IMG/VR virus record: IMGVR_UViG_3300036779_000083
Span: 1-55,910 of that record
DNA from: a virus
Lineage: Duplodnaviria > Caudoviricetes
Length of the DNA: 55,910 nt
Strand: one strand, 5' to 3'
The notes under the pieces were generated by a model. That model was not told where the DNA came from. It saw only the letters and a program-made list of their open reading frames with translations, and made no database searches. Positions 1 through 55,910 of the stretch are shown piece by piece. How positions within the stretch are numbered: position 1 is the stretch's first letter; every line of letters starts with the position of its first letter. A program made the position numbers and the translations under genes.

Positions 1-421
1 GACTTAGGCGTGCCCCGACTCGCCCCGCTGTGCTCGGCTTTGCCTAGCCAGCCTCGCCTCGCTACGCCGTGCAAGACCTTGCCCGATACGCCAAGACCAG
101 CTCTGCTCTGCCAGCCTCGACCAGCCACGCCGTGCTTTGCCATACTGTGCAGAGCAGGGACGAGCCCGACAAAGCTGCGCCGAACACTGCCAGCCTCGAT
201 CTGCTACGCCATGCTACGACGGACCGGGACAAGACGAGCCAAACGTTGCCTCGCCAGCCTCGCCAAGCCAGGACTTGCTGTGCTGTGCCATGACGAATCG
301 CGCCGCGCCAGCCTCGATCGGCCGCGCATTGCAAGACCTCGCTTCGCCGGGCCATGACTAACTACGCCAGCTTTGCCACGCTCCGCTATGTAATGCTTGG
401 CTCAGCCGCTCCTGGCCAGCC
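1..421 (-). ncRNA. Pentamer-periodic guide-like RNA array: (GGY/NGC/GTC + NN)n units separated by a 4-nt GGCT; at least 7 units, truncated at window start
   Basis: GCCAGCCTCG-like junctions on + strand at 47,110,189,253,307,366,415 (spacings 63,79,64,54,59,49 = 5n+4 except one 1-nt deletion). Strict 5-nt periodicity between junctions. Lies directly downstream of, and co-oriented with, the RAMP-like operon. Confidence 0.8.
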
Positions 422-454
422 CTTCCTTGCCTTCGACACACCGATCATCCGTTG

Positions 455-476
455 CCTGATCTCTTAAGTGATCAGG
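455..476 (-). other. Inverted repeat/hairpin between accessory gene stop and array (possible processing or leader signal)
   Basis: CCTGATC-N8-GATCAGG overlapping the TGA of ORF 472-996. Confidence 0.45.
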
Positions 477-996
477 TCGCCGGGTGTGCCGCGCCCGGGC
501 CGCCTGCGCGACGCCGAGCGATTTCTTCTTCCAGTCTTTGACGGGCTGCACGAACCATGTCGCAGATCGCCGCTAGGTCGGCGTATCGTGTTTCCCATGC
601 TTCGAGGTCACGCAAAGCAGCAGCTTCGACCAGCCTTTGTAGGTCGCGATTTGTTATGATTTCTCCAGCGCTTCTGTAAGCGGTGCCGATCCCATCACGA
701 ACAGAAACATAAGCATGCGTCGGTTCTTCGATAACCGCGGTCTCGACGTAGATGATGCTGATCAAGTTTCTCGCCTGATCGAGCCGGTATTCCGCCGCCG
801 CTTTTGCGTCGTCCCATTCGAAGTGTTTGTGACACACATGCCGTCGGTTCTGCGCCGCGGTGACGAGATGCTGTGGCTTGAGGCGGCCACCGTTCTCGTT
901 GGTGAGCCGCTCCAATGCTTCGCCGATGGCCTGCGCGTCGGCCTGTTTCGCGTTCTTTAACGGAAGTGGACCGGGCTTAAAACTGTATGTGGGCAT
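472..996 (-). CDS. Conserved phage protein, accessory to the RAMP-like gene and repeat array
   Basis: 174 aa ORF with HKHFEWDDAKAAAEYRLDQAR motif; starts 3 nt after the RAMP gene stop; GGAG RBS. Confidence 0.8.
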   Translation of the reverse strand: MPTYSFKPGPLPLKNAKQADAQAIGEALERLTNENGGRLKPQHLVTAAQNRRHVCHKHFEWDDAKAAAEYRLDQARNLISIIYVETAVIEEPTHAYVSVRDGIGTAYRSAGEIITNRDLQRLVEAAALRDLEAWETRYADLAAICDMVRAARQRLEEEIARRRAGGPGAAHPAT

Positions 997-999
997 GGG

Positions 1000-1875
1000 T
1001 TACTCCGCCGCTTCTGACATCCATTCTGCGAAATAGTCCGATATGTCGGTCTTGGGACGTACGGGCAACGGACCTTTGCCGCGAACGAACTTCATCCACG
1101 ATTCACCCTCTTCCTCGGTGGCGAGATGGAACGCGCCGAACTCGCCGGACTTCTCGGTGCGCCAGTCGCCGACGCCGCACATCACACCAGCATCGCGCAA
1201 CAAGAACAACAGGGTTTCTATCGGAAATGCGTCGGCGTTGAATTTCCCCTGGACGAGGAGAGCCCAGTTTTCGAATTGGGCTCGGTAAGCAAGAGTTGCA
1301 GTTTTGTTCAAACCGGCGCCAACGCGCACCATATCTTCGCGCATTTCCGGTTCGCCAGCGACGATGGGGATCAGCGGCAAAGTGCAGATTGCTTTTTCGA
1401 AGGCGGTTTGAACTCTCGTCATTTGAGAATCAAATTTTATGCTGGCTTGTGACAAAGTTTTCGCAACACCCTTATCTTTATGAGATACCGAGAGAATCGA
1501 CTTCTTCACCGCAGTAACCGGGAAGCCGTACATGCCGTTGCCCATGTCGTAGAGACTCGATATGAAATCGCCGTGGGGGTTGCGTTCCTCACGGCCGCCG
1601 CGCGTGGTCTTCTTTTGTTTTTTCAACATTTCCTTCTTGGCCTTCTCGGACCATGCGTGGCAAATCAGTGGTGTGTCGCCAATCAACCAGATACGGAAGC
1701 GCTTCCAGTTCGCCGGGGTGAGACGGACACCGTCCTCGATATCGGTGAGGGCGCTGCTGCTCTTGGCTTTGCGCTTGGTCGTCGTGGACTTGGCGCCGGT
1801 TATCAAGTCCTTGACCTCGGTGACCTCGACATCGGACTCGATCAGGTTTTCCAGCTTCGTCTTCTTGTTAGCCAT
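1000..1875 (-). CDS. RAMP-superfamily (Cas7/Csm3-like, Vipr-like) RNA-binding protein
   Basis: N-terminal beta-strand IWLIGDTPL, FPVTAVKKSI (cf. iPgsslKGal), C-terminal glycine-rich loop GVGDWRTEKSGEFGAF; AGGAG RBS; no other cas genes nearby. Confidence 0.75.
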   Translation of the reverse strand: MANKKTKLENLIESDVEVTEVKDLITGAKSTTTKRKAKSSSALTDIEDGVRLTPANWKRFRIWLIGDTPLICHAWSEKAKKEMLKKQKKTTRGGREERNPHGDFISSLYDMGNGMYGFPVTAVKKSILSVSHKDKGVAKTLSQASIKFDSQMTRVQTAFEKAICTLPLIPIVAGEPEMREDMVRVGAGLNKTATLAYRAQFENWALLVQGKFNADAFPIETLLFLLRDAGVMCGVGDWRTEKSGEFGAFHLATEEEGESWMKFVRGKGPLPVRPKTDISDYFAEWMSEAAE

Positions 1876-2090
1876 GACATGGTGCTCCTGTGAAAATAGG
1901 GTCGAGGCGAAAACACCTCATCTCTGTCAGTGCACATTACAAACTCGTTTGCAAGCACGGGTTACAGCGACTATACCAATGCACAGGGCCGGATCACACC
2001 AACGTATAATGCGAGCTTACAGTTCACCTGACTACACGTAACGACACCTAACAACTCCTAACAACATCCGAGGACTTCCGAGGACTTTCG
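1876..2090. promoter_or_regulatory. Divergent control region between RAMP operon and cro-like gene
   Basis: AT-richer intergenic region; TTGCAA(1949)-N17-TATACC(1972) promoter-like on +; 10-bp-periodic repeats at 2037-2086. Confidence 0.4.
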
Positions 2091-2360
2091 ATGAGCGCCA
2101 AAAAGATGCCGACTCCGCGCACCCCGCCGGGTCGTCGCCCCGAGAACCCGCCGACCGATGTGACGAAAATTCGCACCGCCGATCAGGCGCTCGACTACGT
2201 CAAGACCGCCGAGATCGAGCTGGTGATCCGCAAGGCTTGCGGTGGAATCTCACGTCCAGCTGTGCTCAACTGGCGTCGGATTCCGGCAGAGCATTGCCCG
2301 GCGATCGAGAAGGCGACGGGCATCCCCCGCGCGATCCTGCGCCCGGACATCTACAAATGA
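2091..2360 (+). CDS. Cro/YdaS-like HTH transcriptional regulator
   Basis: GISRPAVLNWRRIPAEHCPAIEKATGIPRAILRPDIY signature. Confidence 0.8.
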   Translation: MSAKKMPTPRTPPGRRPENPPTDVTKIRTADQALDYVKTAEIELVIRKACGGISRPAVLNWRRIPAEHCPAIEKATGIPRAILRPDIYK

Positions 2361-2374
2361 AAAGGAAGCGGGCC

Positions 2375-2809
2375 ATGGTCGACGACACCAACGCCATCAC
2401 CCAGAAGCAAGTCGAGCCGTTCATGAGGAAGGTCGAGTCCTTCCTCCGTGATCTCGAAAGCGAGCGCGGCGCCTACATGAACCGCTGCAAGGGACTTCGG
2501 ACGGCGATCGAGGAGACGCTCGACGATGCCAAGGCCGCCGGCCTTCCGAAGGCGGTGATGAAGGCAGCAATCAAAACCTTGGAGCTGCAGCGCCGAATCA
2601 ATAAGCTCCGCGCCAAGCTCGAAGAGGATGCCGCGCTCGAACACGATATGATCATTGCCGCAGTCGAGGGGATGGAAGATTTGCCGCTCGGGATCGCAGC
2701 CGTCGAGCGCGAGAAGCGGGAGGCCGCCGAGCGCAAGCTGCGTAAAAGCCGCAAGCGTAGCGCAGCGGTCGACAAGCTGGCCGGCGAGGGCGACGAGGTG
2801 ATGCATTGA
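2375..2809 (+). CDS. GapR/DUF2312-like DNA-binding protein
   Basis: FMRKVESFLRDLESER...DDAKAAGLPKAVMKAAIK pattern resembles DUF2312; alternative start 2357. Confidence 0.55.
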   Translation: MVDDTNAITQKQVEPFMRKVESFLRDLESERGAYMNRCKGLRTAIEETLDDAKAAGLPKAVMKAAIKTLELQRRINKLRAKLEEDAALEHDMIIAAVEGMEDLPLGIAAVEREKREAAERKLRKSRKRSAAVDKLAGEGDEVMH

Positions 2810-2931
2810 GCGGCTGGATGCTCCGACGAGAGCCGTGGCAGCTCGTTCTGATGGGTGCGCTCGCCGGAGTATTGATGTTTGGATTGGGAATGTGGGTCGG
2901 CAGTTGGCATTGAAAGAAACGGGATGAAAAA

Positions 2932-3297
2932 ATGACACTTCTCGACGAGGTAATCGACTTTGCACAGCGCAACGCGGAAGCGGCAAAAATCCATTGGGAT
3001 CGCGAGACGTGGCAGGTCCACCACGACAAGTGCGTCAAAGTCCGCGCCGAGATCACCAAGCTGTGCTCCGAACTCGCCGAAGTAAAAGCTGCGCGGGCAA
3101 CTGAATGGGCCGGCTTCAAGACGGCATGGGATATCCAAGCGAGCGCGCTAGAGGCGGCCCTTGCTGAAGTCGCCGACCGGAATCGCAGGATTGCGGAGTT
3201 GGAGCGCGAGTTGTTAGTCGGATGGGCCGTGAGCCTCGCCGACCGGGACCGGCGGATAGCGCAACCCAAGGCGTTCACTGAGGAGGAAAATTCGTGA
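2932..3297 (+). CDS. Hypothetical coiled-coil protein
   Basis: 121 aa ORF; GTGA overlap with the next gene. Confidence 0.6.
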   Translation: MTLLDEVIDFAQRNAEAAKIHWDRETWQVHHDKCVKVRAEITKLCSELAEVKAARATEWAGFKTAWDIQASALEAALAEVADRNRRIAELERELLVGWAVSLADRDRRIAQPKAFTEEENS

Positions 3298-3299
3298 AG
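3236..3299 (+). repeat. 64-bp direct repeat copy 1 (copy 2 at 10691-10754)
   Basis: 63/64 identical; contains the GAGGAGG RBS and GTG start. Confidence 0.9.
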
Positions 3300-4322
3300 C
3301 TTCCAGAGAGATATTCCGCCGCCCGCAAGGCGCTCGCCGCCTGTGTCAAGATCGACGAGGTGAAGAGCATTCGCGACAAGGCGATGGCGATGGAGACCTA
3401 CGCGTTCCAGGCCAAGGACGGCCAGTTGATCGCCGAGGCCACCGAGATCAAGATGCGGGCGACCCGGCGCATCGGCGAGATGATGGCCGAGCAGAAGGCG
3501 ACCGGGGTCAGGGCGAAGGGCGGCCAGCGCAAGCGGGGACCTGATACCCCGATCACTCTCGCCGATCAGAAGGTCGACAAAGACCTCGCCAAGCGGGCGC
3601 GCACGCTCGCCGAAATGTCAGCGAAGGAATTCGAAAAGCGGATCGACACCGCGATCACGCTGGCGACCGCTTCAACCTCTGGCAACAGCGAAGTCGTCAA
3701 GCTTGCCCGGGCCGAGCGGCAGAAGGAGAAAAAGACCAAGCGAGCGAAGCGCCAGCGCCAACTCGCCGCCAAGATCAAGAACCTCCCCGACCGCCGCTAT
3801 GGTGTGATCCTGGCCGATCCAGGCTGGCGTTTCGAGACCTATTCCGAAGAGACCGGAATGGATCGGGCGCCGGAGAACCACTACTCCACCGAGGAGACCG
3901 TCGACATCCGCAAATGGCCGGTCGTGCACATCGCCGCCGACGATTGCGCGTTGTTCTTGTGGGCGACCGGGCCGATGATCGAAGATGCGCTCGACGTGAT
4001 GCGGGCGTGGGACTTCACCTACGTTTCGCAGTTTTGTTGGGACAAGGAGGTCGCTGGCCCAGGCTATTGGAATCGCGGCGAGCACGAGCTGCTATTGGTC
4101 GGTACCCGCGGCAAAGTGCCGGCGCCTGCGATGGGCGATAACTTCAGCTCGATGATCCGCGAGAAGAAACGCAAGCACAGCGAAAAGCCGGAGAAGGCTT
4201 ACAAGATCATCGAAGCCTATTTCCCCGATCTGCCGAAGATCGAGTTGAATCGCCGCGGTGAACCACGCGACGGCTGGGATGCCTGGGGCAATGAGGCCGA
4301 AGAAGCGCAGGCTGCCGAATGA
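3294..4322 (+). CDS. MT-A70 family N6-adenine methyltransferase with helical N-terminal domain
   Basis: YGVILADPGW, HY, CALFLWAT, HELLLVGTRG, HSEKP, KIEL, GWDAWGNE motifs. Confidence 0.85.
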   Translation: MKLPERYSAARKALAACVKIDEVKSIRDKAMAMETYAFQAKDGQLIAEATEIKMRATRRIGEMMAEQKATGVRAKGGQRKRGPDTPITLADQKVDKDLAKRARTLAEMSAKEFEKRIDTAITLATASTSGNSEVVKLARAERQKEKKTKRAKRQRQLAAKIKNLPDRRYGVILADPGWRFETYSEETGMDRAPENHYSTEETVDIRKWPVVHIAADDCALFLWATGPMIEDALDVMRAWDFTYVSQFCWDKEVAGPGYWNRGEHELLLVGTRGKVPAPAMGDNFSSMIREKKRKHSEKPEKAYKIIEAYFPDLPKIELNRRGEPRDGWDAWGNEAEEAQAAE

Positions 4323-5317
4323 CGATTGCGTCTGGAAAAACAGCGGCGGTGATTCCGCTACGCGGTCGGAAAGTCCAGCACTACAACCCGGAGAAAGGAC
4401 TCCGCAAGATCGCCGCCGCCAAGGCTGGCGAGGAGCGTGCTCGCCGCGCTCGCGATGCCGAGGGTATGTTTCGTGAGATCGTCAAGAAGCTGAAAGCCCA
4501 GGCCGCATACATCGTCTGGCGCGACGCGGCGATGGCGGCTGTGGTGAAGCTGCGGGGTGGAAAGGGTGGAAAAGACAGTGGTCACCACTCAGGGAAGAAG
4601 GGTGCACTCTCGCCAGTGAGAGTGCACTTACCTGACGCCGATCCCGGCGAGAAGACCGCCCACCGCTGGCGCCGCGACCTCTGCTCGAAGGTCGACAAGG
4701 TCACCGTCGTCGACGAGGCAAAATTTGCGCTGGCCGCCGACGACGCCAAGAACCGGGCGCTGCGCGCCTGCGAACGTCAATCGAAGGGCACCGAGCGCGG
4801 CACCGCTGGCACCGGAGAGTTTGAGCGCTACACTCCGCCGCAGTACATCGAGGCGGCGCGCAAGGTACTCGGCGAGATCGATCTCGATCCGGCGACCAGT
4901 CCGATGGCGCAGAAAACGGTGAGGGCCAAGCAATTCTTCACCGAAGATACCAACGGCCTCGATCGTGAATGGCACGGCCGGGTGTGGCTCAATCCACCCT
5001 ATCATCGCGATCTGGCACCGGCCTTCATCAGCAAGTTGGTGGCGGAGATCGAAGCTGGCCACGTGACCGCCGCCGTCATGCTCACCAACAACTCGACCGA
5101 CACCGACTGGTTTGATACGGCGCTGCGCGCCTGTGCCAGCGTATGCTTCACGCACGGGCGTATCGCCTTCACGACGCCGCCGATCGGCACTGAGGTTGAC
5201 CCGACACAAGGGCAGGCGTTTTTCTATTACGGCGACGATCCGACTCGTTTCGAGGACGTGTTCTGTGTCATCGGCTCGTGCGTGCGCCCGAGCCGACAAT
5301 ATGTTGAGGTTGAGTGA
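4319..5317 (+). CDS. Phage Dam-like DNA N6-adenine methyltransferase
   Basis: YTPPQY, IDLDPA, GL-EW-GRVWLNPPY, GRIAF motifs. Confidence 0.85.
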   Translation: MTIASGKTAAVIPLRGRKVQHYNPEKGLRKIAAAKAGEERARRARDAEGMFREIVKKLKAQAAYIVWRDAAMAAVVKLRGGKGGKDSGHHSGKKGALSPVRVHLPDADPGEKTAHRWRRDLCSKVDKVTVVDEAKFALAADDAKNRALRACERQSKGTERGTAGTGEFERYTPPQYIEAARKVLGEIDLDPATSPMAQKTVRAKQFFTEDTNGLDREWHGRVWLNPPYHRDLAPAFISKLVAEIEAGHVTAAVMLTNNSTDTDWFDTALRACASVCFTHGRIAFTTPPIGTEVDPTQGQAFFYYGDDPTRFEDVFCVIGSCVRPSRQYVEVE

Positions 5318-6075
5318 TGGATACGTTTGTCTGCAAAGACTGCGGTTACAAAATAAATGTACCGCTTACGATCGGGGATGTGAACATCTTTATGAGGCAT
5401 CTACCATTCGGTTATGATGGTTTTCTGCATTGGGAGTACATCAACAAAGCCTTCCCTCGGACGATCACCGGAAGTGATATTGATCTGGCAACTGACATCG
5501 AAAGTCGATTTCGCGACGCTGCCACCATGCTCACGTTCGAGACGACCGACAGTGCCAGTAAGTTTAATCGTAATGAGCGCGGCGACGAGAGTGGTCAAAT
5601 GCGAATGTTTGACCGCCTGATCCGCCGCGGATTTCACCATCACTTCGACATTGTTGGAAAAGAAATTCCGACCAGATGGCGACATCGTTGTTTGGCGAGC
5701 GATGGTTCGGTTTACAGTACCGGCTGGCGCTCTTCAGCAGATGAACGTGTAGCAATCGCCAATGAGGTAAAGCTCATTGCTAGAAAGGCCGATGGTTTGA
5801 CAAAGGACAAATTTGATTTTGGTATTTTGAAAAACACTTGGGCAATTTCCAGTGCATCAACACGAAAGCGATTCGCTGAGTTCATCAAAGAGAATTTCGA
5901 CTATCGTCCGCCAAAAGAGCCAGCGCCAAGCACGGCCAATGAAGCGATTAGAAATGATAAGGTTTTCGAGTACGTCACCGGCAAAGACGAGCAACCGTCA
6001 CCGCCACCGCCGCTAGCTCCACCGCCACTGCCGCCCGATGATAATCGCAACCTACTGAGTTTTTTAGATGTCTGA
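5314..6075 (+). CDS. Hypothetical protein (lower GC, CxxC N-terminus, possible PD-(D/E)xK-like core)
   Basis: 253 aa ORF visibly AT-richer than its flanks; SDIDL...TFE pattern. Confidence 0.6.
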   Translation: MMDTFVCKDCGYKINVPLTIGDVNIFMRHLPFGYDGFLHWEYINKAFPRTITGSDIDLATDIESRFRDAATMLTFETTDSASKFNRNERGDESGQMRMFDRLIRRGFHHHFDIVGKEIPTRWRHRCLASDGSVYSTGWRSSADERVAIANEVKLIARKADGLTKDKFDFGILKNTWAISSASTRKRFAEFIKENFDYRPPKEPAPSTANEAIRNDKVFEYVTGKDEQPSPPPPLAPPPLPPDDNRNLLSFLDV

Positions 6076-6406
6076 TGTCAGCTACGACGGCCCTATCAAG
6101 CCCGGGCTTCGCTTCATCTGGGAGCCCGGCAAGCCTCACGCGCACGAACTGATCGAGGTTGTGCGCGTGAGCGATACTGGCGACATGGTGCGGTCCAGAG
6201 CCGTCGGCGGTATCGAATATTGGAACGACGTGTCGCGCTTCCGTGAGTCCGTCGTTCCGCTGCGCTGCTATCTCGACAATGATCAGCCGTGCCGGGCCAC
6301 CATCTTGGAAGCGTGTTTGTGCGGCAGCTATGCGAGTTGGTACGTCTATGAGCGAGATCGAACGCTGGCCAAAGCGAGTAGTGATCTACCCACGAGCGCT
6401 CGCTGA
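6068..6406 (+). CDS. Hypothetical protein
   Basis: 112 aa ORF in a tightly packed operon. Confidence 0.5.
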   Translation: MSDVSYDGPIKPGLRFIWEPGKPHAHELIEVVRVSDTGDMVRSRAVGGIEYWNDVSRFRESVVPLRCYLDNDQPCRATILEACLCGSYASWYVYERDRTLAKASSDLPTSAR

Positions 6407-6617
6407 GCTGATCAAAGAGCATGGCGGCTACGACAACATCACGCCGGAAGCCTGGGCCGCGTGGGATCGTCTTCAACAGGAATGGCGCGTGCGGCACGGC
6501 AGCGATCAAACGTGCGTCTATGTGAACAAGGACGGTTCGGTCTATAACCCAAACCGAATCGATCTGCGTGGCACGCCCTATGAGCGATCCCGACGAGCTG
6601 GACATCCTCGCGCTTGA
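6348..6617 (+). CDS. Hypothetical protein
   Basis: Fills the gap before the resolvase; start uncertain. Confidence 0.4.
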   Translation: MSEIERWPKRVVIYPRALAELIKEHGGYDNITPEAWAAWDRLQQEWRVRHGSDQTCVYVNKDGSVYNPNRIDLRGTPYERSRRAGHPRA

Positions 6618-7119
6618 CCTCGCCAAGCGCACCGGCTGGGCGCGCGGGCGTCTCGACAGCGAAGCGCCCACCTTCGGCTCGATCAGCTTCGGCAAGGATG
6701 GCGCCAGCAACTACGCGCGCTTCGCCCATGCGCTGCGCTGGGCCGTCGATATTTTCAAGAATGATCCGCCCGATGTACTGGTGATCGAAGCGCCGATCTC
6801 GGTGCAGGCATTCAGCATGCAGCAGGGCGCGAAGATTCTCTTCGGCCTGCCGGCAGTGATCACCGGTGTCGCCTATGAGTGCGGGGTGTTCACGATCCAC
6901 GAGTACGACGTGCGCGACATCCGCGGCATGTTCACCGGGCATCGATCGCTGAAGACCGATATTGCCAAGGCAGCGACGGTGCGTCGGTGCAAGCAACTCG
7001 GCTGGAATGTCGAAGATCACAACGCCGCCGACGCCTGTGCTCTGTGGATGTATCAATGCGCCCGCGTCCATCCTGGCCCAACATTGCGGCGGTTGGCGTC
7101 GGTCGGCATCTGCGTCTGA
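6580..7119 (+). CDS. RuvC-like Holliday junction resolvase
   Basis: ILALDLAKRTGWA, VLVIEAP, DHNAADACAL motifs. Confidence 0.8.
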   Translation: MSDPDELDILALDLAKRTGWARGRLDSEAPTFGSISFGKDGASNYARFAHALRWAVDIFKNDPPDVLVIEAPISVQAFSMQQGAKILFGLPAVITGVAYECGVFTIHEYDVRDIRGMFTGHRSLKTDIAKAATVRRCKQLGWNVEDHNAADACALWMYQCARVHPGPTLRRLASVGICV

Positions 7120-7338
7120 AATTTTATATGTCTTGACTGTGACGCCGACTCGGATGCACGCTCAGCGAGTCGGCTGCTTTTCAAGCACTAAAAAGTGTGG
7201 CCCCCGGCGACGCAATCACCGAGGGCCAGAGAGGTAGAAGGCACACGGGTCTAAACGTGGGTCGCGAGACCCAGGTGCCCGCCGGACCAGAGGTGACAAC
7301 TCTGGGCGACTTCACGATCGGACACGGAACGTCCAACC

Positions 7339-7680
7339 ATGCACAACATTCCACATAATTCAATTCAGAGCGTCGCGCAACCCGCGCACCCACCAACTAT
7401 AGCTTTAGACGCAGACGCCTGGATCGCCGCCGTCGCCGTCGATTCGCGTGTCACCCACGCGTCATTCAGGGTCGCCTACCACCTCGCCCGCCAGCTCTAC
7501 TCCCCTCACATCAAAGAGCTTCAGCCTACCGTTAAAGCGTTGGCGCGCCTCACGTTTGCCAACGAGATCACGGTGATTAAGGCGATCTGCATCCTCGAAT
7601 CGATCGGCTTCCTGCGCTGCGAGAGGTTCTTCTCGCGCCACCGGCCGAACCTCTATTTCCTCAAGATGCCGGAGCGCTGA
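7339..7680 (+). CDS. Winged HTH DNA-binding protein
   Basis: PTVKALARLTFANEITVIKAICILESIGFL...PNLYFL. Confidence 0.65.
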   Translation: MHNIPHNSIQSVAQPAHPPTIALDADAWIAAVAVDSRVTHASFRVAYHLARQLYSPHIKELQPTVKALARLTFANEITVIKAICILESIGFLRCERFFSRHRPNLYFLKMPER

Positions 7681-7682
7681 CC

Positions 7683-8438
7683 ATGGCCCTACGCCACGTC
7701 GTGCACGTGCTCGACCACCTCACGATCGAGGACAACGGCCAATTTCGTGTCCTGATCTCGCTCGCCGAATGGGCGCACAAACAGACCGGCGTCGTGCCGC
7801 CCTACCCGATCGAGGAGCTTCGACAACGGGCGCAAATGAGCAAGGCTTCGATCTATCGCAAGCTCGCCGAGCTGGAAGCCGACGGCCTGATCGAATGGGA
7901 GGGGCAACGAGACCGTCGCGGATGGAAAGTGCCGCCAACAATCCGGTTGAAATTTGCAACTATGGACGAGGAGTCCAAGTCTCAAATTGAGACTAGGGGT
8001 CGACGGCCTAGTCTCAAATCGGCCGAGCCTAGTCTCAAAAACGGGCAGCCTAGTCTCACTGTTGAGACTACATATAAAGATCAAGAATCTACCAAGACTC
8101 AACCAAGTAAAAGAGATTCTTCGGCGACGTTGTTTGACGAGCCACAACCGGCACAACCCAAGCCGTCGGCGACCTTCGATCAATTCTGGGCGATCTATCC
8201 CAAAAAGCGCGCCAAGGGCGCAGCTCGCAAAGCCTGGGACAAGGCAGTCGCCAAAACCGATCCCGCCAAAATCCTGTCCGCAGCCGTCGCCTACGCGAAG
8301 TCGCGTGCCGCTGCCGATCCGAAGTTCACCAAGTGGCCGCAGGGCTGGCTTGCTGATGAACGCTGGGACGATCAACCAGACCTGCCGTCGGCAGATCGGC
8401 CGATCGGCGTTCGTGTCGTAACTGACGGGATCATCTGA
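7683..8438 (+). CDS. Phage replication initiator (N-terminal HTH, C-terminal FDQFWAIYPKK domain)
   Basis: MSKASIYRKLAELEADGLI HTH; FWAIYPKKRAKGAARKAW; internal iterons. Confidence 0.75.
   Translation: MALRHVVHVLDHLTIEDNGQFRVLISLAEWAHKQTGVVPPYPIEELRQRAQMSKASIYRKLAELEADGLIEWEGQRDRRGWKVPPTIRLKFATMDEESKSQIETRGRRPSLKSAEPSLKNGQPSLTVETTYKDQESTKTQPSKRDSSATLFDEPQPAQPKPSATFDQFWAIYPKKRAKGAARKAWDKAVAKTDPAKILSAAVAYAKSRAAADPKFTKWPQGWLADERWDDQPDLPSADRPIGVRVVTDGII
7978..8070. repeat. Iteron-like repeats, putative replication origin
   Basis: GCCTAGTCTCA at 8006, 8027, 8048 (21-bp period); inverted TGAGACTA at 7988 and 8063; AGTCTCA at 7978. Confidence 0.7.
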
Positions 8439-8439
8439 C

Positions 8440-8796
8440 ATGCGCGAGGCACATCAAATTTTGAGCGAGCTGCGGATCATCGGCATTGGCGGATCACGCG
8501 AGGGTAGGTTCTACACGACGTGTCCGCGCTGCTCGCACACGCGCAAAAAGAAAACCGAAAAATGTCTGACGGTGTGGATCGAACCGAATGGTGTCGGCTG
8601 GTGCTGCAATCACACCGAATGCGGCTGGCAGGGGAAGGAATTCACCGATGAACCTCGATCAGGAAATTTTCCCGCTCGGCAAGGGCGGCGTGGAATTTCT
8701 GGAAGGGCGCTTGATCGACGTGGAGATCGCGCTAAGGCATGGGCTCCATACTGTCCGGTCCGATCGGGACCGGAAAGTGATGGTCCCGGATATTAA
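8440..8796 (+). CDS. Primase zinc-binding domain (stand-alone ORF)
   Basis: CPRCSHTRKKKTEKCL...WCCNHTECGW as in T7 gp4/Twinkle-type zinc-binding domains. Confidence 0.7.
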   Translation: MREAHQILSELRIIGIGGSREGRFYTTCPRCSHTRKKKTEKCLTVWIEPNGVGWCCNHTECGWQGKEFTDEPRSGNFPARQGRRGISGRALDRRGDRAKAWAPYCPVRSGPESDGPGY

Positions 8797-10201
8797 CGGC
8801 TGGGCGCTGGCGATTCCTTTTTTCGAGTATGGCCAGATCGTCAACATCAAGTACCGCAGCTTGCGAGAGAAGCGTTATTGGCAAATGGCCGGCGGCAAAT
8901 CGGTGTTGTGGAATTGCGATGTGCTCGACGATCCGGCGTTGACCGATGGGACCAACCCGGCGGTCATCACCGAGGGCGAATTAGATGCGCTTGCAGCGAT
9001 CACTGCCGGCTGGGTATTCACGACATCGGTGCCAGAGGGTGCGAATAAGCCACGCGGCGATGGTACGGTCGACGAAGGTGATGACGATCGTCAGGGTAAA
9101 TTCCGCTTCATGTGGAATTGCCGCGATCGGCTCAAGCGGGTGAAGCGCTTCATCCTGGCCGTCGACGATGATGAGGCCGGTGAGCGTTTGGCCGAAGAGC
9201 TGGTGCGCCGGCTACTTGCGGCACGCTGTTCGCGCGTCACCTATCCAAAGGGCTCGAAGGACACCAACGCGGTGTTGATGGATGGTGGCGCGGCGTCGGT
9301 GTCGTCGATGTTCAACAGCGCGCGGCCATATCCGATCCGCGGCATCTATAATTTGTCGGACTATCCAGATCGTCGGATCACCACGTTCTCGACGGGGATC
9401 GCCGCCGATCTCTCAGGTAACGATCCTTTGCTCGATGCGCATCTGAAGCTATTCCCCGGCCAGTTCGTGATCGTCACCGGCATTCCGAGCCACGGCAAGT
9501 CGACGTTGGTTTCGCAGGTCGTGGTCAATGCCGCCGCGCTGCACGGCTGGTCATCGCTGATCTTCTCGCCCGAGATGCCAGTGGTGCCGTTCTATCGCGA
9601 TCGGCTGCGCAAGGTGATCGGCGGTACATCAGAACAAGCCGACGACTTCATCGAGCGCTACATTCACTTCGTCGACCACGCGCCGAACCTCGACGACAGC
9701 GACATCACGATTCCAGAGATCATCGACCGCAGTATCGAAGCGGTGCTGCGCTACAATATTCGCATGATGGTGGTCGATCCGTGGAACGAGGTCGAGCATC
9801 TGAAGATGCCGGGCGAGATGATGGTCGATTACATCGCGCGCTCGATCCGTGAGCTGCGTCGCCTCGCACAGCAACAGGGTTTGTCGGTGTGGGTTGTCGC
9901 GCATCCAACCAAAGAGGTGAAGGGCAAAGACGGCAAGGTGACGATACCGACGTTGTACGATGTCGAGGGCGCCGCGCATTGGTTCAACAAGTGCGATCAT
10001 GGTGCGATCGTACATCGTGATGACGAAAACCGGCGCTCGGTGATCGTGGTTGCCAAGTCGCGGTTCGAGGAGCTGGCCGGCCGTCGCGGCAAAATCTATG
10101 TGAGCTTCGACGAGGCTACCAATCGCTTTGAACGTCTCGATGCGCAGGCGCAGCTCCGGCTGTTGCAACAGCAACAACAGGAGGCCGGCAAAAATGATTG
10201 A
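8648..10201 (+). CDS. T7 gp4/Twinkle-like primase-helicase (Toprim + SF4 helicase)
   Basis: VNIKYR, ITEGELDA, AVDDDEAG, KDTN, Walker A GIPSHGKST, VVDPWN, VAHPTK, KSRF; GGGGAAGGA RBS. Confidence 0.9.
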   Translation: MNLDQEIFPLGKGGVEFLEGRLIDVEIALRHGLHTVRSDRDRKVMVPDINGWALAIPFFEYGQIVNIKYRSLREKRYWQMAGGKSVLWNCDVLDDPALTDGTNPAVITEGELDALAAITAGWVFTTSVPEGANKPRGDGTVDEGDDDRQGKFRFMWNCRDRLKRVKRFILAVDDDEAGERLAEELVRRLLAARCSRVTYPKGSKDTNAVLMDGGAASVSSMFNSARPYPIRGIYNLSDYPDRRITTFSTGIAADLSGNDPLLDAHLKLFPGQFVIVTGIPSHGKSTLVSQVVVNAAALHGWSSLIFSPEMPVVPFYRDRLRKVIGGTSEQADDFIERYIHFVDHAPNLDDSDITIPEIIDRSIEAVLRYNIRMMVVDPWNEVEHLKMPGEMMVDYIARSIRELRRLAQQQGLSVWVVAHPTKEVKGKDGKVTIPTLYDVEGAAHWFNKCDHGAIVHRDDENRRSVIVVAKSRFEELAGRRGKIYVSFDEATNRFERLDAQAQLRLLQQQQQEAGKND

Positions 10202-10409
10202 TCCAATGGCTAAGGGCGACCACAAATATAAACCGCGAGACAGCCGCGGTGCGGTTGGCGGCGGGTATCGTCGACCGCGAGTTCAGATCGGATTTGAGCC
10301 GGAACAGATAAGCCAGATCACCGTTCGCGCGGCTCGCCACGGAAGAAGCTTCGCGGCCGAAGTGAGAGCAATCGTCGCGGATGCCCTCCAGCAGGACAAG
10401 CGGGCATGA
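10194..10409 (+). CDS. Ribbon-helix-helix (Arc/FitA-like) protein
   Basis: RAARHGRSFAAEVRAIV. Confidence 0.6.
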   Translation: MIDPMAKGDHKYKPRDSRGAVGGGYRRPRVQIGFEPEQISQITVRAARHGRSFAAEVRAIVADALQQDKRA

Positions 10410-10681
10410 CAGACCGGCGATATATGCGATCGGGTCTCAACTTTGCGGTCGGGAAAGCAGTCGAGGAACTCGGCGAATTGCAGGCCGCGCTCGGCAAAAC
10501 GCTTAGGTGGGGGTGGGACAGTTACAACCCGGAACTTCCAACAAATGAGCGCGAACTCAATTCAGAGTGGGTTCGACGAGAAATCAAGGATGTACGCGAT
10601 GCTCTCGATAATCTTGAGATTGAAATGAATTCAGAACTTCGTGTGATGGACCTCCAGCAGGACAAGCCGGTGCAGCCATGA
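10406..10681 (+). CDS. MazG-like nucleotide pyrophosphohydrolase
   Basis: EELGELQAALGK...REIKDV. Confidence 0.6.
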   Translation: MTDRRYMRSGLNFAVGKAVEELGELQAALGKTLRWGWDSYNPELPTNERELNSEWVRREIKDVRDALDNLEIEMNSELRVMDLQQDKPVQP

Positions 10682-10690
10682 GCGATATAG

Positions 10691-10754
10691 TCGCCGACCG
10701 GGACCGGCGGATAGCGCAACCCAAAGCGTTCACTGAGGAGGAAAATTCGTGAAG
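10691..10754 (+). repeat. 64-bp direct repeat copy 2
   Basis: 63/64 identical to 3236-3299. Confidence 0.9.
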
Positions 10755-10940
10755 TTCACACCAAGAGTCGAACCGACTCCACCATCGCAGCCGTCGCCGA
10801 TCAACGTGTACTTCGACGAGCGCGGTCGCTTCATGCATTTTTGTCACTGCGGCAAATGGGGTGCGTTCGGCTATAAGGCACGTCCGATGAAGGGTGAATT
10901 GGGGATGTGGTACTGCAAGGAGCACCGACCATGCAATTAG
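10749..10940 (+). CDS. Small Cys/His-rich hypothetical protein
   Basis: CHCGKWGAFG...WYCKEH; strong RBS supplied by the repeat. Confidence 0.6.
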   Translation: MKFTPRVEPTPPSQPSPINVYFDERGRFMHFCHCGKWGAFGYKARPMKGELGMWYCKEHRPCN

Positions 10941-11152
10941 CTGAATTCGTCAAAGCGCGCGAGCACGAGCTGCATTCACCGTCGAGCCGCACCGAGTATC
11001 TCAAATGCGCATCGTGCGAAGCCGGATGCGACATGCAGGGCACCTGGGGCGAGCCGTGCTGGGGCCGGGTGCTGTTCATCGCCAACTACGGGCGCCGCCG
11101 CCATCTGTGCGCCGGTCACGATGATCCGGCTCAGTATCGGCCGAGGCCATGA
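10931..11152 (+). CDS. Small Cys-rich hypothetical protein
   Basis: CASCEAGC...CWG...CAGH; overlaps neighbours. Confidence 0.5.
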   Translation: MQLAEFVKAREHELHSPSSRTEYLKCASCEAGCDMQGTWGEPCWGRVLFIANYGRRRHLCAGHDDPAQYRPRP

Positions 11153-11397
11153 TGCGCGCCAAGGATACCGACGAGCTGTACGCGTGGACGGTCTACGATC
11201 ACCCGACCGATCAGCCAGACGTGTATGTCGCGCGGCTGTGGCGATTCCTGCCGGCGCCGCCAGCGCCGACCAGTCGCACGCTCGACTGCGATGACCTCGA
11301 AGGGCTGCGCGCGATGATTCTTGCCGATAATCCAGGTCTGATCTGCCTGGGGCGCGCCGAAGCTGACGATCCCAAGATCGTCGAGGTGTGGATATGA
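11149..11397 (+). CDS. Hypothetical protein
   Basis: WTVYDHPTD...DDPKIVEVW; ATGA overlaps. Confidence 0.6.
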   Translation: MMRAKDTDELYAWTVYDHPTDQPDVYVARLWRFLPAPPAPTSRTLDCDDLEGLRAMILADNPGLICLGRAEADDPKIVEVWI

Positions 11398-11624
11398 CCA
11401 AGGCGACGCGCAAGAAAAAGTTCGACCGGCTCTCCGAGCACGACGAGAGCAATCCGTATTCAATTGAAGAGGTCGACGGTTTGACTAAACTCATTGCCCA
11501 TTCGATCTGCGGCGCGATCTATGCTGGCAGGTGCGCGTGCCGACGGCGCTCCGACATGTCGCCCTGTACGACGATGGTGTCGGCCGCCAAGATCGCGATC
11601 CATCTGGTGAGGGAGTCAAGCTGA
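11394..11624 (+). CDS. Hypothetical protein
   Basis: ORF coupled to both neighbours. Confidence 0.5.
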   Translation: MTKATRKKKFDRLSEHDESNPYSIEEVDGLTKLIAHSICGAIYAGRCACRRRSDMSPCTTMVSAAKIAIHLVRESS

Positions 11625-13180
11625 TGCCCAACTCGATAGTCATCTCATCCGGCCACGGTAAGTACATTCGGGGCGCCAGCGGCGTTCTGGATGAGGTCAA
11701 CGAAGCCCGCAAGGTCGTCGAGACGGTGGCGCGAATCCTGCGCGAGAACGATGTCGCGGTGAAGACCTTCCACGACAACACCTCGCATGATCAGTCGACC
11801 AACCTCGCGACCATCGTCAACTACCACAATGCGCAAACGCGCGATCTCGATGTCTCGGTCCACTTCAATGCCTATGTCGAAACCACCAATCCGATGGGCA
11901 CCGAGACGTTGTACATCACTCAAAGCGCGCTCGCTGACAAGGTCTCGGAAGCCATCGCTGCGGCTGGCAGCTTCATCGATCGCGGTCCAAAAAAGCGCAC
12001 CGACCTCTACTTCCTCAACAACACCGAGGAGCCGTCGATCCTGATCGAGACCTGTTTTGTCGACAGCACCGCCGACGCCGATCTCTACCATCGAAACTAC
12101 GACGCTATTTGCTTTGCCATCGCCCAATCCATTGCCGGGCGCACGCTTGGTGAGCCGCCGCCGATCGAGCAGCCGCCGCCGGTCGAGGAGATACCGCCGG
12201 CCCCAGGCTCCAAGCCGCGGCCGGTGATCGGCAAAGGCGACTACGGCAACAATGTCGCTGAGGTTCAATCAGCTCTTGAGCTTGATCCCGATGGCGACTT
12301 CGGGCCGGCGACGAAGAGCGCGGTCGAGGCTTACCAAGCCAGCAAGGGTCTCTCGGTCGACGGTGTCGTCGGTGGCCAGACCTGGGGCGCCCTTGCGAGC
12401 GACTACCCAAACTCGGTGCCGCCCTATCCGCCGCCGCTGCCAGCGTTGCTCAGCGAGCGCCAGATCGACGGCATCATCGCCATCGCCGTCAACTCGGCGA
12501 TTGCCGGCTACTCTTGGCGCGATCGAGGCCAAGCCCCAAGCGGCTACGTCAAGGGCATGGCCATCGCGTGGGCTCAAGCCTATGTGCGGTACGTCGACAA
12601 CGACGATCCCATCACCCGTGAGATGGCGAAGGCGAACACCGGCAACGACAGCGTCGATGCGCTCAGCTGGTACAACAGCGATTTTGCCGCGCTTGGCATG
12701 AGCAACGACGAGCTGTCGCTCGACACCCTGCGGCATCTCTATGTGCTGCTGATGGGTCTTGGGATGCGAGAGTCGAGCGGCAGGCATTGCGAAGGCCGCG
12801 ATCAAAGCGCCAGCAATACCGACAGCAACACCTGTGAGGCCGGATTATTCCAGACCTCGTTCAATGCGTCGTCATGTTGCACCGACTTCCTCAATCTGTT
12901 CGATCAATACGAGATCGAGAGCGAGCAAGGCTACATGTCGATCTTCGATGACGGCGTCAGTTGCTCAAGCTCGTCGTGGGCTTGCTATGGCTCCGGCGAC
13001 GGTTACAAATTCCAACAGCTGTGCAAGTACGATCCAACCTTCGCCGTCGAGAACTGCGGCATTGTTCTGAGAAACCTTCGCCAACACTACGGTCCGATCA
13101 ACCGCAAGGAGGCCGAGCTTCGTCCCGAGGCCGACGAGATGTTTCAGGCGATCCAGCGGCTGATGGAGAGCGTGGCATGA
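11624..13180 (+). CDS. Endolysin: N-acetylmuramoyl-L-alanine amidase (Amidase_3) + peptidoglycan-binding domain + C-terminal lysozyme-like domain
   Basis: ISSGHG, VSVHFNA, SILIETCFV; DGDFGPATKSAV-YQ-GLSVDGVVG-TW; LGMRESSG and GLFQTS. Confidence 0.85.
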   Translation: MPNSIVISSGHGKYIRGASGVLDEVNEARKVVETVARILRENDVAVKTFHDNTSHDQSTNLATIVNYHNAQTRDLDVSVHFNAYVETTNPMGTETLYITQSALADKVSEAIAAAGSFIDRGPKKRTDLYFLNNTEEPSILIETCFVDSTADADLYHRNYDAICFAIAQSIAGRTLGEPPPIEQPPPVEEIPPAPGSKPRPVIGKGDYGNNVAEVQSALELDPDGDFGPATKSAVEAYQASKGLSVDGVVGGQTWGALASDYPNSVPPYPPPLPALLSERQIDGIIAIAVNSAIAGYSWRDRGQAPSGYVKGMAIAWAQAYVRYVDNDDPITREMAKANTGNDSVDALSWYNSDFAALGMSNDELSLDTLRHLYVLLMGLGMRESSGRHCEGRDQSASNTDSNTCEAGLFQTSFNASSCCTDFLNLFDQYEIESEQGYMSIFDDGVSCSSSSWACYGSGDGYKFQQLCKYDPTFAVENCGIVLRNLRQHYGPINRKEAELRPEADEMFQAIQRLMESVA

Positions 13181-13476
13181 TCAGGAAACTCGATCTGAAG
13201 TTTTACGGCACGATCTTCAAGGCCAAGGATGGCAGCGAGGTGCCGCAGTCGCAGTGGGTGGCGTTCCTGGCGCAGGACGATGCGTTCGTGATGACGCTTC
13301 CCACCTATCTGGAAAACTGCATCAAGATGGGCTGCGACGACGCGCAGATCGCCGCCGTCGAGCGGCTGATGGCCAACGTCAACGAAGTGCGCCGCGCTGA
13401 TCCGGCGCGCAACAAGAAGCCCGATGCCGTTGGTGAAGCGATGATTGACCCGGCCACTGGTGAAATCCCGATATGA
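13177..13476 (+). CDS. Hypothetical protein
   Basis: ATGA-coupled ORF. Confidence 0.6.
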   Translation: MIRKLDLKFYGTIFKAKDGSEVPQSQWVAFLAQDDAFVMTLPTYLENCIKMGCDDAQIAAVERLMANVNEVRRADPARNKKPDAVGEAMIDPATGEIPI

Positions 13477-13760
13477 GCGCGACACCGTATCTCGATCGCT
13501 TGCTAGAGATCGCCGACAAGACACGGCAGGCGAACAACGTCGTGCGTTTCGATGATACAGCGTGGATCAGCGACCACCTGTTCGACCTCGCGCGCGAGGT
13601 TGCGGTGCTCAAGAATATAGAGCTGCCGATCGAGCATCTCGAACGGATCAGTGTCACGCTACTCACCCACATGGATGTGATCTTGGAGAAGTGCCGGGCG
13701 GTGGCGGTGATGAAGAGCAAGATCACCGAGCTGGAAAACAAGTTGGCGGGGATCGCATGA
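13473..13760 (+). CDS. Hypothetical protein
   Basis: ATGA-coupled ORF. Confidence 0.55.
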   Translation: MSATPYLDRLLEIADKTRQANNVVRFDDTAWISDHLFDLAREVAVLKNIELPIEHLERISVTLLTHMDVILEKCRAVAVMKSKITELENKLAGIA

Positions 13761-13981
13761 TGGGCATCAAGATCGATGTCATCGACGATGCAGCGCCGAT
13801 TCCACGGCAGTCGCGAGTGACGCTCGAATGCGATGTGGCGAAGGCGTTCTTCTGCCGCGGCTTCATTCAGTCGGTGGCGCCCGAGGATTACGTTGTTTTT
13901 ATGTCGCGTGCCGTGCGCGCGGGCTGGACCACACGGCACAACAACGGTGATCGCGTCTTCGTCTGCCCGGAGTGCAAGTGA
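13757..13981 (+). CDS. Small zinc-ribbon-like protein
   Basis: CD...C and VCPEC. Confidence 0.55.
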
Positions 13982-14502
13982 TGGCTGGGAGCATGAACAA
14001 GGTCATTCTGGTCGGTCATCTCGGTGCCGATCCAGAGATACGCCGCACCAACGATGGCCGGCCGATCGCCAATATGCGGATCGCGACCACCGACAGTTGG
14101 CGCGACAAGAACAGCGGCGAGCGCAAGGAGCGGACTGAGTGGCATCGCGTCGTGGTGTTCGCCGAAGGGCTCGCCAAGGTCGTCGAGCAATACTGCAAGA
14201 AGGGCGACAAGGTGCTGGTCGAGGGCTCACTGCAAACCCGCAAGTGGCAGGATCAGCAGGGCGTCGATCGCTATTCGACCGAGGTCGTGCTGCAAGCATT
14301 CAGCGGGCAATTGCTCCTGCTGTCGTCGAAGGCCGATCGCGAGGCGCGCGGGCAAGCCGATGAGCGTGAGGAGGCCAACGCCGCCGAGCGCATGGGCGTC
14401 GGTGAGCGGTACGGCGAGCATCGCGGCGATGGCCCGTCGAACGGATCGACCGGCGGCGGTCACAAGCCGCGCCACGACATGGACGACGAAATTCCGTTTT
14501 GA
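13981..14502 (+). CDS. ssb: Single-stranded DNA-binding protein
   Basis: [23 protein letters not shown]-terminal DDEIPF. Confidence 0.97.
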
Positions 14503-14509
14503 GGATGTT

Positions 14510-14794
14510 ATGAAGTTCGCCGGTCACCAGAACAGGGGCATGGAAGCGCAAGGCCGCGTCCTCGCGCCCGGCGAAGGCTATCGCGAGAACGACGCCATCA
14601 AATCGACGATGGGCAACAAGCAAGAGCAGCGATGCGTGATGCGCGACGACAAGCTGGTCTACGGCACCGTCGACGAGCCGGTGGCGCGGGCACGTGAGCG
14701 CATGCTGATTTTGATGGCCGAGCGCACCGCCGAGATCGAGGCCGGTCTCGTCCACGAAAGTTATGCCGCTGAGATCGTCCGACTGAAGGGGTAG
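14510..14794 (+). CDS. Hypothetical protein
   Basis: GAGG RBS; fills the gap after ssb. Confidence 0.5.
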   Translation: MKFAGHQNRGMEAQGRVLAPGEGYRENDAIKSTMGNKQEQRCVMRDDKLVYGTVDEPVARARERMLILMAERTAEIEAGLVHESYAAEIVRLKG

Positions 14795-14796
14795 CA

Positions 14797-15039
14797 ATGA
14801 GCTTGGAGTTGACACGCGAAGAGACGGAGCGCGACATCGCCCCGCCCCAGGTGTGGAAGCACACCAAGACCGGCAATTTCTATTCGATCGTCTGCGTCTC
14901 GAAGCACAGCGAGACGCTTGAGCTGTTGGTGACCTATCGGCTCACCAACAAGTCGAAAGAGTTTTGGACACGACCGCTGGCGATGTTCTTGGACTCCGGT
15001 GGTCCAGACGGAAGGCTACGATTTGAACGCGTGCGGTGA
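14797..15039 (+). CDS. DUF1653-like protein
   Basis: WKHTKTGNFY...HSETLELLVTYR...WTRPLAMF. Confidence 0.75.
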   Translation: MSLELTREETERDIAPPQVWKHTKTGNFYSIVCVSKHSETLELLVTYRLTNKSKEFWTRPLAMFLDSGGPDGRLRFERVR

Positions 15040-15596
15040 ATGCCATGGCACGCCTGTTGGGTCCTCGCCCAGGCGAGATCATCGACGAGAGCTGGTCGCC
15101 GCTCGACACCGCGGAGAGCCCGGAATATGTGCCGTCGAGCTGGCAGGGTTGGCACGTCGGCGTCCGTCTCGTTGAAGCTTTCCACACGCTGACGCTGATG
15201 CCGGGCGAGGGCGGCCCGACGATGGGGCAGTCGGCGTGGCCGTTGTATCGCTACGAGGTCTCCGAATATTTCGCAGCACTGGTCGGCGCCGAAGAGATGG
15301 TAGTCGCCGATCTGCAGCTCGATCGCAATCGCACCCGGCTGCGCGCCGAGGCATTCGAGATCAAGCGGATGGAAATCGCGCTGGCGTGGCCTGCCCATTA
15401 TCTCGGCGGCCATGATCGTCTGCTGTGCATCATCGTCAACCACGTCGCCTACTTCCGCGCTCGTGGACTTGACCTCGACAAGATCACCCGCAAAATCCGG
15501 CCGCGGACATCGGCGTCGGTGCTGCGCCATCGCAATCAAGCAGGGCTCGACATCATCGCCACTGGACTACGAAAGGATGAAGTCGCGGTGTTCTGA
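15036..15596 (+). CDS. Conserved alphaproteobacterial phage protein (possible late transcription regulator)
   Basis: VGVRLVEAFHTL...ALAW...GLDIIATGL; located at the end of the early operon. Confidence 0.55.
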   Translation: MNAMARLLGPRPGEIIDESWSPLDTAESPEYVPSSWQGWHVGVRLVEAFHTLTLMPGEGGPTMGQSAWPLYRYEVSEYFAALVGAEEMVVADLQLDRNRTRLRAEAFEIKRMEIALAWPAHYLGGHDRLLCIIVNHVAYFRARGLDLDKITRKIRPRTSASVLRHRNQAGLDIIATGLRKDEVAVF

Positions 15597-15829
15597 TGGA
15601 TACGCTCTGGCACATCTTCATCGTCGTGGTGATGGCGATGCTGTTTGTCAATCTGAGTTGCATGCTGCGCTTGGCAGTGATGTTTCGACTGCCGTCGCCA
15701 ACGGTCTCGAAGGAATGTCGGGAAGCGTGCACGCCAGACAAGTGTGCGTGTTGGGACAAGGAGCAAAAGCGTCGCCGTGCCGACCTCGATCGGCAGGCTT
15801 TGGGAGGGGAAGATGTGCGTGACGTTTGA
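15596..15829 (+). CDS. Small membrane protein
   Basis: Hydrophobic N-terminus, Cys cluster. Confidence 0.45.
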   Translation: MDTLWHIFIVVVMAMLFVNLSCMLRLAVMFRLPSPTVSKECREACTPDKCACWDKEQKRRRADLDRQALGGEDVRDV

Positions 15830-16346
15830 GTATCCGGATCGAAGGGTTTTGATTTACATTAGCGCGTTCGGTATCTGCTCGGTCTACATCGCTGCCAACC
15901 CGTCGGGCTCGGTGTGGCAGGCTGGGATCGCGCAGAATTTGCGGCAGGCCGAGCTGGGCGATGGCTTCGAGATGACGGCGGCGTTCTGGTTCGCGTCGCG
16001 CCCGACCGCGGCGAAGGTGCGCAATGCGATCGAGAGCGTCCATGACATGGTCAGTGATGCCGAGGGCGCCTGCCAGATCGTCCGAGAGTATTCCGGGCAT
16101 CTTCGATTCGGAATGAGTGACCACGGCAAGGTGATGAAGCGGGCCGCCAGCTGCCTGGAACGGATCGAGGTCGAGATCGCCCGGGCGCGGCGATATGGTG
16201 CGCTGCGAGAATTCAACCGGACCTACGCCGAAAACCGAAAACGCTTGCTTTCAATGGGGAAACGCGCCCCCGATTACAACGAGGCGTTGATCTCCGCTTT
16301 CATCGCCGGGGTTGCCCAGCGGGTCGCTAACTCGGTTTTCACTTGA
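15813..16346 (+). CDS. Hypothetical protein
   Basis: GGGAGGGG RBS; ~177 aa. Confidence 0.55.
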   Translation: MCVTFEYPDRRVLIYISAFGICSVYIAANPSGSVWQAGIAQNLRQAELGDGFEMTAAFWFASRPTAAKVRNAIESVHDMVSDAEGACQIVREYSGHLRFGMSDHGKVMKRAASCLERIEVEIARARRYGALREFNRTYAENRKRLLSMGKRAPDYNEALISAFIAGVAQRVANSVFT

Positions 16347-16617
16347 CAGCTCAACGTGATCGCGGTTTTCTCGCACGCGCACGAGCCCTAGGGCGGCGAA
16401 CCTCAACCTCCTCCGAATCGATAGAAGGCCAGCGCCCGCTGCGGGCGCCGGGTGCTGGGGCCGCTTTGCCGGCTACTGGCGTAGGTTGGACCGCCGATGG
16501 CGACCCCCAGCTCAGCGCGGCTCCTACGCACGTGGCGGGGCATCGGGCGGGCGGCGATCGAGGGGCAGGCCGGGGATCGCCGGTGGAGCGATAGGCTGCC
16601 CCGGCCTGCACTCGGCG

Positions 16618-16863
16618 CTAGGAGCGTGCGCCGATCTCGCGCCGCACTTCGGTGATCGCAATGGTCAGCGCGTGATCGAACCATTCGCGAGTCTGATCGA
16701 GGTCTTCGCCGGTGGCGTTTAGCGCGGTGGCCGTCACGATCGCGATGGCGTTGAGGATTTCGTAGACGCCGTCTCTGCCGTACTCCGGATCGAGGCTGTC
16801 TGCCACCACGCGCGTCAGCTCGACCGCGAGCTGTGTAATGCGTTCGTTATCAAGTGTGCTCAT
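16618..16863 (-). CDS. Hypothetical protein
   Basis: Last gene of the leftward cluster. Confidence 0.55.
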   Translation of the reverse strand: MSTLDNERITQLAVELTRVVADSLDPEYGRDGVYEILNAIAIVTATALNATGEDLDQTREWFDHALTIAITEVRREIGARS

Positions 16864-17117
16864 TATCGTTCAATCTCTGTAATCGACACCACTTCGTTTG
16901 GCGTGTGGTTGTGGTGAAGCATCAGCTGCAGCACCATCACCTCGGCGATCGGCACGGCCTTGGTGCCGTCGAGCCAATCGCGCACGAGGCGATCGGGCAG
17001 GCCGAAGAACCGCGCGACCTCGGTCGAGCTGGTGAAGCCGACATTCACGATCAGCTGTTGCAGCTCGTTGCCGTCGATCTCGTAGTATTCGGTCGCGGTG
17101 CGCTTCATTGCGTTCAT
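16863..17117 (-). CDS. HTH (XRE-like) protein
   Basis: SSTEVARFFGLPDRLVRDWLDG; GGAGGGG RBS. Confidence 0.6.
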   Translation of the reverse strand: MNAMKRTATEYYEIDGNELQQLIVNVGFTSSTEVARFFGLPDRLVRDWLDGTKAVPIAEVMVLQLMLHHNHTPNEVVSITEIER

Positions 17118-17680
17118 CGCCCCCTCCGGGCCGCTTGTTCGAACTGCCTCGCTTGCTTCACCGTCTCGATCTCGCACGTCGTCGCAGTGAGCGGCTTGTT
17201 GGGTAGGCCATCCTTGCGGATCGGACGCACCGTCGACATCGTGTTCCAGTAGTTGACCGCCTCGGCTTGGCTCTCGAAGGTCTTGGCCTTTCGCCAATTG
17301 TCGGTGAACTCGCCATAGCCGCGGCCACCATCGGCGTTGAAATCGAAGCTCTTGAGCCATTGGCCGGCGATCGAGCACGGCGCGCCGTTGGCGAACGCGA
17401 CGGCGCGGATCACGTGCGGTATCTTCGCGTGAGCGCGGCGCACTGCATCGATCACCGCAGGCGGTCCTGCGAGCATGTAATTGCAGCCGCGCTTCCTGAT
17501 GTCGGTGATGTGCCCGCACTCTTCGCAGGCGCCGGTGGCGAACCATTGATCGGCCTTCGCGATCGTCTGCCGCGATCCGCATTTTTCGCAGCTGAACTTC
17601 TGATGGAAGTGGCAGCCGGCATCGAGAAACGGCTGCATCGCTGTCGCGCACTCCTCGATTGGATAGTCGTTGTGCTTCAT
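17114..17680 (-). CDS. Hypothetical protein with zinc ribbon
   Basis: CEKCG...CEECG. Confidence 0.55.
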   Translation of the reverse strand: MKHNDYPIEECATAMQPFLDAGCHFHQKFSCEKCGSRQTIAKADQWFATGACEECGHITDIRKRGCNYMLAGPPAVIDAVRRAHAKIPHVIRAVAFANGAPCSIAGQWLKSFDFNADGGRGYGEFTDNWRKAKTFESQAEAVNYWNTMSTVRPIRKDGLPNKPLTATTCEIETVKQARQFEQAARRGR

Positions 17681-17682
17681 TG

Positions 17683-18129
17683 TCATCTCCATGGTGGGCA
17701 GTGGGCGCAAGCGCCGTAACGATCGTGTCCCCACAATTGGAACGGCAGGAACGGGCGAATTGGGATGCGGATCGGCGGCGGCGAGGCGTTGTTGTAAACG
17801 CAAGGCCAATTTGCTTTAAGTGCCAGCAGCACCTGCTCGCTTCCTGGCAGGTTGGCGAGCTGGGGATTGCTATGCAGATAGTCGATCACGCGATGGACGA
17901 TCGCCGGGGGTGGCAGGCGGCCATCGATGCAGAACTGGCCTTCGGCAGCGCGCGCGTCTATGACGCCGCCAATGAAGCCCGCACACGCTGCCTGTCGAAC
18001 CTCTTGCGGCGTTGCGCAGGTTTCCTGCAGGCGTGGGCCAGCCACCATCTGCGCTTCGAGCGGTGACGGCGGCAGCGACATAACGATCGCCACGGCGAGA
18101 CGGATCACGCCGGTCGGATGCGGTCTCAT
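17683..18129 (-). CDS. Rap1a/Tai-like secreted immunity protein
   Basis: Signal peptide; C...CAGFIGGVID...FCI...YLHSNP...ALKANWPC cysteine pattern. Confidence 0.7.
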   Translation of the reverse strand: MRPHPTGVIRLAVAIVMSLPPSPLEAQMVAGPRLQETCATPQEVRQAACAGFIGGVIDARAAEGQFCIDGRLPPPAIVHRVIDYLHSNPQLANLPGSEQVLLALKANWPCVYNNASPPPIRIPIRPFLPFQLWGHDRYGACAHCPPWR

Positions 18130-18380
18130 GGTTGCCTAATCTCCGTAAAAACATTCAGAGTGAGTGCCACCCTGCGTTTGGTTTCCACGATGTCGCCTCG
18201 GTCGATCATGAGGAGCAGCGCGGCCAAGGTGGCAGAGATCAGCGATGTGTCTGCCAAGCCAGATGAGGACATGATCTCCATCAGCTGCATCTTCACCGTT
18301 TCCCATTGCTCTTGGTTTTCGTTGATCTTGGCTTCGGCGCGGCGCTGCCGCACTTGTTCAAGGTCGATCGGATCGGTCAT
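18126..18380 (-). CDS. Hypothetical protein
   Basis: MTDPIDLEQVRQRR; GGAG RBS. Confidence 0.5.
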   Translation of the reverse strand: MTDPIDLEQVRQRRAEAKINENQEQWETVKMQLMEIMSSSGLADTSLISATLAALLLMIDRGDIVETKRRVALTLNVFTEIRQP

Positions 18381-18427
18381 GGCGCCAGACTCCAGAGAAT
18401 GATCAGCCCGATGATCGCAAACACGTC

Positions 18428-18649
18428 TCATGACTTCTCCGCGATGAAGGTGTTGATCACGGATCGAGTATCGTCGCGCGTGACGTTGGCGAAACGCACC
18501 CAGCGTTTTTCCAAGACATCGAAATAGACCGCATCGTCAGGCGCTTTGTCGCGGCGAGCATTTGCGATCTGGTCTTCGATGTATGATGGATTTGAGTGCA
18601 TCAGGCGCCCCCAGGCGCGGATGTATTTGTAGTCTGCTACCGGGTCCAT
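18428..18649 (-). CDS. Hypothetical protein
   Basis: YIRAWGRLMHS...ARRDKAPDDAVY. Confidence 0.55.
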   Translation of the reverse strand: MDPVADYKYIRAWGRLMHSNPSYIEDQIANARRDKAPDDAVYFDVLEKRWVRFANVTRDDTRSVINTFIAEKS

Positions 18650-18915
18650 TTCACGTGGTCTCCCTTGATGACGATGATGCCAGCCGCCGTGAAGTGTTCG
18701 GCGATGGCTTCGTATTCGTACTGCTGCTGCTCGGCGAGCTGCGCTGGTGTGACTGGCATGCCGTTCATGTGCGGCATGCACTCGATCAGCACGAGGGTGT
18801 CGCCGCGGCGCTGGAAGATCATGCCGGAGCGCGGCACGCCCCAGATCGCGCCCTCGGCCATGATGTCGAACTGACGGCGCGACCATGCGATGTGGGCTGG
18901 ATCAAGATTTGCCAT
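18637..18915 (-). CDS. Hypothetical protein
   Basis: Overlapping leftward ORF. Confidence 0.55.
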   Translation of the reverse strand: MANLDPAHIAWSRRQFDIMAEGAIWGVPRSGMIFQRRGDTLVLIECMPHMNGMPVTPAQLAEQQQYEYEAIAEHFTAAGIIVIKGDHVKWTR

Positions 18916-19138
18916 CGACGATCGCCTTTCCGGTTTTGGTTGCGTGATAGCGGAGCACGGCGAGGTTCTTCGGATTGCCGTAGCAATGCTGGCGCGCCTC
19001 GATCAGCTGGTATCGCAGCAGGAATTTGATTGTCTTCGGGTGGACCATCGCGTGAATGAGAATCTCACGCGACAGTCCGTTGAGATGCGACGCCTCGATC
19101 AGGATCAGGGCGTGGCGTTCTTGCGAGCTGAGATTCAC
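18902..19138 (-). CDS. Hypothetical protein
   Basis: GTG start after GGAGGAGG. Confidence 0.45.
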   Translation of the reverse strand: MNLSSQERHALILIEASHLNGLSREILIHAMVHPKTIKFLLRYQLIEARQHCYGNPKNLAVLRYHATKTGKAIVDGKS

Positions 19139-19698
19139 GCGACCTCCTCCTTGTTGAAGCCGTTGACCGCGGCCTGCAGCTTGGCGACCTCGGCGCGGTA
19201 GAGATCGCGCGCCTCGGTGATCGAGCCCCAGTGCCATGTGTTTTGGTCGTAGAACGTGCTGTGGTTATTGGGATCGAGCGCTGTCACGTGCATGGTGACG
19301 CCGATCACCTTGCCGACCGCCATCAGAATGTCGCCAGCCTCGCCGACGCGGTAGCGGGTCAGCTCTTTGTCGATCCGCCGCAGCGTGGTGTGCGCCCGGC
19401 CGGCGATCTTTAAGGTGACGTAGGATAGTTGTTCGAACTCGATGCTCGGTCCGATCAGCATGGCGCGGCCTGGGATGTGTGTCGGTCCCGATAGCCACGT
19501 GCGGATCACGAGGCCATTGAGCAACAAGCCGTCGGTGCGCTTGGGTGCGTCCCACAGCGAGTCCTCGCCCTCGGAACGCGGGTTGATTGGAGAGGTGGCA
19601 TCGCCCTCGCGCACGAGAATGCGCGCAGCCACCGACGGGCAACCGGCCCATTTATTGGTATCGATGGCGAAGGCGTAGGATCGCAGCTTGTCGTTCAT
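19135..19698 (-). CDS. Hypothetical protein
   Basis: 187 aa ORF coupled to neighbours. Confidence 0.6.
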   Translation of the reverse strand: MNDKLRSYAFAIDTNKWAGCPSVAARILVREGDATSPINPRSEGEDSLWDAPKRTDGLLLNGLVIRTWLSGPTHIPGRAMLIGPSIEFEQLSYVTLKIAGRAHTTLRRIDKELTRYRVGEAGDILMAVGKVIGVTMHVTALDPNNHSTFYDQNTWHWGSITEARDLYRAEVAKLQAAVNGFNKEEVA

Positions 19699-20210
19699 CA
19701 GTTTGTCTCGGGTTGAATGGGTTGAAACCAATCATTCGGCACAATGCCCTCGCAATCAGCATGGAGACCGCCGAGCACGCGGACATGCGACCACCGGCCG
19801 GCTTTGTCAGCGGGCTTCTGACCTATTACGGTTTGGCCCAAGTGGGTTAAGGCGTCGCCCAGATCGCCGAAGGCGTCCTTGACTCCGGCAACCCCACCGA
19901 CGTGAACGGCACGGGTGCCGGGCTGCACGACGCAAGCTTCGCCGTTTACGGCGAGAACTCGCATCACGGGGATCACCTTGATTGCGGGGTCGCTCGACCG
20001 CAGCACACCGGTCTCACCGAACGAGACCTTCATTGTGAAATCACGCGCCGGGTATTCCCCGTGCGCCGACTCGATGTCGGTCACGATAGATGTCTTGGCG
20101 ACCGGATCGGGTTTGTAGTTGCTGCCGCCGGTGGTGAAGTGGCCCAACACAATGAGCGCACAGCTTCCGAGTACTGCGAATCTGATGGTCTTGCGCGTGA
20201 GGGTAGTCAC
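19698..20210 (-). CDS. Membrane-anchored hypothetical protein
   Basis: N-terminal TM segment; AGGAG RBS before GTG. Confidence 0.6.
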   Translation of the reverse strand: MTTLTRKTIRFAVLGSCALIVLGHFTTGGSNYKPDPVAKTSIVTDIESAHGEYPARDFTMKVSFGETGVLRSSDPAIKVIPVMRVLAVNGEACVVQPGTRAVHVGGVAGVKDAFGDLGDALTHLGQTVIGQKPADKAGRWSHVRVLGGLHADCEGIVPNDWFQPIQPETN

Positions 20211-20214
20211 GATT

Positions 20215-20273
20215 TTGCTCCTAGTCCGGCGGGTTTGCCGATCAGCGCCACCCCGTAGGATGGCGCTGGGCTG
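20215..20273 (-). promoter_or_regulatory. Structured intergenic motif (hairpins + RBS), repeated at 21378-21548
   Basis: CAGCCCAG-stem-CTGATCGG, CGGCAA(A/T)CCCGCCGGA and CTAGGAGCAA are each found twice. Confidence 0.5.
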
Positions 20274-20279
20274 CAAGCC

Positions 20280-21374
20280 TTACGCGGCCTCTGCAATCTC
20301 CTTCCACTCGTGCTTCGGCAGCTCGATCACCTTGGCGCCGATGCGCTCCAGCTCGGTAGCCCGGTCGTAGCTCTCGACATCGGCCGACATTCGCGTGACC
20401 GCGTTGTAGAGACCGAAGCGCGACAGCTCGCCGCCCTCGATCAGGTGCTTCAACACCGACTTGCCTTCGGTCTCGTTCATGCCGAGCTTGACGGTCGCGA
20501 CCTTGACCGACTTCACGATATCGTCCGACGTGATGTGCTCGGCGCGGGTGCCCTCGATCTTGTCGACGAGAGCGTTGAACTTGACCGCGTCGAACACGCC
20601 GCGAACCACGTCACGCACCTTCGACCACAGCGCGGCCTGATCGAGCCGCTTGGTCTTGTCCGAGAGCATCGCGTACAGCTCGCCCTCGGCGATGGTGTGC
20701 TTCTGGCCAACGTGAGCCCGGCGCATCGAGCGCTCGCCGAACGAGGCGAGATTGCTGCAGAAGCCATCGTACGTGCCGCCCTGGACTGAGAGCGCACCGA
20801 GACCGACCTCGGAATTGCTGATCGTCAGCGCAGGCGACACGATGCGCACGATGGTGTGGCCACCGTCGCCGAACTTGGCGCCATGCTTGGCGAGTTCGCG
20901 CGTCACCTTCTTGTCGACGGCCTTGATGTAGAGCCGACGATCGGTCACGTCGCACGACATCACGTCGAGCCCAAGATCGCCGATCACCGGCAACACCGCC
21001 GCGGCGAGGTCCTCGTTTTCCATGTCCGGCGAGAACTTGTCGGACAGGAAGGCGCGGTTGACGTTGTCTAGCGTGCGCACCATGCGCGGCGCCGGGTAGC
21101 GCTTGAACCACTCGTTGACGTTGTCGGCGAGCAGCTTCGGCGCATCCTTGAGCATCTTGTCGTAATACTTCGCGGGGATGTCGGTGTGGGTGCCGATTTG
21201 ATCGTGGGCGACGCTGTTGACGGCGAACTCGTGTTCGTCGCCGACGACGAGCTTCACGCCGTCGATGCTCGGGATCATCGTCATGTGCTCGGTGGAAGCG
21301 ACGAGGTCAGCCTTGGCCTCGGCGCGGCGCTCGATCTCGCTCGCGAGATCGGTGAGGGATTTACCGGTCTTCAT
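20280..21374 (-). CDS. DUF932/DUF945-family protein
   Basis: MKTGKSL..LA.E, RAFLSDKF, ISNSEVG, CSN, LYNAVT motifs. Confidence 0.75.
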   Translation of the reverse strand: MKTGKSLTDLASEIERRAEAKADLVASTEHMTMIPSIDGVKLVVGDEHEFAVNSVAHDQIGTHTDIPAKYYDKMLKDAPKLLADNVNEWFKRYPAPRMVRTLDNVNRAFLSDKFSPDMENEDLAAAVLPVIGDLGLDVMSCDVTDRRLYIKAVDKKVTRELAKHGAKFGDGGHTIVRIVSPALTISNSEVGLGALSVQGGTYDGFCSNLASFGERSMRRAHVGQKHTIAEGELYAMLSDKTKRLDQAALWSKVRDVVRGVFDAVKFNALVDKIEGTRAEHITSDDIVKSVKVATVKLGMNETEGKSVLKHLIEGGELSRFGLYNAVTRMSADVESYDRATELERIGAKVIELPKHEWKEIAEAA

Positions 21375-21550
21375 GTATTGCTCCTAGAGTTGTGATCCGG
21401 CGGGATTGCCGGGGATGTGATCCGATCTGACCTCGCCATCTCGCCGGACTCACTGCAGGCCGACAGGCGTTTTATTTGGTCCCGAGTTCGGGAGGTCAGA
21501 TCGGATGACACCGATCAGTGCCGCCGCCTCACTGGCGGCACTGGGCTGTG

Positions 21551-21718
21551 TCACTTCGCTTTGATCGAAGCGTTGAAGCGCTGAAGCCATTCGAGCGCGG
21601 TGAAGACATCGGCCTTGTCGGCCTTGCGAATATTGTCGGCGACGCGCCGCGACCACGTTTCGAAGATCGGCTTGCCGGTCTTGCGGTCGACGATGATCCA
21701 GCTGTTGCAAGAGACCAT
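21551..21718 (-). CDS. Hypothetical protein
   Basis: SWIIVDRKTGKPIFETW...ALEWLQRFN. Confidence 0.5.
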   Translation of the reverse strand: MVSCNSWIIVDRKTGKPIFETWSRRVADNIRKADKADVFTALEWLQRFNASIKAK

Positions 21719-21789
21719 GGCCGTCACTCGTTGATGATGAAGAACGCGGCGGCGTAGAGCGACACGATGGTGATTAGAGCGGGCAACAT

Positions 21790-21966
21790 TTACTGATTGC
21801 TCCCCACGCCACAGGCGTGCTGAAACTTGGTGGGCTCGAAGCTCGGGTTTTGCGCCGAGCATAGGATGGTGAATTTGTCGACGAGAGCGCGATGCGCGTC
21901 GTTGGACATGGTGGGCCGGGCCGCCTTTAGGATGTTGGCGATGGCCTGGAAATGACGCTTTTGCAT
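21790..21966 (-). CDS. Hypothetical early protein
   Basis: KRHFQAIANIL...NPSFEPTKFQHAC; GGAAGGA RBS. Confidence 0.6.
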   Translation of the reverse strand: MQKRHFQAIANILKAARPTMSNDAHRALVDKFTILCSAQNPSFEPTKFQHACGVGSNQ

Positions 21967-22283
21967 TTGTCCTTCCCGGTCAGAGACCAGAGTTGGTTGG
22001 GGCGGGGGAGACAACCGCTCCCCTCGACCAGTAAGATAGGGGATCGCCCCCAAACTTGCAAGAGGCTCCTTTCAACTAAATGGCCAGCACCAAAGCGCCG
22101 CACCCCCATGACTACCGTGGGTTCCGCGAGGTTCCAGTCGCCACCGAGCCGGCGCTGCGCCTCAGCCTGCTCTATGTGATCTCCCAATTGCCCGTCCCCG
22201 ATCGCAGGAAGCCCGGTGAGGGGCGTCCCGGCGGCCCATGGGGAAAGGGGCCGAGGGACCCCAATGATGCTGCGTGAGAACGA

Positions 22284-22523
22284 ATGAAGCTCGCCTGGGT
22301 GTGCTCTCGCTGCGGGCAAGAGCGCACGGCCGTGATGGAGCATCATGGCAAGCTGGTGTGCAACGAATGCCTCGGCGTGCAGTCGCCACAGACCAAGCGC
22401 GGCAAGCGCCGATCGCGCGGCAAGACGCGGACCAAACCAAAGCGCAAACGCCATGGGTTGACGGCATCGCTGTGCGGAATAGGATCGGCGCAAATTGAGA
22501 ACATGTCGGGTCGCATCCCATGA
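22284..22523 (+). CDS. Small zinc-finger protein
   Basis: CSRCG...CNEC. Confidence 0.4.
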   Translation: MKLAWVCSRCGQERTAVMEHHGKLVCNECLGVQSPQTKRGKRRSRGKTRTKPKRKRHGLTASLCGIGSAQIENMSGRIP

Positions 22524-22990
22524 GCGAAGAACGTCAAAATAACGATGCAGTAACGAAGATCGACAAGCCGCACTTGTTTAAGAAGGGGCAGCCGCGACCA
22601 GCTAAGGCTGGCCGCCGTGCCGGCACTCCCAACAAAATGTCGGTAGCGATGCGCGATGCCGTGGTCGAGGCGATCGACTGGGCTGGCTTTGTCGAGTGGG
22701 ACAAGAAGCGCAACGAGTTCTGCAAAGATGGCAGGGAGAAGGGTCTCGTCGCTTTCATGAAGTTTCTGGCGCTGTACGAGCGCGACAAGATCATGCCGTT
22801 GGTGCTGCGCGTGTTGCCGATGCACGTGACGGCATCGGTGGTGAATCGCGCCTACAGCACCGAGGATGAAGTGCGCGCGCTGTGCGCCGAGCGCGGCATT
22901 CCATTTGAATCCTTGATCGATCTCAGCATTGGGCTAGAAGACGCCCCGATGATCGATGTGACACCCGATGACCAAGACCCCATGGACTGA
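22520..22990 (+). CDS. Probable terminase small subunit
   Basis: FKKGQ...GRRAGTPNK motif; start of the late region. Confidence 0.6.
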   Translation: MSEERQNNDAVTKIDKPHLFKKGQPRPAKAGRRAGTPNKMSVAMRDAVVEAIDWAGFVEWDKKRNEFCKDGREKGLVAFMKFLALYERDKIMPLVLRVLPMHVTASVVNRAYSTEDEVRALCAERGIPFESLIDLSIGLEDAPMIDVTPDDQDPMD

Positions 22991-23390
22991 TCCGTTTCCC
23001 AATCTGCCGCGCTCCGGCATCCATCGCCGGTTCGCGGCATCCGAGGCGCAGAAACCGCCGGTTCAACCATCCTCTGGGCCAGAGGGGCCAAAGCCGGGTG
23101 CTACGGCCGATGCGCGGCGGGCTGCATCGTCGATCCGGAAGCACCGGGGAGATGCAGCTCCCACCATCCTGAAGGCGCCGGACCTGGGGAAATCGACGGC
23201 GGTGGCGAAGATCGTCAAAAAATCAGTGGTGAGACCGAAAATCGTTGACGTGAGACCGAAAACCTCTGAGACTGAAAATCAGTCAAAGAGGCCGCGCGGG
23301 CGGCCGAAGTCGAGTGCCAAGCCATGGATCGCGGCGGGAGTGTCGAAGGCAACGTGGTTTCGGCAAAAGGCCAAAGCCAAGGGCGGCTGA
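22968..23390 (+). CDS. DNA-binding protein (AT-hook + short HTH-like motif)
   Basis: KRPRGRPK; KPWIAAGVSKATWFR. Confidence 0.5.
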   Translation: MTKTPWTDPFPNLPRSGIHRRFAASEAQKPPVQPSSGPEGPKPGATADARRAASSIRKHRGDAAPTILKAPDLGKSTAVAKIVKKSVVRPKIVDVRPKTSETENQSKRPRGRPKSSAKPWIAAGVSKATWFRQKAKAKGG

Positions 23391-23640
23391 GGCTTCCGCG
23401 TATACGATGGATTCCCGGCACGAAGGGTCGCCCCGGCTACGAAGAGCCAAAGCCGTGGATCGTGGACGGGATCAGCCGATCCGGTTGGTATCGACGACAC
23501 CCAGGTGGGACCGGCTACGCTACCGATCAACTTGACCCAGCCATCGTGAACCGTCGCATAGATCGGCCGCCAGTGATGCCGACTAAAGTGCTCCAAAGGG
23601 ATTGGCTGCTCGTCGCCATGAATTGGGGAGCTATTCGGCC

Positions 23641-24267
23641 ATGAACGACGGCAGCCCGTGCGTGCTCGGCACCTGCGTCCACAAGTCCGAAGACATCTGC
23701 TTTCGCGGCTGCCCGTATGGCGTCGTCAAGCTCGATCCGGTTCGCGCGGAGCCGTCGCTGGTCTATGACGGCATTCCACCGACCGCGTTATCGCTCGCCC
23801 ACGCCACCGAGATCATGGAGCACGCGTTCCCGGTGATCTGCGTCGACATCCCGCGATCGGCGTATTGCTACACGCTTGAACAGGCCACCGCGTTCTTCGA
23901 GCAGACCGAGCCGCCGCCGCATGCTGCCGGCGTGTCGAGCTGGGTGCCGACAGTTGATCGCGTCGAGCTGGCACTGCTCGGCAAGCTCCTCGAAGAGACC
24001 ACCGAGCTGGGCAAGATCGCCGCGCGCTGCATCATCCAGGGGCTCGATGGCCACGATCCCGAGACCTTGATGCAGAACAGCGTCGTGCTCGCCGCCGAGC
24101 TATCTGACATGGAGGCGCGCATTCTCGATGTGCGACAGGTGCTCGATCTGCCGTGGCTGACCGAGCGTACGGTTAAGAAATCCAAATTCCATCTGGCGTG
24201 GCTGTGCGATCTCAAGCGACGGTTCGGATCGAGGCTGACGCCGCCGGTTCCGCGGCAAGACGCGTGA
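23641..24267 (+). CDS. Hypothetical protein with MazG-like C-terminus
   Basis: LGKLLEETTELGKIAAR...ELSD. Confidence 0.5.
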   Translation: MNDGSPCVLGTCVHKSEDICFRGCPYGVVKLDPVRAEPSLVYDGIPPTALSLAHATEIMEHAFPVICVDIPRSAYCYTLEQATAFFEQTEPPPHAAGVSSWVPTVDRVELALLGKLLEETTELGKIAARCIIQGLDGHDPETLMQNSVVLAAELSDMEARILDVRQVLDLPWLTERTVKKSKFHLAWLCDLKRRFGSRLTPPVPRQDA

Positions 24268-24494
24268 TGGCTGTAGGACCCGGCAAATACGATCTCATCG
24301 CCACCATGGTGCGCGAGATGACCAGCGCGTCAGGTGTTGTCATCCTCGTGTTTGACGGCGCCCATGGCAGCGGCTTCTCGGTCCAGGGGCCGATCGAACT
24401 GACGACATCGCTGCCGAAGATGTTGCGTGGGATCGCGGACGATATCGACAAGGACCTAGACGAAGGGGAAGACGATGAACGAAGAGACGCGTGA
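24267..24494 (+). CDS. Hypothetical protein
   Basis: GPGKYD...GSGFSVQ. Confidence 0.55.
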   Translation: MAVGPGKYDLIATMVREMTSASGVVILVFDGAHGSGFSVQGPIELTTSLPKMLRGIADDIDKDLDEGEDDERRDA

Positions 24495-24672
24495 GCACGA
24501 CGAGGAAATGGCGATCCTCGCGGCGATGCAGACGCCGGAATTTCAGCGCATCCAGACCGAGGCCGGCCGCCGCCGGTTTTTCAAGTTGGCCACTGCCTAT
24601 TGGGACCTCGGGCCGAAACGACGTTCTCGCAAGGCGCGCGCGACGGTGACGCCGATCCCACAGAAGGCATAG
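24475..24672 (+). CDS. Hypothetical protein
   Basis: Coupled ORF. Confidence 0.45.
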   Translation: MNEETREHDEEMAILAAMQTPEFQRIQTEAGRRRFFKLATAYWDLGPKRRSRKARATVTPIPQKA

Positions 24673-24711
24673 CGTAGGAGAGCGTCATTCAAGCTGGTAG
24701 ACATTTAAGAA

Positions 24712-24936
24712 ATGACCAATCGATTGACGTGGCGCACGGCGCCGATCTCTTCGAAGCTCTGCGCCGACACTGGTGGGTTCGGCCGCTTTATGATTCATCC
24801 GCGCGGCGATGGCCGCTTCGAGCTGCGGCTTAATACGTTTCTGGTCGGCACCTTCGATGATACCCAGGCCGCCAAGGAGCGCGCCGAGGTGAGCTTCGAG
24901 GCGCTGGTGCCGCTCAACGGCGAGGGCGATGTATGA
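24712..24936 (+). CDS. Hypothetical protein
   Basis: ATGA overlap with the next ORF. Confidence 0.45.
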   Translation: MTNRLTWRTAPISSKLCADTGGFGRFMIHPRGDGRFELRLNTFLVGTFDDTQAAKERAEVSFEALVPLNGEGDV

Positions 24937-25091
24937 CGCTCGAAATCATCATCGACAAAGATTGGGTCACGATCGAGGGTCAGGTGGTGAAGCGCCCAAT
25001 ATGGATGGCGCCGTCGGCCTGGGTCGAGTTCTGGCAGCGCGCGGTCGATCCATCTCTGGTGCAGGGCGAGTCGTATGGATTTGATCGATGA
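24933..25091 (+). CDS. Hypothetical 52-aa protein (absent from ORF track)
   Basis: ATGA overlaps at both ends. Confidence 0.45.
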   Translation: MTLEIIIDKDWVTIEGQVVKRPIWMAPSAWVEFWQRAVDPSLVQGESYGFDR

Positions 25092-25318
25092 AAGATCGCA
25101 GCCACTATACGTTTGTACTCAGCGAGCACACGATCCTTCCCGGTGTCCCGGTAGTCGAGGTGCTACTCGACGGTGGATTGATCGGCACCATCCATGCCAT
25201 GGACGATGACGACGGCAATCCGGTCATCAAGGTGTTGTCGCACGTGCTGATGGACGTGGTGATCGACGCGATGTTGCCGCCGCCAGCGGTGCTGATCAAG
25301 CTGGAGAAGTTCAAGTGA
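25088..25318 (+). CDS. Hypothetical protein
   Basis: Coupled ORF. Confidence 0.5.
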   Translation: MKDRSHYTFVLSEHTILPGVPVVEVLLDGGLIGTIHAMDDDDGNPVIKVLSHVLMDVVIDAMLPPPAVLIKLEKFK

Positions 25319-25713
25319 GCGGTCCGAAGGATTCCCGCGACGGCCGGTTCGGCCGCCAGCCGGAGAACATGGCGCTGCCCAACCTGCTGCGCGCTCTTGC
25401 CAGCGGCGAGAATGCGCGCAAGGGCGGTTATGACATGCTGTTGCAGAACGCCGCCGCCGAGCTTGAAGAGGCGTGGGACGAGATCGACATCGGCGCCACC
25501 CTCATTGCCGACGCTGCCATACGGCTTCAAGAGCTTGAGCTTCCGATCCGGGCGCATGGCATGCGGCTCGGCCAATGCTCGAACCCGGAATGCAAGCTGG
25601 TGCACTTGGCGTTGACCGATGAGGACGACTTCACTCTCGCCACCGCCGTGATCAAATCAGGGGAGCTGCGCCAGATGATCCGCTGGTGCCGCGAGGCAGG
25701 TATCGAACCGTAA
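25315..25713 (+). CDS. Hypothetical protein
   Basis: Coupled ORF. Confidence 0.5.
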   Translation: MSGPKDSRDGRFGRQPENMALPNLLRALASGENARKGGYDMLLQNAAAELEEAWDEIDIGATLIADAAIRLQELELPIRAHGMRLGQCSNPECKLVHLALTDEDDFTLATAVIKSGELRQMIRWCREAGIEP

Positions 25714-25724
25714 CGGAGGCACAC

Positions 25725-26042
25725 ATGGCCAAGGTCGCAGTTCTCGTAAAAGACACCGACGGCAAGCCGCACGTCATCGTGGTGTCGAGCATCACCGGCG
25801 TCGAGTACGATCCCGGCAAGCCGGCGGTGAAAGCAGAACCCGCGGTCGAAGCGGTCGAGGGTGATCCAGGCGTGCCGGCCTCTGGCGCCAATCCAGGCAA
25901 GCCGCCGACGCCTGCGGTCGAGGCCAAGGACGAAGTGAAGGCCGAGCCGGAGGTGCCGCCGACCTGTACGATCACTTATGGCGGCGGTTCGGCCAAGGTC
26001 GCCATGAAGGCCGTCGATCTCCTCGACATGCTTAATTCATGA
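25725..26042 (+). CDS. Hypothetical Pro/Ala/Glu-rich protein
   Basis: GGAGG RBS; PAVKAEPAVEA repeats. Confidence 0.6.
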   Translation: MAKVAVLVKDTDGKPHVIVVSSITGVEYDPGKPAVKAEPAVEAVEGDPGVPASGANPGKPPTPAVEAKDEVKAEPEVPPTCTITYGGGSAKVAMKAVDLLDMLNS

Positions 26043-26281
26043 AGCGTCGCTCCATCATCGATCCGCGACTTGCCAAAGCTATCGACCGATGGTGGGACGA
26101 GAGCTTCGACGAGGCCGACCTCGCCGGCTCGCTGGTGCGCACGCTGGCGATGCATGGTTTTGCGATCCTCAACGAGCGTGCTGCGCGGCGACGCACCATC
26201 GAGCGCAATAGTCGCCCCGCTGATATACTCAATGCGCTGATCGCGCAGCGCCGCGGTTTCGAGGTCGACGATCCCGAATAG
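26039..26281 (+). CDS. Hypothetical protein
   Basis: Coupled ORF. Confidence 0.45.
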   Translation: MKRRSIIDPRLAKAIDRWWDESFDEADLAGSLVRTLAMHGFAILNERAARRRTIERNSRPADILNALIAQRRGFEVDDPE

Positions 26282-26292
26282 TGGAGGTTCAC

Positions 26293-26496
26293 ATGAGCGA
26301 GGTAGACGACTTGATTGCCGAAATCCAAGCTCTCGCGGTGCTGATCGGTGCGAGCGCCACAGATTCAGCCGTAGTCACCGAGCTTGCTGCCAAGCTCAAG
26401 ATCGCGGCCGATAAGCTCGCCGCCAACTTCAAGACGGCCGTCGCCGTCGAGGTAAACGCAGCCGCCCCTTTGGACCCTACGTCGACCTCGACCTGA
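26293..26496 (+). CDS. Hypothetical protein
   Basis: GGAGG RBS. Confidence 0.5.
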   Translation: MSEVDDLIAEIQALAVLIGASATDSAVVTELAAKLKIAADKLAANFKTAVAVEVNAAAPLDPTSTST

Positions 26497-26615
26497 CTGC
26501 TGATGCCATTAGCAGACCGCCCAATTGGCGGTCTTCAGCGTTTGTGCGACTGCAGTGGATGTTCGTCATCGCCGCGATCATCTTTTTCGTGTTGGCGCTT
26601 CTCGGGCGGTGAGCT

Positions 26616-28109
26616 GTGAACATCGATATCCCACGCCAGCAGCTCGATCTGTCGGATCGCTGTTGGCTCAATCCTCAGCTCGAAGCCTATCTCGTCAGCG
26701 AGCCTCTGTTCGCGCGTCGGTCGTTCGCCCGCTATCGGCGGCTGATACGTCCGACCATGCTGTGGGGTCGCTTTCCGCTCGAAGTGTCGGCTGCGCTGCA
26801 GCTGTTCTATCGCGACCTGATCGCCGGCAAGCGACCCAAGCTGGCGATCATGGCGCCGCCGCAGCACGGCAAGTCGCTCGCCGCCGAAGACTTCGTGTCG
26901 TGGCTCGCCGGCAAGGCGCCACACCTGAAGACGATCTACGCTTCGCATTCAGAAGACCTCGGGGTGCGTTGCAATCTCGGCGTCCAGCGCACCATGAAGT
27001 CGCCGCGCTATCAGTCGATATTCACCACGACGATCGGCGACAAGGGTTTCTTGTGCAACACCGACATCGTCGAGTACGGCGGCCATGGCGGCAGCTTCCG
27101 CAACGTCACCGTCAACGGCTCGATCAACGGCATGGAGCTGCATTTTGGCCTCATCGACGATCCGGTGAAAGGTCGCGCCGAGGCCAACAGTCCAGAGATA
27201 CGCAAGAAGATTTGGAATTGGTACGTCGACGATTTCCGCACCCGCTTCGCATCGAACAGCGGGATGCTTTGGATCATGACGCGCTGGCACGTCGATGATC
27301 CGCTCGGCCGTGCGCTGGAGAAGGAAGGCGACATCAAGGTCCTCAAGTTCAAGGCCATCGCCGAGAAGGACGAGCCCGGCCGTCGCTTCAAGGGCTGTCC
27401 GCTATTCCCCGCATTCAAGCCGCTCGATTTCCTCGAAGCGCAGAAGAAGATCATGTCGGCCGGCTCGTGGGAGGCCGAGTATCAGCAAGAGCCGTACATC
27501 TCTGGCGGTGGGATGTTTCCGATCGAGAAGCTCCGCGTCATCCCGGTGCTCGATCGCAGCCAGATCGTCCGCTCGGTGCTCTCGATCGACAAGGCCGGCA
27601 CTGCGGGCGGTGATGGCGCCCGCACCGCGATCGTGTTCATGCACCTGATGAAGAACGGCTCGATCCTGATCGAGAGCGTCACCACCGGCCGTTGGGAATC
27701 GCGTGAGCGCGAAGACATCATCAAGCAGCTCGCCGAGGCGTGCCGGATGTCGCTCACCGGGTACTGCTACGATTTCGAGGTGGTGGTCGAGCAAGAGCCG
27801 GGATCAGGCGGCAAGGAGTCGGCCGAGGCGACGATCCGTAATCTGATGGGCTTCACCGCCAAGGCCGTGAAGCCCGGGGCGCGACAATCGAAGACGGTGC
27901 GCGCCGAGCCGTTCGCCGCGCAAGTCCAGGGCAACAACGTGTGGCTGGTCGCCGGCCGGTGGATACCGGACTTCCTCGAAGAGATGGAGCCGTGGCCGTT
28001 TGGCCGAACGCTTGACCAGGGCGATGCCGCCGCGCAAGGTTTCAACCATCTTTGTGGAGGGCCGCCCTATGACCACACGTATAGCGGTTTCATGCCGGGG
28101 TCACCATGA
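26616..28109 (+). CDS. terL: Terminase large subunit
   Basis: APPQHGKS Walker A, LIDDPVK Walker B, MTRWHVDD, YQQEP, SIDKA, EQEPGSGG nuclease domain. Confidence 0.92.
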   Translation: MNIDIPRQQLDLSDRCWLNPQLEAYLVSEPLFARRSFARYRRLIRPTMLWGRFPLEVSAALQLFYRDLIAGKRPKLAIMAPPQHGKSLAAEDFVSWLAGKAPHLKTIYASHSEDLGVRCNLGVQRTMKSPRYQSIFTTTIGDKGFLCNTDIVEYGGHGGSFRNVTVNGSINGMELHFGLIDDPVKGRAEANSPEIRKKIWNWYVDDFRTRFASNSGMLWIMTRWHVDDPLGRALEKEGDIKVLKFKAIAEKDEPGRRFKGCPLFPAFKPLDFLEAQKKIMSAGSWEAEYQQEPYISGGGMFPIEKLRVIPVLDRSQIVRSVLSIDKAGTAGGDGARTAIVFMHLMKNGSILIESVTTGRWESREREDIIKQLAEACRMSLTGYCYDFEVVVEQEPGSGGKESAEATIRNLMGFTAKAVKPGARQSKTVRAEPFAAQVQGNNVWLVAGRWIPDFLEEMEPWPFGRTLDQGDAAAQGFNHLCGGPPYDHTYSGFMPGSP

Positions 28110-28252
28110 GTGGCAGCAACGGAAATAAAAGAAGAGGTCCAGCGTTGGCATGCCGGACCTCTTGGCAGTGTAACGTGGGTTTGGTTATGCCATCGACGTG
28201 TGTGTGAAACTCGTCGACGGCCGCAATACAATAGGGTGACTGCGGTGCAAAT

Positions 28253-28723
28253 GTGGCGCATCAGCTGATGGGATACCTGATCGCATTCCGTGGTCTCAAT
28301 GGTGCGATCGATAACCATTCGGTTTCGACGATCGCGCGCGCCGAGCGTCGCACCTTGCACTATTTCAACCACTTCGACTGGCAAGGCGCGGCCGGTCTTG
28401 TGCGGCGCTTTCCAGATGACTACTGGGTGCTTGGGTTTTCCATGGGCGGCAACGCCACAACCCTGCTGCCGTTCATGGATCAGCTGCGCCGGAGTGCTGC
28501 CATGCTGCCGACCAAGATCGTCACCGTCGGGCTGTACGACAAAGCGCGCCGCTACGCCGATAGCAGTGTGCCGGTGATCAACTATCTCGACAGCACCGGC
28601 CAGGAGCACAGGAACGAGCCGCACTGCATCAATCTCGGCGCTCGTGTCGATCATCTCGGCCGCACTGGCGGCATGGCGATCGTGTGCAAGCTGCTGACCG
28701 AACCGCCGGGGCAACCCGCATGA
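28253..28723 (+). CDS. Small alpha/beta-hydrolase-like protein
   Basis: VLGFSMGG (GxSxG) motif; C-terminal His. Confidence 0.5.
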   Translation: MAHQLMGYLIAFRGLNGAIDNHSVSTIARAERRTLHYFNHFDWQGAAGLVRRFPDDYWVLGFSMGGNATTLLPFMDQLRRSAAMLPTKIVTVGLYDKARRYADSSVPVINYLDSTGQEHRNEPHCINLGARVDHLGRTGGMAIVCKLLTEPPGQPA

Positions 28724-28914
28724 TCGCCGCTCGGCCGCTCACCGCGCATGTTTGTGCCGCGAGCTACGATGGCCGGATTTGGCACGTCATGGTCAAGTAC
28801 AGCGACGGCGATGCATATCTCAGCCGCGAGACCTACCGCAGTGAGGCTGAGGCATCGGAGGCGGCGCGGACCTGGGCGTTGGAAAACATGTCGACCGAAC
28901 ACACCCGGCAATGA
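28720..28914 (+). CDS. Hypothetical protein
   Basis: Coupled ORF. Confidence 0.4.
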   Translation: MIAARPLTAHVCAASYDGRIWHVMVKYSDGDAYLSRETYRSEAEASEAARTWALENMSTEHTRQ

Positions 28915-29014
28915 ATCAGGGCACGGCCGTTGTGGCTGTGCGTTTCCTCCCTAACTTGGCGCCGGCAACCGGCCAACCAGTCGGCGCCCTTTTTCTGTCA
29001 CCCGAGAGGAACGC

Positions 29015-30079
29015 ATGAGCCTTGCCTTCGACGCGAGCCGTCGATCGGTTGATCCGACCGGCACCTCGAAGCTGCGCGGCAAATTTCGAAGCGATCTGCA
29101 ACTGCGGCTTCGCATGCTGCGGGCACAGCTGCGGGTCGCCGTTGTGGAGCATGATGTTCTTGCGTTGGGTCGCGGCGGCATCATGTCTTACCACCCGCCG
29201 GACGTACGCTTGCGCGCATTCAGTCACTGGCTAGAGGTCGCGGTCGCGAGCCTCGTCGCCGGGCATTGGGTGCGCAATTACATCATGCATGCGTCCGAAG
29301 CTGGCGTGGCGGCAGCGGTGAAGGAGTTGAACCTCGGCACCGCTGCCGTCCGTCAAGCATCATCGAACGACCTGCTTGAAGAGCAGACCGTCAACGAGAT
29401 CGTCGGCATCGGCGACGCGATGATCCAACAGGTCACCCGCTGCGCCATGGTGGTGATCCGTCGCGGCATGAAGGCACCGAAAGCTTACGCTATGTTGGCG
29501 TCGGCGTTCGAGAAGGTGGCGCTGTCGCGCACCAAGTCGCTTGCCGACACCGCGGTGGTTGCTGCATATAATGGCGGCAAATTAGATGTGTACGAAGCTG
29601 CTGGGATTACCCACGTTGGGGTCGATCCAGAACTAGAAGGGCGACCGCATGAACGGTCGCCCTCCCGTCGTCCTGGCCAGCCTCGCCTAGACGTGCTTCG
29701 CCAGAACTTGCCGCGCGTGGGCTTGCAAAGCCGCGACGTGCCACACAACGGCGATTCAGTATCTACCACGGAGGTTGGAATTGACCCAGAAATTCATCCA
29801 GGGACCCTACGGTCCGATACCAGTGACGCAGCCACCGGCCACAACCGTCCGCCTGTCAAGCGCCGCCGTTCTCGGTGGAAGGCCGAAGCAGTTGGTGTCC
29901 GTACAGCCGGGGACGAGAAAGTTTGCCTCACCTGCGAAGCTATTGCCGAGGACGCGCCTTACACGACCGCTGAGGCGCGGGAGCTGATCCCAGCTCACCC
30001 ACACTGTCGCTGCAGCGTCTTTCCATGGTTCGACAAACGATTTCGTCGTGACAGTTCATTGGCTGGCGGGCTGTCATGA
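29015..30079 (+). CDS. Minor head protein, SPP1 gp7/Mu gpF (MuF) family
   Basis: DPTGT N-terminus; TAGDEKVCLTC...IPAHPHCRC. Confidence 0.75.
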   Translation: MSLAFDASRRSVDPTGTSKLRGKFRSDLQLRLRMLRAQLRVAVVEHDVLALGRGGIMSYHPPDVRLRAFSHWLEVAVASLVAGHWVRNYIMHASEAGVAAAVKELNLGTAAVRQASSNDLLEEQTVNEIVGIGDAMIQQVTRCAMVVIRRGMKAPKAYAMLASAFEKVALSRTKSLADTAVVAAYNGGKLDVYEAAGITHVGVDPELEGRPHERSPSRRPGQPRLDVLRQNLPRVGLQSRDVPHNGDSVSTTEVGIDPEIHPGTLRSDTSDAATGHNRPPVKRRRSRWKAEAVGVRTAGDEKVCLTCEAIAEDAPYTTAEARELIPAHPHCRCSVFPWFDKRFRRDSSLAGGLS

Positions 30080-30130
30080 TCATGGTGTATGAGAGCTTGC
30101 CGACGACCGGCGAAACAGGGAGAAAACATA

Positions 30131-30766
30131 ATGGACGGATTTTTGGCGTACATCATGCCGCTGGCGAGCGGTGGGGCTCCCACGCACCCGATTGCGCCCG
30201 GTGGGCCGCCTCCGGTGGTTTGGCCCGGTCCCGGCTATCCAGCGCACCCAATCGCACCGGGCGGGCCGCCGCCGGGCGTATGGCCTGATCCCGGCTACCC
30301 CGCTCATCCGATCGCCCCAGGCGGCCCTCCTCCGGGCGTGTGGCCGGGTCCTGGGTATCCTGCACACCCGATTGCTCCAGGTGGTCCGCCGCCCGGTGTC
30401 TCGCATCCGATCCCGCCGATCATCTGGCCCGAGCCGCCAGGAGGCGGACCGCCGGTTGTGATCTGGCCGAGCCCCGGTCATCCGGCACACCCGATCGTGA
30501 TTCCACTGCCGCCTGAAATCTGGCCGCCGGGCGGAAAGCCGGAGCATCCGATCGTGTTGCCGCCGCCGGACGCCGGAAAGCCGCCGAGCATCTGGCCGTC
30601 GCCGGGATTCCCAGCGCATCCGATCGTGATCCCGCCGACCGATCCAGAGCGGGAGAAGCTGATCGATTGGGAAGTCGTGTGGCACCCGGAGAATGGCTGG
30701 ATGGTGATCGGTACACCCAACGTGCCGGTGCCGACACCGAGTGCAGCGGCTGCGCCGAAGAAATAA
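30131..30766 (+). CDS. Proline-rich repeat protein
   Basis: HPIAPGGPPPGVWPGPGYPA 20-aa (60-bp) repeats with synonymous variation; GGGAG RBS. Confidence 0.75.
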   Translation: MDGFLAYIMPLASGGAPTHPIAPGGPPPVVWPGPGYPAHPIAPGGPPPGVWPDPGYPAHPIAPGGPPPGVWPGPGYPAHPIAPGGPPPGVSHPIPPIIWPEPPGGGPPVVIWPSPGHPAHPIVIPLPPEIWPPGGKPEHPIVLPPPDAGKPPSIWPSPGFPAHPIVIPPTDPEREKLIDWEVVWHPENGWMVIGTPNVPVPTPSAAAAPKK

Positions 30767-30982
30767 AGGAATACTTGCCGCCGAGGCTCAATGCTTCGGC
30801 GGCAACGTGAGTTGGTTCATACAGGCCGATCGCGAGCTGCAGCATTATCGTTGGTGTTCGGCGTCCCGGCTTGTGATAGCCTGAGTAAGTTCAAGCGTAT
30901 GCAATTACGTGCAAGCGTTGCTCCCCGTGGGAGGGAGCGCTGTCAAAGGACGGGTCGCCGAACTTATTAAAGGAGGCTCGTT

Positions 30983-31201
30983 ATGATCAAAGTTCTTTTG
31001 GCCCTACCTGCCATGCTCTTGCTTGTTGGAGGGACGAGCGCGGCAGAACAACACCGCGAGAGAGCCGGTGACACCAACCATGGCAGCGGCTTCATCCGCG
31101 GTCATGAGGTCGACGGCAACGGACGGTTCTCGGATCGGGAGCCGACCTGCTACCGGCCGGAGTATTTCGCCCAGCGTAACGTCTCGGGCGCGTGCTTCTG
31201 A
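30983..31201 (+). CDS. Small secreted protein
   Basis: AAGGAGG RBS; signal peptide; two Cys. Confidence 0.55.
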   Translation: MIKVLLALPAMLLLVGGTSAAEQHRERAGDTNHGSGFIRGHEVDGNGRFSDREPTCYRPEYFAQRNVSGACF

Positions 31202-31636
31202 AAATAACGACGGGGGCGCTTCACTGCGCCCCTTGATTCACCTGACAGCGACGATCGTCTGCGTTATGTTTTCGGCCGGGCGAATTGCCGCCCGCTCTGT
31301 CAGGGGATACTCCTCAAGATGTCCAGACCGCTCATCGGCTGCGATGGCAGCAGCTCGATCCATGTCGCTACCATGACGAACCTCAATGCCGCGCTGTTGG
31401 TGCTCGGCATCGCGTTGTTGTTCGCGTTCACCCTGTTCATCGGCTGCCGGTTGTTGCCGTCGGCGCAGAAGCCATATCTGCGGCCACGCAAAAGCCGTAC
31501 CCTTTCGGACCCGGCTGATTTGGTGTAGTCTCGGTTCGCTCCTAGCTCTTGTTCTCGTTAACACCGAAGCCTCCCCAGGTGCTTGCACCCGGGGAGGTTC
31601 TCGTTAAGCTGCGTTCGTCTCGCCTGTCCTGTTGAG

Positions 31637-31846
31637 TTACGAAGAGGTACCCTCCGCTGCGGTCGCCGTTGCGGAGGTCTTCTTTTTCCGCTGCTCGCGT
31701 GCCTCGGCGGCGATCCGCGTGTTGGCCGCCTCGACCTCAGCTTTGATCAGTGCGTCGAGGACCTGCATGCCACCCAGTATCATGTAGGCGACCTCGGTTG
31801 CCTTCTGCTTGGTGATCTTTGGCGCGCGCGGCTTTCTGGTTCTCAT
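31637..31846 (-). CDS. Hypothetical basic protein
   Basis: GGAGA RBS; divergent from the AT-rich region 31860-32030. Confidence 0.5.
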   Translation of the reverse strand: MRTRKPRAPKITKQKATEVAYMILGGMQVLDALIKAEVEAANTRIAAEAREQRKKKTSATATAAEGTSS

Positions 31847-32046
31847 AATAGTATCTCCAATTTTCAAACAACTCGGCGCGGGTTATCCACGTCGATAGGC
31901 ATATTATATCACACGCGAAAACGTGGTTTTGATTGTGCGCGGCAACATCAAAGGGTTACGTCGAAACTCGCACTGACACCATTATCGAAAATAATTTCAT
32001 TTTATGCATTTTTATGCATTTTCGATGATCTCTCGGGAGAGCTGAC

Positions 32047-32406
32047 ATGCCGCGGTATCAGGTCCTCGACCCCAACTTTCAGAGCGGCAACCTCGGCGGC
32101 AACCTGATCACGGTCATCGATGGCATCGCCACCGTCACCATGACGGCGCAACAGGCGTCGTACTGGCTCACGCAAGGCGCGGTGATTCCGCTCGGTCAGG
32201 CCGGACAGATCAACTACCAGATGATGGCGCCGTGGCTCGTGGTCGGCTCGCCGATCATCGACGTGCCGATCGAGAGCGTGAACCTGTTCGGGCTCGACCT
32301 CGATTGCGGGTCGCCGACCATCGACATGGCAGCGGCGATCGACATGCTGGCCGCATCTGTGCTCACCACGACTTTACCTGCTTTTGGCGCGCCGATGCTG
32401 GCGTGA
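32047..32406 (+). CDS. Hypothetical virion-associated protein
   Basis: GGGAG RBS; VGSP/CGSP motifs shared with tail proteins. Confidence 0.6.
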   Translation: MPRYQVLDPNFQSGNLGGNLITVIDGIATVTMTAQQASYWLTQGAVIPLGQAGQINYQMMAPWLVVGSPIIDVPIESVNLFGLDLDCGSPTIDMAAAIDMLAASVLTTTLPAFGAPMLA

Positions 32407-32416
32407 CGGAGAACCT

Positions 32417-35400
32417 ATGAACGTCGCGGCACCCAATATCTTGCGCTTCCCACGCGCGTGGTTCGACGCTACGCGTGACAGCTTTCAGAACTTCCTCGCT
32501 GGCTTTGGTGTGCCCGGCCGCGACAAGTCGGTATCGCAGTTCTGGTGGTATTGGCCGCTCGATGTCCAGCAGCTCGAAGCCGCCTATGCCAGCGATTGGG
32601 TGGCGCGCAAGATCGTCGAGATACCGGCGTTCGATGCGACGCGCTCATGGCGGCTATGGCAGGCTGACAAGGAGGATCAGAAGAAGATCGAAGAGGCCGA
32701 GCGCCAATACAATCTGCAGCGCAAGCTGCTCGATGCACTGATCAAGGCGCGGCTCTATGGCGGCTCGGCGATCATCCTCGGCGTCAACCAGGGCACGTTT
32801 CAGGACGAGCTGGAAATCGACAAGGTCGGCAAGGACGATCTCAAGTTCGTCCATGTGGTGAGCCGTTACGGGCTCGCCGCCGGCCCGACGGTGAAAGAGA
32901 TCACTTCGCCGTGGTACGGCCACCCGACCTACTATCAGCGCGCCAATGTGGTCACGGTTGCGCCGCCCGGTGGCGTCGAGCCGATCGGCGAGCCGACCAT
33001 GGGGCAGCTGCCCGGCGACATGCTCTACATCCATCCATCGCGCGTGATCCGGCTGATCGGGCTCGATTACCCCGACGTGGAGCGGGCGCCAGATGCGTGG
33101 GGCATCACCGTGCTGCAGCCGGTCGCTGACGCGCTCAAGTCCGCCGGCATGGTGACCTCGTCGATGGCGGCGATGATCGCCGAGGCCAAGCTCGACATCA
33201 TCAAGGTGCCCGGGCTCACCGCGAAGATGCAGACCGCCGAAGGCACCCAGAATGTGCTTAGCCGGTTCATGCAGACCAACGTCGCCAAGTCGAGCATCAA
33301 CGCGTTGCTGCTCGACAAGGAGGAGGAATGGGAGCGCCATCAGCTGCAGCTCGCCAACTACGACAAGGTGCTCAGCTCGTATTTCCTGCTGTGCTGTGCC
33401 GCCGCCGACGTTCCGGCGACGCGGTTCATGGGCCGCGAGCCGGCCGGGCAGAACGCTACCGGCGACAGTGACACCAGAAATTATTACGATCGCCTCGCCT
33501 CCGATCAGAAGGTGCGCCAGACCCCGGCGCTGCGTCCGCTCGACGAGGTGTTGCTGCGCTCGACCTTCGGCAGCCGCGACGACGCATGGCGCTACGACTG
33601 GAATGCGCTGTGGCTGATGTCGGACGCCGAGAAGGCCGATGTCGAATTGAAGAAGGCGCAGGCGCACAAGATCGATGTCGACGCCGGGCTGCTGTCGCCG
33701 CACGTGCTGCAGATCGGCCGCGAGAACTCGCTCGTCGAGTCGGGCTTCCTGTATCCCGGCATCGAGTCCGCGATCGAGGACGAGGCCGATTGGGACGCCG
33801 AGGAAGGCGTCGCCGAGGCGCGCACAAAGGGGCAGATGGACCCCAATGATCCCGACGTGATCGCCGCCAAGAGCAAGGCGATGACCAAGGGCATGCAGCA
33901 AGCCGGCGGTAAGCCGGGGATGCCGTTCAAGCCCGGCGGCAAGCCCGGCGGCCGGCCCAACGGCGGCAAGCCGAACGGCGGCGTGCGTGATGCACGCCGC
34001 AATCCTTTCCGCCGTCTCGCCCGTCTTCGTGACGCGCCACCGCCACCGCCAACTTTCGTCCCCGAGCTGCATCCGCACGATCCCAAGACCGGCCAGTGGG
34101 CGACCACCGTTACCGGCGATCCGCTGCAGATGAACCCGGAGGTGGTGAGCGTTGGTGGTGATGCGTGGAATCAGAAGACCGGGGCGCGGCTTGAATTCGA
34201 GTATGCGCGCATCAAGCCGCTACTCGACAAGCTCGCCGGTGATCTCGTCGCGGGCCGCGCCGAAGATGTGCCGGACGAGGACGAGGACAAGGATCAACCT
34301 TACGTTCCCGAGAGCTGGGATGAGCTGTCGAGCGATCAGCAGGAAGAGGCGAAGACCAAGTGGAAGGAGGCGAGCTTCTCCGAATACAAGGACAGCGAAA
34401 TCCAGAATCAGTATGACAGCGGCTACATGCTCGAACAGGGCAAGCGCGACACGTTGGAAGAATGGAAGGACGCGCCGACCAAGCACTCGACGGTGAGTGG
34501 CGAGACGCTGGAATGGCCGGACTGGGCGAGCGAGGCGATCGACGAGGTGATCGACGAGCATGCCGAGGCTGGCAAGCGCCTTCGCTTCACCAAGGATCAA
34601 ATCCTCAAGGCGCTGACGATCGACGCCGGCAAATACGGCGAGTTCGGTGGTGACGGCAGCGGCGATCCAAATGTCGACTTTGACGATAGCGAGCTGACCG
34701 ATCCGGCCGGCTATGATCCGAGCGAAGTATTCCCCGGCTTCGAGAAGCTAGAGCCGTCGAGCTTCCTCACCGAGGACCAGCGCGACGACATCATCAAGGC
34801 GATTACCGACGCTTTCAACAAAGAGGGCGACAGCAAAGCCGACAAGCTCGATGCCTCGGATTACATCGACGAGAGCAGCATCGACGACTATCAGGACGAA
34901 TCCTGGGAGCACAGTTTCTCGGACCAGCAGAAGTGGGAATACGCCGAGCAATATCTGGAGCTGGGCGAGCAGGAGAGCCATCGCGAGACGCCGGAGCCGA
35001 CTCAGGTGGTGATGCCAGCGCACTTCGATCCGATGGGCGATCCCGACGCTGACGATGATTACAAGAACGACCGCGACTATCAGAACACCAAGGCGCTCGG
35101 CCGTGCGATGTCGATCGCGCGGGCGGTGGAGGTGAGCAAGGAGCGCGGCATCGACACCGACGAGGCGACCGTTCGCGACATGGACTCGACGCTGTGGCGC
35201 GACTGGAAGTCGTCATCGACCTCGCCAAATGGCAAGCTATTGCAGCTCGCCATCGCCGACGAGCTGGGCGGGCGCCTGCATGAGGAGCGCATCGGCAATC
35301 CGGCCGATGTCGAGCGGACGAAGCGTGAAGGCAACAAGTGGGGCGGCTACGACGCGGTGAAGGCTTACATCCGCGGCAAGTGGGAGACCACGCAATATCT

Positions 35401-35773
35401 GCTCGACAAGGCGAACCTGCAGACCGTCGGGCTGTGGCGCGGCGTCGGCGTCGATGTCGAGAAAGAGCGCTCGGTCGAGGTCCAGGTTCAATCGACGATC
35501 TATGAGCAGCTGCCCGACACCGTGATCCGTCGCAACGGCGCGGCGTCATGGACGGTCAAGCGCTCGGTCGCCAACAATTGGTCGAAGGTGACGCTGCGCG
35601 CCCAGGTGCCGCGCACCGCGATCGTGTCGGTCCCGGTCTATGGCCAGAATGTCCACAACGAGCACGAGGTGATCGTCGCCGGCACCGCGTGGAAAAATTG
35701 GGATGCCTGGAAGGGTGCAGCGCCGTCGTTCGACGACGTGCCGATGTCGTTGCACAGTGGAGCCACGCCATGA
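32417..35773 (+). CDS. Portal protein (DUF1073/HI1409-like) fused to an acidic region and an ADP-ribosyltransferase-like C-terminal domain
   Basis: ARKIVEIPAFDATR, ARLYGG, IHPSRVIRL, PATRFMG-PAGQNATGDSD--NYYD; C-terminal LWRG/ASWT/NEHEV. Confidence 0.88.
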   Translation: MNVAAPNILRFPRAWFDATRDSFQNFLAGFGVPGRDKSVSQFWWYWPLDVQQLEAAYASDWVARKIVEIPAFDATRSWRLWQADKEDQKKIEEAERQYNLQRKLLDALIKARLYGGSAIILGVNQGTFQDELEIDKVGKDDLKFVHVVSRYGLAAGPTVKEITSPWYGHPTYYQRANVVTVAPPGGVEPIGEPTMGQLPGDMLYIHPSRVIRLIGLDYPDVERAPDAWGITVLQPVADALKSAGMVTSSMAAMIAEAKLDIIKVPGLTAKMQTAEGTQNVLSRFMQTNVAKSSINALLLDKEEEWERHQLQLANYDKVLSSYFLLCCAAADVPATRFMGREPAGQNATGDSDTRNYYDRLASDQKVRQTPALRPLDEVLLRSTFGSRDDAWRYDWNALWLMSDAEKADVELKKAQAHKIDVDAGLLSPHVLQIGRENSLVESGFLYPGIESAIEDEADWDAEEGVAEARTKGQMDPNDPDVIAAKSKAMTKGMQQAGGKPGMPFKPGGKPGGRPNGGKPNGGVRDARRNPFRRLARLRDAPPPPPTFVPELHPHDPKTGQWATTVTGDPLQMNPEVVSVGGDAWNQKTGARLEFEYARIKPLLDKLAGDLVAGRAEDVPDEDEDKDQPYVPESWDELSSDQQEEAKTKWKEASFSEYKDSEIQNQYDSGYMLEQGKRDTLEEWKDAPTKHSTVSGETLEWPDWASEAIDEVIDEHAEAGKRLRFTKDQILKALTIDAGKYGEFGGDGSGDPNVDFDDSELTDPAGYDPSEVFPGFEKLEPSSFLTEDQRDDIIKAITDAFNKEGDSKADKLDASDYIDESSIDDYQDESWEHSFSDQQKWEYAEQYLELGEQESHRETPEPTQVVMPAHFDPMGDPDADDDYKNDRDYQNTKALGRAMSIARAVEVSKERGIDTDEATVRDMDSTLWRDWKSSSTSPNGKLLQLAIADELGGRLHEERIGNPADVERTKREGNKWGGYDAVKAYIRGKWETTQYLLDKANLQTVGLWRGVGVDVEKERSVEVQVQSTIYEQLPDTVIRRNGAASWTVKRSVANNWSKVTLRAQVPRTAIVSVPVYGQNVHNEHEVIVAGTAWKNWDAWKGAAPSFDDVPMSLHSGATP

Positions 35774-35988
35774 CGCTGAAGCTCGACCTGCTCAAGATCG
35801 ACATGGACGCCGGCAAGCACTGGATCGATCGCGTCGTCGAGCAGATGGCCGCTGATCGGCTTGAGCTGGTCAGGGTGAAGGCGCGCGCCAATTGGCTGCG
35901 CCGCCACGGCCGCGATTCCGGTGCCGCTGGAATTCGTCAAGCCGAGCTGGAAGCCAAGATCGCGGCGACGACGAGCGGCAAGCGTTAG
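35770..35988 (+). CDS. Hypothetical protein
   Basis: ATGA-coupled to the portal gene. Confidence 0.45.
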   Translation: MTLKLDLLKIDMDAGKHWIDRVVEQMAADRLELVRVKARANWLRRHGRDSGAAGIRQAELEAKIAATTSGKR

Positions 35989-36113
35989 CTGAAGATCAGA
36001 TCGAACAGTTCAAACATCGCGCATGAGATCAAGCCGAGCGCGATCAGCGCGATGATCCAGGCCACGGCGATGAATCGTTTGTCTTCCGGCAACATTTCCA
36101 TGTGGAGCATCCG

Positions 36114-37763
36114 ATGCCTTTGACCTCGAAGGGCCAGACCATCATGGCCGCCTTCAAGCGCCAGTATGGCGAAGAGGAAGGCGAGCGCAATTTCTACAAA
36201 TCGAAGAACGCCGGCACTATCACCGGCGTCGATCGCTGGATGCTGAGCACGGCGGCGCTCGATCTAATCCGCGCGCGTGAGCGTGGCGACACCCTCTTTG
36301 GTGACGACACGTACAATCCTGAGACCGGTGAGATCGAACGCACAAGCAGCTATCGCCGAAATCGCAAGACCGTGCAGCGTGATCCGTTTGGTCGTGAGGT
36401 CGCGACCTTTGAAGAGGATCGTCATATGTCCACCCCGTTGTTCTCGATGTTGGGCACCACCGCGCCGTTTTTCAGCGTTGTCGGTGATGCCGCTCCCAGG
36501 GTCACGGTGGCGCAGCTCTATGACCAGATCGAGATCGATGATGGCGCCAAGGTGGCATTTACCAAGGACGGTTTTTTGAAGGCGCAGCCGCGGATCGCGC
36601 GCACCGGGATTCAGCTCTATGGCGGCGATGAGGTCGGCGTTGCAATGGATGTCGTGCGGGTCTACCGGCCGGAGCGCGCGGTGTTCGATAACGCCACGAT
36701 CAAGACCTACACCCACCTGCCGACGACGCTAGAGCATCCGTCAGAACCGGTGACGGCCGCGAATTGGAAGGATCATGCTACCGGCGAGACCGGCGACGAG
36801 GTGCTGCGCGACGGCGGCACGGTGCGGGTGCCGATGATGCTGCGCGACGCCAAGGCTATCGCGGCGTGGAAGGACGGCAGCAAAAAGCAATTAAGCGTCG
36901 GCTACACCTGCGATCTCAAATGGCAATCCGGCGTGATCCCTGCGGGGCAGCCGTGTGCCGGCGAGCGTTACGATGCCATTCAGGACAACATCAGGGCGAA
37001 CCATCTAGCGCAGTGCGCCGCTGCGCGAGGCGGACCCATCCTCACTATCGGCGACACTAAGGAGAACAACATGACCTCAGTTATGGGTGCATCCCTTTTG
37101 AAAACCGTGATGGTGGATGGCATCGCCTGCGAGATGACCGACACCGCTGCCCAGCTGGTGCAGAAGACGATCGCCATGCTGACCGATCAGGCCGAGAACT
37201 TCAAAAAGAAGAAGAGCGAGGCCGAGGAGGAGTGCAAGGACGCGGCCGAGCGCATCAAAAAACTCGACGGCGAGATCAAGGCCAAGGATGCCGAGATCGT
37301 CGTGCTCAAGAAGGGCATCGACGACGCCAAGCTCAAGCCCGAGCAGCTCGACGCGTTGGTGAAGGATCGCCAGATCGTATTCGACAGCGCGCGTCGCATC
37401 CTCAGCGATGGCTACAAGTTCGATGGCAAGACGGTCGAGGATGTCCGTCGCGACGCCGTCAACAAGCACCTCGGCGACACCGCCAAGGCGTGGGACGACA
37501 ATCAGATCAGGGCCGGTTTCGATTCGATCATCGCGCTAATGCCGAAGGACGGCCGTCCGATCCATCGCCAAGGCTCGATGGATCACGCGGTCAGCGCATT
37601 TGCTGGCCGCCCCGGCTGGGCCGGTGACAATCGGCAGCTCGATCCGCAGGCGATCCGCGACGCCGCCTACTCCGAGTCGGTGCGCGAACTCAATGATGCG
37701 TGGAAGCCCCAGGCGGTCAGGGACGCCGAAGCTGCCGCTCGCCGCGCTGCTGGCGGCTACTGA
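36114..37763 (+). CDS. DUF2213 prohead protease/scaffold
   Basis: GFL...IARTGIQLY, YRP, EHP, LSVGY, NHLA, ARGG; coiled-coil C-terminus. Confidence 0.88.
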   Translation: MPLTSKGQTIMAAFKRQYGEEEGERNFYKSKNAGTITGVDRWMLSTAALDLIRARERGDTLFGDDTYNPETGEIERTSSYRRNRKTVQRDPFGREVATFEEDRHMSTPLFSMLGTTAPFFSVVGDAAPRVTVAQLYDQIEIDDGAKVAFTKDGFLKAQPRIARTGIQLYGGDEVGVAMDVVRVYRPERAVFDNATIKTYTHLPTTLEHPSEPVTAANWKDHATGETGDEVLRDGGTVRVPMMLRDAKAIAAWKDGSKKQLSVGYTCDLKWQSGVIPAGQPCAGERYDAIQDNIRANHLAQCAAARGGPILTIGDTKENNMTSVMGASLLKTVMVDGIACEMTDTAAQLVQKTIAMLTDQAENFKKKKSEAEEECKDAAERIKKLDGEIKAKDAEIVVLKKGIDDAKLKPEQLDALVKDRQIVFDSARRILSDGYKFDGKTVEDVRRDAVNKHLGDTAKAWDDNQIRAGFDSIIALMPKDGRPIHRQGSMDHAVSAFAGRPGWAGDNRQLDPQAIRDAAYSESVRELNDAWKPQAVRDAEAAARRAAGGY

Positions 37764-37786
37764 GACCGAAAATCATTTCGGTCTCA
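37761..37786. promoter_or_regulatory. Perfect 11-bp inverted repeat (operator or hairpin)
   Basis: TGAGACCGAAA-ATCA-TTTCGGTCTCA. Confidence 0.55.
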
Positions 37787-37818
37787 CCTGATCCCCACTC
37801 TCGCGAAAGGACTACACC

Positions 37819-38676
37819 ATGAGTGTCGTCGTCCAGACCAACTATGCGCCGCAAATCCGTCCCGGTCTCGAAGGGATGATTTCGGACACCATGCCCGCCG
37901 CCATCATCACTCGCCTGTGCGAGACCACCGGCGGCATTCCGTTCGGCAAGGCCGTGTCGCAAGGCGTGCAATCGAGCAAGGGCGTCCTGCTCGGCGGTGC
38001 CTCGAAGTATGTCGGCTGCTCGGTCGTCGATCCCACGCTGTCGATCTCGCCGGTCAATCCGTACGCCGCCGGCTACAACACGGTCGACATGTACGGCTAT
38101 CAGGTCAACACCGCGGTGATGACCCGCGGTCACTTCTGGGGCAAGGCATTGAGCACCGTCGCTCCTCTCGACCCGGTGTACTACGACGCCACGCTGGGCA
38201 CGCTCGGCAATGCCGCGGCGGGTCAGTCGGCCTACGGCTCGATCGTGTTCGGCCAGCAACCGGCCGACGGCAACACCATCATCATCAATGGCGTCACCAT
38301 CACCTTCCACGCTTCCGGCGCCACCGGTGACGATGTCAACATCGGTCCGACGCTCGGCGACACCGTCGCGGCGCTGGCGACGCATCTCAACGGCTCGGTC
38401 ACCGCTGGGCTCGCGTCGCAGAGTTATTCGGCATATCCGCCGTCGCCCGGTGGCTCGGCGCAGGGCTCTGGCGCGAACACGCTGATGATTGCCGACAAGA
38501 CGGCCGGCACCGCTGGCAACGCTATCGCGATCAGCGCCGCCGGCACGCCCGGCGCCACTGCTTCGGGCGCTACGCTCGCGGGCGGCACGGCGGCATCGAT
38601 CCTCGTCCCCAATGCGCATTGGATCGACGCCGCGATCTCCGGTCAGCTTTCGAAGGTCGCACTGTTCGGCGGGTAA
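37819..38676 (+). CDS. Capsid decoration/cement protein with inserted beta-rich domain
   Basis: Position between protease and capsid genes; IPFGKAV, VMTRGHFW motifs. Confidence 0.7.
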   Translation: MSVVVQTNYAPQIRPGLEGMISDTMPAAIITRLCETTGGIPFGKAVSQGVQSSKGVLLGGASKYVGCSVVDPTLSISPVNPYAAGYNTVDMYGYQVNTAVMTRGHFWGKALSTVAPLDPVYYDATLGTLGNAAAGQSAYGSIVFGQQPADGNTIIINGVTITFHASGATGDDVNIGPTLGDTVAALATHLNGSVTAGLASQSYSAYPPSPGGSAQGSGANTLMIADKTAGTAGNAIAISAAGTPGATASGATLAGGTAASILVPNAHWIDAAISGQLSKVALFGG

Positions 38677-38746
38677 AACATCACATCGCTTCGTCCCCCG
38701 TTTCAGGGCCGGGGGCTGAGGATCACACCGACAAGGAGATCACCAC

Positions 38747-39721
38747 ATGTCTGGAATTGGCCACAACAGCGGCATGTTTCTTCGCGACATGCCCAACGAG
38801 CAGCAAGCCCTGAGCTTTCTCGTCTCGCAGATCACCTACATCGAACCGCAAATTTACCGGATAAAGTATCCGGAATTGTTTTATCGGGAGCTGGTGCCGG
38901 TGGATTCCGCGGGCACCGAATGGGCGAAGAGCATCACCTTTTTCTCGATCGATCAGGTCGGTGCCGCGGATTGGTTTCACGCCCAGGCCGCCGATATCCC
39001 GCTCGCCGATGTGACCCGCGCCAAGCACGAGGTCGCGATCGAGATGGGGGCCATCGGCTATCGTTATAATACGGAGGAGCTGGCGCAAGGGATGATGATC
39101 CCGAACTTCAGCTTGTCGACCGAACGCGCATCGTCGGCGCGTCGCGCATCGGAGGAGTTTCTCCACAACATCGCCATCTATGGGAATACTCAAAAGAGCT
39201 GGACGGGTTTGGTAAACAGCGCGGGAATACCAGTTATCAATACTGCGCACACCTGGGCTTACGACATGGCGCAAACGCCGCCGTTGGTCCAGAACCTGAT
39301 GAACGATGTCAACTTCGCGCTGACCAATATCTGGCAGGCGTCGTTGGGCATCGAAATGTCGGATGTCTGCCTGTTGCCGTTCTCGGCGATGAGCCAGATC
39401 GCCATGGCGCAATTGCCCAACACCACGATGAACATTCTGCAGTGGATCAAGCAGAACAACATCGTCACCCAACAGACCGGCCAGATGATCGAAATCCGCG
39501 CGGTGCGCGGCCTCGATACCGGTGGTGCGTCTGGCAACGGCCGCATCGTCGCCTACAAGCGCGATCCGGAAATCATCAAGATGCATGTGCCGATGCCGCA
39601 TCGCTTCCTGCCGGTGTGGCAGCGCGGGCCGTTGGTCTATGACATCCCCGGCATCTTTAGGGTCGGCGGCTTGGAAATCCGGCGCCCGATGACCATGCGG
39701 TACGTCGATGGAGTATGTTAG
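38747..39721 (+). CDS. Major capsid protein (DUF2184 family)
   Basis: FLVSQITYIEPQIY, GLVN, VAYKRDPE, GGLEIRRP--MRYVDGV. Confidence 0.9.
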   Translation: MSGIGHNSGMFLRDMPNEQQALSFLVSQITYIEPQIYRIKYPELFYRELVPVDSAGTEWAKSITFFSIDQVGAADWFHAQAADIPLADVTRAKHEVAIEMGAIGYRYNTEELAQGMMIPNFSLSTERASSARRASEEFLHNIAIYGNTQKSWTGLVNSAGIPVINTAHTWAYDMAQTPPLVQNLMNDVNFALTNIWQASLGIEMSDVCLLPFSAMSQIAMAQLPNTTMNILQWIKQNNIVTQQTGQMIEIRAVRGLDTGGASGNGRIVAYKRDPEIIKMHVPMPHRFLPVWQRGPLVYDIPGIFRVGGLEIRRPMTMRYVDGVC

Positions 39722-39776
39722 ATTGGACGGCTACTGATGAGGGTGGTATCGTTCTCCCGATCTCAGGGAGAACGAT

Positions 39777-40325
39777 ATGGCAAAGTGCACTGTAGAAGGA
39801 TGTAGTCAGCCAGTTCGCGCACGCGGTATGTGCGTGAAGCATTGGCAACGCTGGCGTCGACACGGCGACCATACGTCCGTCCTTAGAGAGCGCGGTAAGC
39901 TGTGTTCTGTGGAGAATTGCGTTTCTCCTCACGACGCTCATGGGTTCTGTAGTCTTCACCGCCAGCGCTGGGAACGCTTCGGTGATCCACTGCGGGAGAA
40001 TGTGCTCACTGATGACGGCTTGCCACAGGCGTTCATCGAAGCCGCACTGACATTGAATACAGATGACTGCATTCCCTGGCCCTACAGCCGCGACCACAAG
40101 GGCTACGCTAAAATCTCCGTTCTCTGCAAAGACGGCAAATGGCGACCGCGTCGAGTACAGCGGATCGTCTGTCAACGCACTCACGGCAAGCCGAGAGGCA
40201 AACGAAACGAGGCCGCTCATTCCTGTGGGAACGGACACCTCGGTTGCATCAATCCCAATCATCTTCGTTGGCTCACGCGTAAAGAAAACATGGCTGAGAT
40301 GCGCGAGCACCAACGATTAAAATGA
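39777..40325 (+). CDS. HNH/His-Cys box homing endonuclease
   Basis: Two CxVxxC...GxCxxH-QRW-R-GD fingers; AAHSCGNGHLGCINPNHLRW. Confidence 0.85.
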   Translation: MAKCTVEGCSQPVRARGMCVKHWQRWRRHGDHTSVLRERGKLCSVENCVSPHDAHGFCSLHRQRWERFGDPLRENVLTDDGLPQAFIEAALTLNTDDCIPWPYSRDHKGYAKISVLCKDGKWRPRRVQRIVCQRTHGKPRGKRNEAAHSCGNGHLGCINPNHLRWLTRKENMAEMREHQRLK

Positions 40326-40335
40326 GGAGAGTCCC

Positions 40336-40836
40336 ATGCAAGAAGGTCCTGTCGACCTCGACGCCTTGGTGGCCAAGAACCGGCCGCCTTCGGCATCCGA
40401 GATGGTCGTTGCCCCCAAGCTTGATCAACCTCGGGTGCCGCCGCTCACGCCGCAGGTGGTGGTGGTCGCTGATCATGGGCGGCTTGCCAAGCCGTCGCAA
40501 CGCGTCACCGTGCTCAACACCTCGCGGCAGACGAACCACATCGTGATCGATCGCTTTATGCATGGCCACGAACTGCGGCCGGGTGAGCACAAAGAGATCG
40601 AGATGCTGACGGACGAGATCGAGTCGTTCCGTCTGCTCGGGCGCGAGAACCGCGGTGTCTATACCTCGGGCCATCTGGTCGGACTGCCGCTGCCGTCACA
40701 TCCGCTGCAGTTCATCGATCTGCCGCGGCCAGAATCGGCGCGCCAGGACGATGGCGGCGGTGGTGACGGCCATCCGGTCGCTGAGCCGCTCAAGCCCGGC
40801 GAGAAGCCGTTCAAGGCGACACAGCGAGGCGGATGA
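40336..40836 (+). CDS. Hypothetical head-region protein
   Basis: GAGGAG RBS. Confidence 0.6.
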   Translation: MQEGPVDLDALVAKNRPPSASEMVVAPKLDQPRVPPLTPQVVVVADHGRLAKPSQRVTVLNTSRQTNHIVIDRFMHGHELRPGEHKEIEMLTDEIESFRLLGRENRGVYTSGHLVGLPLPSHPLQFIDLPRPESARQDDGGGGDGHPVAEPLKPGEKPFKATQRGG

Positions 40837-40837
40837 C

Positions 40838-41263
40838 ATGGGTGCGTCGAACGCTGACATTGCGCAATTCCGTTCGCAGTTCAAAGAATGGAGCAGTGTC
40901 AGCGACGCCCAGGTCGCTGCCGCCTATAACGTTACCGATGTCATCATGGACAGTAGCGTGTGGCCGAGCGCGCGCGATTTCGCGATGGCGCGTCTCCAAC
41001 TCGCAGCTCATATGCTGGCGATGGCGCTCCAGAGCACATTGTTTGCGGCATCTGGCTTGGGCGGCGGCGTGCTGGGTCTCTACATGTCGTCGATCCGGTT
41101 CGGCGAGCGTGATGTCAGCTTCGGGACGCGCCCGATCTTCGGCAGTGCCAGCTCGGCGATCGGCACGCTAGATGTCGGCGAACTCAATCTGGTCGACACG
41201 ATGTACGGCCAGACCTACCTGCTGCTGCGCAACCGCAACATCATCCCGGTGGGCATCGTATGA
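40838..41263 (+). CDS. Head-tail adaptor (DUF4054-like)
   Basis: FRSQFKEW, LAAHML, TMYGQTYLLL. Confidence 0.75.
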   Translation: MGASNADIAQFRSQFKEWSSVSDAQVAAAYNVTDVIMDSSVWPSARDFAMARLQLAAHMLAMALQSTLFAASGLGGGVLGLYMSSIRFGERDVSFGTRPIFGSASSAIGTLDVGELNLVDTMYGQTYLLLRNRNIIPVGIV

Positions 41264-41694
41264 CCGCAATCCCTCCGATCTGGCGCTCGCTGCAGAACTT
41301 CGTCGACACCATCGACGACAACATGTTCGGCGAGCGGGTGCAGCTGATCCCGTGGACCGGCGGCCAACGCGTCACCGATACCGGAACGCAGGACACCACG
41401 CGGGCGGTGCTCAACACCATCGGCATCTATGTGACGCCGGGCTCGCGAGCCGGCGGTGAGAGCGGCACCGTCGCTGCCGGCTTGGCGACCAATATGCAGA
41501 CCGGGCGCGAGTGGGTGTCGATCCAAGAGAGCAATCTAGGCGATCCCAGCCTGTGGAAAATGTACGACCGGGTTTACCTTCCAGACCAGTTGCCCAATCA
41601 GGCTTGGCACAGTATTCAACAAATTGATCCGTCCGCGACGAAAAGATATAATATACTCCTTATTAGATTACAGGACCCGACGCCGCTTACCTGA
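41260..41694 (+). CDS. Head-closure/head-tail joining protein
   Basis: Synteny; DNMFGERV. Confidence 0.55.
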   Translation: MTAIPPIWRSLQNFVDTIDDNMFGERVQLIPWTGGQRVTDTGTQDTTRAVLNTIGIYVTPGSRAGGESGTVAAGLATNMQTGREWVSIQESNLGDPSLWKMYDRVYLPDQLPNQAWHSIQQIDPSATKRYNILLIRLQDPTPLT

Positions 41695-41706
41695 TATGGA
41701 GGGCAC

Positions 41707-42156
41707 ATGACACCGGCTCAGTTTTTTCGTGCGGCTCTCAATTTCAATGGCGACGAATGTGTGCTTTGGCCGTTCTGCTGCGATAGTAATAGCTACCCAA
41801 AAATGACGGTTGACCGAAAGTCGCTCAGAGTGCCGCGCGTCATATGCGAGATGGTATACGGTGATCCACCGACACCACAACATGAGGCGGCACATTCTTG
41901 TGGCATCAGGCCGTGCATTAATCCTAACCACCTACGTTGGGCGACAAAGACTGAAAACATGGCCGACACACTTGTTCACGGCACGCGTATTCGTGGCGAG
42001 CAACAGTGGCAAGCTAAGCTGACAGAGGCTAATGTTCGCGAGATACGATCGCTCAAGGGCAAGCTTACCCACGATAAGATCGCAAAGCGATTTGGCATGT
42101 CCATTGGCGCGATCAATTGCGTGATCTACGGCAGTACGTGGGGTTGGTTACAGTGA
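41707..42156 (+). CDS. HNH endonuclease
   Basis: AAHSCGIRPCINPNHLRWAT--EN--D; AKLTE; HTH tail. Confidence 0.85.
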   Translation: MTPAQFFRAALNFNGDECVLWPFCCDSNSYPKMTVDRKSLRVPRVICEMVYGDPPTPQHEAAHSCGIRPCINPNHLRWATKTENMADTLVHGTRIRGEQQWQAKLTEANVREIRSLKGKLTHDKIAKRFGMSIGAINCVIYGSTWGWLQ

Positions 42157-43145
42157 GCCTGCTGCGGCCGATTCTGCGTTCCACTGCGGTGGCAGCGCTG
42201 CGCGACCGCACCTGGGCCGCCGATCGCGTGTATGATAGCGATCTCACTCCGCTCGCCACCGCGGTCTATGGCGGCCCGCCGCAGCCGTACATCGTCGTTT
42301 ACACCGATCTCGACGATCTTAATCCGGTCGACAATATCGCGAAGATTTACGCCAGTGACAATCGCATCCTGAGCATCGCGATCGAGATCGGCATCGCCAC
42401 CGCGGTCCGCTCGACCACCACCAACAACCTGATCATTCAGTTCGCCGCGACCGATAGCGGGATGGAATTGGCGTGCGATTGCGTGGCGGCGCAGGCGCTC
42501 AGTGCGCTGATCGGCGATCCGCAATCGCAGTGGGGCGAGCTGTTCAAGCGCATGGTGACCAAGGTGCGCCGCATCCCGTCGCGGCGTGGTGGCATGAGCC
42601 AACAAGGCGTGCGCTTCGCGGCGCGACGCGTGGTGCTGCAAGTCCAGCCGTTGTGGGACTTTGTCCCGGGACAGCGTCCGCCTGACAAGCATCCAGTGTG
42701 GGATTTCATCAATCTTGCGCGCGCCAATCCGCAGGACAACGTGGCCGATGTCGCCGGCATCGTCGAAGGGCTGATCAACATCACATCGTCACCGGACTGG
42801 CGGATCGCCCAGGCGCAGCTCGGGCTCACCGAATGGGGAGTGAGAATTCTCAACGTGCCGACGACGCCGTTGCCTGATCCGTGGATCGAGGAACCACCGC
42901 TCGATTGGTCTGACACCAATGAGTTCGTGCCGGTGCTGGGCGAGATCACGGTCTCCGACACCGAGCCCGACGGCATGTCAACCACCGTCAGCTCGGCCGA
43001 CTTCCCGACCGTGTCGGTCGGTTCTCCCGAGATCGATGCGCCGACGTTGGGCGTGGTCAGCACAGGTGGAAGGATCACGGTGGCGGCTTCGCCAGTGCAC
43101 TCGTCGGCACCCCACAGGCCGCAGCTCCCGCCCAGCCGCTGGTAA
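42153..43145 (+). CDS. Tail completion/terminator-like protein
   Basis: AADRVYDS, PYIVVYTD; synteny. Confidence 0.6.
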   Translation: MSLLRPILRSTAVAALRDRTWAADRVYDSDLTPLATAVYGGPPQPYIVVYTDLDDLNPVDNIAKIYASDNRILSIAIEIGIATAVRSTTTNNLIIQFAATDSGMELACDCVAAQALSALIGDPQSQWGELFKRMVTKVRRIPSRRGGMSQQGVRFAARRVVLQVQPLWDFVPGQRPPDKHPVWDFINLARANPQDNVADVAGIVEGLINITSSPDWRIAQAQLGLTEWGVRILNVPTTPLPDPWIEEPPLDWSDTNEFVPVLGEITVSDTEPDGMSTTVSSADFPTVSVGSPEIDAPTLGVVSTGGRITVAASPVHSSAPHRPQLPPSRW

Positions 43146-43166
43146 CCCAAAACTGAGGAGGCCGTC

Positions 43167-43334
43167 ATGCAGAACCTCGGACTGGTGCTGCTCGTCTTCG
43201 CATTCGTCATCATGTGCGTTGCCACCGTGATCTCGTCGACCGGCCGATGGAATCTGCTGGCCGTCGCGCTGGCGTTCTACATTGCGGCCGAGCTGTTCGG
43301 CGGCATCGCTCACAGCGGGCTGCTTGGTCATTGA
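43167..43334 (+). CDS. 55-aa two-TM membrane protein (absent from ORF track)
   Basis: GAGGAGG RBS; MQNLGLVLLVFAFVIMCVATV...WNLLAVALAFYIAAELFGG. Confidence 0.6.
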   Translation: MQNLGLVLLVFAFVIMCVATVISSTGRWNLLAVALAFYIAAELFGGIAHSGLLGH

Positions 43335-43957
43335 TCAAGATCGACATCGACACCGGTGAGCTGCTGAAATGGGCGCGCTACATGAACCGGGTGCCCAAGC
43401 GCACCGGTGCCGCGATCTCGCGCGCCCTCAACACCGTCGGCGACAACATCCTGCGGGTGCGGATCAACACCATCGCCGAGGACACCGGCTTTGATCCCGA
43501 GGAGATCGAGTCGGCGATCGAGGTCAAGAAGGCGACGCCCAGTGATCTGACGTGGTCGATGGACGCCTCGAAACTCTCGACCGACAACAAGTTCTCGCGG
43601 CCGTGGCAGACCCGCGGCGATCCTGACAGCGACAACTTCGACGATCGCACGCTGGTCAAGGTCGTCACCTCGGGCGACGAGTATGTGTGCGAGAAGTGCA
43701 TCTACGTTGCCGACCACTCGCCCTACACCATGCAGGAAATACGGAACATGAATCCGTACGGCATGGGCTTTGGCAGCGGCACCAACCTCGTCCATCCCAA
43801 TTGCCGCTGCATCACCCAGGCGTGGCAGGCAACCCGCATGTTGCCGGTGTCGATAGACAGCGGTGGGACGCAGGCGCCGGCCGAGCTGTTCACCATGCGC
43901 CAGCTTGGCGATGCCATCGCTGGCGAGCTGCAGATCGAGATGAAGGCAACCGACTGA
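43331..43957 (+). CDS. Neck/minor tail protein (gpZ-like) with MuF-like Cys motif
   Basis: AISRALNTVG; GDEYVCEKC...HPNCRC. Confidence 0.55.
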   Translation: MIKIDIDTGELLKWARYMNRVPKRTGAAISRALNTVGDNILRVRINTIAEDTGFDPEEIESAIEVKKATPSDLTWSMDASKLSTDNKFSRPWQTRGDPDSDNFDDRTLVKVVTSGDEYVCEKCIYVADHSPYTMQEIRNMNPYGMGFGSGTNLVHPNCRCITQAWQATRMLPVSIDSGGTQAPAELFTMRQLGDAIAGELQIEMKATD

Positions 43958-43982
43958 GCGAAGCGAAAAATAGGAGGCACAA

Positions 43983-44612
43983 TTGGCAGTCGACCCAATG
44001 CAGAAGCTCCTTTTCCAAGTAGCGGAGCATCGCCGCCAGACCGCGCATAGCGACCGTGTCGGCAACGTCACCGAGGTCCAGGGCAACAAGATGAAGGTGC
44101 AGATCGGACTCAAGAAGGACGGCACACCTTGGCTGACGCCGTGGATACACACCACCGACCACCGCGGCGGCGAGCGCCAGAAGGAGGTCTATGCCGTCGG
44201 CCAGAATGTGCGGGTGAGCGCGACCGGCGCCGACTATCGGCAATCGACGATCTCGCCCTACGCACCTAACCAGCAGCATCCGCAGCCCGATCAGGCTGGC
44301 GCAGCTGGCGACGGCTCCCACACATGGCAGAATGGCGACACCACGCTCACCAAGAACGACGGCAGCCACAACATCATGCAGGGCGGCGCCAGCGCGACGG
44401 TGAACGCCCGCACCTCGACCGCCGGTGGCTTCACCGGTTTCGTCAAAGGATCGAGCGGCAAGCATCATCGCGTGCACGCCAACTCGAAGGGTGTGCTGAT
44501 CTCGTTCAACGACGACGAATCGGTGATCTTCGTCGACGATCAGGGCTGCGCCTCGACCAAGCCGCTGCAGATCAGGGGTCCGCAGGTGCAACCAGACAAC
44601 AACACCATGTGA
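43983..44612 (+). CDS. Baseplate spike (P2 gpV-like)
   Basis: GNVTEV...TPWI...VGQNV OB-fold; AGGAGG RBS. Confidence 0.75.
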   Translation: MAVDPMQKLLFQVAEHRRQTAHSDRVGNVTEVQGNKMKVQIGLKKDGTPWLTPWIHTTDHRGGERQKEVYAVGQNVRVSATGADYRQSTISPYAPNQQHPQPDQAGAAGDGSHTWQNGDTTLTKNDGSHNIMQGGASATVNARTSTAGGFTGFVKGSSGKHHRVHANSKGVLISFNDDESVIFVDDQGCASTKPLQIRGPQVQPDNNTM

Positions 44613-44639
44613 GCGTGAAACACGAAAAAGGAGACCGCG

Positions 44640-44864
44640 ATGCCCAAGTCGACCCGTCACCACAACATGGCGCGCAAGGCGGCGATGAATGCGCCGGAGA
44701 AGAAGCCCTACCTCATCACCGATCCGTCGCACCTGCCCGACCTGCGCGGTGAATTCGCCGGCGCCAAGGTCAAGCGCCAGGGCGGCCAGCAGATTGTGTA
44801 CCTCACGCCAGCCCAGGCCAAGTTCTACAAGGATCAGGGCGCGCTGAAGCCGCTCGCGTCATGA
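44640..44864 (+). CDS. Small baseplate-region protein
   Basis: AGGAG RBS; YLTPAQAKFY. Confidence 0.55.
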   Translation: MPKSTRHHNMARKAAMNAPEKKPYLITDPSHLPDLRGEFAGAKVKRQGGQQIVYLTPAQAKFYKDQGALKPLAS

Positions 44865-45460
44865 GCAACGGCACCAGCACCAACGGCAACGTCACCGCCG
44901 ACACCATCGCGGAGAGCGGCGTCGACTTCCCGGTCGTCGACAACGAGTTCTATCGCTCGGTCAACGCGATCTGGCCTGACCTGCTCAATCAGACGGCCAA
45001 CATCTCGCCGCCGCGCAACGGCATGGATCGCTACACTGGCAAGCTGCTACAGGGCTGGCCGCATGTCGAGCAGTCGATGGAGCTGATCTTCGCGACGCCG
45101 TACCACGAACGGGTGTTACGCCGTTGGGTCGGAAGCTTCGTGCCGATGCTGCTCGGCGAGAACTTCGTCGATCGCATCATCATGCGGTTCTACTGGGCGA
45201 TCGTCACCGGCATCGATCTGTGGGAGCCGGACTACCGCATCCGCCAAGTCTACTTCATGGGCGATGCACTGCTTGGCTGGGCGCCGCTGCCGACCACGTC
45301 AGCGGCGCAGATGGTGCGGCTCGGGCACGCGATCTTTCGCAATGAAGGGGTCTATCGCCCGCGCGGCCACCTCGGTGACTTCAGTCCGGCCGAGGCCAAG
45401 AACTCGGCGATCACCGGCCGCGGTGACAACATGTGGGATGTCGTCAGCACGCCGGGATAA
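44861..45460 (+). CDS. Baseplate wedge protein, gpW/gp25 family
   Basis: GMDRYTG--L-GW-HVEQS, TP--RV-RR--GS, WEPDYRI. Confidence 0.85.
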   Translation: MSNGTSTNGNVTADTIAESGVDFPVVDNEFYRSVNAIWPDLLNQTANISPPRNGMDRYTGKLLQGWPHVEQSMELIFATPYHERVLRRWVGSFVPMLLGENFVDRIIMRFYWAIVTGIDLWEPDYRIRQVYFMGDALLGWAPLPTTSAAQMVRLGHAIFRNEGVYRPRGHLGDFSPAEAKNSAITGRGDNMWDVVSTPG

Positions 45461-45464
45461 AAAA

Positions 45465-45500
45465 ACGGCGAGGCGCATCACTGCGGCCCGCCGTCTCTTT
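45465..45500 (+). terminator. Possible intrinsic terminator or hairpin
   Basis: ACGGCG...CGCCGT stem followed by CTCTTT. Confidence 0.3.
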
Positions 45501-45597
45501 GGTTTAGCCCAGCCAAGCCGTACCACGCAAAGATTGGCCTGGACATACCCGTCCTTGACGCAGCTCACATAATCGATCTGACCGGAGGTTGCAAGCT

Positions 45598-46626
45598 GTG
45601 GCTTCAAATCTTGTTTCAACGACACCGACAAGATTCCCGGTCATCCGCCCCGACCTGTTGCCGCCGATGGCGGTGCTTGAATCGATCTCGACCGAAGACA
45701 TCATTGCAAATAGAATGCAAAGTCTAGTTACATTTTGGGCGGAGAACGATCCGCCCAACGCCGCGCAGTACGATGTCGGCGGCCTCGAATTCGATCCGAT
45801 CCGCATCAACCAAGAACTCAATGCCTATTACGAGCTGATGCTGCGCGACCGGGTGAACCAAGCCTGTCGCGCGATGACCTTGGCGTTTGCCGTCGGCAGC
45901 GACCTCGACGCGATCGGCTCGCGCTATCCGTACGGCGTGCCGCGGCTCGTCTTTCCCGACGGCACGACCGAGACCGACGACGCCTATCGCCAGCGGCTGT
46001 GGCTGTCGCCGTCGATCTTCAGCTTGTCGGGGACCGGGCAGGGCACCTTCGAGTCGTACGTGTTCTGGGCGCTCTCTGCGCCGATGCCGCCCGGTGAGGA
46101 TTCGATCAAGCATGCCTCGGCGCTGACCACGCCCGGTACGGGTTACGTCTACATCCCGATCATCAGCTCGACCTGCAGCAATCCGAACATGGTGTGGTCG
46201 TCGTCGCCGGACGGCACCATCTGGACGCTGATCCCCGGCACCCTGCCGCTGCCGGATGCAAACCAGATCAACGCGGTCCAGCAGTTCATCACCGCGCCCA
46301 ACACCGCCCGCAAAGGGCTTACCGACGTGGTGGTGACGATGACGCCGAAGATCATCAACACTACGATCAATTGCGACGTGTGGCTGTTCCCCGGCGTCGA
46401 CATGATGACGTTGATGGGCCAGATCGCTGCGGCGGTCGGTGCACTGGTCACCGCGCTGCGCTGGCTCGGCGCCGATCTCACGCTGCTGTCGCTCGACGGT
46501 GCGCTCGCCCAGGCCGGCGTCTACGATCGTACCACCTACCAGCCGACTGCCGATGTCATCGTCGGCATCGACGGCGTCGTCAACATCACCCAGGTGACGC
46601 TGCGCTATCGCGGCACGGGTGAGTAA
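45598..46626 (+). CDS. Baseplate assembly protein J (P2 gpJ-like)
   Basis: LRDRVNQA, AVGSDLDAIG, ETDDAYRQR, YVFWALSA, LTDVV. Confidence 0.88.
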   Translation: MASNLVSTTPTRFPVIRPDLLPPMAVLESISTEDIIANRMQSLVTFWAENDPPNAAQYDVGGLEFDPIRINQELNAYYELMLRDRVNQACRAMTLAFAVGSDLDAIGSRYPYGVPRLVFPDGTTETDDAYRQRLWLSPSIFSLSGTGQGTFESYVFWALSAPMPPGEDSIKHASALTTPGTGYVYIPIISSTCSNPNMVWSSSPDGTIWTLIPGTLPLPDANQINAVQQFITAPNTARKGLTDVVVTMTPKIINTTINCDVWLFPGVDMMTLMGQIAAAVGALVTALRWLGADLTLLSLDGALAQAGVYDRTTYQPTADVIVGIDGVVNITQVTLRYRGTGE

Positions 46627-46631
46627 CCGCG

Positions 46632-49600
46632 ATGGCCATTGCGCTTCGTGGCACTGTCCTCAAAGCGAGCAACAACAACGGCACTGATGTCACGATCAGC
46701 CTGACCTCGCTCGGGCTGCAGCCCGGTGATGTGCTGCTCGCGTTTATCGGATTGTGTGCGGGTCCCGACAACATCAGCGGCGGCACCGCCATCAGGTCGC
46801 CGGCCGGGTGGAACGACTGCGGGCTCGGTAACTGGAACGATCTGAACAACAACACGAATTACTTCTCGTGCCAATTCAAAGTGATGGGGTCGACGCCCGA
46901 CACCGGCGTGACCTCGGTGGGCGGCGGCGGTAGCGCCGATGTCAATCTGCTTGTCGTCATGGCGTTCTCCGGCGTCGACACCGTCCATCCGCTTGGTGGC
47001 GGCACACCGCAGGCGATCAACGGTGGCTATAGCCCCGTCAAGGCGCCGTCAATCCCGCTGGTTGTCACCAATGCTGCCGTCGTTCTTGGGGCGCTTGGTC
47101 CCTGCAAGTTCGGCACCAAAGGAACGATCGCCAACTACACGGTCGATCCCGGCACCGACAACGAGAATCCCAACGGCAGTCTGCTGGCATCGCTCGCCGA
47201 CGCCTACCGCATCATGGTGGGCGGCAGTGGCACCACCGAAATCCCGCCAGCATGGTCGGCGTGGAGCAGCAGCGGCTATTGGCTCGCCTTTACGTTGGCG
47301 CTCAAGCCTGGGATCACCGCCACTGCATTTACAGCCGGCAGCTTCGCGGTCGGCTCGCCATCGATTGGCTCGCCGACGTTCGGGTTGGTGTCGAGCAATC
47401 TCACCACGCCTGGGTTGACTGTCGGCTCGCCGGTGATCCCGTCGCTCGGCTTTGGCGAGAAGTTCGTCGCGGTCGGCCTCACCGTCGGCTCGCCGCAGTT
47501 CAACACCTCGAATTACATTTCGCTGCCGTCGCCGATCCTGCGCACGCCGGTCAATGCGGCGGCGCCGACGCCGTACATGACGCAGCTGGACTATGGCGAT
47601 CTCGCGCATTCGCTGATCACGATCGGCAGTCCCAATCTCACGCTCGTTCTGTTCGGTCCCGACGGCAAGCTATATCGGGACAACACTGCCGCGGAGCCGA
47701 CTCAGGCGTTCAACACCGGCGATTATATCGTCTACGCGCCGACCACCACCGTCACCTCCTACATTTGGGGTTTCATCGGCGGCGTTTGGTATTACTTCCG
47801 CGGTGCCGACAATACTTTCTATGTGTGGAATACCGGTCCGGCGCCGCAGCCGACCAATGGTCCGGCGATCCCCGGCCTACCGCTCGATCTCGCCGTCGGT
47901 TCACCAGTCTTCGGCAACACGCTTGCGGCGATGCCGGTCGGCAATGTCGCGCCATCGCCGATCGGGCAGTGGCTGCCGAACACCAGCCCGCAATATTGCC
48001 TTGTCACTGCGGCTGGCGACATCTGGTCGATCGACGGCAGCGGTGGTGTCTGGCGCAACGCGGTCCTCGTCAATCCGAGTGGCCCATCGCTCACCCACTA
48101 CACCGATCTCATTCAGTACGCGCCGACCACCAACGGTGAAACCTCGAACATCTGGGCGTTCGTGCAGAACGCGTGGCTCTACTACGACACCACCACCGCA
48201 CAGTTCTATTCGCCCAACAGTGGCCCTTATCCGCAGGCGACCAATCAGCCGCAATGGGCGTTCACCGCGCAGTCGATCACGGTCGGATCGCCGTCGATCC
48301 CGACGCTGTTCATGGCGCCGCTGTCGCCGAACGGCGTGGTGCTGGTCGGGCAGAACTACACCATCATCGCCGCTGATGGGACGCAGGCCGGCCTCGTCGG
48401 CAACGAGGTCTACGTCAACGGCGTCGACTCTAGCTTCTCGGTCGACGGCGGCATCGAGATCGTCAACGGCCTGCTGTACGCCTGGAATGCCTCGACCAAT
48501 ACGTGGTTCCTCTATCATGTTGGCGTCTGGGTGGCGGTCTCGCCGCCGCCCGCGCGCATCCTCACCACTCCCGCGCTGACCGTCGGCTCGCCGAGCTTCG
48601 GCGCGCAGGCGATGACGCAACTCCATCCGATGCCGGTGGTCGGCCTCACCGTCGGCTCGCCGGTGTTCGGTGGCGTCTACACCAGCGCCACGCCGCTCGG
48701 CGGCGCGATCTGGGCGCCGACTGGTGGTGCGCTGATCACCGGCGTCGGCATCATCTGGGATTTCGGTCTCTCGCCGCCCGGCGATCCCAACAACAAATGG
48801 GTACTGCGCAACGGCGCCAATCCGTACGGCACGGCGCTGGCGGGCTACGAGATCGTCACCGACACCTCTGGCGTGGTGTGGGTGAAGGCTTACAACGGGC
48901 AGTGGTACTACGACTCCGGCACCGCGATGGTGCCATGGCCGGCGCCGCCCAAGATGGCGATGCCCGCCGCCGTCGGCTTCGCCGTAGGAAGCCCCGCCGT
49001 CGGGCTGCCGCTGCCCGTGGTGACGTGGTTCAACGTCTATGGGTTCTCGGTCGGGTCGCCAGAAATCGGCGTCCCAGGCTTCCTGGGCGTCACCACGATG
49101 CCCGATCCGGTGGGCATCTGGATCGGGCCGTCGTCGATCGGGGTGGCGTGGCCGCAAGCGGGCGAGGTCAACCACCTCACGGCGCTCGATCTTGTTCCTT
49201 GGGTTCCCGACATTGGGACCATGCCGCTGGCGGTGGCGCTGGCCGGCAACGAGATCGGTACCACCGATCCGATCATCCGGCCGCTCGACCAGCACACCGG
49301 CTCGGTGCTGCTCTACCGCGCCGCCTCGGGGTTGGAAAAGGCGATGGCCGATGTCGACGGCTTCCGCCTCACCGCGACCTACGCCGAGATCATCAAAGAC
49401 CAGTGGGACCCCAACGCGATCTCGTACCAGAACCTGCCCTACCTTGCCTATGCGATGGGCGTGAACCTGTGGGAGGCCGATTGGAGCGAGGCGTTCCGCC
49501 GCTACTGGGTAGCGAACCAATGGACGCTCAAGCAAATCCGCGGCTCGCTGTACGGCATCTCGACCTACGTCGCCGCGGTCGGCGGCACCGTCAAGAGCGC

Positions 49601-50687
49601 GATCGTCCCGCCGGCCAAGTTCTTTCCCGGCCCGAGCTACACCGATGCCGAGCGCGCCGCCTACGTCGCCCGCTTCCCGCAGCTGCGGCTCTATCCGTAT
49701 GTCGCGCGGGTCGAGCTTGCGTACATATGCTGCTGCTCGAAATTCATCTCTGGGCTGCCGCCCAACGAAACGCGCACCTTCAACAAGAATGGTTGCTTCA
49801 CCGGGCCGCTGTGGAAGTTCTATCCGACCGCGCAGGATGCCGGCGGGCGCTACACCCGCACCGCGGTGCTATACGATTCGGCGACCGGCATCGAGACGCC
49901 GCTGACCTATCGCACCACCACCACGGTCGATCTGTCCGGCGCGACCCAGACCGTTGCCGAGATCACCGTGCCAGCGCAGAGCCCGAACACATGGTTTGTT
50001 GGTGATCCGAATCGCTATCCGCTGCCTGCCACACATCCGCCGCGCACGACGCAGAATCAGCACTCGATCTTCCTCGGCGCCGATCTGTCGGTCGCCGCGC
50101 GCACCATCCAAGTCGTGGTGCCGACGACCAGCGAGATCGGTTACTCGAAGGCGATCTACCAGACCATCAGCTGGGGCGACGAGAAGCTGATCGATCTTTA
50201 CCCAGACACGATCAACGAGACCCACACGTTCTCGAAATATGGGCTCGCCTGCGGAGCGCCTCCCAGCATGGGCCGCATCTATCTGATGGGCGGCAGTGTC
50301 GGCAAAAGCTACTTGGTGGCGTCGGTAGCGTGGCAGTTCACCTATATGGTTTGGTACCTGTTCGATCCGTCGCGCGTGCCCGACTATCGCAAGGCCAGCG
50401 TCTACATGGGCCATGCACAATTCGGGCAGCCGAAGTACACCGCCAAGATCAAGATCGATGTCGGCGAGGTGTGGAAGCCGTGGTACTTCTCCGGCACCCG
50501 CTTCATCCGCGGTTTTTGGCATCCGATCGACACCAGTCGCATCGACGCGGTGCGCCGCGCCGTTACCGCGGCGATGGCCGAGCGTGACACCGTCGGGATC
50601 GACACTGCGGTCAAACGCGTGATCAACACCAACGACAGCCTGCCGTGCGACGGGACGTTCACCGTTGGCGAATGGGTTGACGCCTGA
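46632..50687 (+). CDS. P2 gpI-like baseplate/tail protein with ~880-aa N-terminal extension
   Basis: WDPNAI--NLPYLAYAMGVNLW...KQIRGS; many TVGSP repeats. Confidence 0.8.
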   Translation: MAIALRGTVLKASNNNGTDVTISLTSLGLQPGDVLLAFIGLCAGPDNISGGTAIRSPAGWNDCGLGNWNDLNNNTNYFSCQFKVMGSTPDTGVTSVGGGGSADVNLLVVMAFSGVDTVHPLGGGTPQAINGGYSPVKAPSIPLVVTNAAVVLGALGPCKFGTKGTIANYTVDPGTDNENPNGSLLASLADAYRIMVGGSGTTEIPPAWSAWSSSGYWLAFTLALKPGITATAFTAGSFAVGSPSIGSPTFGLVSSNLTTPGLTVGSPVIPSLGFGEKFVAVGLTVGSPQFNTSNYISLPSPILRTPVNAAAPTPYMTQLDYGDLAHSLITIGSPNLTLVLFGPDGKLYRDNTAAEPTQAFNTGDYIVYAPTTTVTSYIWGFIGGVWYYFRGADNTFYVWNTGPAPQPTNGPAIPGLPLDLAVGSPVFGNTLAAMPVGNVAPSPIGQWLPNTSPQYCLVTAAGDIWSIDGSGGVWRNAVLVNPSGPSLTHYTDLIQYAPTTNGETSNIWAFVQNAWLYYDTTTAQFYSPNSGPYPQATNQPQWAFTAQSITVGSPSIPTLFMAPLSPNGVVLVGQNYTIIAADGTQAGLVGNEVYVNGVDSSFSVDGGIEIVNGLLYAWNASTNTWFLYHVGVWVAVSPPPARILTTPALTVGSPSFGAQAMTQLHPMPVVGLTVGSPVFGGVYTSATPLGGAIWAPTGGALITGVGIIWDFGLSPPGDPNNKWVLRNGANPYGTALAGYEIVTDTSGVVWVKAYNGQWYYDSGTAMVPWPAPPKMAMPAAVGFAVGSPAVGLPLPVVTWFNVYGFSVGSPEIGVPGFLGVTTMPDPVGIWIGPSSIGVAWPQAGEVNHLTALDLVPWVPDIGTMPLAVALAGNEIGTTDPIIRPLDQHTGSVLLYRAASGLEKAMADVDGFRLTATYAEIIKDQWDPNAISYQNLPYLAYAMGVNLWEADWSEAFRRYWVANQWTLKQIRGSLYGISTYVAAVGGTVKSAIVPPAKFFPGPSYTDAERAAYVARFPQLRLYPYVARVELAYICCCSKFISGLPPNETRTFNKNGCFTGPLWKFYPTAQDAGGRYTRTAVLYDSATGIETPLTYRTTTTVDLSGATQTVAEITVPAQSPNTWFVGDPNRYPLPATHPPRTTQNQHSIFLGADLSVAARTIQVVVPTTSEIGYSKAIYQTISWGDEKLIDLYPDTINETHTFSKYGLACGAPPSMGRIYLMGGSVGKSYLVASVAWQFTYMVWYLFDPSRVPDYRKASVYMGHAQFGQPKYTAKIKIDVGEVWKPWYFSGTRFIRGFWHPIDTSRIDAVRRAVTAAMAERDTVGIDTAVKRVINTNDSLPCDGTFTVGEWVDA

Positions 50688-50705
50688 AACCTCAAGGAGA
50701 GCGTA

Positions 50706-53189
50706 ATGCCCGAAAACGAAGTCATCTTCCGTGACAATCAAGAGGTCCAGGCGGCCGACTTCAACAACATGCAAGATTGGCTCGGTCAGTCGCTCGATGA
50801 TGTCGTGCTCGATGCCATCGAGCCGGGGCAGGCTTACACTGGCTTCGGGCTCTCGAAGACCGCACCGACTCAGGTCAGCGTGGCGCCGGGCCGTGTCTAT
50901 TCGGCAGGCGCCGTCTACGTGCGCACCGATACGGTGACGCTCGACACCTTCAATGTGCTGCCGGTCACCCAGAAGAAACAGATCGCGGTGGTGGCGTGGG
51001 GTACTACGATCACCCAAGACACCCAGCCGCGCGACTTCATCATCGACGCCGACACCGGCGAGGCGCAGCCGCAATCGGTCGACATGACGACGACGCGGTA
51101 TGCCAACGTCGACCTCGTGCCTGGGGTCGAGAGCGCATCGCCGCAATATCCGGTGATTGATGTGAGCGATGTGCTGATCGGCTACGTGTTGTGCGATCCG
51201 ACCGGCATCGTCTCGCTCCAGCAATCGACCGTTAATCAACTCGACAATATTTCCGACCTGTCGAACAAGATCACTTCGCTCAACAACTGGGCTTCGACGG
51301 TCAACGGTCAGATCGCCACCTTGACCTCGGCGCTCGCTGCACTCGCTGCGCAGCTCAAGAACTACACGCTGCTCACCGATTTCCAGAAGCTGGTCACGCT
51401 GGTCAACCAGATTTGGGACCTGATCCATCAGCCGCCGGCCTTTGTGTGGTACGGCACCGACTACTTCCTTGACACCTCGCAGAGCTACACCACCGGCAAT
51501 GTCGATGGTGCCTACAACGCGCGGATCGAAGAGGGGTTGCAATTCCCCGGTGGCACCGGCACCACCACCGCGACGCTGTCGCTGCTCAATCCGCAGGACC
51601 CCGGTGCGCAGATGGCCGCCGACGGCTTCACCTTGCCGACGCCATCCGGCGCACGGGTGCGCATGGATTGCTCGTTTCCCGACTATCCGTGGATCGAGGA
51701 GCGGCTGCTGCAGTACATCTACACCGCGTTCACCCTGCGCTACCTGCATCCGTCACGGCATCGCTTTCGCTGCGGCGGGCTGTGGCCGGTGTGTCCGCCT
51801 GCGCAAGTGTGGTGGTATCAAGCCCAGCTCGATCCGACGACGCGCATCCTGTCGTTCCTCTCCGAGACCTGGGAGGTCACCGAGTGGGCCGAGATCGCGG
51901 CACACCAAGAAGACGATGTCGATTGGCCGCGCCACCAATTCGGCCGTTGGCAATACTATTGGCGCGATTATGTCGACCTGCCTTATTGGGCGAAGGTGTT
52001 CGACAACTTCGATCACTCCGGGCAGCACGTCGCGCAGACGTTCTTGAATGCGCAGGACGGCTGGCTGTGCGGCGTCACCACGTTCATGAATGCCGCTACC
52101 GCGGCGCCGCTCGACGTGTTGATCGCGGGGTGTGACGATCAGGGTCAACCGGATCACATCAATCAGACGATCCGCCGTGTTGTCCTACAGGCGAGCGATG
52201 TCACCAACTGCTTCTCCACCCCGTTCTTTGTCGGTGACATCTGGCAGGGCAATTTCTATGGGGCGACTTACGCGCAATACGTGGCGGGACAAGGTCCCCT
52301 GTTGGCGTACCTTGGAATCGTCATCCCGGTCTACATCTTCCCGCTGCGCATCAACTTCCAGCCGGTATTCTTGCAGGCTGGCAAGCGCTACTCGATTTCG
52401 TTCGTGTCGACCGGCGATCACCGGTTCTGCATCTCGGATCGCTGGGAGTGCATGGCGATCCATCAGGGCAACTACTGGGTCAACGGCTCGGGCGGGCTCT
52501 ATCTGTGGCCTTCGCTGACCTCGCCGAAGACCTTGCGCTTCTTGCTGTATTACGCGACCTGGGGCCAATGGCAGAACAATCCCAGCGCCTCGGGCGGTGG
52601 AGTCCGTATGGAGCTGCAGCTGCAGCCCCTGCAGAAGGCGGGCGGGATTGCTGGTATCGACGTGCTCGCAGATACCATCATCCCGGCCGTTTGCGACCTG
52701 TCCTACCAAATCCAACTCAATGGCGTGTGGCAGCCGTTCTCCGAAGACCCCAACACGCCGCAGCTCGCATCGCTGCCGCCGCTGCTGCCGTTCAAGGCGG
52801 TGTTCACCGGCACCACCGATCTGATGCCGGGCATCTCGTTCACTCAGAGCCAAGTGACGCTGACCGGTGGAATGTCCAACAACTTCCACCACATTTCGCA
52901 GCCGATCTCGATCGCCGGGGCGTGCACCCACGTCAAGGTCGTCGCCAAGCTGATGGCCTTCGACACCACCCACCACAGCTGCGTTTGCTCGATCCACTTC
53001 GGCACCACGCACGCGCAGCCCGATATCGTCGGCGATGCGGTGCAGAGCGACGGCTCGATCGATCGCACGTGGACATTCAATCAGTCGATCGCGGCGCTTG
53101 GCTCGTTCTATGTCGAGTTCGACGGCACCACCGACGGGGCGATCCCCGGCCGCTTCACCGTCGCCTCGCGCGTCGCCTACGCCGATTAA
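50706..53189 (+). CDS. Baseplate/tail fibre structural protein
   Basis: AAGGAG RBS; follows gpI; VAQTF motif and coiled coil. Confidence 0.7.
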   Translation: MPENEVIFRDNQEVQAADFNNMQDWLGQSLDDVVLDAIEPGQAYTGFGLSKTAPTQVSVAPGRVYSAGAVYVRTDTVTLDTFNVLPVTQKKQIAVVAWGTTITQDTQPRDFIIDADTGEAQPQSVDMTTTRYANVDLVPGVESASPQYPVIDVSDVLIGYVLCDPTGIVSLQQSTVNQLDNISDLSNKITSLNNWASTVNGQIATLTSALAALAAQLKNYTLLTDFQKLVTLVNQIWDLIHQPPAFVWYGTDYFLDTSQSYTTGNVDGAYNARIEEGLQFPGGTGTTTATLSLLNPQDPGAQMAADGFTLPTPSGARVRMDCSFPDYPWIEERLLQYIYTAFTLRYLHPSRHRFRCGGLWPVCPPAQVWWYQAQLDPTTRILSFLSETWEVTEWAEIAAHQEDDVDWPRHQFGRWQYYWRDYVDLPYWAKVFDNFDHSGQHVAQTFLNAQDGWLCGVTTFMNAATAAPLDVLIAGCDDQGQPDHINQTIRRVVLQASDVTNCFSTPFFVGDIWQGNFYGATYAQYVAGQGPLLAYLGIVIPVYIFPLRINFQPVFLQAGKRYSISFVSTGDHRFCISDRWECMAIHQGNYWVNGSGGLYLWPSLTSPKTLRFLLYYATWGQWQNNPSASGGGVRMELQLQPLQKAGGIAGIDVLADTIIPAVCDLSYQIQLNGVWQPFSEDPNTPQLASLPPLLPFKAVFTGTTDLMPGISFTQSQVTLTGGMSNNFHHISQPISIAGACTHVKVVAKLMAFDTTHHSCVCSIHFGTTHAQPDIVGDAVQSDGSIDRTWTFNQSIAALGSFYVEFDGTTDGAIPGRFTVASRVAYAD

Positions 53190-53202
53190 AAGGGAGGGTC
53201 CC

Positions 53203-53379
53203 ATGATCTATTGGGCGATCACTGTCAACGGCTCCTTCGTCTATGCCAACGTGCAGTTTACGCCGATGAAGACCTACTATGTCAGCGATGCGATCTATCA
53301 GACCGCCGACATCGGCGACGGCTCGACCTTCGCCTCGCATTGTGCGACCGCGCAACAGACCACCGGCAGCCCGGGGTAA
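53203..53379 (+). CDS. Small tail-region protein
   Basis: GGGAGG RBS. Confidence 0.5.
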   Translation: MIYWAITVNGSFVYANVQFTPMKTYYVSDAIYQTADIGDGSTFASHCATAQQTTGSPG

Positions 53380-53385
53380 ATCAAA

Positions 53386-54699
53386 ATGACCGGTCCCGTC
53401 ATTGCGATGAAAGACCTGCAGGTCGATGTTGCAGGTGACGTGCTCGACTACATTTTCTTCAATCAGCGCTTCCTCATCATCACCAATTCGATCAACGGTC
53501 TCGCTGCGCGTCAGGACACCTACGAGTCGACGATCGCCGACATGACGCAGCTCGCCCTCGATCGCACCAACATGGTGCTGGGGCCGTTCCTCGAACAACT
53601 GCAGGCCGCTGCGACGCTCGGTTTTCTGGTCGCCGAAGCGTGGGGTGCGCCGATCCAGCTCGCCGTCAACACCGATCTGCAGTTCACCTGCACCTCGGCT
53701 GGTCTCGCGGTGTTCACGCCGACGCCGTACGTGCTGGCGCTCGACGAGCTGGACTCCACCAACTGGGGCATTCTGTCGACCACCTCGTACAATCCGAACA
53801 ACGGGCAGTATGTCGGCCACGTCATCTTCTGCACCAAGACCCAGCAGAGCGATAAGTGGTCGCTGTCGGACAACTCGGCGCTGCCGGCGGCGCTGCTGGA
53901 CCTGCTCACCCAGGCGCAGACGGCGGCGACCGCGGCACAGAACGCCGCAAACGAGGTGGATGCCTCGATCGGTAATCTCACCGAGCTGATCCAGATCGTG
54001 CAGAATGGTCCGGTGGTCACGGTGTGCGGCAAGGCCGGCGTGGTGACTTTGGTGCCGGCCGACATCACCGGCCTTGTCGACGCGCTCAACACCTATGCTA
54101 CGGTCGGGGCGCTCAACACCGGGCTGGCGCAAAAGCAAGCGGTGTCGGCGCTGCTCACCGCGTTCGCCGCACTGACATCGGCCGCCGACAAGAATATGTA
54201 CTTCACCGGCGTCGGCACCATGTCGCTGACGACCTACACCGCATTCGCGCGCCAGATGGACGGCGCTCCCGATGCGCCGACCGCGCGCGGCATCCTCCAA
54301 CTCGGCGATGTCGCGACCCATTCGGCGTCCGAGTTCGTGACGGTGGCCGGACTGCCATCGACGTGGATCACCACGACCCAGGTTCAGCCGGTCTTCGACG
54401 ATCAGACGGTGACGAGCTTCGCGCTCGGCGAGGCCGACTGGGGCCGCGTCGTCACATTCACCAACACGGCGCCGATCTCGTGCGTGCTGCAGGCCAACAT
54501 CACCAAGGGCTGGAACGTGCTGGTGTGCCAAGCCGGCGCCGGTCAGATCGCATTCTCGGCCGTCGCCGGTGTCACGCTGGTTAACCGGCAGAGTCAGTAC
54601 AAGTCGGCGGGCCAATATGCGATGTTGTCGCTGCTGTGCCTCTCGAATACCACCGGCAGCAATCCGGTGATCGTGCTCGGCGGGGATACCTCGGCATGA
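53386..54699 (+). CDS. Tail fibre protein
   Basis: VVTVCGKAGVVTL, LTAFAALTSAADK--YFTG, CQAGAGQI fibre motifs. Confidence 0.75.
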   Translation: MTGPVIAMKDLQVDVAGDVLDYIFFNQRFLIITNSINGLAARQDTYESTIADMTQLALDRTNMVLGPFLEQLQAAATLGFLVAEAWGAPIQLAVNTDLQFTCTSAGLAVFTPTPYVLALDELDSTNWGILSTTSYNPNNGQYVGHVIFCTKTQQSDKWSLSDNSALPAALLDLLTQAQTAATAAQNAANEVDASIGNLTELIQIVQNGPVVTVCGKAGVVTLVPADITGLVDALNTYATVGALNTGLAQKQAVSALLTAFAALTSAADKNMYFTGVGTMSLTTYTAFARQMDGAPDAPTARGILQLGDVATHSASEFVTVAGLPSTWITTTQVQPVFDDQTVTSFALGEADWGRVVTFTNTAPISCVLQANITKGWNVLVCQAGAGQIAFSAVAGVTLVNRQSQYKSAGQYAMLSLLCLSNTTGSNPVIVLGGDTSA

Positions 54700-55088
54700 T
54701 CGTCCTGCCGACCTGTTTCGGCTTTGTCAAAGCGTCGGTGAAGATAAGCACGCCGTTGCTGACATTCGATGCGCCCGCCGCGATCCCGGTGCCGACAGCC
54801 GGACCATACACCGTCTACGCCACCGCGCACGTCGCCGGTGGCCCGTTCTGGATTGAGTGGCAGAACCAGAGCAATCCAATCATCACCGCGGGCGGCCTCT
54901 CGACCGACAAGGTCCACAATGTGACGGGCATGACCGTCACCACCGGCATGGTGCTCTATGGCTTCGGCACCATTCACAACCCGGTCGCGGGCAATGCTTA
55001 CGAGATCACCTATCTGCTGAAGACGGTGCAGGGCGGTACACTGATTGGCAGCGCCTACTGGTACCTCAGCACGCTTCCCGGCAACTGA
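54696..55088 (+). CDS. Hypothetical tail-associated protein
   Basis: ATGA-coupled. Confidence 0.55.
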   Translation: MIVLPTCFGFVKASVKISTPLLTFDAPAAIPVPTAGPYTVYATAHVAGGPFWIEWQNQSNPIITAGGLSTDKVHNVTGMTVTTGMVLYGFGTIHNPVAGNAYEITYLLKTVQGGTLIGSAYWYLSTLPGN

Positions 55089-55100
55089 CGAGGACATGCG

Positions 55101-55346
55101 ATGAATGGCGGCTACACCTACGACTATTCGCGGCTGCGCGTCGATGGGGTGCAATCCATCGTCATCAGCAACATCTCGCCCGATCCGAATTCGACCGAGT
55201 ACGTGCGGGTGATCCAGATTTACACCGACCCGGCGACCAACATGAACCGGCGTCCAGTCGTCGAGGTCGCGGTCTATGGCGGCGATCAGCAGGTCGCCGA
55301 TCAGACGGCATTGGAGATTACTATTCCCGGCGGCGTGGAGTTCTGA
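55101..55346 (+). CDS. Hypothetical protein
   Basis: GAGGA RBS. Confidence 0.55.
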   Translation: MNGGYTYDYSRLRVDGVQSIVISNISPDPNSTEYVRVIQIYTDPATNMNRRPVVEVAVYGGDQQVADQTALEITIPGGVEF

Positions 55347-55348
55347 CG

Positions 55349-55910
55349 ATGCCGATCGGTCATGTCGTCATCAACAACGTGATGTATGGCGATCCGACGG
55401 CGGGTTTGACATGGCAGCTCCGCCTCGGCGGCGGTGGCAGCGATGCCTACCTCTACAATGTCTGGGGGCAGATCGCTGGCGCCCCGCAGGCTTACGCGAT
55501 CGGCGCGCAGAACGGCATGAACTTCGTGCGCGCGTCGCGAACCGGGCTGTTCGTTCCGGGCGAATTCTATCGGCAATCGCCGAACGGTGCAGTGGTCGCC
55601 GCACCGACCGGTGCGCCGGCAACTGGTCAGAGTTTCGACAATATGCTGGGTGCCTGGGCGCTGCGGCAGAGTGGTTCGACCTGCCCGATCAGCCCGATCT
55701 CGATTCCGTTCCGGACGCCGCATCTCATTCCGCAGGGCTTGATCAACGTCGCGATCTGGAGCTGGACGCTGGCGACTTATAACGGCGCCAACGCAACCGA
55801 TCCGCAGCAGTGCATCGAGACCGCGTTGCATCTGGTGTTCGATTGGGAGAGCACGCCGCCGCCGGTCGTTAGTCCCAGCCCTTCCGGGCCGGGGACGGTG
55901 ATCGTCCAGA
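55349..55910 (+). CDS. Partial hypothetical protein (runs off window end)
   Basis: GGAG RBS, ATG at 55349, frame open to window end (MPIGHVVINNVMYGDPT...). Confidence 0.55.
   Translation, partial: MPIGHVVINNVMYGDPTAGLTWQLRLGGGGSDAYLYNVWGQIAGAPQAYAIGAQNGMNFVRASRTGLFVPGEFYRQSPNGAVVAAPTGAPATGQSFDNMLGAWALRQSGSTCPISPISIPFRTPHLIPQGLINVAIWSWTLATYNGANATDPQQCIETALHLVFDWESTPPPVVSPSPSGPGTVIVQ

Follow-up and report, generated by a model that had tools for sequence, protein, structure and literature searches.

What kind of system occupies the end of a tailed soil phage contig on which a RAMP/Cas7-like gene, a small accessory gene and some 420 nt of five-base units follow one another on the minus strand? 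The window, that is, the whole stretch of DNA analyzed, is 55,910 nt long, and the locus lies at its beginning. We identify it, with a probability of roughly 0.88, as a VIPR (Viral Interference Programmable Repeat) locus consisting of vipr, vap and a 'staggered' vrRNA array. As described in the preprints, the first of which date from 2026, VIPR is a CRISPR-related RNA-guided DNA silencer with a GGY/NN code and a one-base-skip rule. An earlier note on this DNA, made from the letters alone, had noted a likeness to phage VIPR (GGY/NN) systems, and VIPR is in print with exactly this code and skip rule. Since the kind has already been published (2026 preprints), the novelty claimed for the locus no longer stands.

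The locus and its two proteins

The two open reading frames are as the earlier note had described them (Table 1). VIPR belongs to viral genomes, and the window is a virus record in which comparison of the 68 ORFs with PHROGs revealed terminase, portal, protease, capsid, baseplate and tail genes. Among the same 68 ORFs of this contig fragment there was no cas gene, no cas1/cas2 and no multi-subunit effector, and none of the 15 ORFs scanned against PADLOC belonged to a cas or defence family. The locus is therefore minimal in the VIPR sense, with vipr and one vap but neither a CRISPR array nor other cas genes. Positions 1-8000 had no blastn match among named phages, an Rfam scan of 1-2500 returned nothing, and a promoter scan of the minus strand gave nothing useful. 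A reading of the 10-nt repeats at 2025-2091 as an upstream vrRNA was rejected, because their period is 10 and they lie directly upstream of the HTH gene; they are more likely operators. The contig in the source run likewise stops at window position 2, and no RNA run was found among the listed holders when sequencing runs were searched for the locus.

Table 1. Features of the locus and its border, with positions in the window.
Feature	Position	Strand	Remarks
vipr	1875-1000	minus	291-aa Cas7-like RAMP protein
G-loop codons C233-R239 (CGVGDWR)	1159-1179	minus	aligned with SUSP1 Vipr C173...D177-W178-R179
Guide 1 site inside own vipr, codons T68-W75 (TPLICHAW)	1652-1674	plus	15/16 informative positions
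vap	996-472	minus	174-aa accessory protein; start 3 nt after vipr stop
Putative staggered vrRNA array	421-1	minus	83 pentamers; cut by contig end
Array units	417-368, 368-309, 309-255, 255-191, 191-112, 112-83, 83-49, 49-10 or beyond	minus	one base common to neighbours
Guide part of unit 1, predicted anti-vipr	378-417	minus	8 variable dinucleotides
Guide part of unit 5	122-191	minus	14 variable dinucleotides
Terminator-like stem-loop and T-run, vipr leader	1903-1920	minus	~28 nt upstream of start codon; from consensus scan alone
Cro/YdaS-type HTH gene	2091-2360	plus	borders locus, divergent transcription; Pfam YdaS_toxin, E 5.7e-10; PHROG 35, transcriptional repressor

The only significant PDB match to the 291-aa protein by sequence was the Vipr of Escherichia phage SUSP1 (E 6.5e-7; profile search, 1.9e-7). 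The earlier note had called the protein RAMP/Cas7-like and had proposed its comparison with Cas7/Csm3 by Foldseek or profile search; the closest folds are indeed type III Csm3/Cmr4 and Cas7-11. The protein is thus a stand-alone, Vipr-related RAMP protein with an RRM core, G-loop and thumb. Its core spans aa ~54-255, and the N-terminal ~55 aa are Lys-rich and of low model confidence. R198, C233, D237, W238 and R239 align to SUSP1 Vipr R138, C173, D177, W178 and R179, which contact the GGY bases according to the structural preprint (10.64898/2026.04.26.720927), and G234, G236, W238 and R239 are invariant across 28 homologues. The set of GGY-holding residues also includes SUSP1 H17, the counterpart of which is probably the invariant H73, in a stretch outside the alignment. 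The Vipr family comprises 2730 homologues, and the analysis shows that PHROG 4652, labelled 'unknown function', is Vipr.

In its AF2 model (pLDDT 91.8), the vap product combines an N-terminal domain of alpha/beta type with a long helix at the C-terminal end (aa 117-164). It matches PHROG 15946, and this family, labelled 'unknown function', is shown to be a Vap family; vap follows vipr in 60 of the 78 related loci. The protein had no Pfam, NCBIfam or PADLOC family, no PDB match by sequence (best E 0.19) and no Foldseek match at E ≤ 0.001, with weak winged-helix-type rows at E 0.3-1.8, and in the Atlas it fell into unnamed viral clusters only. With tblastn, 31 phage records were found, namely Mycobacterium (27), Gordonia (3) and a cyanophage (1), but none of these came from the phages of Escherichia, Salmonella or Shigella in which vipr homologues are present. 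Judging from this distribution of matches, we consider that the gene is probably not vap1.

The pentamer array

The earlier note had parsed the minus strand from 421 to 1 into three scaffold bases followed by two variable ones, and this parse holds for all 83 pentamers, in each of which three bases are constrained and two vary freely. The entropy at pentamer positions 1-5 was 1.35, 0.78, 0.59, 1.95 and 2.00 bits; C occupied position 3 in 73 of the 83 pentamers and G or T occupied position 2 in 81. The in-phase score was 51, compared with 22.0 ± 2.2 (maximum 29) for 1000 shuffled sequences; the 1101 other 421-nt windows of the contig reached at most 34, and period-5 Fourier power was concentrated at 1-440. 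To count as a vrRNA array, a sequence next to vipr should comprise four or more 5-nt units in tandem, in which a 3-nt scaffold (GGY or related) is conserved and NN is hypervariable, and related consensus forms of the scaffold are allowed in the preprint (10.64898/2026.04.26.720920). The 83 units agree with this definition, with the caveat that strict GGY is found in 39 of them (47%). The scaffold is mostly RGC or GKC, and both the published consensus and the arrays of most relatives are less degenerate.

The pentamers are arranged in 8 units of 10, 12, 11, 13, 16, 6, 7 and 8 pentamers. Five of the 7 complete units end in xxCGA GGCTG; these last two pentamers are near-constant and therefore form a 10-nt handle rather than guide, which corrects the earlier reading of each whole unit as a guide. 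The supposed 4-nt GGCT closure is better taken as a pentamer, GGCTG, the final G of which also belongs to the next unit (junctions of the form GGCN/GGC). Similarly, the sixth unit, to which a 1-nt deletion had been ascribed, is better read as two short units, 6a and 6b (112-83 and 83-49). Consecutive vrRNAs thus overlap by 1 nt, as in the 'staggered arrays' of the fig. S18 legend of the preprint (10.64898/2026.04.26.720920). All 4 steps between adjacent runs in the window changed the register by -1, as did 182 of the 197 steps across the 78 related loci, 63 of which carry pentamer arrays. The vipr-vap pair with arrays is also found in cultured Gordonia and Mycobacterium smegmatis phages, which offer tractable laboratory models. 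The array of Gordonia phage UmaThurman occupies the space from gp39 to gp41 and is overlain by the annotated 'gp40', whereas that of Mycobacterium phage Brocalys is located upstream of gp45-gp46. Elsewhere in the window, array 11-mers occurred 35 times against a mean of 20.6 and a maximum of 39 in shuffled sequences, and two candidate solo guides (29712-29678 and 45529-45505) were rejected, their support not exceeding chance.

Predicted targets of the guides

Guide 1 matches a site inside the window's own vipr gene (Table 1), where the skipped bases are the third positions of codons and the single mismatch falls in the codon of L70. A score of 15/16 was obtained with a 1-nt skip only, whereas skips of 0, 2 and 3 gave 12-13, which agrees with the gapped NNxNNx target suggested in the earlier note. 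Of 1000 base-permuted versions of guide 1, 2 reached 15/16 at some place in the window. The site is the most conserved motif of the vipr genes of the clade, in codon register, and guide 1 scored at least 13/16 at 56 places in 77 related loci, compared with a mean of 3.3 for shuffled guides; all 14 matches of at least 14/16 that were inspected fall on the vipr motif, antisense. Guides 2, 3, 4, 6a, 6b and 7 had no target above chance.

A perfect target of guide 1 must encode T-P-[IM]-[IM]-[CW]-[HQ]-A-[WC]. Among the 120 closest homologues, TPIICHAW was present only in P0002, the nearest one (84% identity; encoded on a contig of 6139 nt), and the vipr gene of P0002, as deduced from the protein motif and the genetic code, would match guide 1 at 16/16. 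The exact pattern was found at 7 places in the viral collection, none of them a vipr gene. Because guide 1 would be perfect on the nearest relative and has one true U.C mismatch on its own gene, it most likely disarms the VIPR of a rival phage, its predicted target. A fuller proposal, which we offer tentatively and at somewhat less than even odds, is that guide 1 is an anti-VIPR weapon directed at the most conserved RNA-binding motif in the vipr gene of the closest rival, that the single U.C mismatch (L70/I70) spares the own gene, and that in staggered arrays the -1 register step, rather than a structured tail or a ribozyme, delimits the guides.

Guide 1 may alternatively be an autoregulator, which would bind the own vipr coding sequence and damp vipr-vap, its likeness to the genes of relatives reflecting motif conservation only. 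Consistent with this, the own-gene score of 0.94 exceeds the cut-off of 0.8 by which the authors call targets, the best matches seen as DNA are the own gene and that of the related locus L029 (both 15/16), and no 16/16 vipr target was seen as DNA. However, the mismatch falls on the sole residue in the 8-codon footprint that differs from the nearest relative (L70 vs I70), so that guide 1 fits the gene of the relative rather than its own, and U.C is not a wobble pair. In addition, the published clades, as far as the preprints describe them, lack self-targeting at 80% or more, and published anti-VIPR guides score lower on self than on non-self. Autoregulation is therefore possible but doubtful. 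If the anti-VIPR reading is true, the locus would represent self/non-self discrimination by a single base and an arms race inside the effector gene itself.

Guide 5, read antisense in codon register, gives [HQ]TV[FL][IM]V[DE]G[DE]R[KN]A[DE]L. Its best database matches (24/28) were on HTVFIVEGEKDAD, in primase/helicase genes of L126/L169 and L133/L170, again in codon register. The matched ORFs are of 632-687 aa (Pfam AAA_25; PHROG 239), and their carriers are compact satellite-like elements. The match came from a seed-and-extend search, with 8 of the 12 extension bases matching, among 15 seeds; the first seed gave 34 places, the best at 22/28. At three or fewer mismatches, guide 5 had no match in the Tianweitania genome that bears the related locus L027 or in 401 genomes of its order, and guides 2-7 gave no hit on the two elements that carry the guide 5 match. 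The predicted target is most likely a Toprim-like motif in the primase/helicase of a competing integrative, satellite-like element.

For three further guides, candidate targets were rejected. Guide 2 had 26 seed places, the best at 19/20, with the extension at chance; the 19/20 places lie in two unrelated kinds of gene, a small two-TM membrane ORF and an RHH-like ORF. Guide 3 had 3 exact 18/18 places, all in short ORFs and about as many as expected by chance, and its match of 15/18, found in four related loci, scored no higher than controls did. Guide 4 had two seeds, the best at 19/22, which is at chance. Across the family, non-self hits of at least 15/16 numbered 43 with a skip of 1, compared with 3 and 10 with skips of 0 and 2; shuffled guides gave 12, 5 and 7 with skips of 1, 0 and 2, respectively. 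In silico, the 1-nt skip rule with NN-x targets in other mobile elements is thus observed, with six of the 8 guides of the window unassigned.

Proposed mechanism and comparison with known systems

To the anatomy, homology and in-silico target matches described above, analogy with SUSP1 would add expression, processing, DNA binding and silencing as follows. The array would be transcribed with or just after vipr-vap, and Vipr protomers would polymerize on the RNA in a 5-nt register, holding the three scaffold bases and presenting the two free ones. Each guide would be closed by the constant two-pentamer handle, and the -1 register step, by which it overlaps the next guide by 1 nt, would end one filament and start the next. 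Each ribonucleoprotein would then bind double-stranded DNA, reading NN-x-NN-x, and block transcription. The earlier note had assigned one protomer to each scaffold triplet, but in the structural preprint two adjacent protomers jointly hold each GGY (10.64898/2026.04.26.720927).

It is unlikely that the array is a decaying relic with non-functional guides, although the scaffolds have drifted (47% GGY), the junction of unit 6a lacks 5 nt, which leaves the 6a/6b junction damaged, and 6 of the 8 guides have no target. Nevertheless, 81 of the 83 units conserve position 2 and 73 conserve position 3, the register persists over 420 nt, both genes are intact and catalytic-contact residues are conserved, and functional vrRNAs are often internally degenerate according to the preprint (10.64898/2026.04.26.720920). 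Moreover, a second soil study contains pieces that are 95-99% similar over 375-1167, and none of the listed changes falls in the part of unit 1 that they cover (375-417). Action on RNA rather than DNA is likewise improbable: guides 1 and 5, the two with credible matches, are both complementary to the sense strand or mRNA of the target, and the closest folds are those of RNA-targeting type III Csm3/Cmr4 and Cas7-11, but two guides are too few for a strand bias, hits across the family lie on both strands, and the published Vipr, as the preprints describe it, binds double-stranded DNA and silences from either strand. We regard as hardly credible the reading of the pentamer pattern as a coding region, a CRISPR array or chance composition. 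ORFs of 97-118 aa do overlap the array region, but they match no family and period 5 is incompatible with coding; the array score is above all shuffles and all other windows; and in relatives the same layout is again found downstream of vipr-vap, but with other NN bases. A TRF search over the array yielded only short 9- and 14-nt rows, with no repeat-spacer structure and none of the identical 24-48-nt repeats of CRISPR-Cas, and the statement of the earlier note that this is not a CRISPR array and that no cas1/cas2 is visible is upheld.

The VIPR locus of the window agrees with the staggered form of the preprint (10.64898/2026.04.26.720920), as described there, in having a phage-borne, stand-alone Vipr RAMP gene with vap, 5-nt scaffold/NN units that follow one another in tandem on the strand of these genes, and guides that have a 1-nt overlap and are not separated by a ribozyme or long tail; it differs in its mostly RGC/GKC scaffold, with GGY in 39/83 units. 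That preprint reports confirmation by sRNA-seq for ribozyme-type and single-vrRNA systems, and its text, in the parts consulted, makes no such statement for staggered arrays (10.64898/2026.04.26.720920). The window locus is a compact and clean staggered example, with two genes and 8 guides in <1.9 kb; it poses the question of punctuation and bears on whether a one-base register step suffices to punctuate guides.

The reference for type II VIPR is Escherichia phage SUSP1 together with a Pseudomonas fulva prophage (10.64898/2026.04.26.720920; cryo-EM, 10.64898/2026.04.26.720927; PDB 36pp). The window shares with SUSP1, as published, a Vipr homologue whose G-loop and thumb residues are the same, the GGY/NN logic, the 1-nt skip with skipped bases at codon third positions, and targets in competing mobile elements. 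On the other hand, SUSP1 vrRNAs are individual RNAs of ~100 nt, each of which has an invariable 3' tail with a pseudoknot, whereas the guides of the window abut, overlap by 1 nt and have a constant part of 10 nt only in place of the long type II tail; the window Vipr is of 291 aa with an N-terminal extension, compared with 202 aa in SUSP1. Like the vipr- or vrRNA-targeting guides of the SUSP1 family (10.64898/2026.10.15.759431), guide 1 is predicted to target the VIPR machinery of a rival with a self match lower than the non-self match, at conserved codons where synonymous change gives no escape. The published vipr-targeting guides are, in that preprint, solo vrRNAs on vipr-less phages (10.64898/2026.10.15.759431), whereas guide 1 is the first array unit of a VIPR-positive phage, and here self differs from the best predicted target by a single base. 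The scores of 15/16 on the own gene and, as deduced, 16/16 on that of the rival bear on the mismatch tolerance of VIPR.

Finally, the window Vipr resembles the Cas7 backbone subunits (Csm3, Cmr4, Cas7-11 and type VII Cas7) in its RRM core, G-loop and thumb, and class 1 Cas7 subunits in the use of one protomer per fixed step of guide RNA with periodic base flipping. Unlike class 1 CRISPR effectors, the locus has no CRISPR repeats, cas1/cas2 or other cas genes, and it would differ from class 1 Cas7 in a 5-nt step with three bases sequestered, gapped pairing and a double-stranded DNA target.

The Vipr protein, its accessory gene and the array

In its anatomy, homology and in silico target matches, the locus is a further example of the published VIPR (Viral Interference Programmable Repeat) systems. 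The earlier note, which likened it to phage VIPR (GGY/NN) systems, read it rightly: they are in print as three 2026 preprints (10.64898/2026.04.26.720920, 10.64898/2026.04.26.720927, 10.64898/2026.10.15.759431). As described there, a stand-alone RAMP protein, Vipr, is accompanied as a rule by one accessory gene (vap), and guide RNAs (vrRNAs), built of units in which GGY or a related consensus alternates with NN, read double-stranded DNA by skipping one base per unit. These systems are chiefly phage-borne and directed at rival mobile elements.

Features of the window (positions in nt)
Feature	Position (strand)	Description
vrRNA array	421-1 (-)	83 pentamers; 8 units of 10, 12, 11, 13, 16, 6, 7 and 8 pentamers
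vap	996-472 (-)	174 aa; starts 3 nt past the vipr stop; PHROG 15946
vipr	1875-1000 (-)	291 aa; PHROG 4652, 'unknown function'
Guide-1 site	1652-1674 (+)	Within vipr, codons T68-W75 (TPLICHAW)
Stem-loop	1903-1920 (-)	Terminator-like, with T-run, in the vipr leader just 5' of the ribosome-binding site; possibly an attenuator, or else the point where an upstream transcript ends
Direct repeats	2025-2091	Two sets of 10-nt repeats (~4.2 and ~2.5 copies), probably operator or regulatory elements in the interval separating vipr from the HTH gene
HTH gene	2091-2360	Cro/YdaS-like, divergent; directly downstream of the repeats
Methyltransferases	3294-5317	Two neighbouring DNA methyltransferase genes (type II-like, orphan-like), adjoining the early region
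Pentamer run	29678-29712 (-)	Seven in-phase pentamers ending GGCGA-GGCTG-G, the handle of the array units; antisense in a head-morphogenesis gene
Pentamer run	45505-45529 (-)	Five GGY-like pentamers in a 128-nt gap between two baseplate genes

The vipr product matched no family in Pfam, NCBIfam or PADLOC. Its sole significant match among PDB sequences was the 'SUSP1 Vipr protein' of an Escherichia phage (36pp_D; E 6.5e-7, or 1.9e-7 using a 28-sequence profile). In the alignment, R198, C233, D237, W238 and R239 fall on R138, C173, D177, W178 and R179 of SUSP1, which the cryo-EM preprint gives as the thumb and G-loop residues gripping the GGY bases (10.64898/2026.04.26.720927). The AlphaFold model (mean pLDDT 72.1, poor over the N-terminal ~55 residues) found Csm3 as its top Foldseek match (E 3.9e-4), and the RAMP/Cas7-like assignment made from the sequence was thus borne out. 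The family comprises 2730 proteins with E <= 0.001 among 4034 candidates.

We compared the locus with 77 related loci (26 viral, 6 genome and 45 metagenome), making 78 with the window. A vap homologue follows vipr in 60 of the 78. The window's vap matched no family besides its PHROG in Pfam, NCBIfam or PADLOC. Its model is confident (pLDDT 91.8), with an N-terminal domain of alpha/beta type and a helix at 117-164. Foldseek matches were weak (E 0.3-1.8, chiefly winged-helix DNA binders) and a wide structural search returned only coiled coils, so we label it simply a vap.

The array, with units taken from the window by coordinates, is a succession of 5-nt units, which confirms the parsing into a 3-nt scaffold and two variable nucleotides. 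Entropy is 1.35, 0.78 and 0.59 bits at pentamer positions 1-3 and 1.95 and 2.00 bits at positions 4-5; position 3 is C in 73/83 pentamers and position 2 is G or T in 81/83. The strict GGY scaffold accounts for only 39/83, and the commonest scaffolds are GGC (36), AGC (18), GTC (10) and TGC (5). The in-phase score was 51. Shuffling 1000 times gave 22.0 +/- 2.2 (maximum 29), and none of 1101 other windows of the contig scored above 34. The period-5 power concentrates within 1-440; Tandem Repeats Finder did not detect the array.

The 4-nt GGCT closure proposed in the earlier note does stand at the unit ends, but is better taken as the last pentamer of a unit, GGCTG, with its final G doubling as the G that opens the following unit; every unit length then becomes a multiple of five. 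The two terminal pentamers are near-constant (xxCGA GGCTG in 5/7 complete units). What had been taken for a single sixth unit with a 1-nt deletion is better read as two short units, whose junction resembles the usual one minus five bases. This staggered layout, with a 1-nt overlap, is general across the family: adjacent in-phase runs step by -1 in 182/197 cases, 0 in 13 and +1 in 2 over the window and related loci, and by -1 in 4/4 within the window. Our caller found pentamer arrays in 63/78 loci (window counted), nearly always downstream of vipr on the same strand. The window's array is cut by the assembly end, since the record is a single 55,910-base contig with a coding opposite end, and the contig in the probable source run likewise ends at window position 2. 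Contig pieces in a soil metagenome run from another study resemble 375-1167 (vap, the 3' portion of vipr and unit 1 part 375-417) at 95-99%, so a near-identical phage is present elsewhere.

The skip-1 code and the predicted target of guide 1

To assess the code, 8-unit guides were slid along all arrays (821 distinct guides), and matches of at least 15/16 were counted in other loci with arrays masked. Real and shuffled guides gave 3 and 5 matches at skip 0, 43 and 12 at skip 1, 10 and 7 at skip 2, and 67 and 8 at skip 3, these counts being non-independent events as the loci include near-duplicates. The skip-3 count of 67 comes from array-to-array homology. A 42%-identity subclade (loci L011, L012, L014, L015, L030 and L051-L054) has a separate pentamer run of eight units, ~2.9 kb downstream from where vipr starts, matching the corresponding place in L013, L017, L055, L010, L049, L050 and L059 at 15/16 or better with skip 1, which suggests guides against relatives' neighbouring genes.

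Guide 1, with eight variable dinucleotides, matches a site within vipr itself at 15/16, the family's most conserved stretch. The score is reached with a 1-nt skip only (skips 0, 2 and 3 gave 12-13), and base-permuted guides reached 15 anywhere in the window in 2/1000 trials. The skipped bases are third codon positions, and the match covers exactly the units before the constant handle, both handle dinucleotides being unmatched. In the 77 related loci, guide 1 scored at least 13/16 at 56 places, where shuffled guides averaged 3.3; the 14 best matches, when inspected, all lay on the same TPLICHAW-type motif, antisense to vipr.

Guide 1 and the phage's own vipr disagree at one position, a U opposite C. 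A perfect target encodes T-P-[IM]-[IM]-[CW]-[HQ]-A-[WC]. Of the 120 nearest homologues, 85 have TPLITHAW, 13 TPLIVHAW, 9 TPIITHAW, 6 TPLICHAW, 3 TPIIVHAW and 1 TPIICHAW; two other forms occur once each, and 1 homologue lacks the motif. The lone TPIICHAW belongs to P0002, the nearest relative (84% identity); judging from the protein motif and the genetic code, its gene must match guide 1 at 16/16, because the first and second codon bases are fixed for all eight residues. We put at roughly 0.5 the probability that guide 1 is an anti-VIPR guide against the closest rival. Autoregulation of the phage's own vipr, to which the 15/16 site would lend itself with the single mismatch, seems rather unlikely.

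Guide 5 and other candidate guides

A scan of the viral collection with two 8-unit seeds of guide 5 gave 34 and 15 places. The best full-length matches were 24/28 in L126 and L133 and 22/28 in L128, with further places at 22/28 in L131, L105, L107, L116 and L118. In L126, L133 and L128 the guide runs antisense to HTVFIVEGEKDAD/HTVFIVEGEKAAN, in codon register, within 620-687-aa ORFs assigned to Pfam AAA_25 and PHROG 239 'DNA primase/helicase'; the motif may be Toprim-like, from its EGExD and DxD motifs. The matched elements are at best relatives of the target, since guide 5 predicts ...EGERKA.. and they carry ...EGEKDA... The window phage's own primase/helicase differs at this motif.

The whole records of the two best matches (L169 and L170; 11.8 and 13.1 kb, fragments of 24-29% CheckV completeness) encode an integrase, head decoration protein, head-tail adaptor, capsid-protease, portal, large terminase and primase/helicase. 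Neither fragment contains tail genes or matches any other guide. Capsid-forming PICI satellites are defined by this gene set (PMC10085698), and in that respect the fragments resemble them. In silico, guide 1 bears out the gapped NNxNNx reading put forward in the earlier note. Searches with the guides besides 1 and 5 found no credible target.

Elsewhere in the window, the run at 29678-29712 is a weak solo-guide candidate, as sharing of array 11-mers is within chance (35, shuffled maximum 39). The run at 45505-45529 has the top period-5 power of the contig outside the array; it is short, but its five units satisfy the published minimum of four.

Phage setting and comparison with published VIPR systems

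The window, a virus record, also encodes two methyltransferases, a RuvC-like resolvase, replication initiator, primase/helicase and endolysin, together with large terminase, portal, protease, major head, baseplate and tail proteins. The host is likely a soil alphaproteobacterium, since, among named genomes, that of Tianweitania sp. has the closest homologue (54%) and the remainder are in alphaproteobacterial MAGs, one gammaproteobacterial MAG and one Blautia MAG.

By tblastn, vipr homologues occur in 144 named phage records (Escherichia 75, Mycobacterium 27, Salmonella 13, Shigella 8, Felixounavirus 6, Gordonia 5, Enterobacteria 5, Citrobacter 3, others 2), and the vap family in only 31 (Mycobacterium 27, Gordonia 3, cyanophage 1). 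Gordonia phage UmaThurman has a staggered GGY/NN array (L195 3075-3370; NC_031249.1 ~33354-33649) under annotated gp40, between Vipr and Vap homologues; this hypothetical CDS is probably not a protein gene. In Mycobacterium phage Brocalys an array occupies the gap upstream of gp45.

By analogy with the SUSP1 work, the array would be transcribed and its units processed at the -1 steps; Vipr would form filaments on the vrRNAs, and the complexes would bind DNA and repress the target. The value of the locus lies in its clean staggered array and a self-versus-rival guide. Seven VIPR types are described, with architectures including 'staggered arrays with overlapping vrRNAs'; the accessible text states sRNA-seq confirmation for ribozyme and single-vrRNA forms and makes no such statement on staggered arrays (10.64898/2026.04.26.720920). 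The window locus shows every sequence-level feature that characterises VIPR and its staggered form, whereas the long pseudoknotted vrRNA tail of type II is absent. The vipr-directed guides reported previously are solo vrRNAs of phages without vipr (10.64898/2026.10.15.759431), whereas guide 1 sits in the array of a vipr-bearing phage.

Follow-up and report, generated by a model that had tools for sequence, protein, structure and literature searches.

A candidate VIPR guide array in a GC-rich phage, with one guide that spells the first Toprim motif of primases

The first 417 bases of a GC-rich phage genome almost certainly form a VIPR array on the minus strand, with the fifth unit (U5) as one of its guides, and U5 is probably directed at the Toprim motif in a primase gene of another element. 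The DNA analyzed, hereafter the window, comprises 55,910 bp and forms a linear IMG/VR record with a CheckV completeness of 62%. VIPR has been introduced in 2026 preprints, here drawn on in part, as a CRISPR-like, RNA-guided gene-silencing weapon of phages (10.64898/2026.04.26.720920, 10.64898/2026.04.26.720927). According to the accessible text of the first of these, the system combines a minimal RAMP protein (Vipr) with an accessory gene (vap) and vrRNAs of 9 to 16 GGY-NN pentads; the variable dinucleotides (NN) pair with DNA, with a 1-nt skip that falls mostly at codon position 3, and targets lie on either strand (10.64898/2026.04.26.720920). The Methods of the same preprint, in the part available, call natural targets at ≥80% NN identity (10.64898/2026.04.26.720920).

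A degenerate pentad array next to a Vipr homolog

Read on the minus strand, the array consists of runs of pentads, each composed of a loose scaffold triplet (GGC, AGC, TGC, TGT, AGT, GTC or GGT) and 2 variable bases, with 9 to 15 pentads per unit. Exact copies of the string GCCAGCCTCG at positions 47, 110, 189, 253, and 307 delimit units of 63, 79, 64, 54, and 59 nt, and 4 of the 5 measured lengths are of the form 5n+4. The head-to-tail guide units, at least 7 in positions 1–417, are separated only by a constant junction of 10 nt; this junction, C-GA-GGC-T-GGC, is found exactly 5 times, and its 4-nt step, GGC-t, shifts the pentad phase by −1. The array probably continues past the contig end. 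The coordinates of all features are collected in Table 1.

Table 1. Features of the window discussed in the text, in order of position
Feature	Positions	Strand	Remarks
vrRNA unit U7	1..49	−	Cut by contig end
vrRNA unit U6	50..112	−	Internal 4-nt step (ATC-g), giving 6 + 7 pentads
vrRNA unit U5	113..191	−	15 pentads plus 4-nt junction GGC-t; 14 variable NN plus constant 'ga'
vrRNA unit U4	192..255	−	Pentad parse
vrRNA unit U3	256..309	−	Pentad parse
vrRNA unit U2	310..368	−	Pentad parse
vrRNA unit U1	369..417	−	9 NN, pentad parse
Candidate vap (vipr-accessory) gene	472..996	−	174 aa; no Pfam family; phrog_15946 (no annotated function)
vipr gene	1000..1875	−	291-aa open frame just upstream of the array, same strand
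Phage's own Toprim motif I	8951–8995	+	TNPAVITEGELDALA; within primase-helicase gene 8588–10201; non-target
Head-morphogenesis gene	29015–30079	+	Carries the solo vrRNA within a 162-bp in-frame insertion
G+C-rich, terminator-like hairpin	29640..29663	−	Just 3' of the solo vrRNA; read from sequence
Solo vrRNA	29676..29752	−	14 NN; same constant 3' junction as the array

The periodicity of the array stands out from the remainder of the genome. Computed over 150-nt segments, period-5 power reaches 4.4 to 4.6 at positions 101–275, and the first ~430 bases give the strongest such signal in the window; elsewhere, the window median is 0.62, the 95th percentile is 1.59, and the maximum beyond position 600, 3.70, corresponds to a second vrRNA at ~29.6 kb. 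Tandem Repeats Finder reported no period-5 row in positions 1–3000, because the array is too degenerate for it, and megablast of positions 1–6000 against named phages produced no match. A search of the IMG/VR viral contigs for two copies of the junction string spaced by 42 to 72 nt (GCCAGCCTCG-N42-72-GCCAGCCTCG) returned at least 119 loci, nearly all of those listed being coding repeats of 15 or 18 nt; among the loci listed, the sole array of this kind belongs to a related viral contig (L044), where it extends over ~1.6 kb. Further exact copies of GCCAGCCTCG in the window, at 19333 (+) and 34564 (−), are devoid of pentad structure and were set aside as chance occurrences.

The 2 genes preceding the array connect it to VIPR. 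On one strand, the order is vipr, the 174-aa gene, and the array, and both genes are intact open frames. The vipr frame has 2730 homologs, matches no Pfam domain, and falls into phrog_4652, a group with no annotated function; its first ~50 residues are of low confidence, and the true start may lie downstream. A profile built from 32 of the homologs aligned, across 55 of its positions, with the PDB chain 36pp_D, 'SUSP1 Vipr protein' (E 2.6e-7). When the AF2 model of the protein (pLDDT 73.8) was compared with the PDB using Foldseek, the top matches were all Cas7-type RAMPs, the best being Csm3 (6xn3_F, E 1.8e-4) and the others type VII Cas7 and Cmr proteins, with TM scores of 0.34 to 0.50. The encoded protein is a Vipr homolog, as judged from the profile match, with a predicted Cas7-like fold; Vipr proteins are minimal RAMPs built of an RRM core, a G-loop, and a thumb.

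In 45 of 58 bacterial genome loci, as well as in L044, the vipr homolog is directly followed by a homolog of the 174-aa gene (tblastn). Runs of at least 6 xGY-NN pentads were called on the vipr strand in 35 of the 58 loci, by a caller that lacked a shuffled control. Since the closest genomic relatives of this Vipr are found in Tianweitania (54% identity), Rhizobium, Phyllobacterium, and Mesorhizobium, the host of the phage is probably a member of the Rhizobiales. The phage's vipr gene itself contains the best self-match of the first array unit: U1 agrees in frame, at 15/18 bases, with the stretch that encodes its conserved motif TPLICHAW (1652–1678). A score of 15/18 was reached somewhere in the window by 14 of 500 shuffles, and none of the guides beats its shuffled null anywhere in the window.

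A solo vrRNA matches the head-morphogenesis gene of sibling phages

The guide–target pair through which the code can be read in this phage is provided by the solo vrRNA. Used as an exact gapped pattern against the viral contigs, its 11 central dinucleotides retrieved 2 loci, L301 and L302, at 22/22 bases; extended to the full guide with a 1-nt skip, the match covers 14/14 dinucleotides (28/28 bases) in both. The 2 loci belong to sibling phages, which are 74% to 89% identical to the window at the nucleotide level over the structural genes. In the siblings, the dinucleotides fall on codon positions 1 and 2 of a 300-aa head-morphogenesis gene (peptide VVTAFNHAKLDTYE), that is, in the same gene that carries the insertion in the window and ~30 codons upstream of the insertion point. 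Because the solo guide matches the sibling gene in frame at 28/28, the 1-nt-skip code is valid in this phage.

When the order of the dinucleotides of the solo guide was shuffled, no score above 18/22 was obtained on G794, a contig of 66 kb, and when all 9 guide lists of the window were compared with the sibling contigs G794 and G795, the solo guide alone exceeded its shuffles. The window's own allele of the head-morphogenesis gene, AVVAAYNGGKLDVYE, agrees with the solo guide at ~21/28 by hand count. No vipr homolog was detected by tblastn in the covered parts of the sibling phage contigs. The scaffold triplets of the solo guide are as degenerate as those of U5.

Unit 5 reads as Toprim motif I

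On the minus strand, the first half of U5 parses as GGC-ag TGT-tc GGC-gc AGC-tt TGT-cg GGC-tc GTC-cc TGC-tc and the second half as TGC-ac AGT-at GGC-aa AGC-ac GGC-gt GGC-tg GTC-ga GGC-t. The pattern xGY holds in 13 of the 15 triplets and GGY in 6 of the 15, making the scaffold looser than the published GGY. The plus-strand dinucleotides given in a preliminary description of this DNA (TC CA AC GT TT AT GT GA GG GA CG AA GC GA CT) are exact, being the reverse complement of this parse, and the peptide derived from them there, S-[HQ]-T-V-[FL]-[IM]-V-[DE]-G-[DE]-R-[KN]-A-[DE]-L, follows by the standard code. Taken antisense to the RNA, the 14 to 15 variable pairs of U5 give [HQ]TVFIVEGERKADL, and the corresponding NNx sequence encodes HTVFIVEGERKADL.

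Toprim motif I, reportedly defined by Aravind, Leipe and Koonin in 1998, is said to comprise a hydrophobic strand followed by a conserved glutamate (E-G) at the start of the domain. The preliminary description had recognized this motif in the U5 peptide, and the location of the best gapped matches bears it out: those of them that could be annotated (24/28) coincide with the beginning of Pfam Toprim matches, in open reading frames (ORFs) of primase size. Its further proposal, that U5 serves as a guide of a wobble-skipping, non-contiguous RNA-guided system, agrees with the published VIPR code.

The motif is rare in comparable guides, contrary to the possibility, raised in the same description, that shuffled units might be equally motif-like. 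With a regular expression that was chosen post hoc, after the motif had been seen, hhhh[DE]G was encountered in frame on either strand in 9.9e-4 of 400,000 order-shuffles of U5 and in 4.4e-4 of 400,000 composition-matched random 15-unit guides, and the extended motif (hhhh[DE]G + [DE][RK]x[AV]) in 2.5e-6 of both the random guides and the shuffles. A Toprim-like motif is present in U5 alone among the 9 guide lists of the window and in 0 of the 12 guide runs of L044.

The phage encodes a Toprim protein of its own, a primase-helicase with matches to the Pfam families Toprim_2, Toprim_4, DnaB_C, and AAA_25. In register with U5, its motif I agrees at 16/30 bases and at 5/15 dinucleotides, close to the 5/14 counted previously, which upholds the earlier conclusion that self would be spared.

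Searches for the U5 target

The full pattern of 14 dinucleotides (28 informative bases) has no exact match in the IMG/VR viral contigs (viral_contigs) or in the JGI metagenome contigs (metagenome_contigs). Genome scans covered 802 sampled genomes from the order and the family of the Tianweitania genome, which bears the closest Vipr. With up to 3 mismatches, the full pattern was absent from 401 genomes of that order, from 3 further Vipr-bearing genomes, and from 2 sibling phage contigs. A core of 10 dinucleotides with up to 2 mismatches produced 16 matches in 401 genomes of that family, and its backwards control produced 5; there is no Toprim-like sequence among the 16, whose best full score is 23/30.

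Since the collection scans accept exact patterns only and targets with scattered mismatches could escape them, seeds covering parts of U5 were used. In the viral contigs, the seed NN5-12 found 62 loci, all in frame as [FL][IM]V[DE]G[DE]R[KN], with a best score of 25/30 on a low-GC contig, followed by 24/30 (ERPVFIVEGERKVDR); the left seed, NN2-9, found 15 loci, the best two of which, L322 and L315, score 24/30 and read EHTVFIVEGEKDAD; and the right-hand seed, NN8-15, found 34 loci, the best at 23/30. In the metagenome contigs, the central seed NN4-13 found 7 loci, all in frame as VFIVEG[ED]R[KN]A. A score of 24/28 is reached in 5 of them: L282, L280, L278, and the pair L281 and L283, which have a 45-base site in common. 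The highest U5 score anywhere is 24/28, or 25/30 when the constant pair is counted. The near-perfect gapped match in a primase gene that the preliminary description had called for was, accordingly, not found in these collections.

The other array guides were screened as well. Neither the exact 10-NN pattern of U2 nor the exact 11-NN pattern of U4 has a match in the viral contigs. When the 8 array guide lists were compared with the 7 near-target loci, U5 alone exceeded its shuffles, and neither the near-target loci nor the sibling contigs showed several guides converging on one element.

Several of the partial matches lie at the very start of Toprim domains. In L282, the U5 site is at residue 156 of the ORF, and the Toprim_2, Toprim_3, and Toprim matches start at residues 158, 166, and 156, respectively; the Toprim_2 score (26.3 bits, cut-off 22.1) and the Toprim score (23.2, cut-off 23.1) both pass, the site corresponds to profile position 2 of Pfam Toprim and Toprim_2, and an AAA_25 helicase-type domain follows. 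In L322 and L315 (contigs G796 and G797), whose open frames measure 687 and 632 aa, the sites coincide with position 1 of the Toprim_2 profile, the Toprim_2 matches scoring 21.5 and 19 bits against the cut-off of 22.1 (E 2.9e-6 and 1.6e-5). In L280, the site is downstream of weak, below-cut-off matches to primase zinc ribbons, and the Pfam matches of L281/L283 are limited to weak P-loop ones. L278 and L279 match no Pfam family, and L278, L279, and L284, the last with a frame of just 43 aa, show no primase signature; among the loci of the NN8-15 seed, the 2 fragments that were scanned have no Pfam match, nor does L241, retrieved with NN5-12.

Used as the query of a word search, the motif region of the L283 ORF retrieved 23 proteins, 16 of which carry primase or helicase Pfam families (D5_N, DUF5906, zf-CHC2, DnaB_C, AAA_25, and Toprim_2/3). 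The consensus hV[FWY]hVEGE[KR][KD][AV][DE]xL...ATCN is common to 22 of the 23, and the best of them matches 12 of 14 U5 peptide residues. Named plasmid and phage homologs of this region are annotated as 'phage/plasmid primase, P4 family', 'toprim domain-containing protein', or 'DNA primase'. The phage's own primase-helicase has no significant similarity to the near-target ORFs.

Proposed target and alternative explanations

The claim that the target is a Toprim primase of a competing phage, satellite, or plasmid can be divided in two: its motif reading stands, those 24/28 sites that could be annotated being located at the start of Toprim domains, and its exact target was not recovered from the collections searched. 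By our own rough estimates, a 10-residue degenerate peptide would have ~3 in-frame chance matches in the metagenome collection, and a 24/28 match is expected by chance somewhere in ~1e12 positions; a score of 24/28 taken alone would hardly be significant in collections this large. Because such a score is expected by chance at the scale of the collections, the argument for Toprim depends on where the matches are located and not on how high they score. Seeds from the left part of U5 and from its center both land on Toprim motif I of primase ORFs, and 2 other guides of the phage, the solo guide (28/28) and U1 (on the vipr motif), are also in frame on conserved coding motifs. A score of 24/28 amounts to 86%, above the ≥80% NN-match threshold of the VIPR authors.

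These same observations weigh against the view that U5 is a real VIPR guide whose target is not a primase, the Toprim wording being coincidental and the true target absent from the collections. Coincidence would have to place seeds from both the left and the center, with just 2 of their 8 dinucleotides in common (NN2-9 and either NN4-13 or NN5-12), on motif I of primase-sized ORFs, in a phage whose solo guide and U1 also sit in frame on conserved coding motifs, and would have to produce a motif that occurs in <0.1% of random or shuffled guides (2.5e-6 in its extended form). We regard this view as unlikely, while noting what speaks for it: nothing above 24/28 was found anywhere and that score is attainable by chance according to our estimate, the RNA-sense reading, [SR]SA[FL]RSPST[IM][KN]TV[CW][DE], was covered through strand-blind DNA patterns only, and U2 and U4 are also without exact viral_contigs matches, which suggests that missing targets are common for this array. 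It is improbable that U5 instead works as a broad, motif-level guide that tolerates a few mismatches and silences the primase family sharing VFIVEGE[KR][KD]AD. At least 5 distinct contig sequences from the two collections (L281/L283, L282, L280, L322, and L315) do agree with U5 at 24/28 within this one motif, which exceeds the 80% set by the authors as threshold, and codon periodicity is reported, in the accessible part of a preprint, to block mutational escape, in all targeted satellites (10.64898/2026.10.15.759431); however, the sole natural target validated for a guide of this phage matches perfectly (28/28), and in the published assays, as far as the available text describes them, perturbed NN pairing abolished silencing (10.64898/2026.04.26.720920).

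Decay is the least credible explanation. The array, or at least U5, would be a non-functional remnant, a degenerate pentanucleotide satellite without a present target, and the restriction of GGY to just 6 of 15 U5 triplets, the phase slip in U6, the missing Tandem Repeats Finder call, and the failure to find a target could be read in this way. We consider it very unlikely, given that xGY is kept in 13 of 15 U5 triplets, that the solo guide has a perfect target in spite of an equally degenerate scaffold, that vipr and its neighbour retain intact frames, and that 5 copies of the junction C-GA-GGC-T-GGC are exact. Given the Vipr homology and the 28/28 target, other initial ideas were dropped from consideration: a decayed microsatellite, an array of centromere or iteron type, a cluster of Chi-like sites, and a TRAP-like array for RNA binding.

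Under the preferred reading, in which U5 is directed at the Toprim motif in a primase of some other element, each pentad would be held, by analogy with the published system, by one Vipr protomer that hides the scaffold triplet and presents the 2 variable bases. The variable bases would pair with DNA with every third target base skipped, such that codon positions 1 and 2 are read and the wobble position is ignored, and the outcome of pairing would presumably be transcriptional silencing. The U5 pairs, antisense to the RNA, would spell motif I of a phage/plasmid (P4-like) Toprim primase. U5 would most likely be aimed at a primase gene carried by a competing phage, satellite, or plasmid, in an exact allele absent from the collections searched, and the phage's own, unrelated primase-helicase would be spared. 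The competitor, satellite, or plasmid carrying the target may be alphaproteobacterial. That U5 is expressed and processed, that 4 mismatches are tolerated, and that silencing ensues is inferred, as are the proposed target and its host.

A broader and improbable hypothesis unites the array and the solo unit. It holds both that the guides are family-level weapons against invariant motifs and that vrRNA cassettes are mobile units that insert in frame beside their target, with the solo unit acting as an allele-killer. The solo unit would mark its carrier as immune and silence the uninterrupted allele of co-infecting siblings, and U5 would silence the whole class of P4-like Toprim primases despite 3 to 4 mismatches.

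The locus extends the 1-nt-skip code to a GC-rich phage with Rhizobiales-type Vipr relatives and supplies concrete guide–target pairs, one of them perfect (the head-morphogenesis gene of the siblings) and one predicted (the catalytic Toprim motif in another element's primase). Should the predicted primase target prove correct, escape-proof, codon-periodic targeting of essential genes would extend from a satellite recombinase to replication genes. The 2730 detectable Vipr homologs without Pfam annotation imply that many such arrays are still unannotated.

Comparison with known systems

A parallel to the protein is the backbone of class 1 CRISPR-Cas systems (Cas7, Csm3, or Cmr4 on crRNA), which has the same fold as that predicted here; according to the accessible parts of the VIPR preprints, a thumb that periodically breaks the guide–target duplex is common to Vipr and these backbones. 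The 2 differ in geometry, with a period of 5 and 2 pairing bases per protomer in the array as opposed to a period of 6 and 5 pairing bases in class 1 CRISPR-Cas, and the present locus has neither CRISPR repeats nor cas1/cas2.

The array is of a kind already known from the 2026 VIPR preprints, and what is new about it is the looser scaffold and the tail-less, phase-shifting, 'staggered'-like arrangement. Experimental descriptions of VIPR are so far known only from type II, in phages of enterobacteria and of Pseudomonas. A minimal VIPR locus is made up of vipr and 1 accessory gene (vap) flanked by the RNA genes, and is devoid of cas genes and a CRISPR array; in the present locus, vipr is followed by the candidate vap and the array. 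The present locus resembles type II VIPR of Escherichia phage SUSP1 and of a Pseudomonas fulva prophage in many respects: the Vipr RAMP has sequence homology to SUSP1 Vipr; a two-gene operon is followed by guides on the same strand, built of triplet + NN pentads, 9 to 15 per unit; the 1-nt skip is at the wobble position; a natural target lies in a related phage; and no self-target rises above the null. It differs from type II in having loose triplets where GGY is strict there and in having a 10-nt constant junction with a 4-nt step between units, instead of the 40-nt 3' tail with a pseudoknot. Compared with SUSP1 in particular, the open frame is longer (291 aa, in a family typically of ~250, versus a PDB chain of 202 residues), and several guides do not converge on one element here. 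Since tail-less 'staggered' arrays have been described in other types, the missing structured 3' tail argues against type II and not against VIPR. To those 'staggered vrRNA arrays', as described in a figure legend (fig. S18 of 10.64898/2026.04.26.720920), the array is similar in that 4 of 5 units measure 5n+4 and are joined as GGC-t-GGC.

The more unusual item is the solo vrRNA. The three preprints, in the parts available, contain no solo vrRNA that lies inside an in-frame insertion and targets the siblings' allele of the gene hosting it (10.64898/2026.04.26.720920, 10.64898/2026.04.26.720927, 10.64898/2026.10.15.759431). As described in the accessible text of the third, the solo vrRNAs of F5 satellites and SUSP1-family phages also stand alone, off the operon, and target a relative (10.64898/2026.10.15.759431); unlike them, the solo unit of this phage lies within 162 bp inserted in frame into a head-morphogenesis gene and is directed at the allele of that same gene in its siblings.

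A solo vrRNA inside a head-morphogenesis gene

The head-morphogenesis gene carries an in-frame insertion of 162 bp (54 aa; positions 29634-29795 of the window), bordered by imperfectly duplicated copies of the sequence coding for TEVG[VI]DPE and containing a solo vrRNA together with a G+C-rich hairpin (see table). The homologous protein of a sibling phage (viral contig L301, 300 aa) is devoid of this insertion, and its gene is matched by the solo vrRNA at 28/28 of the variable guide bases (pairs separated by 1-nt skips), at a site lying ~30 codons 5' of the insertion point; the score against the window's own allele is about 21/28.

Coordinates and strands of the head-morphogenesis gene, its inserted elements and array unit U6
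Feature	Position	Strand	Remarks
Head-morphogenesis gene	29015-30079	+	phrog_758
Solo vrRNA	29752..29676	opposite to head-morphogenesis gene	within the 162-bp insertion
G+C-rich hairpin	29640-29663	opposite to head-morphogenesis gene	within the 162-bp insertion
U6	50-112	-	63 nt (5n+3)

The vrRNA array, its relative and the vipr neighborhood

Within the array, U6 is divided into 6 + 7 pentads by a 4-nt step (ATC-g), and the unit either represents two very short guides or carries a 1-nt deletion. The related viral contig L044 (IMGVR_UViG_2935483490_000002) contains an array of ~1.6 kb (locus coordinates about 1510-3065) with the same junction, in GCCAGCCTCG and GCCGGCCT[CT]G variants, preceded by a gene homologous to the 174-aa gene at 46% identity; its dozens of guides are a possible source for target mining.

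At 2025-2091, where the rightward early genes diverge from the vipr operon, lie two short tandem repeats that may be operators or iterons: CACCTAACAA x4.2 and TCCGAGGACT x2.5. Two adjacent genes for DNA adenine methyltransferases, one of the MT-A70 family and one of the Dam family, are found at 3294-5317.

Similarity of U1 to the vipr gene

U1 (369-417) spells the peptide [FL]TP[IM][IM][CW][HQ]A[CW], and its best match within the window (15/18; 1652-1678) follows the reading frame of this phage's vipr gene over its conserved motif DTPLICHAW, which suggests that this unit is aimed at the vipr allele of a relative. Among 500 guides with permuted dinucleotide order, 14 reached 15/18 somewhere in the window. 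In the VIPR papers, some vrRNAs are likewise described as directed at the vipr allele of a relative.

What the first reader, a model, noticed from the sequence alone, without database searches (positions are those of the whole stretch)
373..417. First array unit encodes a gapped match to the RAMP gene itself, skipping wobble positions
U1 dinucleotides CA GC TG CA AT AT GG GT align with + strand 1652-1674, CAtGCgTGgCAaATcAGtGGtGT. That is 15 of 16 specified bases (AT vs AG); the ninth dinucleotide AA does not match TC. The skipped bases are the third codon positions of the T-P-L-I-C-H-A-W motif of the RAMP gene, and the guide itself spells T-P-[IM]-[IM]-[CW]-[HQ]-A-[CW]. A rough hand estimate (equal base frequencies) gives about 1e-3 chance matches this good per unit in the whole window, before counting that it lands in the cognate gene in codon phase. 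Inference: autoregulation, or attack on homologous systems of rival phages. This is the best internal evidence for the NN-x code.
Basis: partly seen in the sequence, partly recalled or inferred. Interest (0 to 1): 0.92.

Follow-up and report, generated by a model that had tools for sequence, protein, structure and literature searches.

The report
VIPR guide RNA aimed at vipr
The repeat tract and its neighbouring gene form a phage VIPR system, a recently described RNA-guided DNA-silencing machine, and its first guide matches the most conserved codons of the system's own protein gene, which suggests self-control or an attack on close rival phages.

Summary
The eight dinucleotides of unit 1 match + strand 1652-1674 at 15 of 16 bases. 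Every skipped base is a third codon position of T68-W75 in the minus-strand gene 1000-1875.

The locus is a VIPR system, described in 2026 bioRxiv preprints. It has a Vipr RAMP protein (profile hit to the solved SUSP1 Vipr, E 3e-10; Csm3/Cas7-like fold). A conserved accessory gene follows, then a staggered array of GGY-NN pentamers.

The match is unlikely to be chance:
- 0 of 200 shuffled guides reach 15/16.
- The family-wise estimate over all guides is 0.03.
- It lies in the cognate gene, in codon phase, and covers exactly the eight hypervariable units.

It is not a conserved family trait: 33 of 35 distinct related loci show nothing comparable. The only close relative, an 84% identical protein carrying TPIICHAW, must match 16 of 16 by the genetic code. 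I therefore favour a guide aimed at kin VIPR systems, with one mismatch to self. Autoregulation is the main rival.

The system is a new member of a known kind. A guide this close to its own gene is not reported in the preprint text I read.

The parts
1000..1875 (-). vipr gene (291 aa), a RAMP-fold guide-RNA-binding protein with an N-terminal extension of about 55 residues modelled at low confidence
   Evidence: A profile of 32 homologs hits PDB 36pp_D 'SUSP1 Vipr protein' at E 3.2e-10, with its G-loop GVGDWR aligned. The AF2 model has pLDDT 78, and Foldseek's top hits are Csm3/Cas7/Cmr4-6 at E 3e-4 to 1e-3. It falls in phrog_4652 with no Pfam or NCBIfam match. At least 2730 homologs exist, all unnamed.
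472..996 (-). vap-like accessory gene (174 aa) immediately downstream of vipr
   Evidence: phrog_15946, function unknown. A homolog lies directly downstream of vipr in 59 of 77 related loci. There is no PDB, Pfam or NCBIfam match. Which published vap class it belongs to could not be checked because supplements are closed.
1..461 (-). Staggered vrRNA array of GGY-NN-type pentamers, cut by the contig end. Guides run 417-368, 368-309, 309-255, 255-191, 191-112, 112-83, 83-49 and 49-1.
   Evidence: Parsed from the sequence. Successive guides overlap by 1 nt. The scaffold triplet is GGY in 39 of 85 units and within one change of GGC in 74 of 85. The same tract on the vipr strand is called in 63 of 72 loci.
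378..417 (-). vrRNA U1, hypervariable units 1-8 (NN = CA GC TG CA AT AT GG GT)
   Evidence: These eight units are exactly the matching part.
368..377 (-). vrRNA U1, units 9-10 (NN = AA, TG), the semi-conserved 3' end shared with the family
   Evidence: Over 181 distinct guides, NN entropy is 1.19 bits in the last unit and 3.19 bits in the penultimate unit (AA in 58 of 181). Units further 5' have 3.86-3.91 bits. In the window, 5 of 7 guides end in ..Cga GGCtg.
1652..1674 (.). Predicted U1 target site inside vipr, over codons T68-W75 (TPLICHAW). The vrRNA would pair with the minus (coding) strand.
   Evidence: 15 of 16 paired positions, with skipped bases at codon position 3. The motif is the most conserved block of the family, with I71, H73 and W75 invariant in 32 sequences.
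1876..2090 (.). Divergent control region between vipr and a Cro/YdaS-type gene (2091-2360), with tandem 10-nt repeats at 2025-2091. It probably holds the promoter of the vipr-vap-array operon (inferred).
   Evidence: Tandem repeats. YdaS_toxin/phrog_35 repressor-type hits for 2091-2360. No promoter was demonstrated.

Best explanation
Window 1-1875 (minus strand) is a VIPR (Viral Interference Programmable Repeat) operon of a temperate-type phage: vipr, then a vap-like gene, then a staggered vrRNA array.

By the published mechanism, Vipr protomers polymerise along each vrRNA, one per pentamer. They bury the GGY triplet and present the two NN bases. The NN bases pair with double-stranded DNA while skipping every third target base, and the bound filament silences transcription.

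The first full-length guide, U1, is a genuine vipr-directed guide. Its eight hypervariable dinucleotides specify codon positions 1-2 of the TP(I/L)ICHAW strand of Vipr. That block includes an invariant histidine and cannot change without changing the protein.

My preferred reading is that U1 is aimed at the vipr genes of closely related rival phages. It fits the TPIICHAW variant of the only known close relative at 16/16. The phage's own copy carries Leu (CTG) in place of Ile and so has one unpaired base. Some repression of its own operon is a likely side effect.

Shown here: the anatomy, the match, its statistics, and the family membership of the protein. Inferred: transcription and processing of the array, binding of U1 to either target, and the effect of the single mismatch.
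For: - VIPR identity: protein; array; accessory gene; published rule, sections read.
- The match is non-random and specific to the one-base skip.
- It lies in the cognate gene in codon phase, as published natural targets do.
- It spans exactly the eight hypervariable units and stops where the family's semi-conserved 3' end begins.
- Among the 120 best homologs, one (P0002, 84% identical, the nearest relative) has TPIICHAW. All eight of its residues have fixed first and second codon bases, so it must match 16/16. Six, including the window's own protein, have TPLICHAW (15/16). The others reach at most 13-14.
- A self-score lower than the non-self score is the pattern published for anti-VIPR guides. 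vrRNAs that target other VIPR systems are published.
Against: - Self differs from kin by a single base of 16. The papers treat 80% or more NN identity as a target, so the phage's own gene would probably be bound as well, which blurs the line with autoregulation.
- P0002's DNA and array were not obtained, so the 16/16 figure is deduced from protein sequence alone.
- No exact 16/16 target in a vipr gene exists in IMG/VR. The 7 exact hits there all lie outside vipr homologs.
- Across 312 distinct guides and 56 distinct vipr segments there is no general excess of vipr-directed guides: 3 hits at 15/16 or better against a shuffled mean of 1.85.
- Counted over all ten units, the self-match is 15/20, which is not significant on its own.
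Confidence: 0.45

Rival explanations
1. Autoregulation is the selected function. The U1 RNP binds inside the phage's own vipr coding region, about 200 bp downstream of the start codon. There it blocks transcription of the whole vipr-vap-array operon, giving negative feedback on Vipr and vrRNA levels.
For: - The best match of U1 among all sequence examined, apart from loci fetched by the pattern itself, is its own gene: 15/16 against 12-14/18 in 26 other loci.
- The guide carries the dinucleotide for Cys72, a variant found in only 8 of 120 homologs, so it is tuned to its own lineage.
- 94% identity over the variable units exceeds the 80% threshold used in the papers.
- The site lies upstream of everything the operon encodes.
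- One further locus, L015, has a first guide that matches the same motif region of its own vipr at 16/20, though out of codon phase.
Against: - It is not conserved: 33 of 35 distinct loci have no guide against the motif. No array among 26 viral loci held an anti-TPLIxHAW guide within 3 mismatches of 14.
- A guide selected for self-binding would be expected to match perfectly, yet its one mismatch is exactly the Ile/Leu difference from its kin.
- The published surveys found no self-target at 80% or above. 'Autoregul' does not occur in the three VIPR preprints.
Confidence: 0.3
2. The match is a coincidence. U1 has another target that was not sampled here, and its resemblance to vipr has no consequence.
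For: - Short guides reach high identity by chance. Over all ten units, 15/20 is reached by 22% of shuffled guides.
- The family-wise probability of a 15/16 sub-window match anywhere in the window is 0.03.
- The finding was picked from a large scan, and the choice of eight units was made after the fact.
- Two other 15/16 guide-vipr hits across loci look random, since both are out of phase.
Against: - A chance hit would fall within vipr only about 1.6% of the time and in codon phase one time in three. The joint chance is of order 1e-4 to 1e-3 for this window (my arithmetic).
- The match ends exactly at the boundary of the hypervariable units.
- It lies on the most conserved motif.
- It is perfect for the only close relative.
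Confidence: 0.1
3. The pentamer tract is not a guide array. It is instead a binding platform in which a protein reads the triplets and the NN bases are meaningless spacers, as with TRAP-type or centromere-type repeats.
For: This was my first idea, from the 3+2 periodicity alone. No expression data exist for this locus.
Against: - The protein is homologous to a Vipr whose structure and guide function are solved and tested.
- NN entropy is near maximal (3.86-3.91 of 4 bits) beside fixed triplets.
- Only the one-base skip gives the match.
Confidence: 0.03

Closest known systems
VIPR systems (Vipr + vrRNA + Vap), bioRxiv 10.64898/2026.04.26.720920, 10.64898/2026.04.26.720927 and 10.64898/2026.10.15.759431. 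The characterised examples are type II systems from Escherichia phage SUSP1 and a Pseudomonas fulva prophage.
   Same: - Phage-encoded minimal operon of one RAMP protein and one accessory gene.
- Guides of 8-18 pentamers (mode 10-12) with a GGY-type scaffold and hypervariable NN.
- Target match only under the 1-nt skip, with skips at wobble positions.
- A G-loop GVGDWR that aligns with the SUSP1 residues reported to hold the GG bases.
- Guides against vipr genes are published.
   Different: - The protein is only distantly related to SUSP1 Vipr. The profile match covers about 70 residues, and this protein is 291 aa against 202.
- The scaffold is relaxed, with many AGC, GTC and TGC triplets.
- The array is of the staggered 1-nt-overlap kind, mentioned only in a figure legend of the first preprint, and has no long pseudoknot tail between guides.
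- The probable host is an alphaproteobacterium.
- The guide matches its own contig at 94% of its variable positions (83% over nine units, 75% over ten). The published surveys found no self-hit at 80% or above.
Solo and anti-VIPR vrRNAs of SUSP1-family phages (10.64898/2026.10.15.759431, section read)
   Same: The guides are directed at the vipr coding sequence of competitors. Self-match scores are lower than non-self scores.
   Different: Those guides sit in phages that have lost vipr-vap, or they target other phages' vrRNAs. Here the guide is the first of the array in a phage that keeps vipr, and its own gene is only one base away from a perfect target.
Class 1 CRISPR Cas7/Csm3/Cmr4 backbone filaments
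   Same: RRM/RAMP fold, glycine-rich loop and thumb. One protomer binds per repeat of the guide, with periodic base flipping (Foldseek hits; paper text).
   Different: - The period is 5 nt with three guide bases displaced and one target base skipped, rather than 6 nt with one flipped on each strand.
- There is no CRISPR repeat-spacer array and there are no other cas genes.
- There is no adaptation module.
Guide-RNA autoregulation in CRISPR systems: the long-form tracrRNA of Cas9 and Cas-regulating CreR-type RNAs (recalled, not read here)
   Same: A natural guide with near-complete complementarity directs the effector to its own operon for repression. This is the analogue of the autoregulation rival.
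   Different: Those guides target promoters with deliberately short matches so as to avoid cleavage. Here the site is inside the coding region, and the effector is not known to cut.

Membership tests
VIPR system | Vipr protein: a single-RRM RAMP with G-loop and thumb, homologous to characterised Vipr | tested here: met
   The profile of 32 homologs hits PDB 36pp_D 'SUSP1 Vipr protein' at E 3.2e-10. The G-loop GvGeWR is aligned to GVGDWR. The AF2 model's best Foldseek hits are Csm3/Cas7/Cmr subunits, probability 0.9-1.0 and TM 0.3-0.5.
VIPR system | vrRNA: tandem pentamers with a conserved GGY (or related) triplet and hypervariable NN, 9-16 units per guide | tested here: met
   Window guides have 10, 12, 11, 13 and 16 units, plus two short ones of 6 and 7. 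GGY occurs in 39 of 85 units and 74 of 85 are within one change of GGC, so the consensus is relaxed. NN entropy is 3.86-3.91 bits at internal units over 181 guides.
VIPR system | Locus of vipr plus one accessory (vap) gene flanked by the array, on one strand | tested here: met
   A vap-like homolog lies directly downstream of vipr in 59 of 77 loci. Arrays are called on the vipr strand in 63 of 72 loci, against 12 of 72 with any call on the other strand. Identity with a named vap1-6 class was not testable because supplements are closed.
VIPR system | Target recognition by the 1-nt skip rule, with skips at wobble positions | tested here: met
   U1 gives 15/16 only with a one-base skip, against 12, 13 and 13 for skips of 0, 2 and 3. 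All skipped bases are codon position 3. The other guides found no target in the window or in 84 fetched loci. Public collections were not scanned for them.
VIPR system | vrRNAs are expressed, processed and co-purify with Vipr; the RNP binds DNA and silences transcription | not testable with these tools
   No RNA run is listed as holding the locus. In relative L003 the array ends at an 11-bp GC-rich hairpin; the scan calls it terminator-like on the opposite strand only, and a T-run after it on the array strand is seen by eye.
VIPR system | Mainly encoded by phages or prophages | tested here: met
   The window is an IMG/VR record with head-morphogenesis and baseplate genes. Relatives lie in viral contigs and in alphaproteobacterial genomes.
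CRISPR-Cas class 1 (Cas7 backbone) | CRISPR repeat-spacer array, 6-nt guide periodicity and accompanying cas genes | tested here: not met
   The period is 5 nt. The Rfam scan of the whole window found no family. The neighbouring genes are a vap-like gene and a Cro/YdaS-type gene.
TRAP-like or centromere-like triplet-repeat binding site | Spacer bases carry no information and the unit number is fixed by the oligomer | tested here: not met
   Unit numbers vary from 6 to 16. The NN of U1 carry a specific, skip-dependent match.

The most novel reading that the evidence does not exclude
U1 is a dedicated autoregulatory vrRNA. A phage VIPR system would then use its first guide to bind inside its own vipr gene and set the level of the whole vipr-vap-array operon. 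This would be the first self-directed feedback loop in VIPR and a functional parallel to guide-RNA autoregulation of CRISPR-Cas. The same guide would also disarm superinfecting kin.
Probability: 0.3. Interest if true: 0.6.

Novelty: new member of a known kind. Interest (0 to 1): 0.45.

Why it matters
That code was published in 2026 as the 1-nt skip rule of VIPR systems, so the main idea is right but already known.

What this locus adds:
- A distant, alphaproteobacterial-phage branch of the family with a staggered array.
- A guide whose variable part matches its own vipr gene at 15/16 and its nearest relative at 16/16, on the codons of the most conserved strand of the protein.

The published surveys found no self-hit at 80% or above. 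This locus is therefore a natural test case for two open questions. How many mismatches does VIPR tolerate? And how does a VIPR-carrying phage tell its own vipr from a rival's, or does it use the match to regulate itself?

Tried and rejected
- A TRAP-like or centromere-like reading of the 3+2 repeat was my first idea. I dropped it after the PDB hit to Vipr.
- Pfam and NCBIfam gave nothing for vipr or vap. A PDB sequence search for vap gave only noise. Rfam gave no family in the whole window.
- A first dynamic-programming array caller was too permissive, chaining whole loci, and was discarded. It was replaced by a fixed-register caller.
- The exact 16-base pattern in IMG/VR gave 7 stretches, none in a vipr homolog.
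- The search for an anti-TPLIxHAW guide in the arrays of 26 viral loci found none within 3 mismatches of 14.
- The cross-locus test for general vipr targeting showed no excess.
- The other window guides and the two candidate solo guides had no target above the null in the window or in 84 fetched loci. U3's 15/18 at P 0.03 is not significant after eight tests.
- Attempts to reach the contig encoding the 84% relative P0002 failed. It was absent from the viral, metagenome and genome scans.
- Sequencing runs: no RNA holder is listed. Run X2 holds short contigs of a relative with about 2% differences over 375-1167. No difference is listed within 375-417, which covers most of U1, and the target site is not covered, so there is no covariation test.
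- Supplements of the preprints were closed. The type definitions, the lists of vrRNAs that target other VIPR systems and the staggered-array figure could not be checked, and they may already include this clade.
- Public collections were not scanned with NNx patterns for the other guides, because that needs typed patterns built from joined window dinucleotides.

Full report
**1. The observation**

The window is a complete IMG/VR record of 55,910 bp. It is linear, estimated at about 62% complete, and has 61% G+C.

Read on the minus strand, positions 461 to 1 form a run of pentamers, each with a fairly constant triplet and two free bases. Unit 1 of the finding is real. Its dinucleotides are CA GC TG CA AT AT GG GT AA. 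With one free base between dinucleotides, the first eight match + strand 1652-1674 at 15 of 16. All skipped bases are third codon positions of residues T68-W75 (TPLICHAW) of the minus-strand ORF 1000-1875.

**2. What the locus is**

The 291-aa ORF has no Pfam or NCBIfam match. It belongs to an unannotated PHROG and has more than 2,700 unnamed homologs.

A profile of 32 homologs hits one solved structure, 36pp chain D "SUSP1 Vipr protein", at E 3.2e-10. The glycine-rich loop GVGDWR is aligned in that hit. An AlphaFold model (pLDDT 78) finds Csm3, Cas7, Cmr4/6 and Cas7-11 as its best structural matches. The "RAMP gene" label is therefore correct.

A full-text search found three bioRxiv preprints of 2026 on VIPR systems. 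I read:
- the Results, the Discussion and two Methods sections of 10.64898/2026.04.26.720920;
- three Results sections of 10.64898/2026.04.26.720927;
- one Results and one Methods section of 10.64898/2026.10.15.759431.

They report the following. Vipr is a phage-borne RAMP. It polymerises on vrRNAs made of 9-16 GGY-NN pentamers. The NN bases pair with double-stranded DNA while every third target base is skipped. Natural targets lie mostly in coding sequence with the skip at the wobble position, and binding silences transcription.

**3. Conservation of the module**

I fetched 26 viral, 45 metagenomic and 6 genomic loci that encode relatives.
- A lag-5 periodic tract follows the gene in 20 of 26 viral loci.
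- A fixed-register caller finds GGY-NN runs on the vipr strand in 63 of 72 loci. Only 12 of 72 have any run on the other strand.
- A homolog of the 174-aa second ORF lies directly downstream of vipr in 59 of 77 loci.
- In L003 the array is 1.2 kb long and ends at a GC-rich hairpin. The scan calls it terminator-like on the opposite strand only; the T-run after it on the array strand is seen by eye.
- The genomic hits are mostly alphaproteobacterial (Tianweitania, Sphingomonadaceae).

**4. Array architecture**

Successive guides overlap by one base in 262 of the junctions called across the loci. This fits the "staggered arrays" that the first preprint mentions in a figure legend.

Guides have 8-18 units, with a mode of 10-12. 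Over 181 distinct guides, the last unit's NN is nearly fixed (1.19 bits) and the penultimate is biased (3.19 bits; AA in 58 of 181). Units further 5' are near the 4-bit maximum (3.86-3.91 bits).

U1 is therefore 417-368 with ten units. Its last two units (AA, TG) follow the family's 3' end pattern, and its eight hypervariable units are exactly the ones that match vipr.

**5. Is the match chance?**

- For the eight variable units, 0 of 200 shuffled guides reach 15/16. Only the one-base skip gives 15; the other skips give 12, 13 and 13.
- 0 of 100 dinucleotide-preserving shuffles of the window hold a site with at most one mismatch.
- Over all six guides of at least 8 units and all their 8-unit sub-windows, 9 of 300 shuffles reach 15. 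The family-wise estimate is 0.03.
- A random hit would lie in vipr about 1.6% of the time and in codon phase one time in three. This is my arithmetic.
- Against this, over all ten units the score is 15/20, which 22% of shuffles reach. The choice of eight units was made after seeing the data, although one search gives an independent reason for it.

I put chance at about 0.1.

**6. Is it a family trait?**

No.
- No array in the 26 viral loci holds a guide against the TPLIxHAW codons within 3 mismatches of 14.
- Across 312 distinct guides and 56 distinct vipr segments there are 3 hits at 15/16 or better, against a shuffled mean of 1.85. Only the window's hit is in codon phase.
- In a motif-centred test on 35 distinct loci, two exceed all 200 shuffles: the window (15/16) and L015. 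In L015 the first guide matches the same region of its own vipr at 13/16 (16/20 full length), but out of codon phase. The other 33 show nothing.

**7. Self or kin?**

The motif is the most conserved block of the protein, with I71, H73 and W75 invariant in 32 sequences.

Among the 120 best homologs:
- 79 carry DTPLITHAW;
- 6, including the window's own protein, carry TPLICHAW;
- 1 carries DSPLICHAW;
- 1 carries TPIICHAW. This is P0002, the nearest relative at 84% identity.

Thr, Pro, Ile, Cys, His, Ala and Trp all have fixed first and second codon bases. P0002's gene must therefore match U1 at 16/16, and the common variants reach at most 13-14. U1's observed scores against the motif in 26 other loci are 12-14 of 18.

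So the guide is tuned to its own lineage, and its single mismatch to self is the Ile/Leu difference from its only known kin. This fits the published pattern for anti-VIPR guides, in which self-match scores are lower than non-self scores. One base in 16 is a thin margin, however. The papers treat 80% identity as a target and report no self-hit at that level in their surveys. The word "autoregul" does not occur in the three VIPR preprints.

I rank kin-directed silencing first (0.45), autoregulation second (0.30) and chance third (0.10).

**8. What could not be done**

- Run X2 holds a relative with about 2% differences. No difference is listed within 375-417, which covers most of U1, and the target site is not covered.
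- No RNA run is listed for the locus.
- The other guides were not scanned against public collections.

**9. Verdict**

The system is a new, distant member of the published VIPR family. The near-perfect match of a guide to its own vipr gene is the one element not reported in the preprint text I read.

Noticed in passing
window 45505-45559 (-), hairpin at about 45463-45500 (-): Candidate solo vrRNA. Eleven GGY-NN-type pentamers lie on the minus strand in the gap between two plus-strand baseplate genes (44861-45460 and 45589-46626). They are followed by a strong hairpin and a run of seven U (fold z -4.6). No target above the null was found in the window.
   Followed up: partly
window 29678-29742 (-), hairpin 29630-29672 (-): Thirteen pentamers end with the same junction motif as the main array's guides (exact 10-mer at 29676-29685). 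A very stable hairpin follows (-38 kcal/mol, z -5.9). The element lies antisense inside a 354-aa head-morphogenesis ORF (29015-30079), in the stretch of residues 199-296 that lies between the PHROG-matched parts. It could be a solo vrRNA cassette, or it could be chance.
   Followed up: partly
window 19333-19342 (-) and 34564-34573 (+): Two further exact copies of the array's 10-base junction motif. The window holds 8 copies in all against 0.27 expected by chance. Neither of these two has pentamer periodicity beside it, and both lie in coding sequence, so they are probably chance.
   Followed up: yes
window 2025-2091: Tandem 10-nt repeats (4.2 copies, then 2.5 copies of a second unit) lie between vipr and the divergent Cro/YdaS-type gene at 2091-2360. 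They are likely operator or promoter elements of the switch region.
   Followed up: no
window 455-476 (-): A 7-bp hairpin overlaps the stop codon of the vap-like gene, just 5' of the array (fold z -2.2). It may be a processing site or a 5' boundary.
   Followed up: partly
window 3294-4322 and 4319-5317 (+): Two adjacent DNA methyltransferase genes (MT-A70 family and Dam family) lie in the early region.
   Followed up: no
L015 5241-5290 versus L015 4132-4160: The first guide of this distant relative's array matches the GDTPLISHAW region of its own vipr at 16/20, on the same strand as in the window. The skipped bases fall at codon position 2. Its close relatives L010-L016 do not share this guide.
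   Followed up: partly
L017/L050 and L060: In these loci the pentamer arrays lie upstream of vipr rather than downstream, so array position varies within the family.
   Followed up: no
L003 3517-4735: An unusually long array of about 1.2 kb with 20 called guides. It is followed by an 11-bp GC-rich hairpin shared with a convergent gene; the scan calls it terminator-like on that gene's strand only.
   Followed up: partly
window 1-2: The independent Logan contig of run X1 starts at window position 2. Both assemblies therefore break inside the array, and more guides probably lie beyond the contig end.
   Followed up: no
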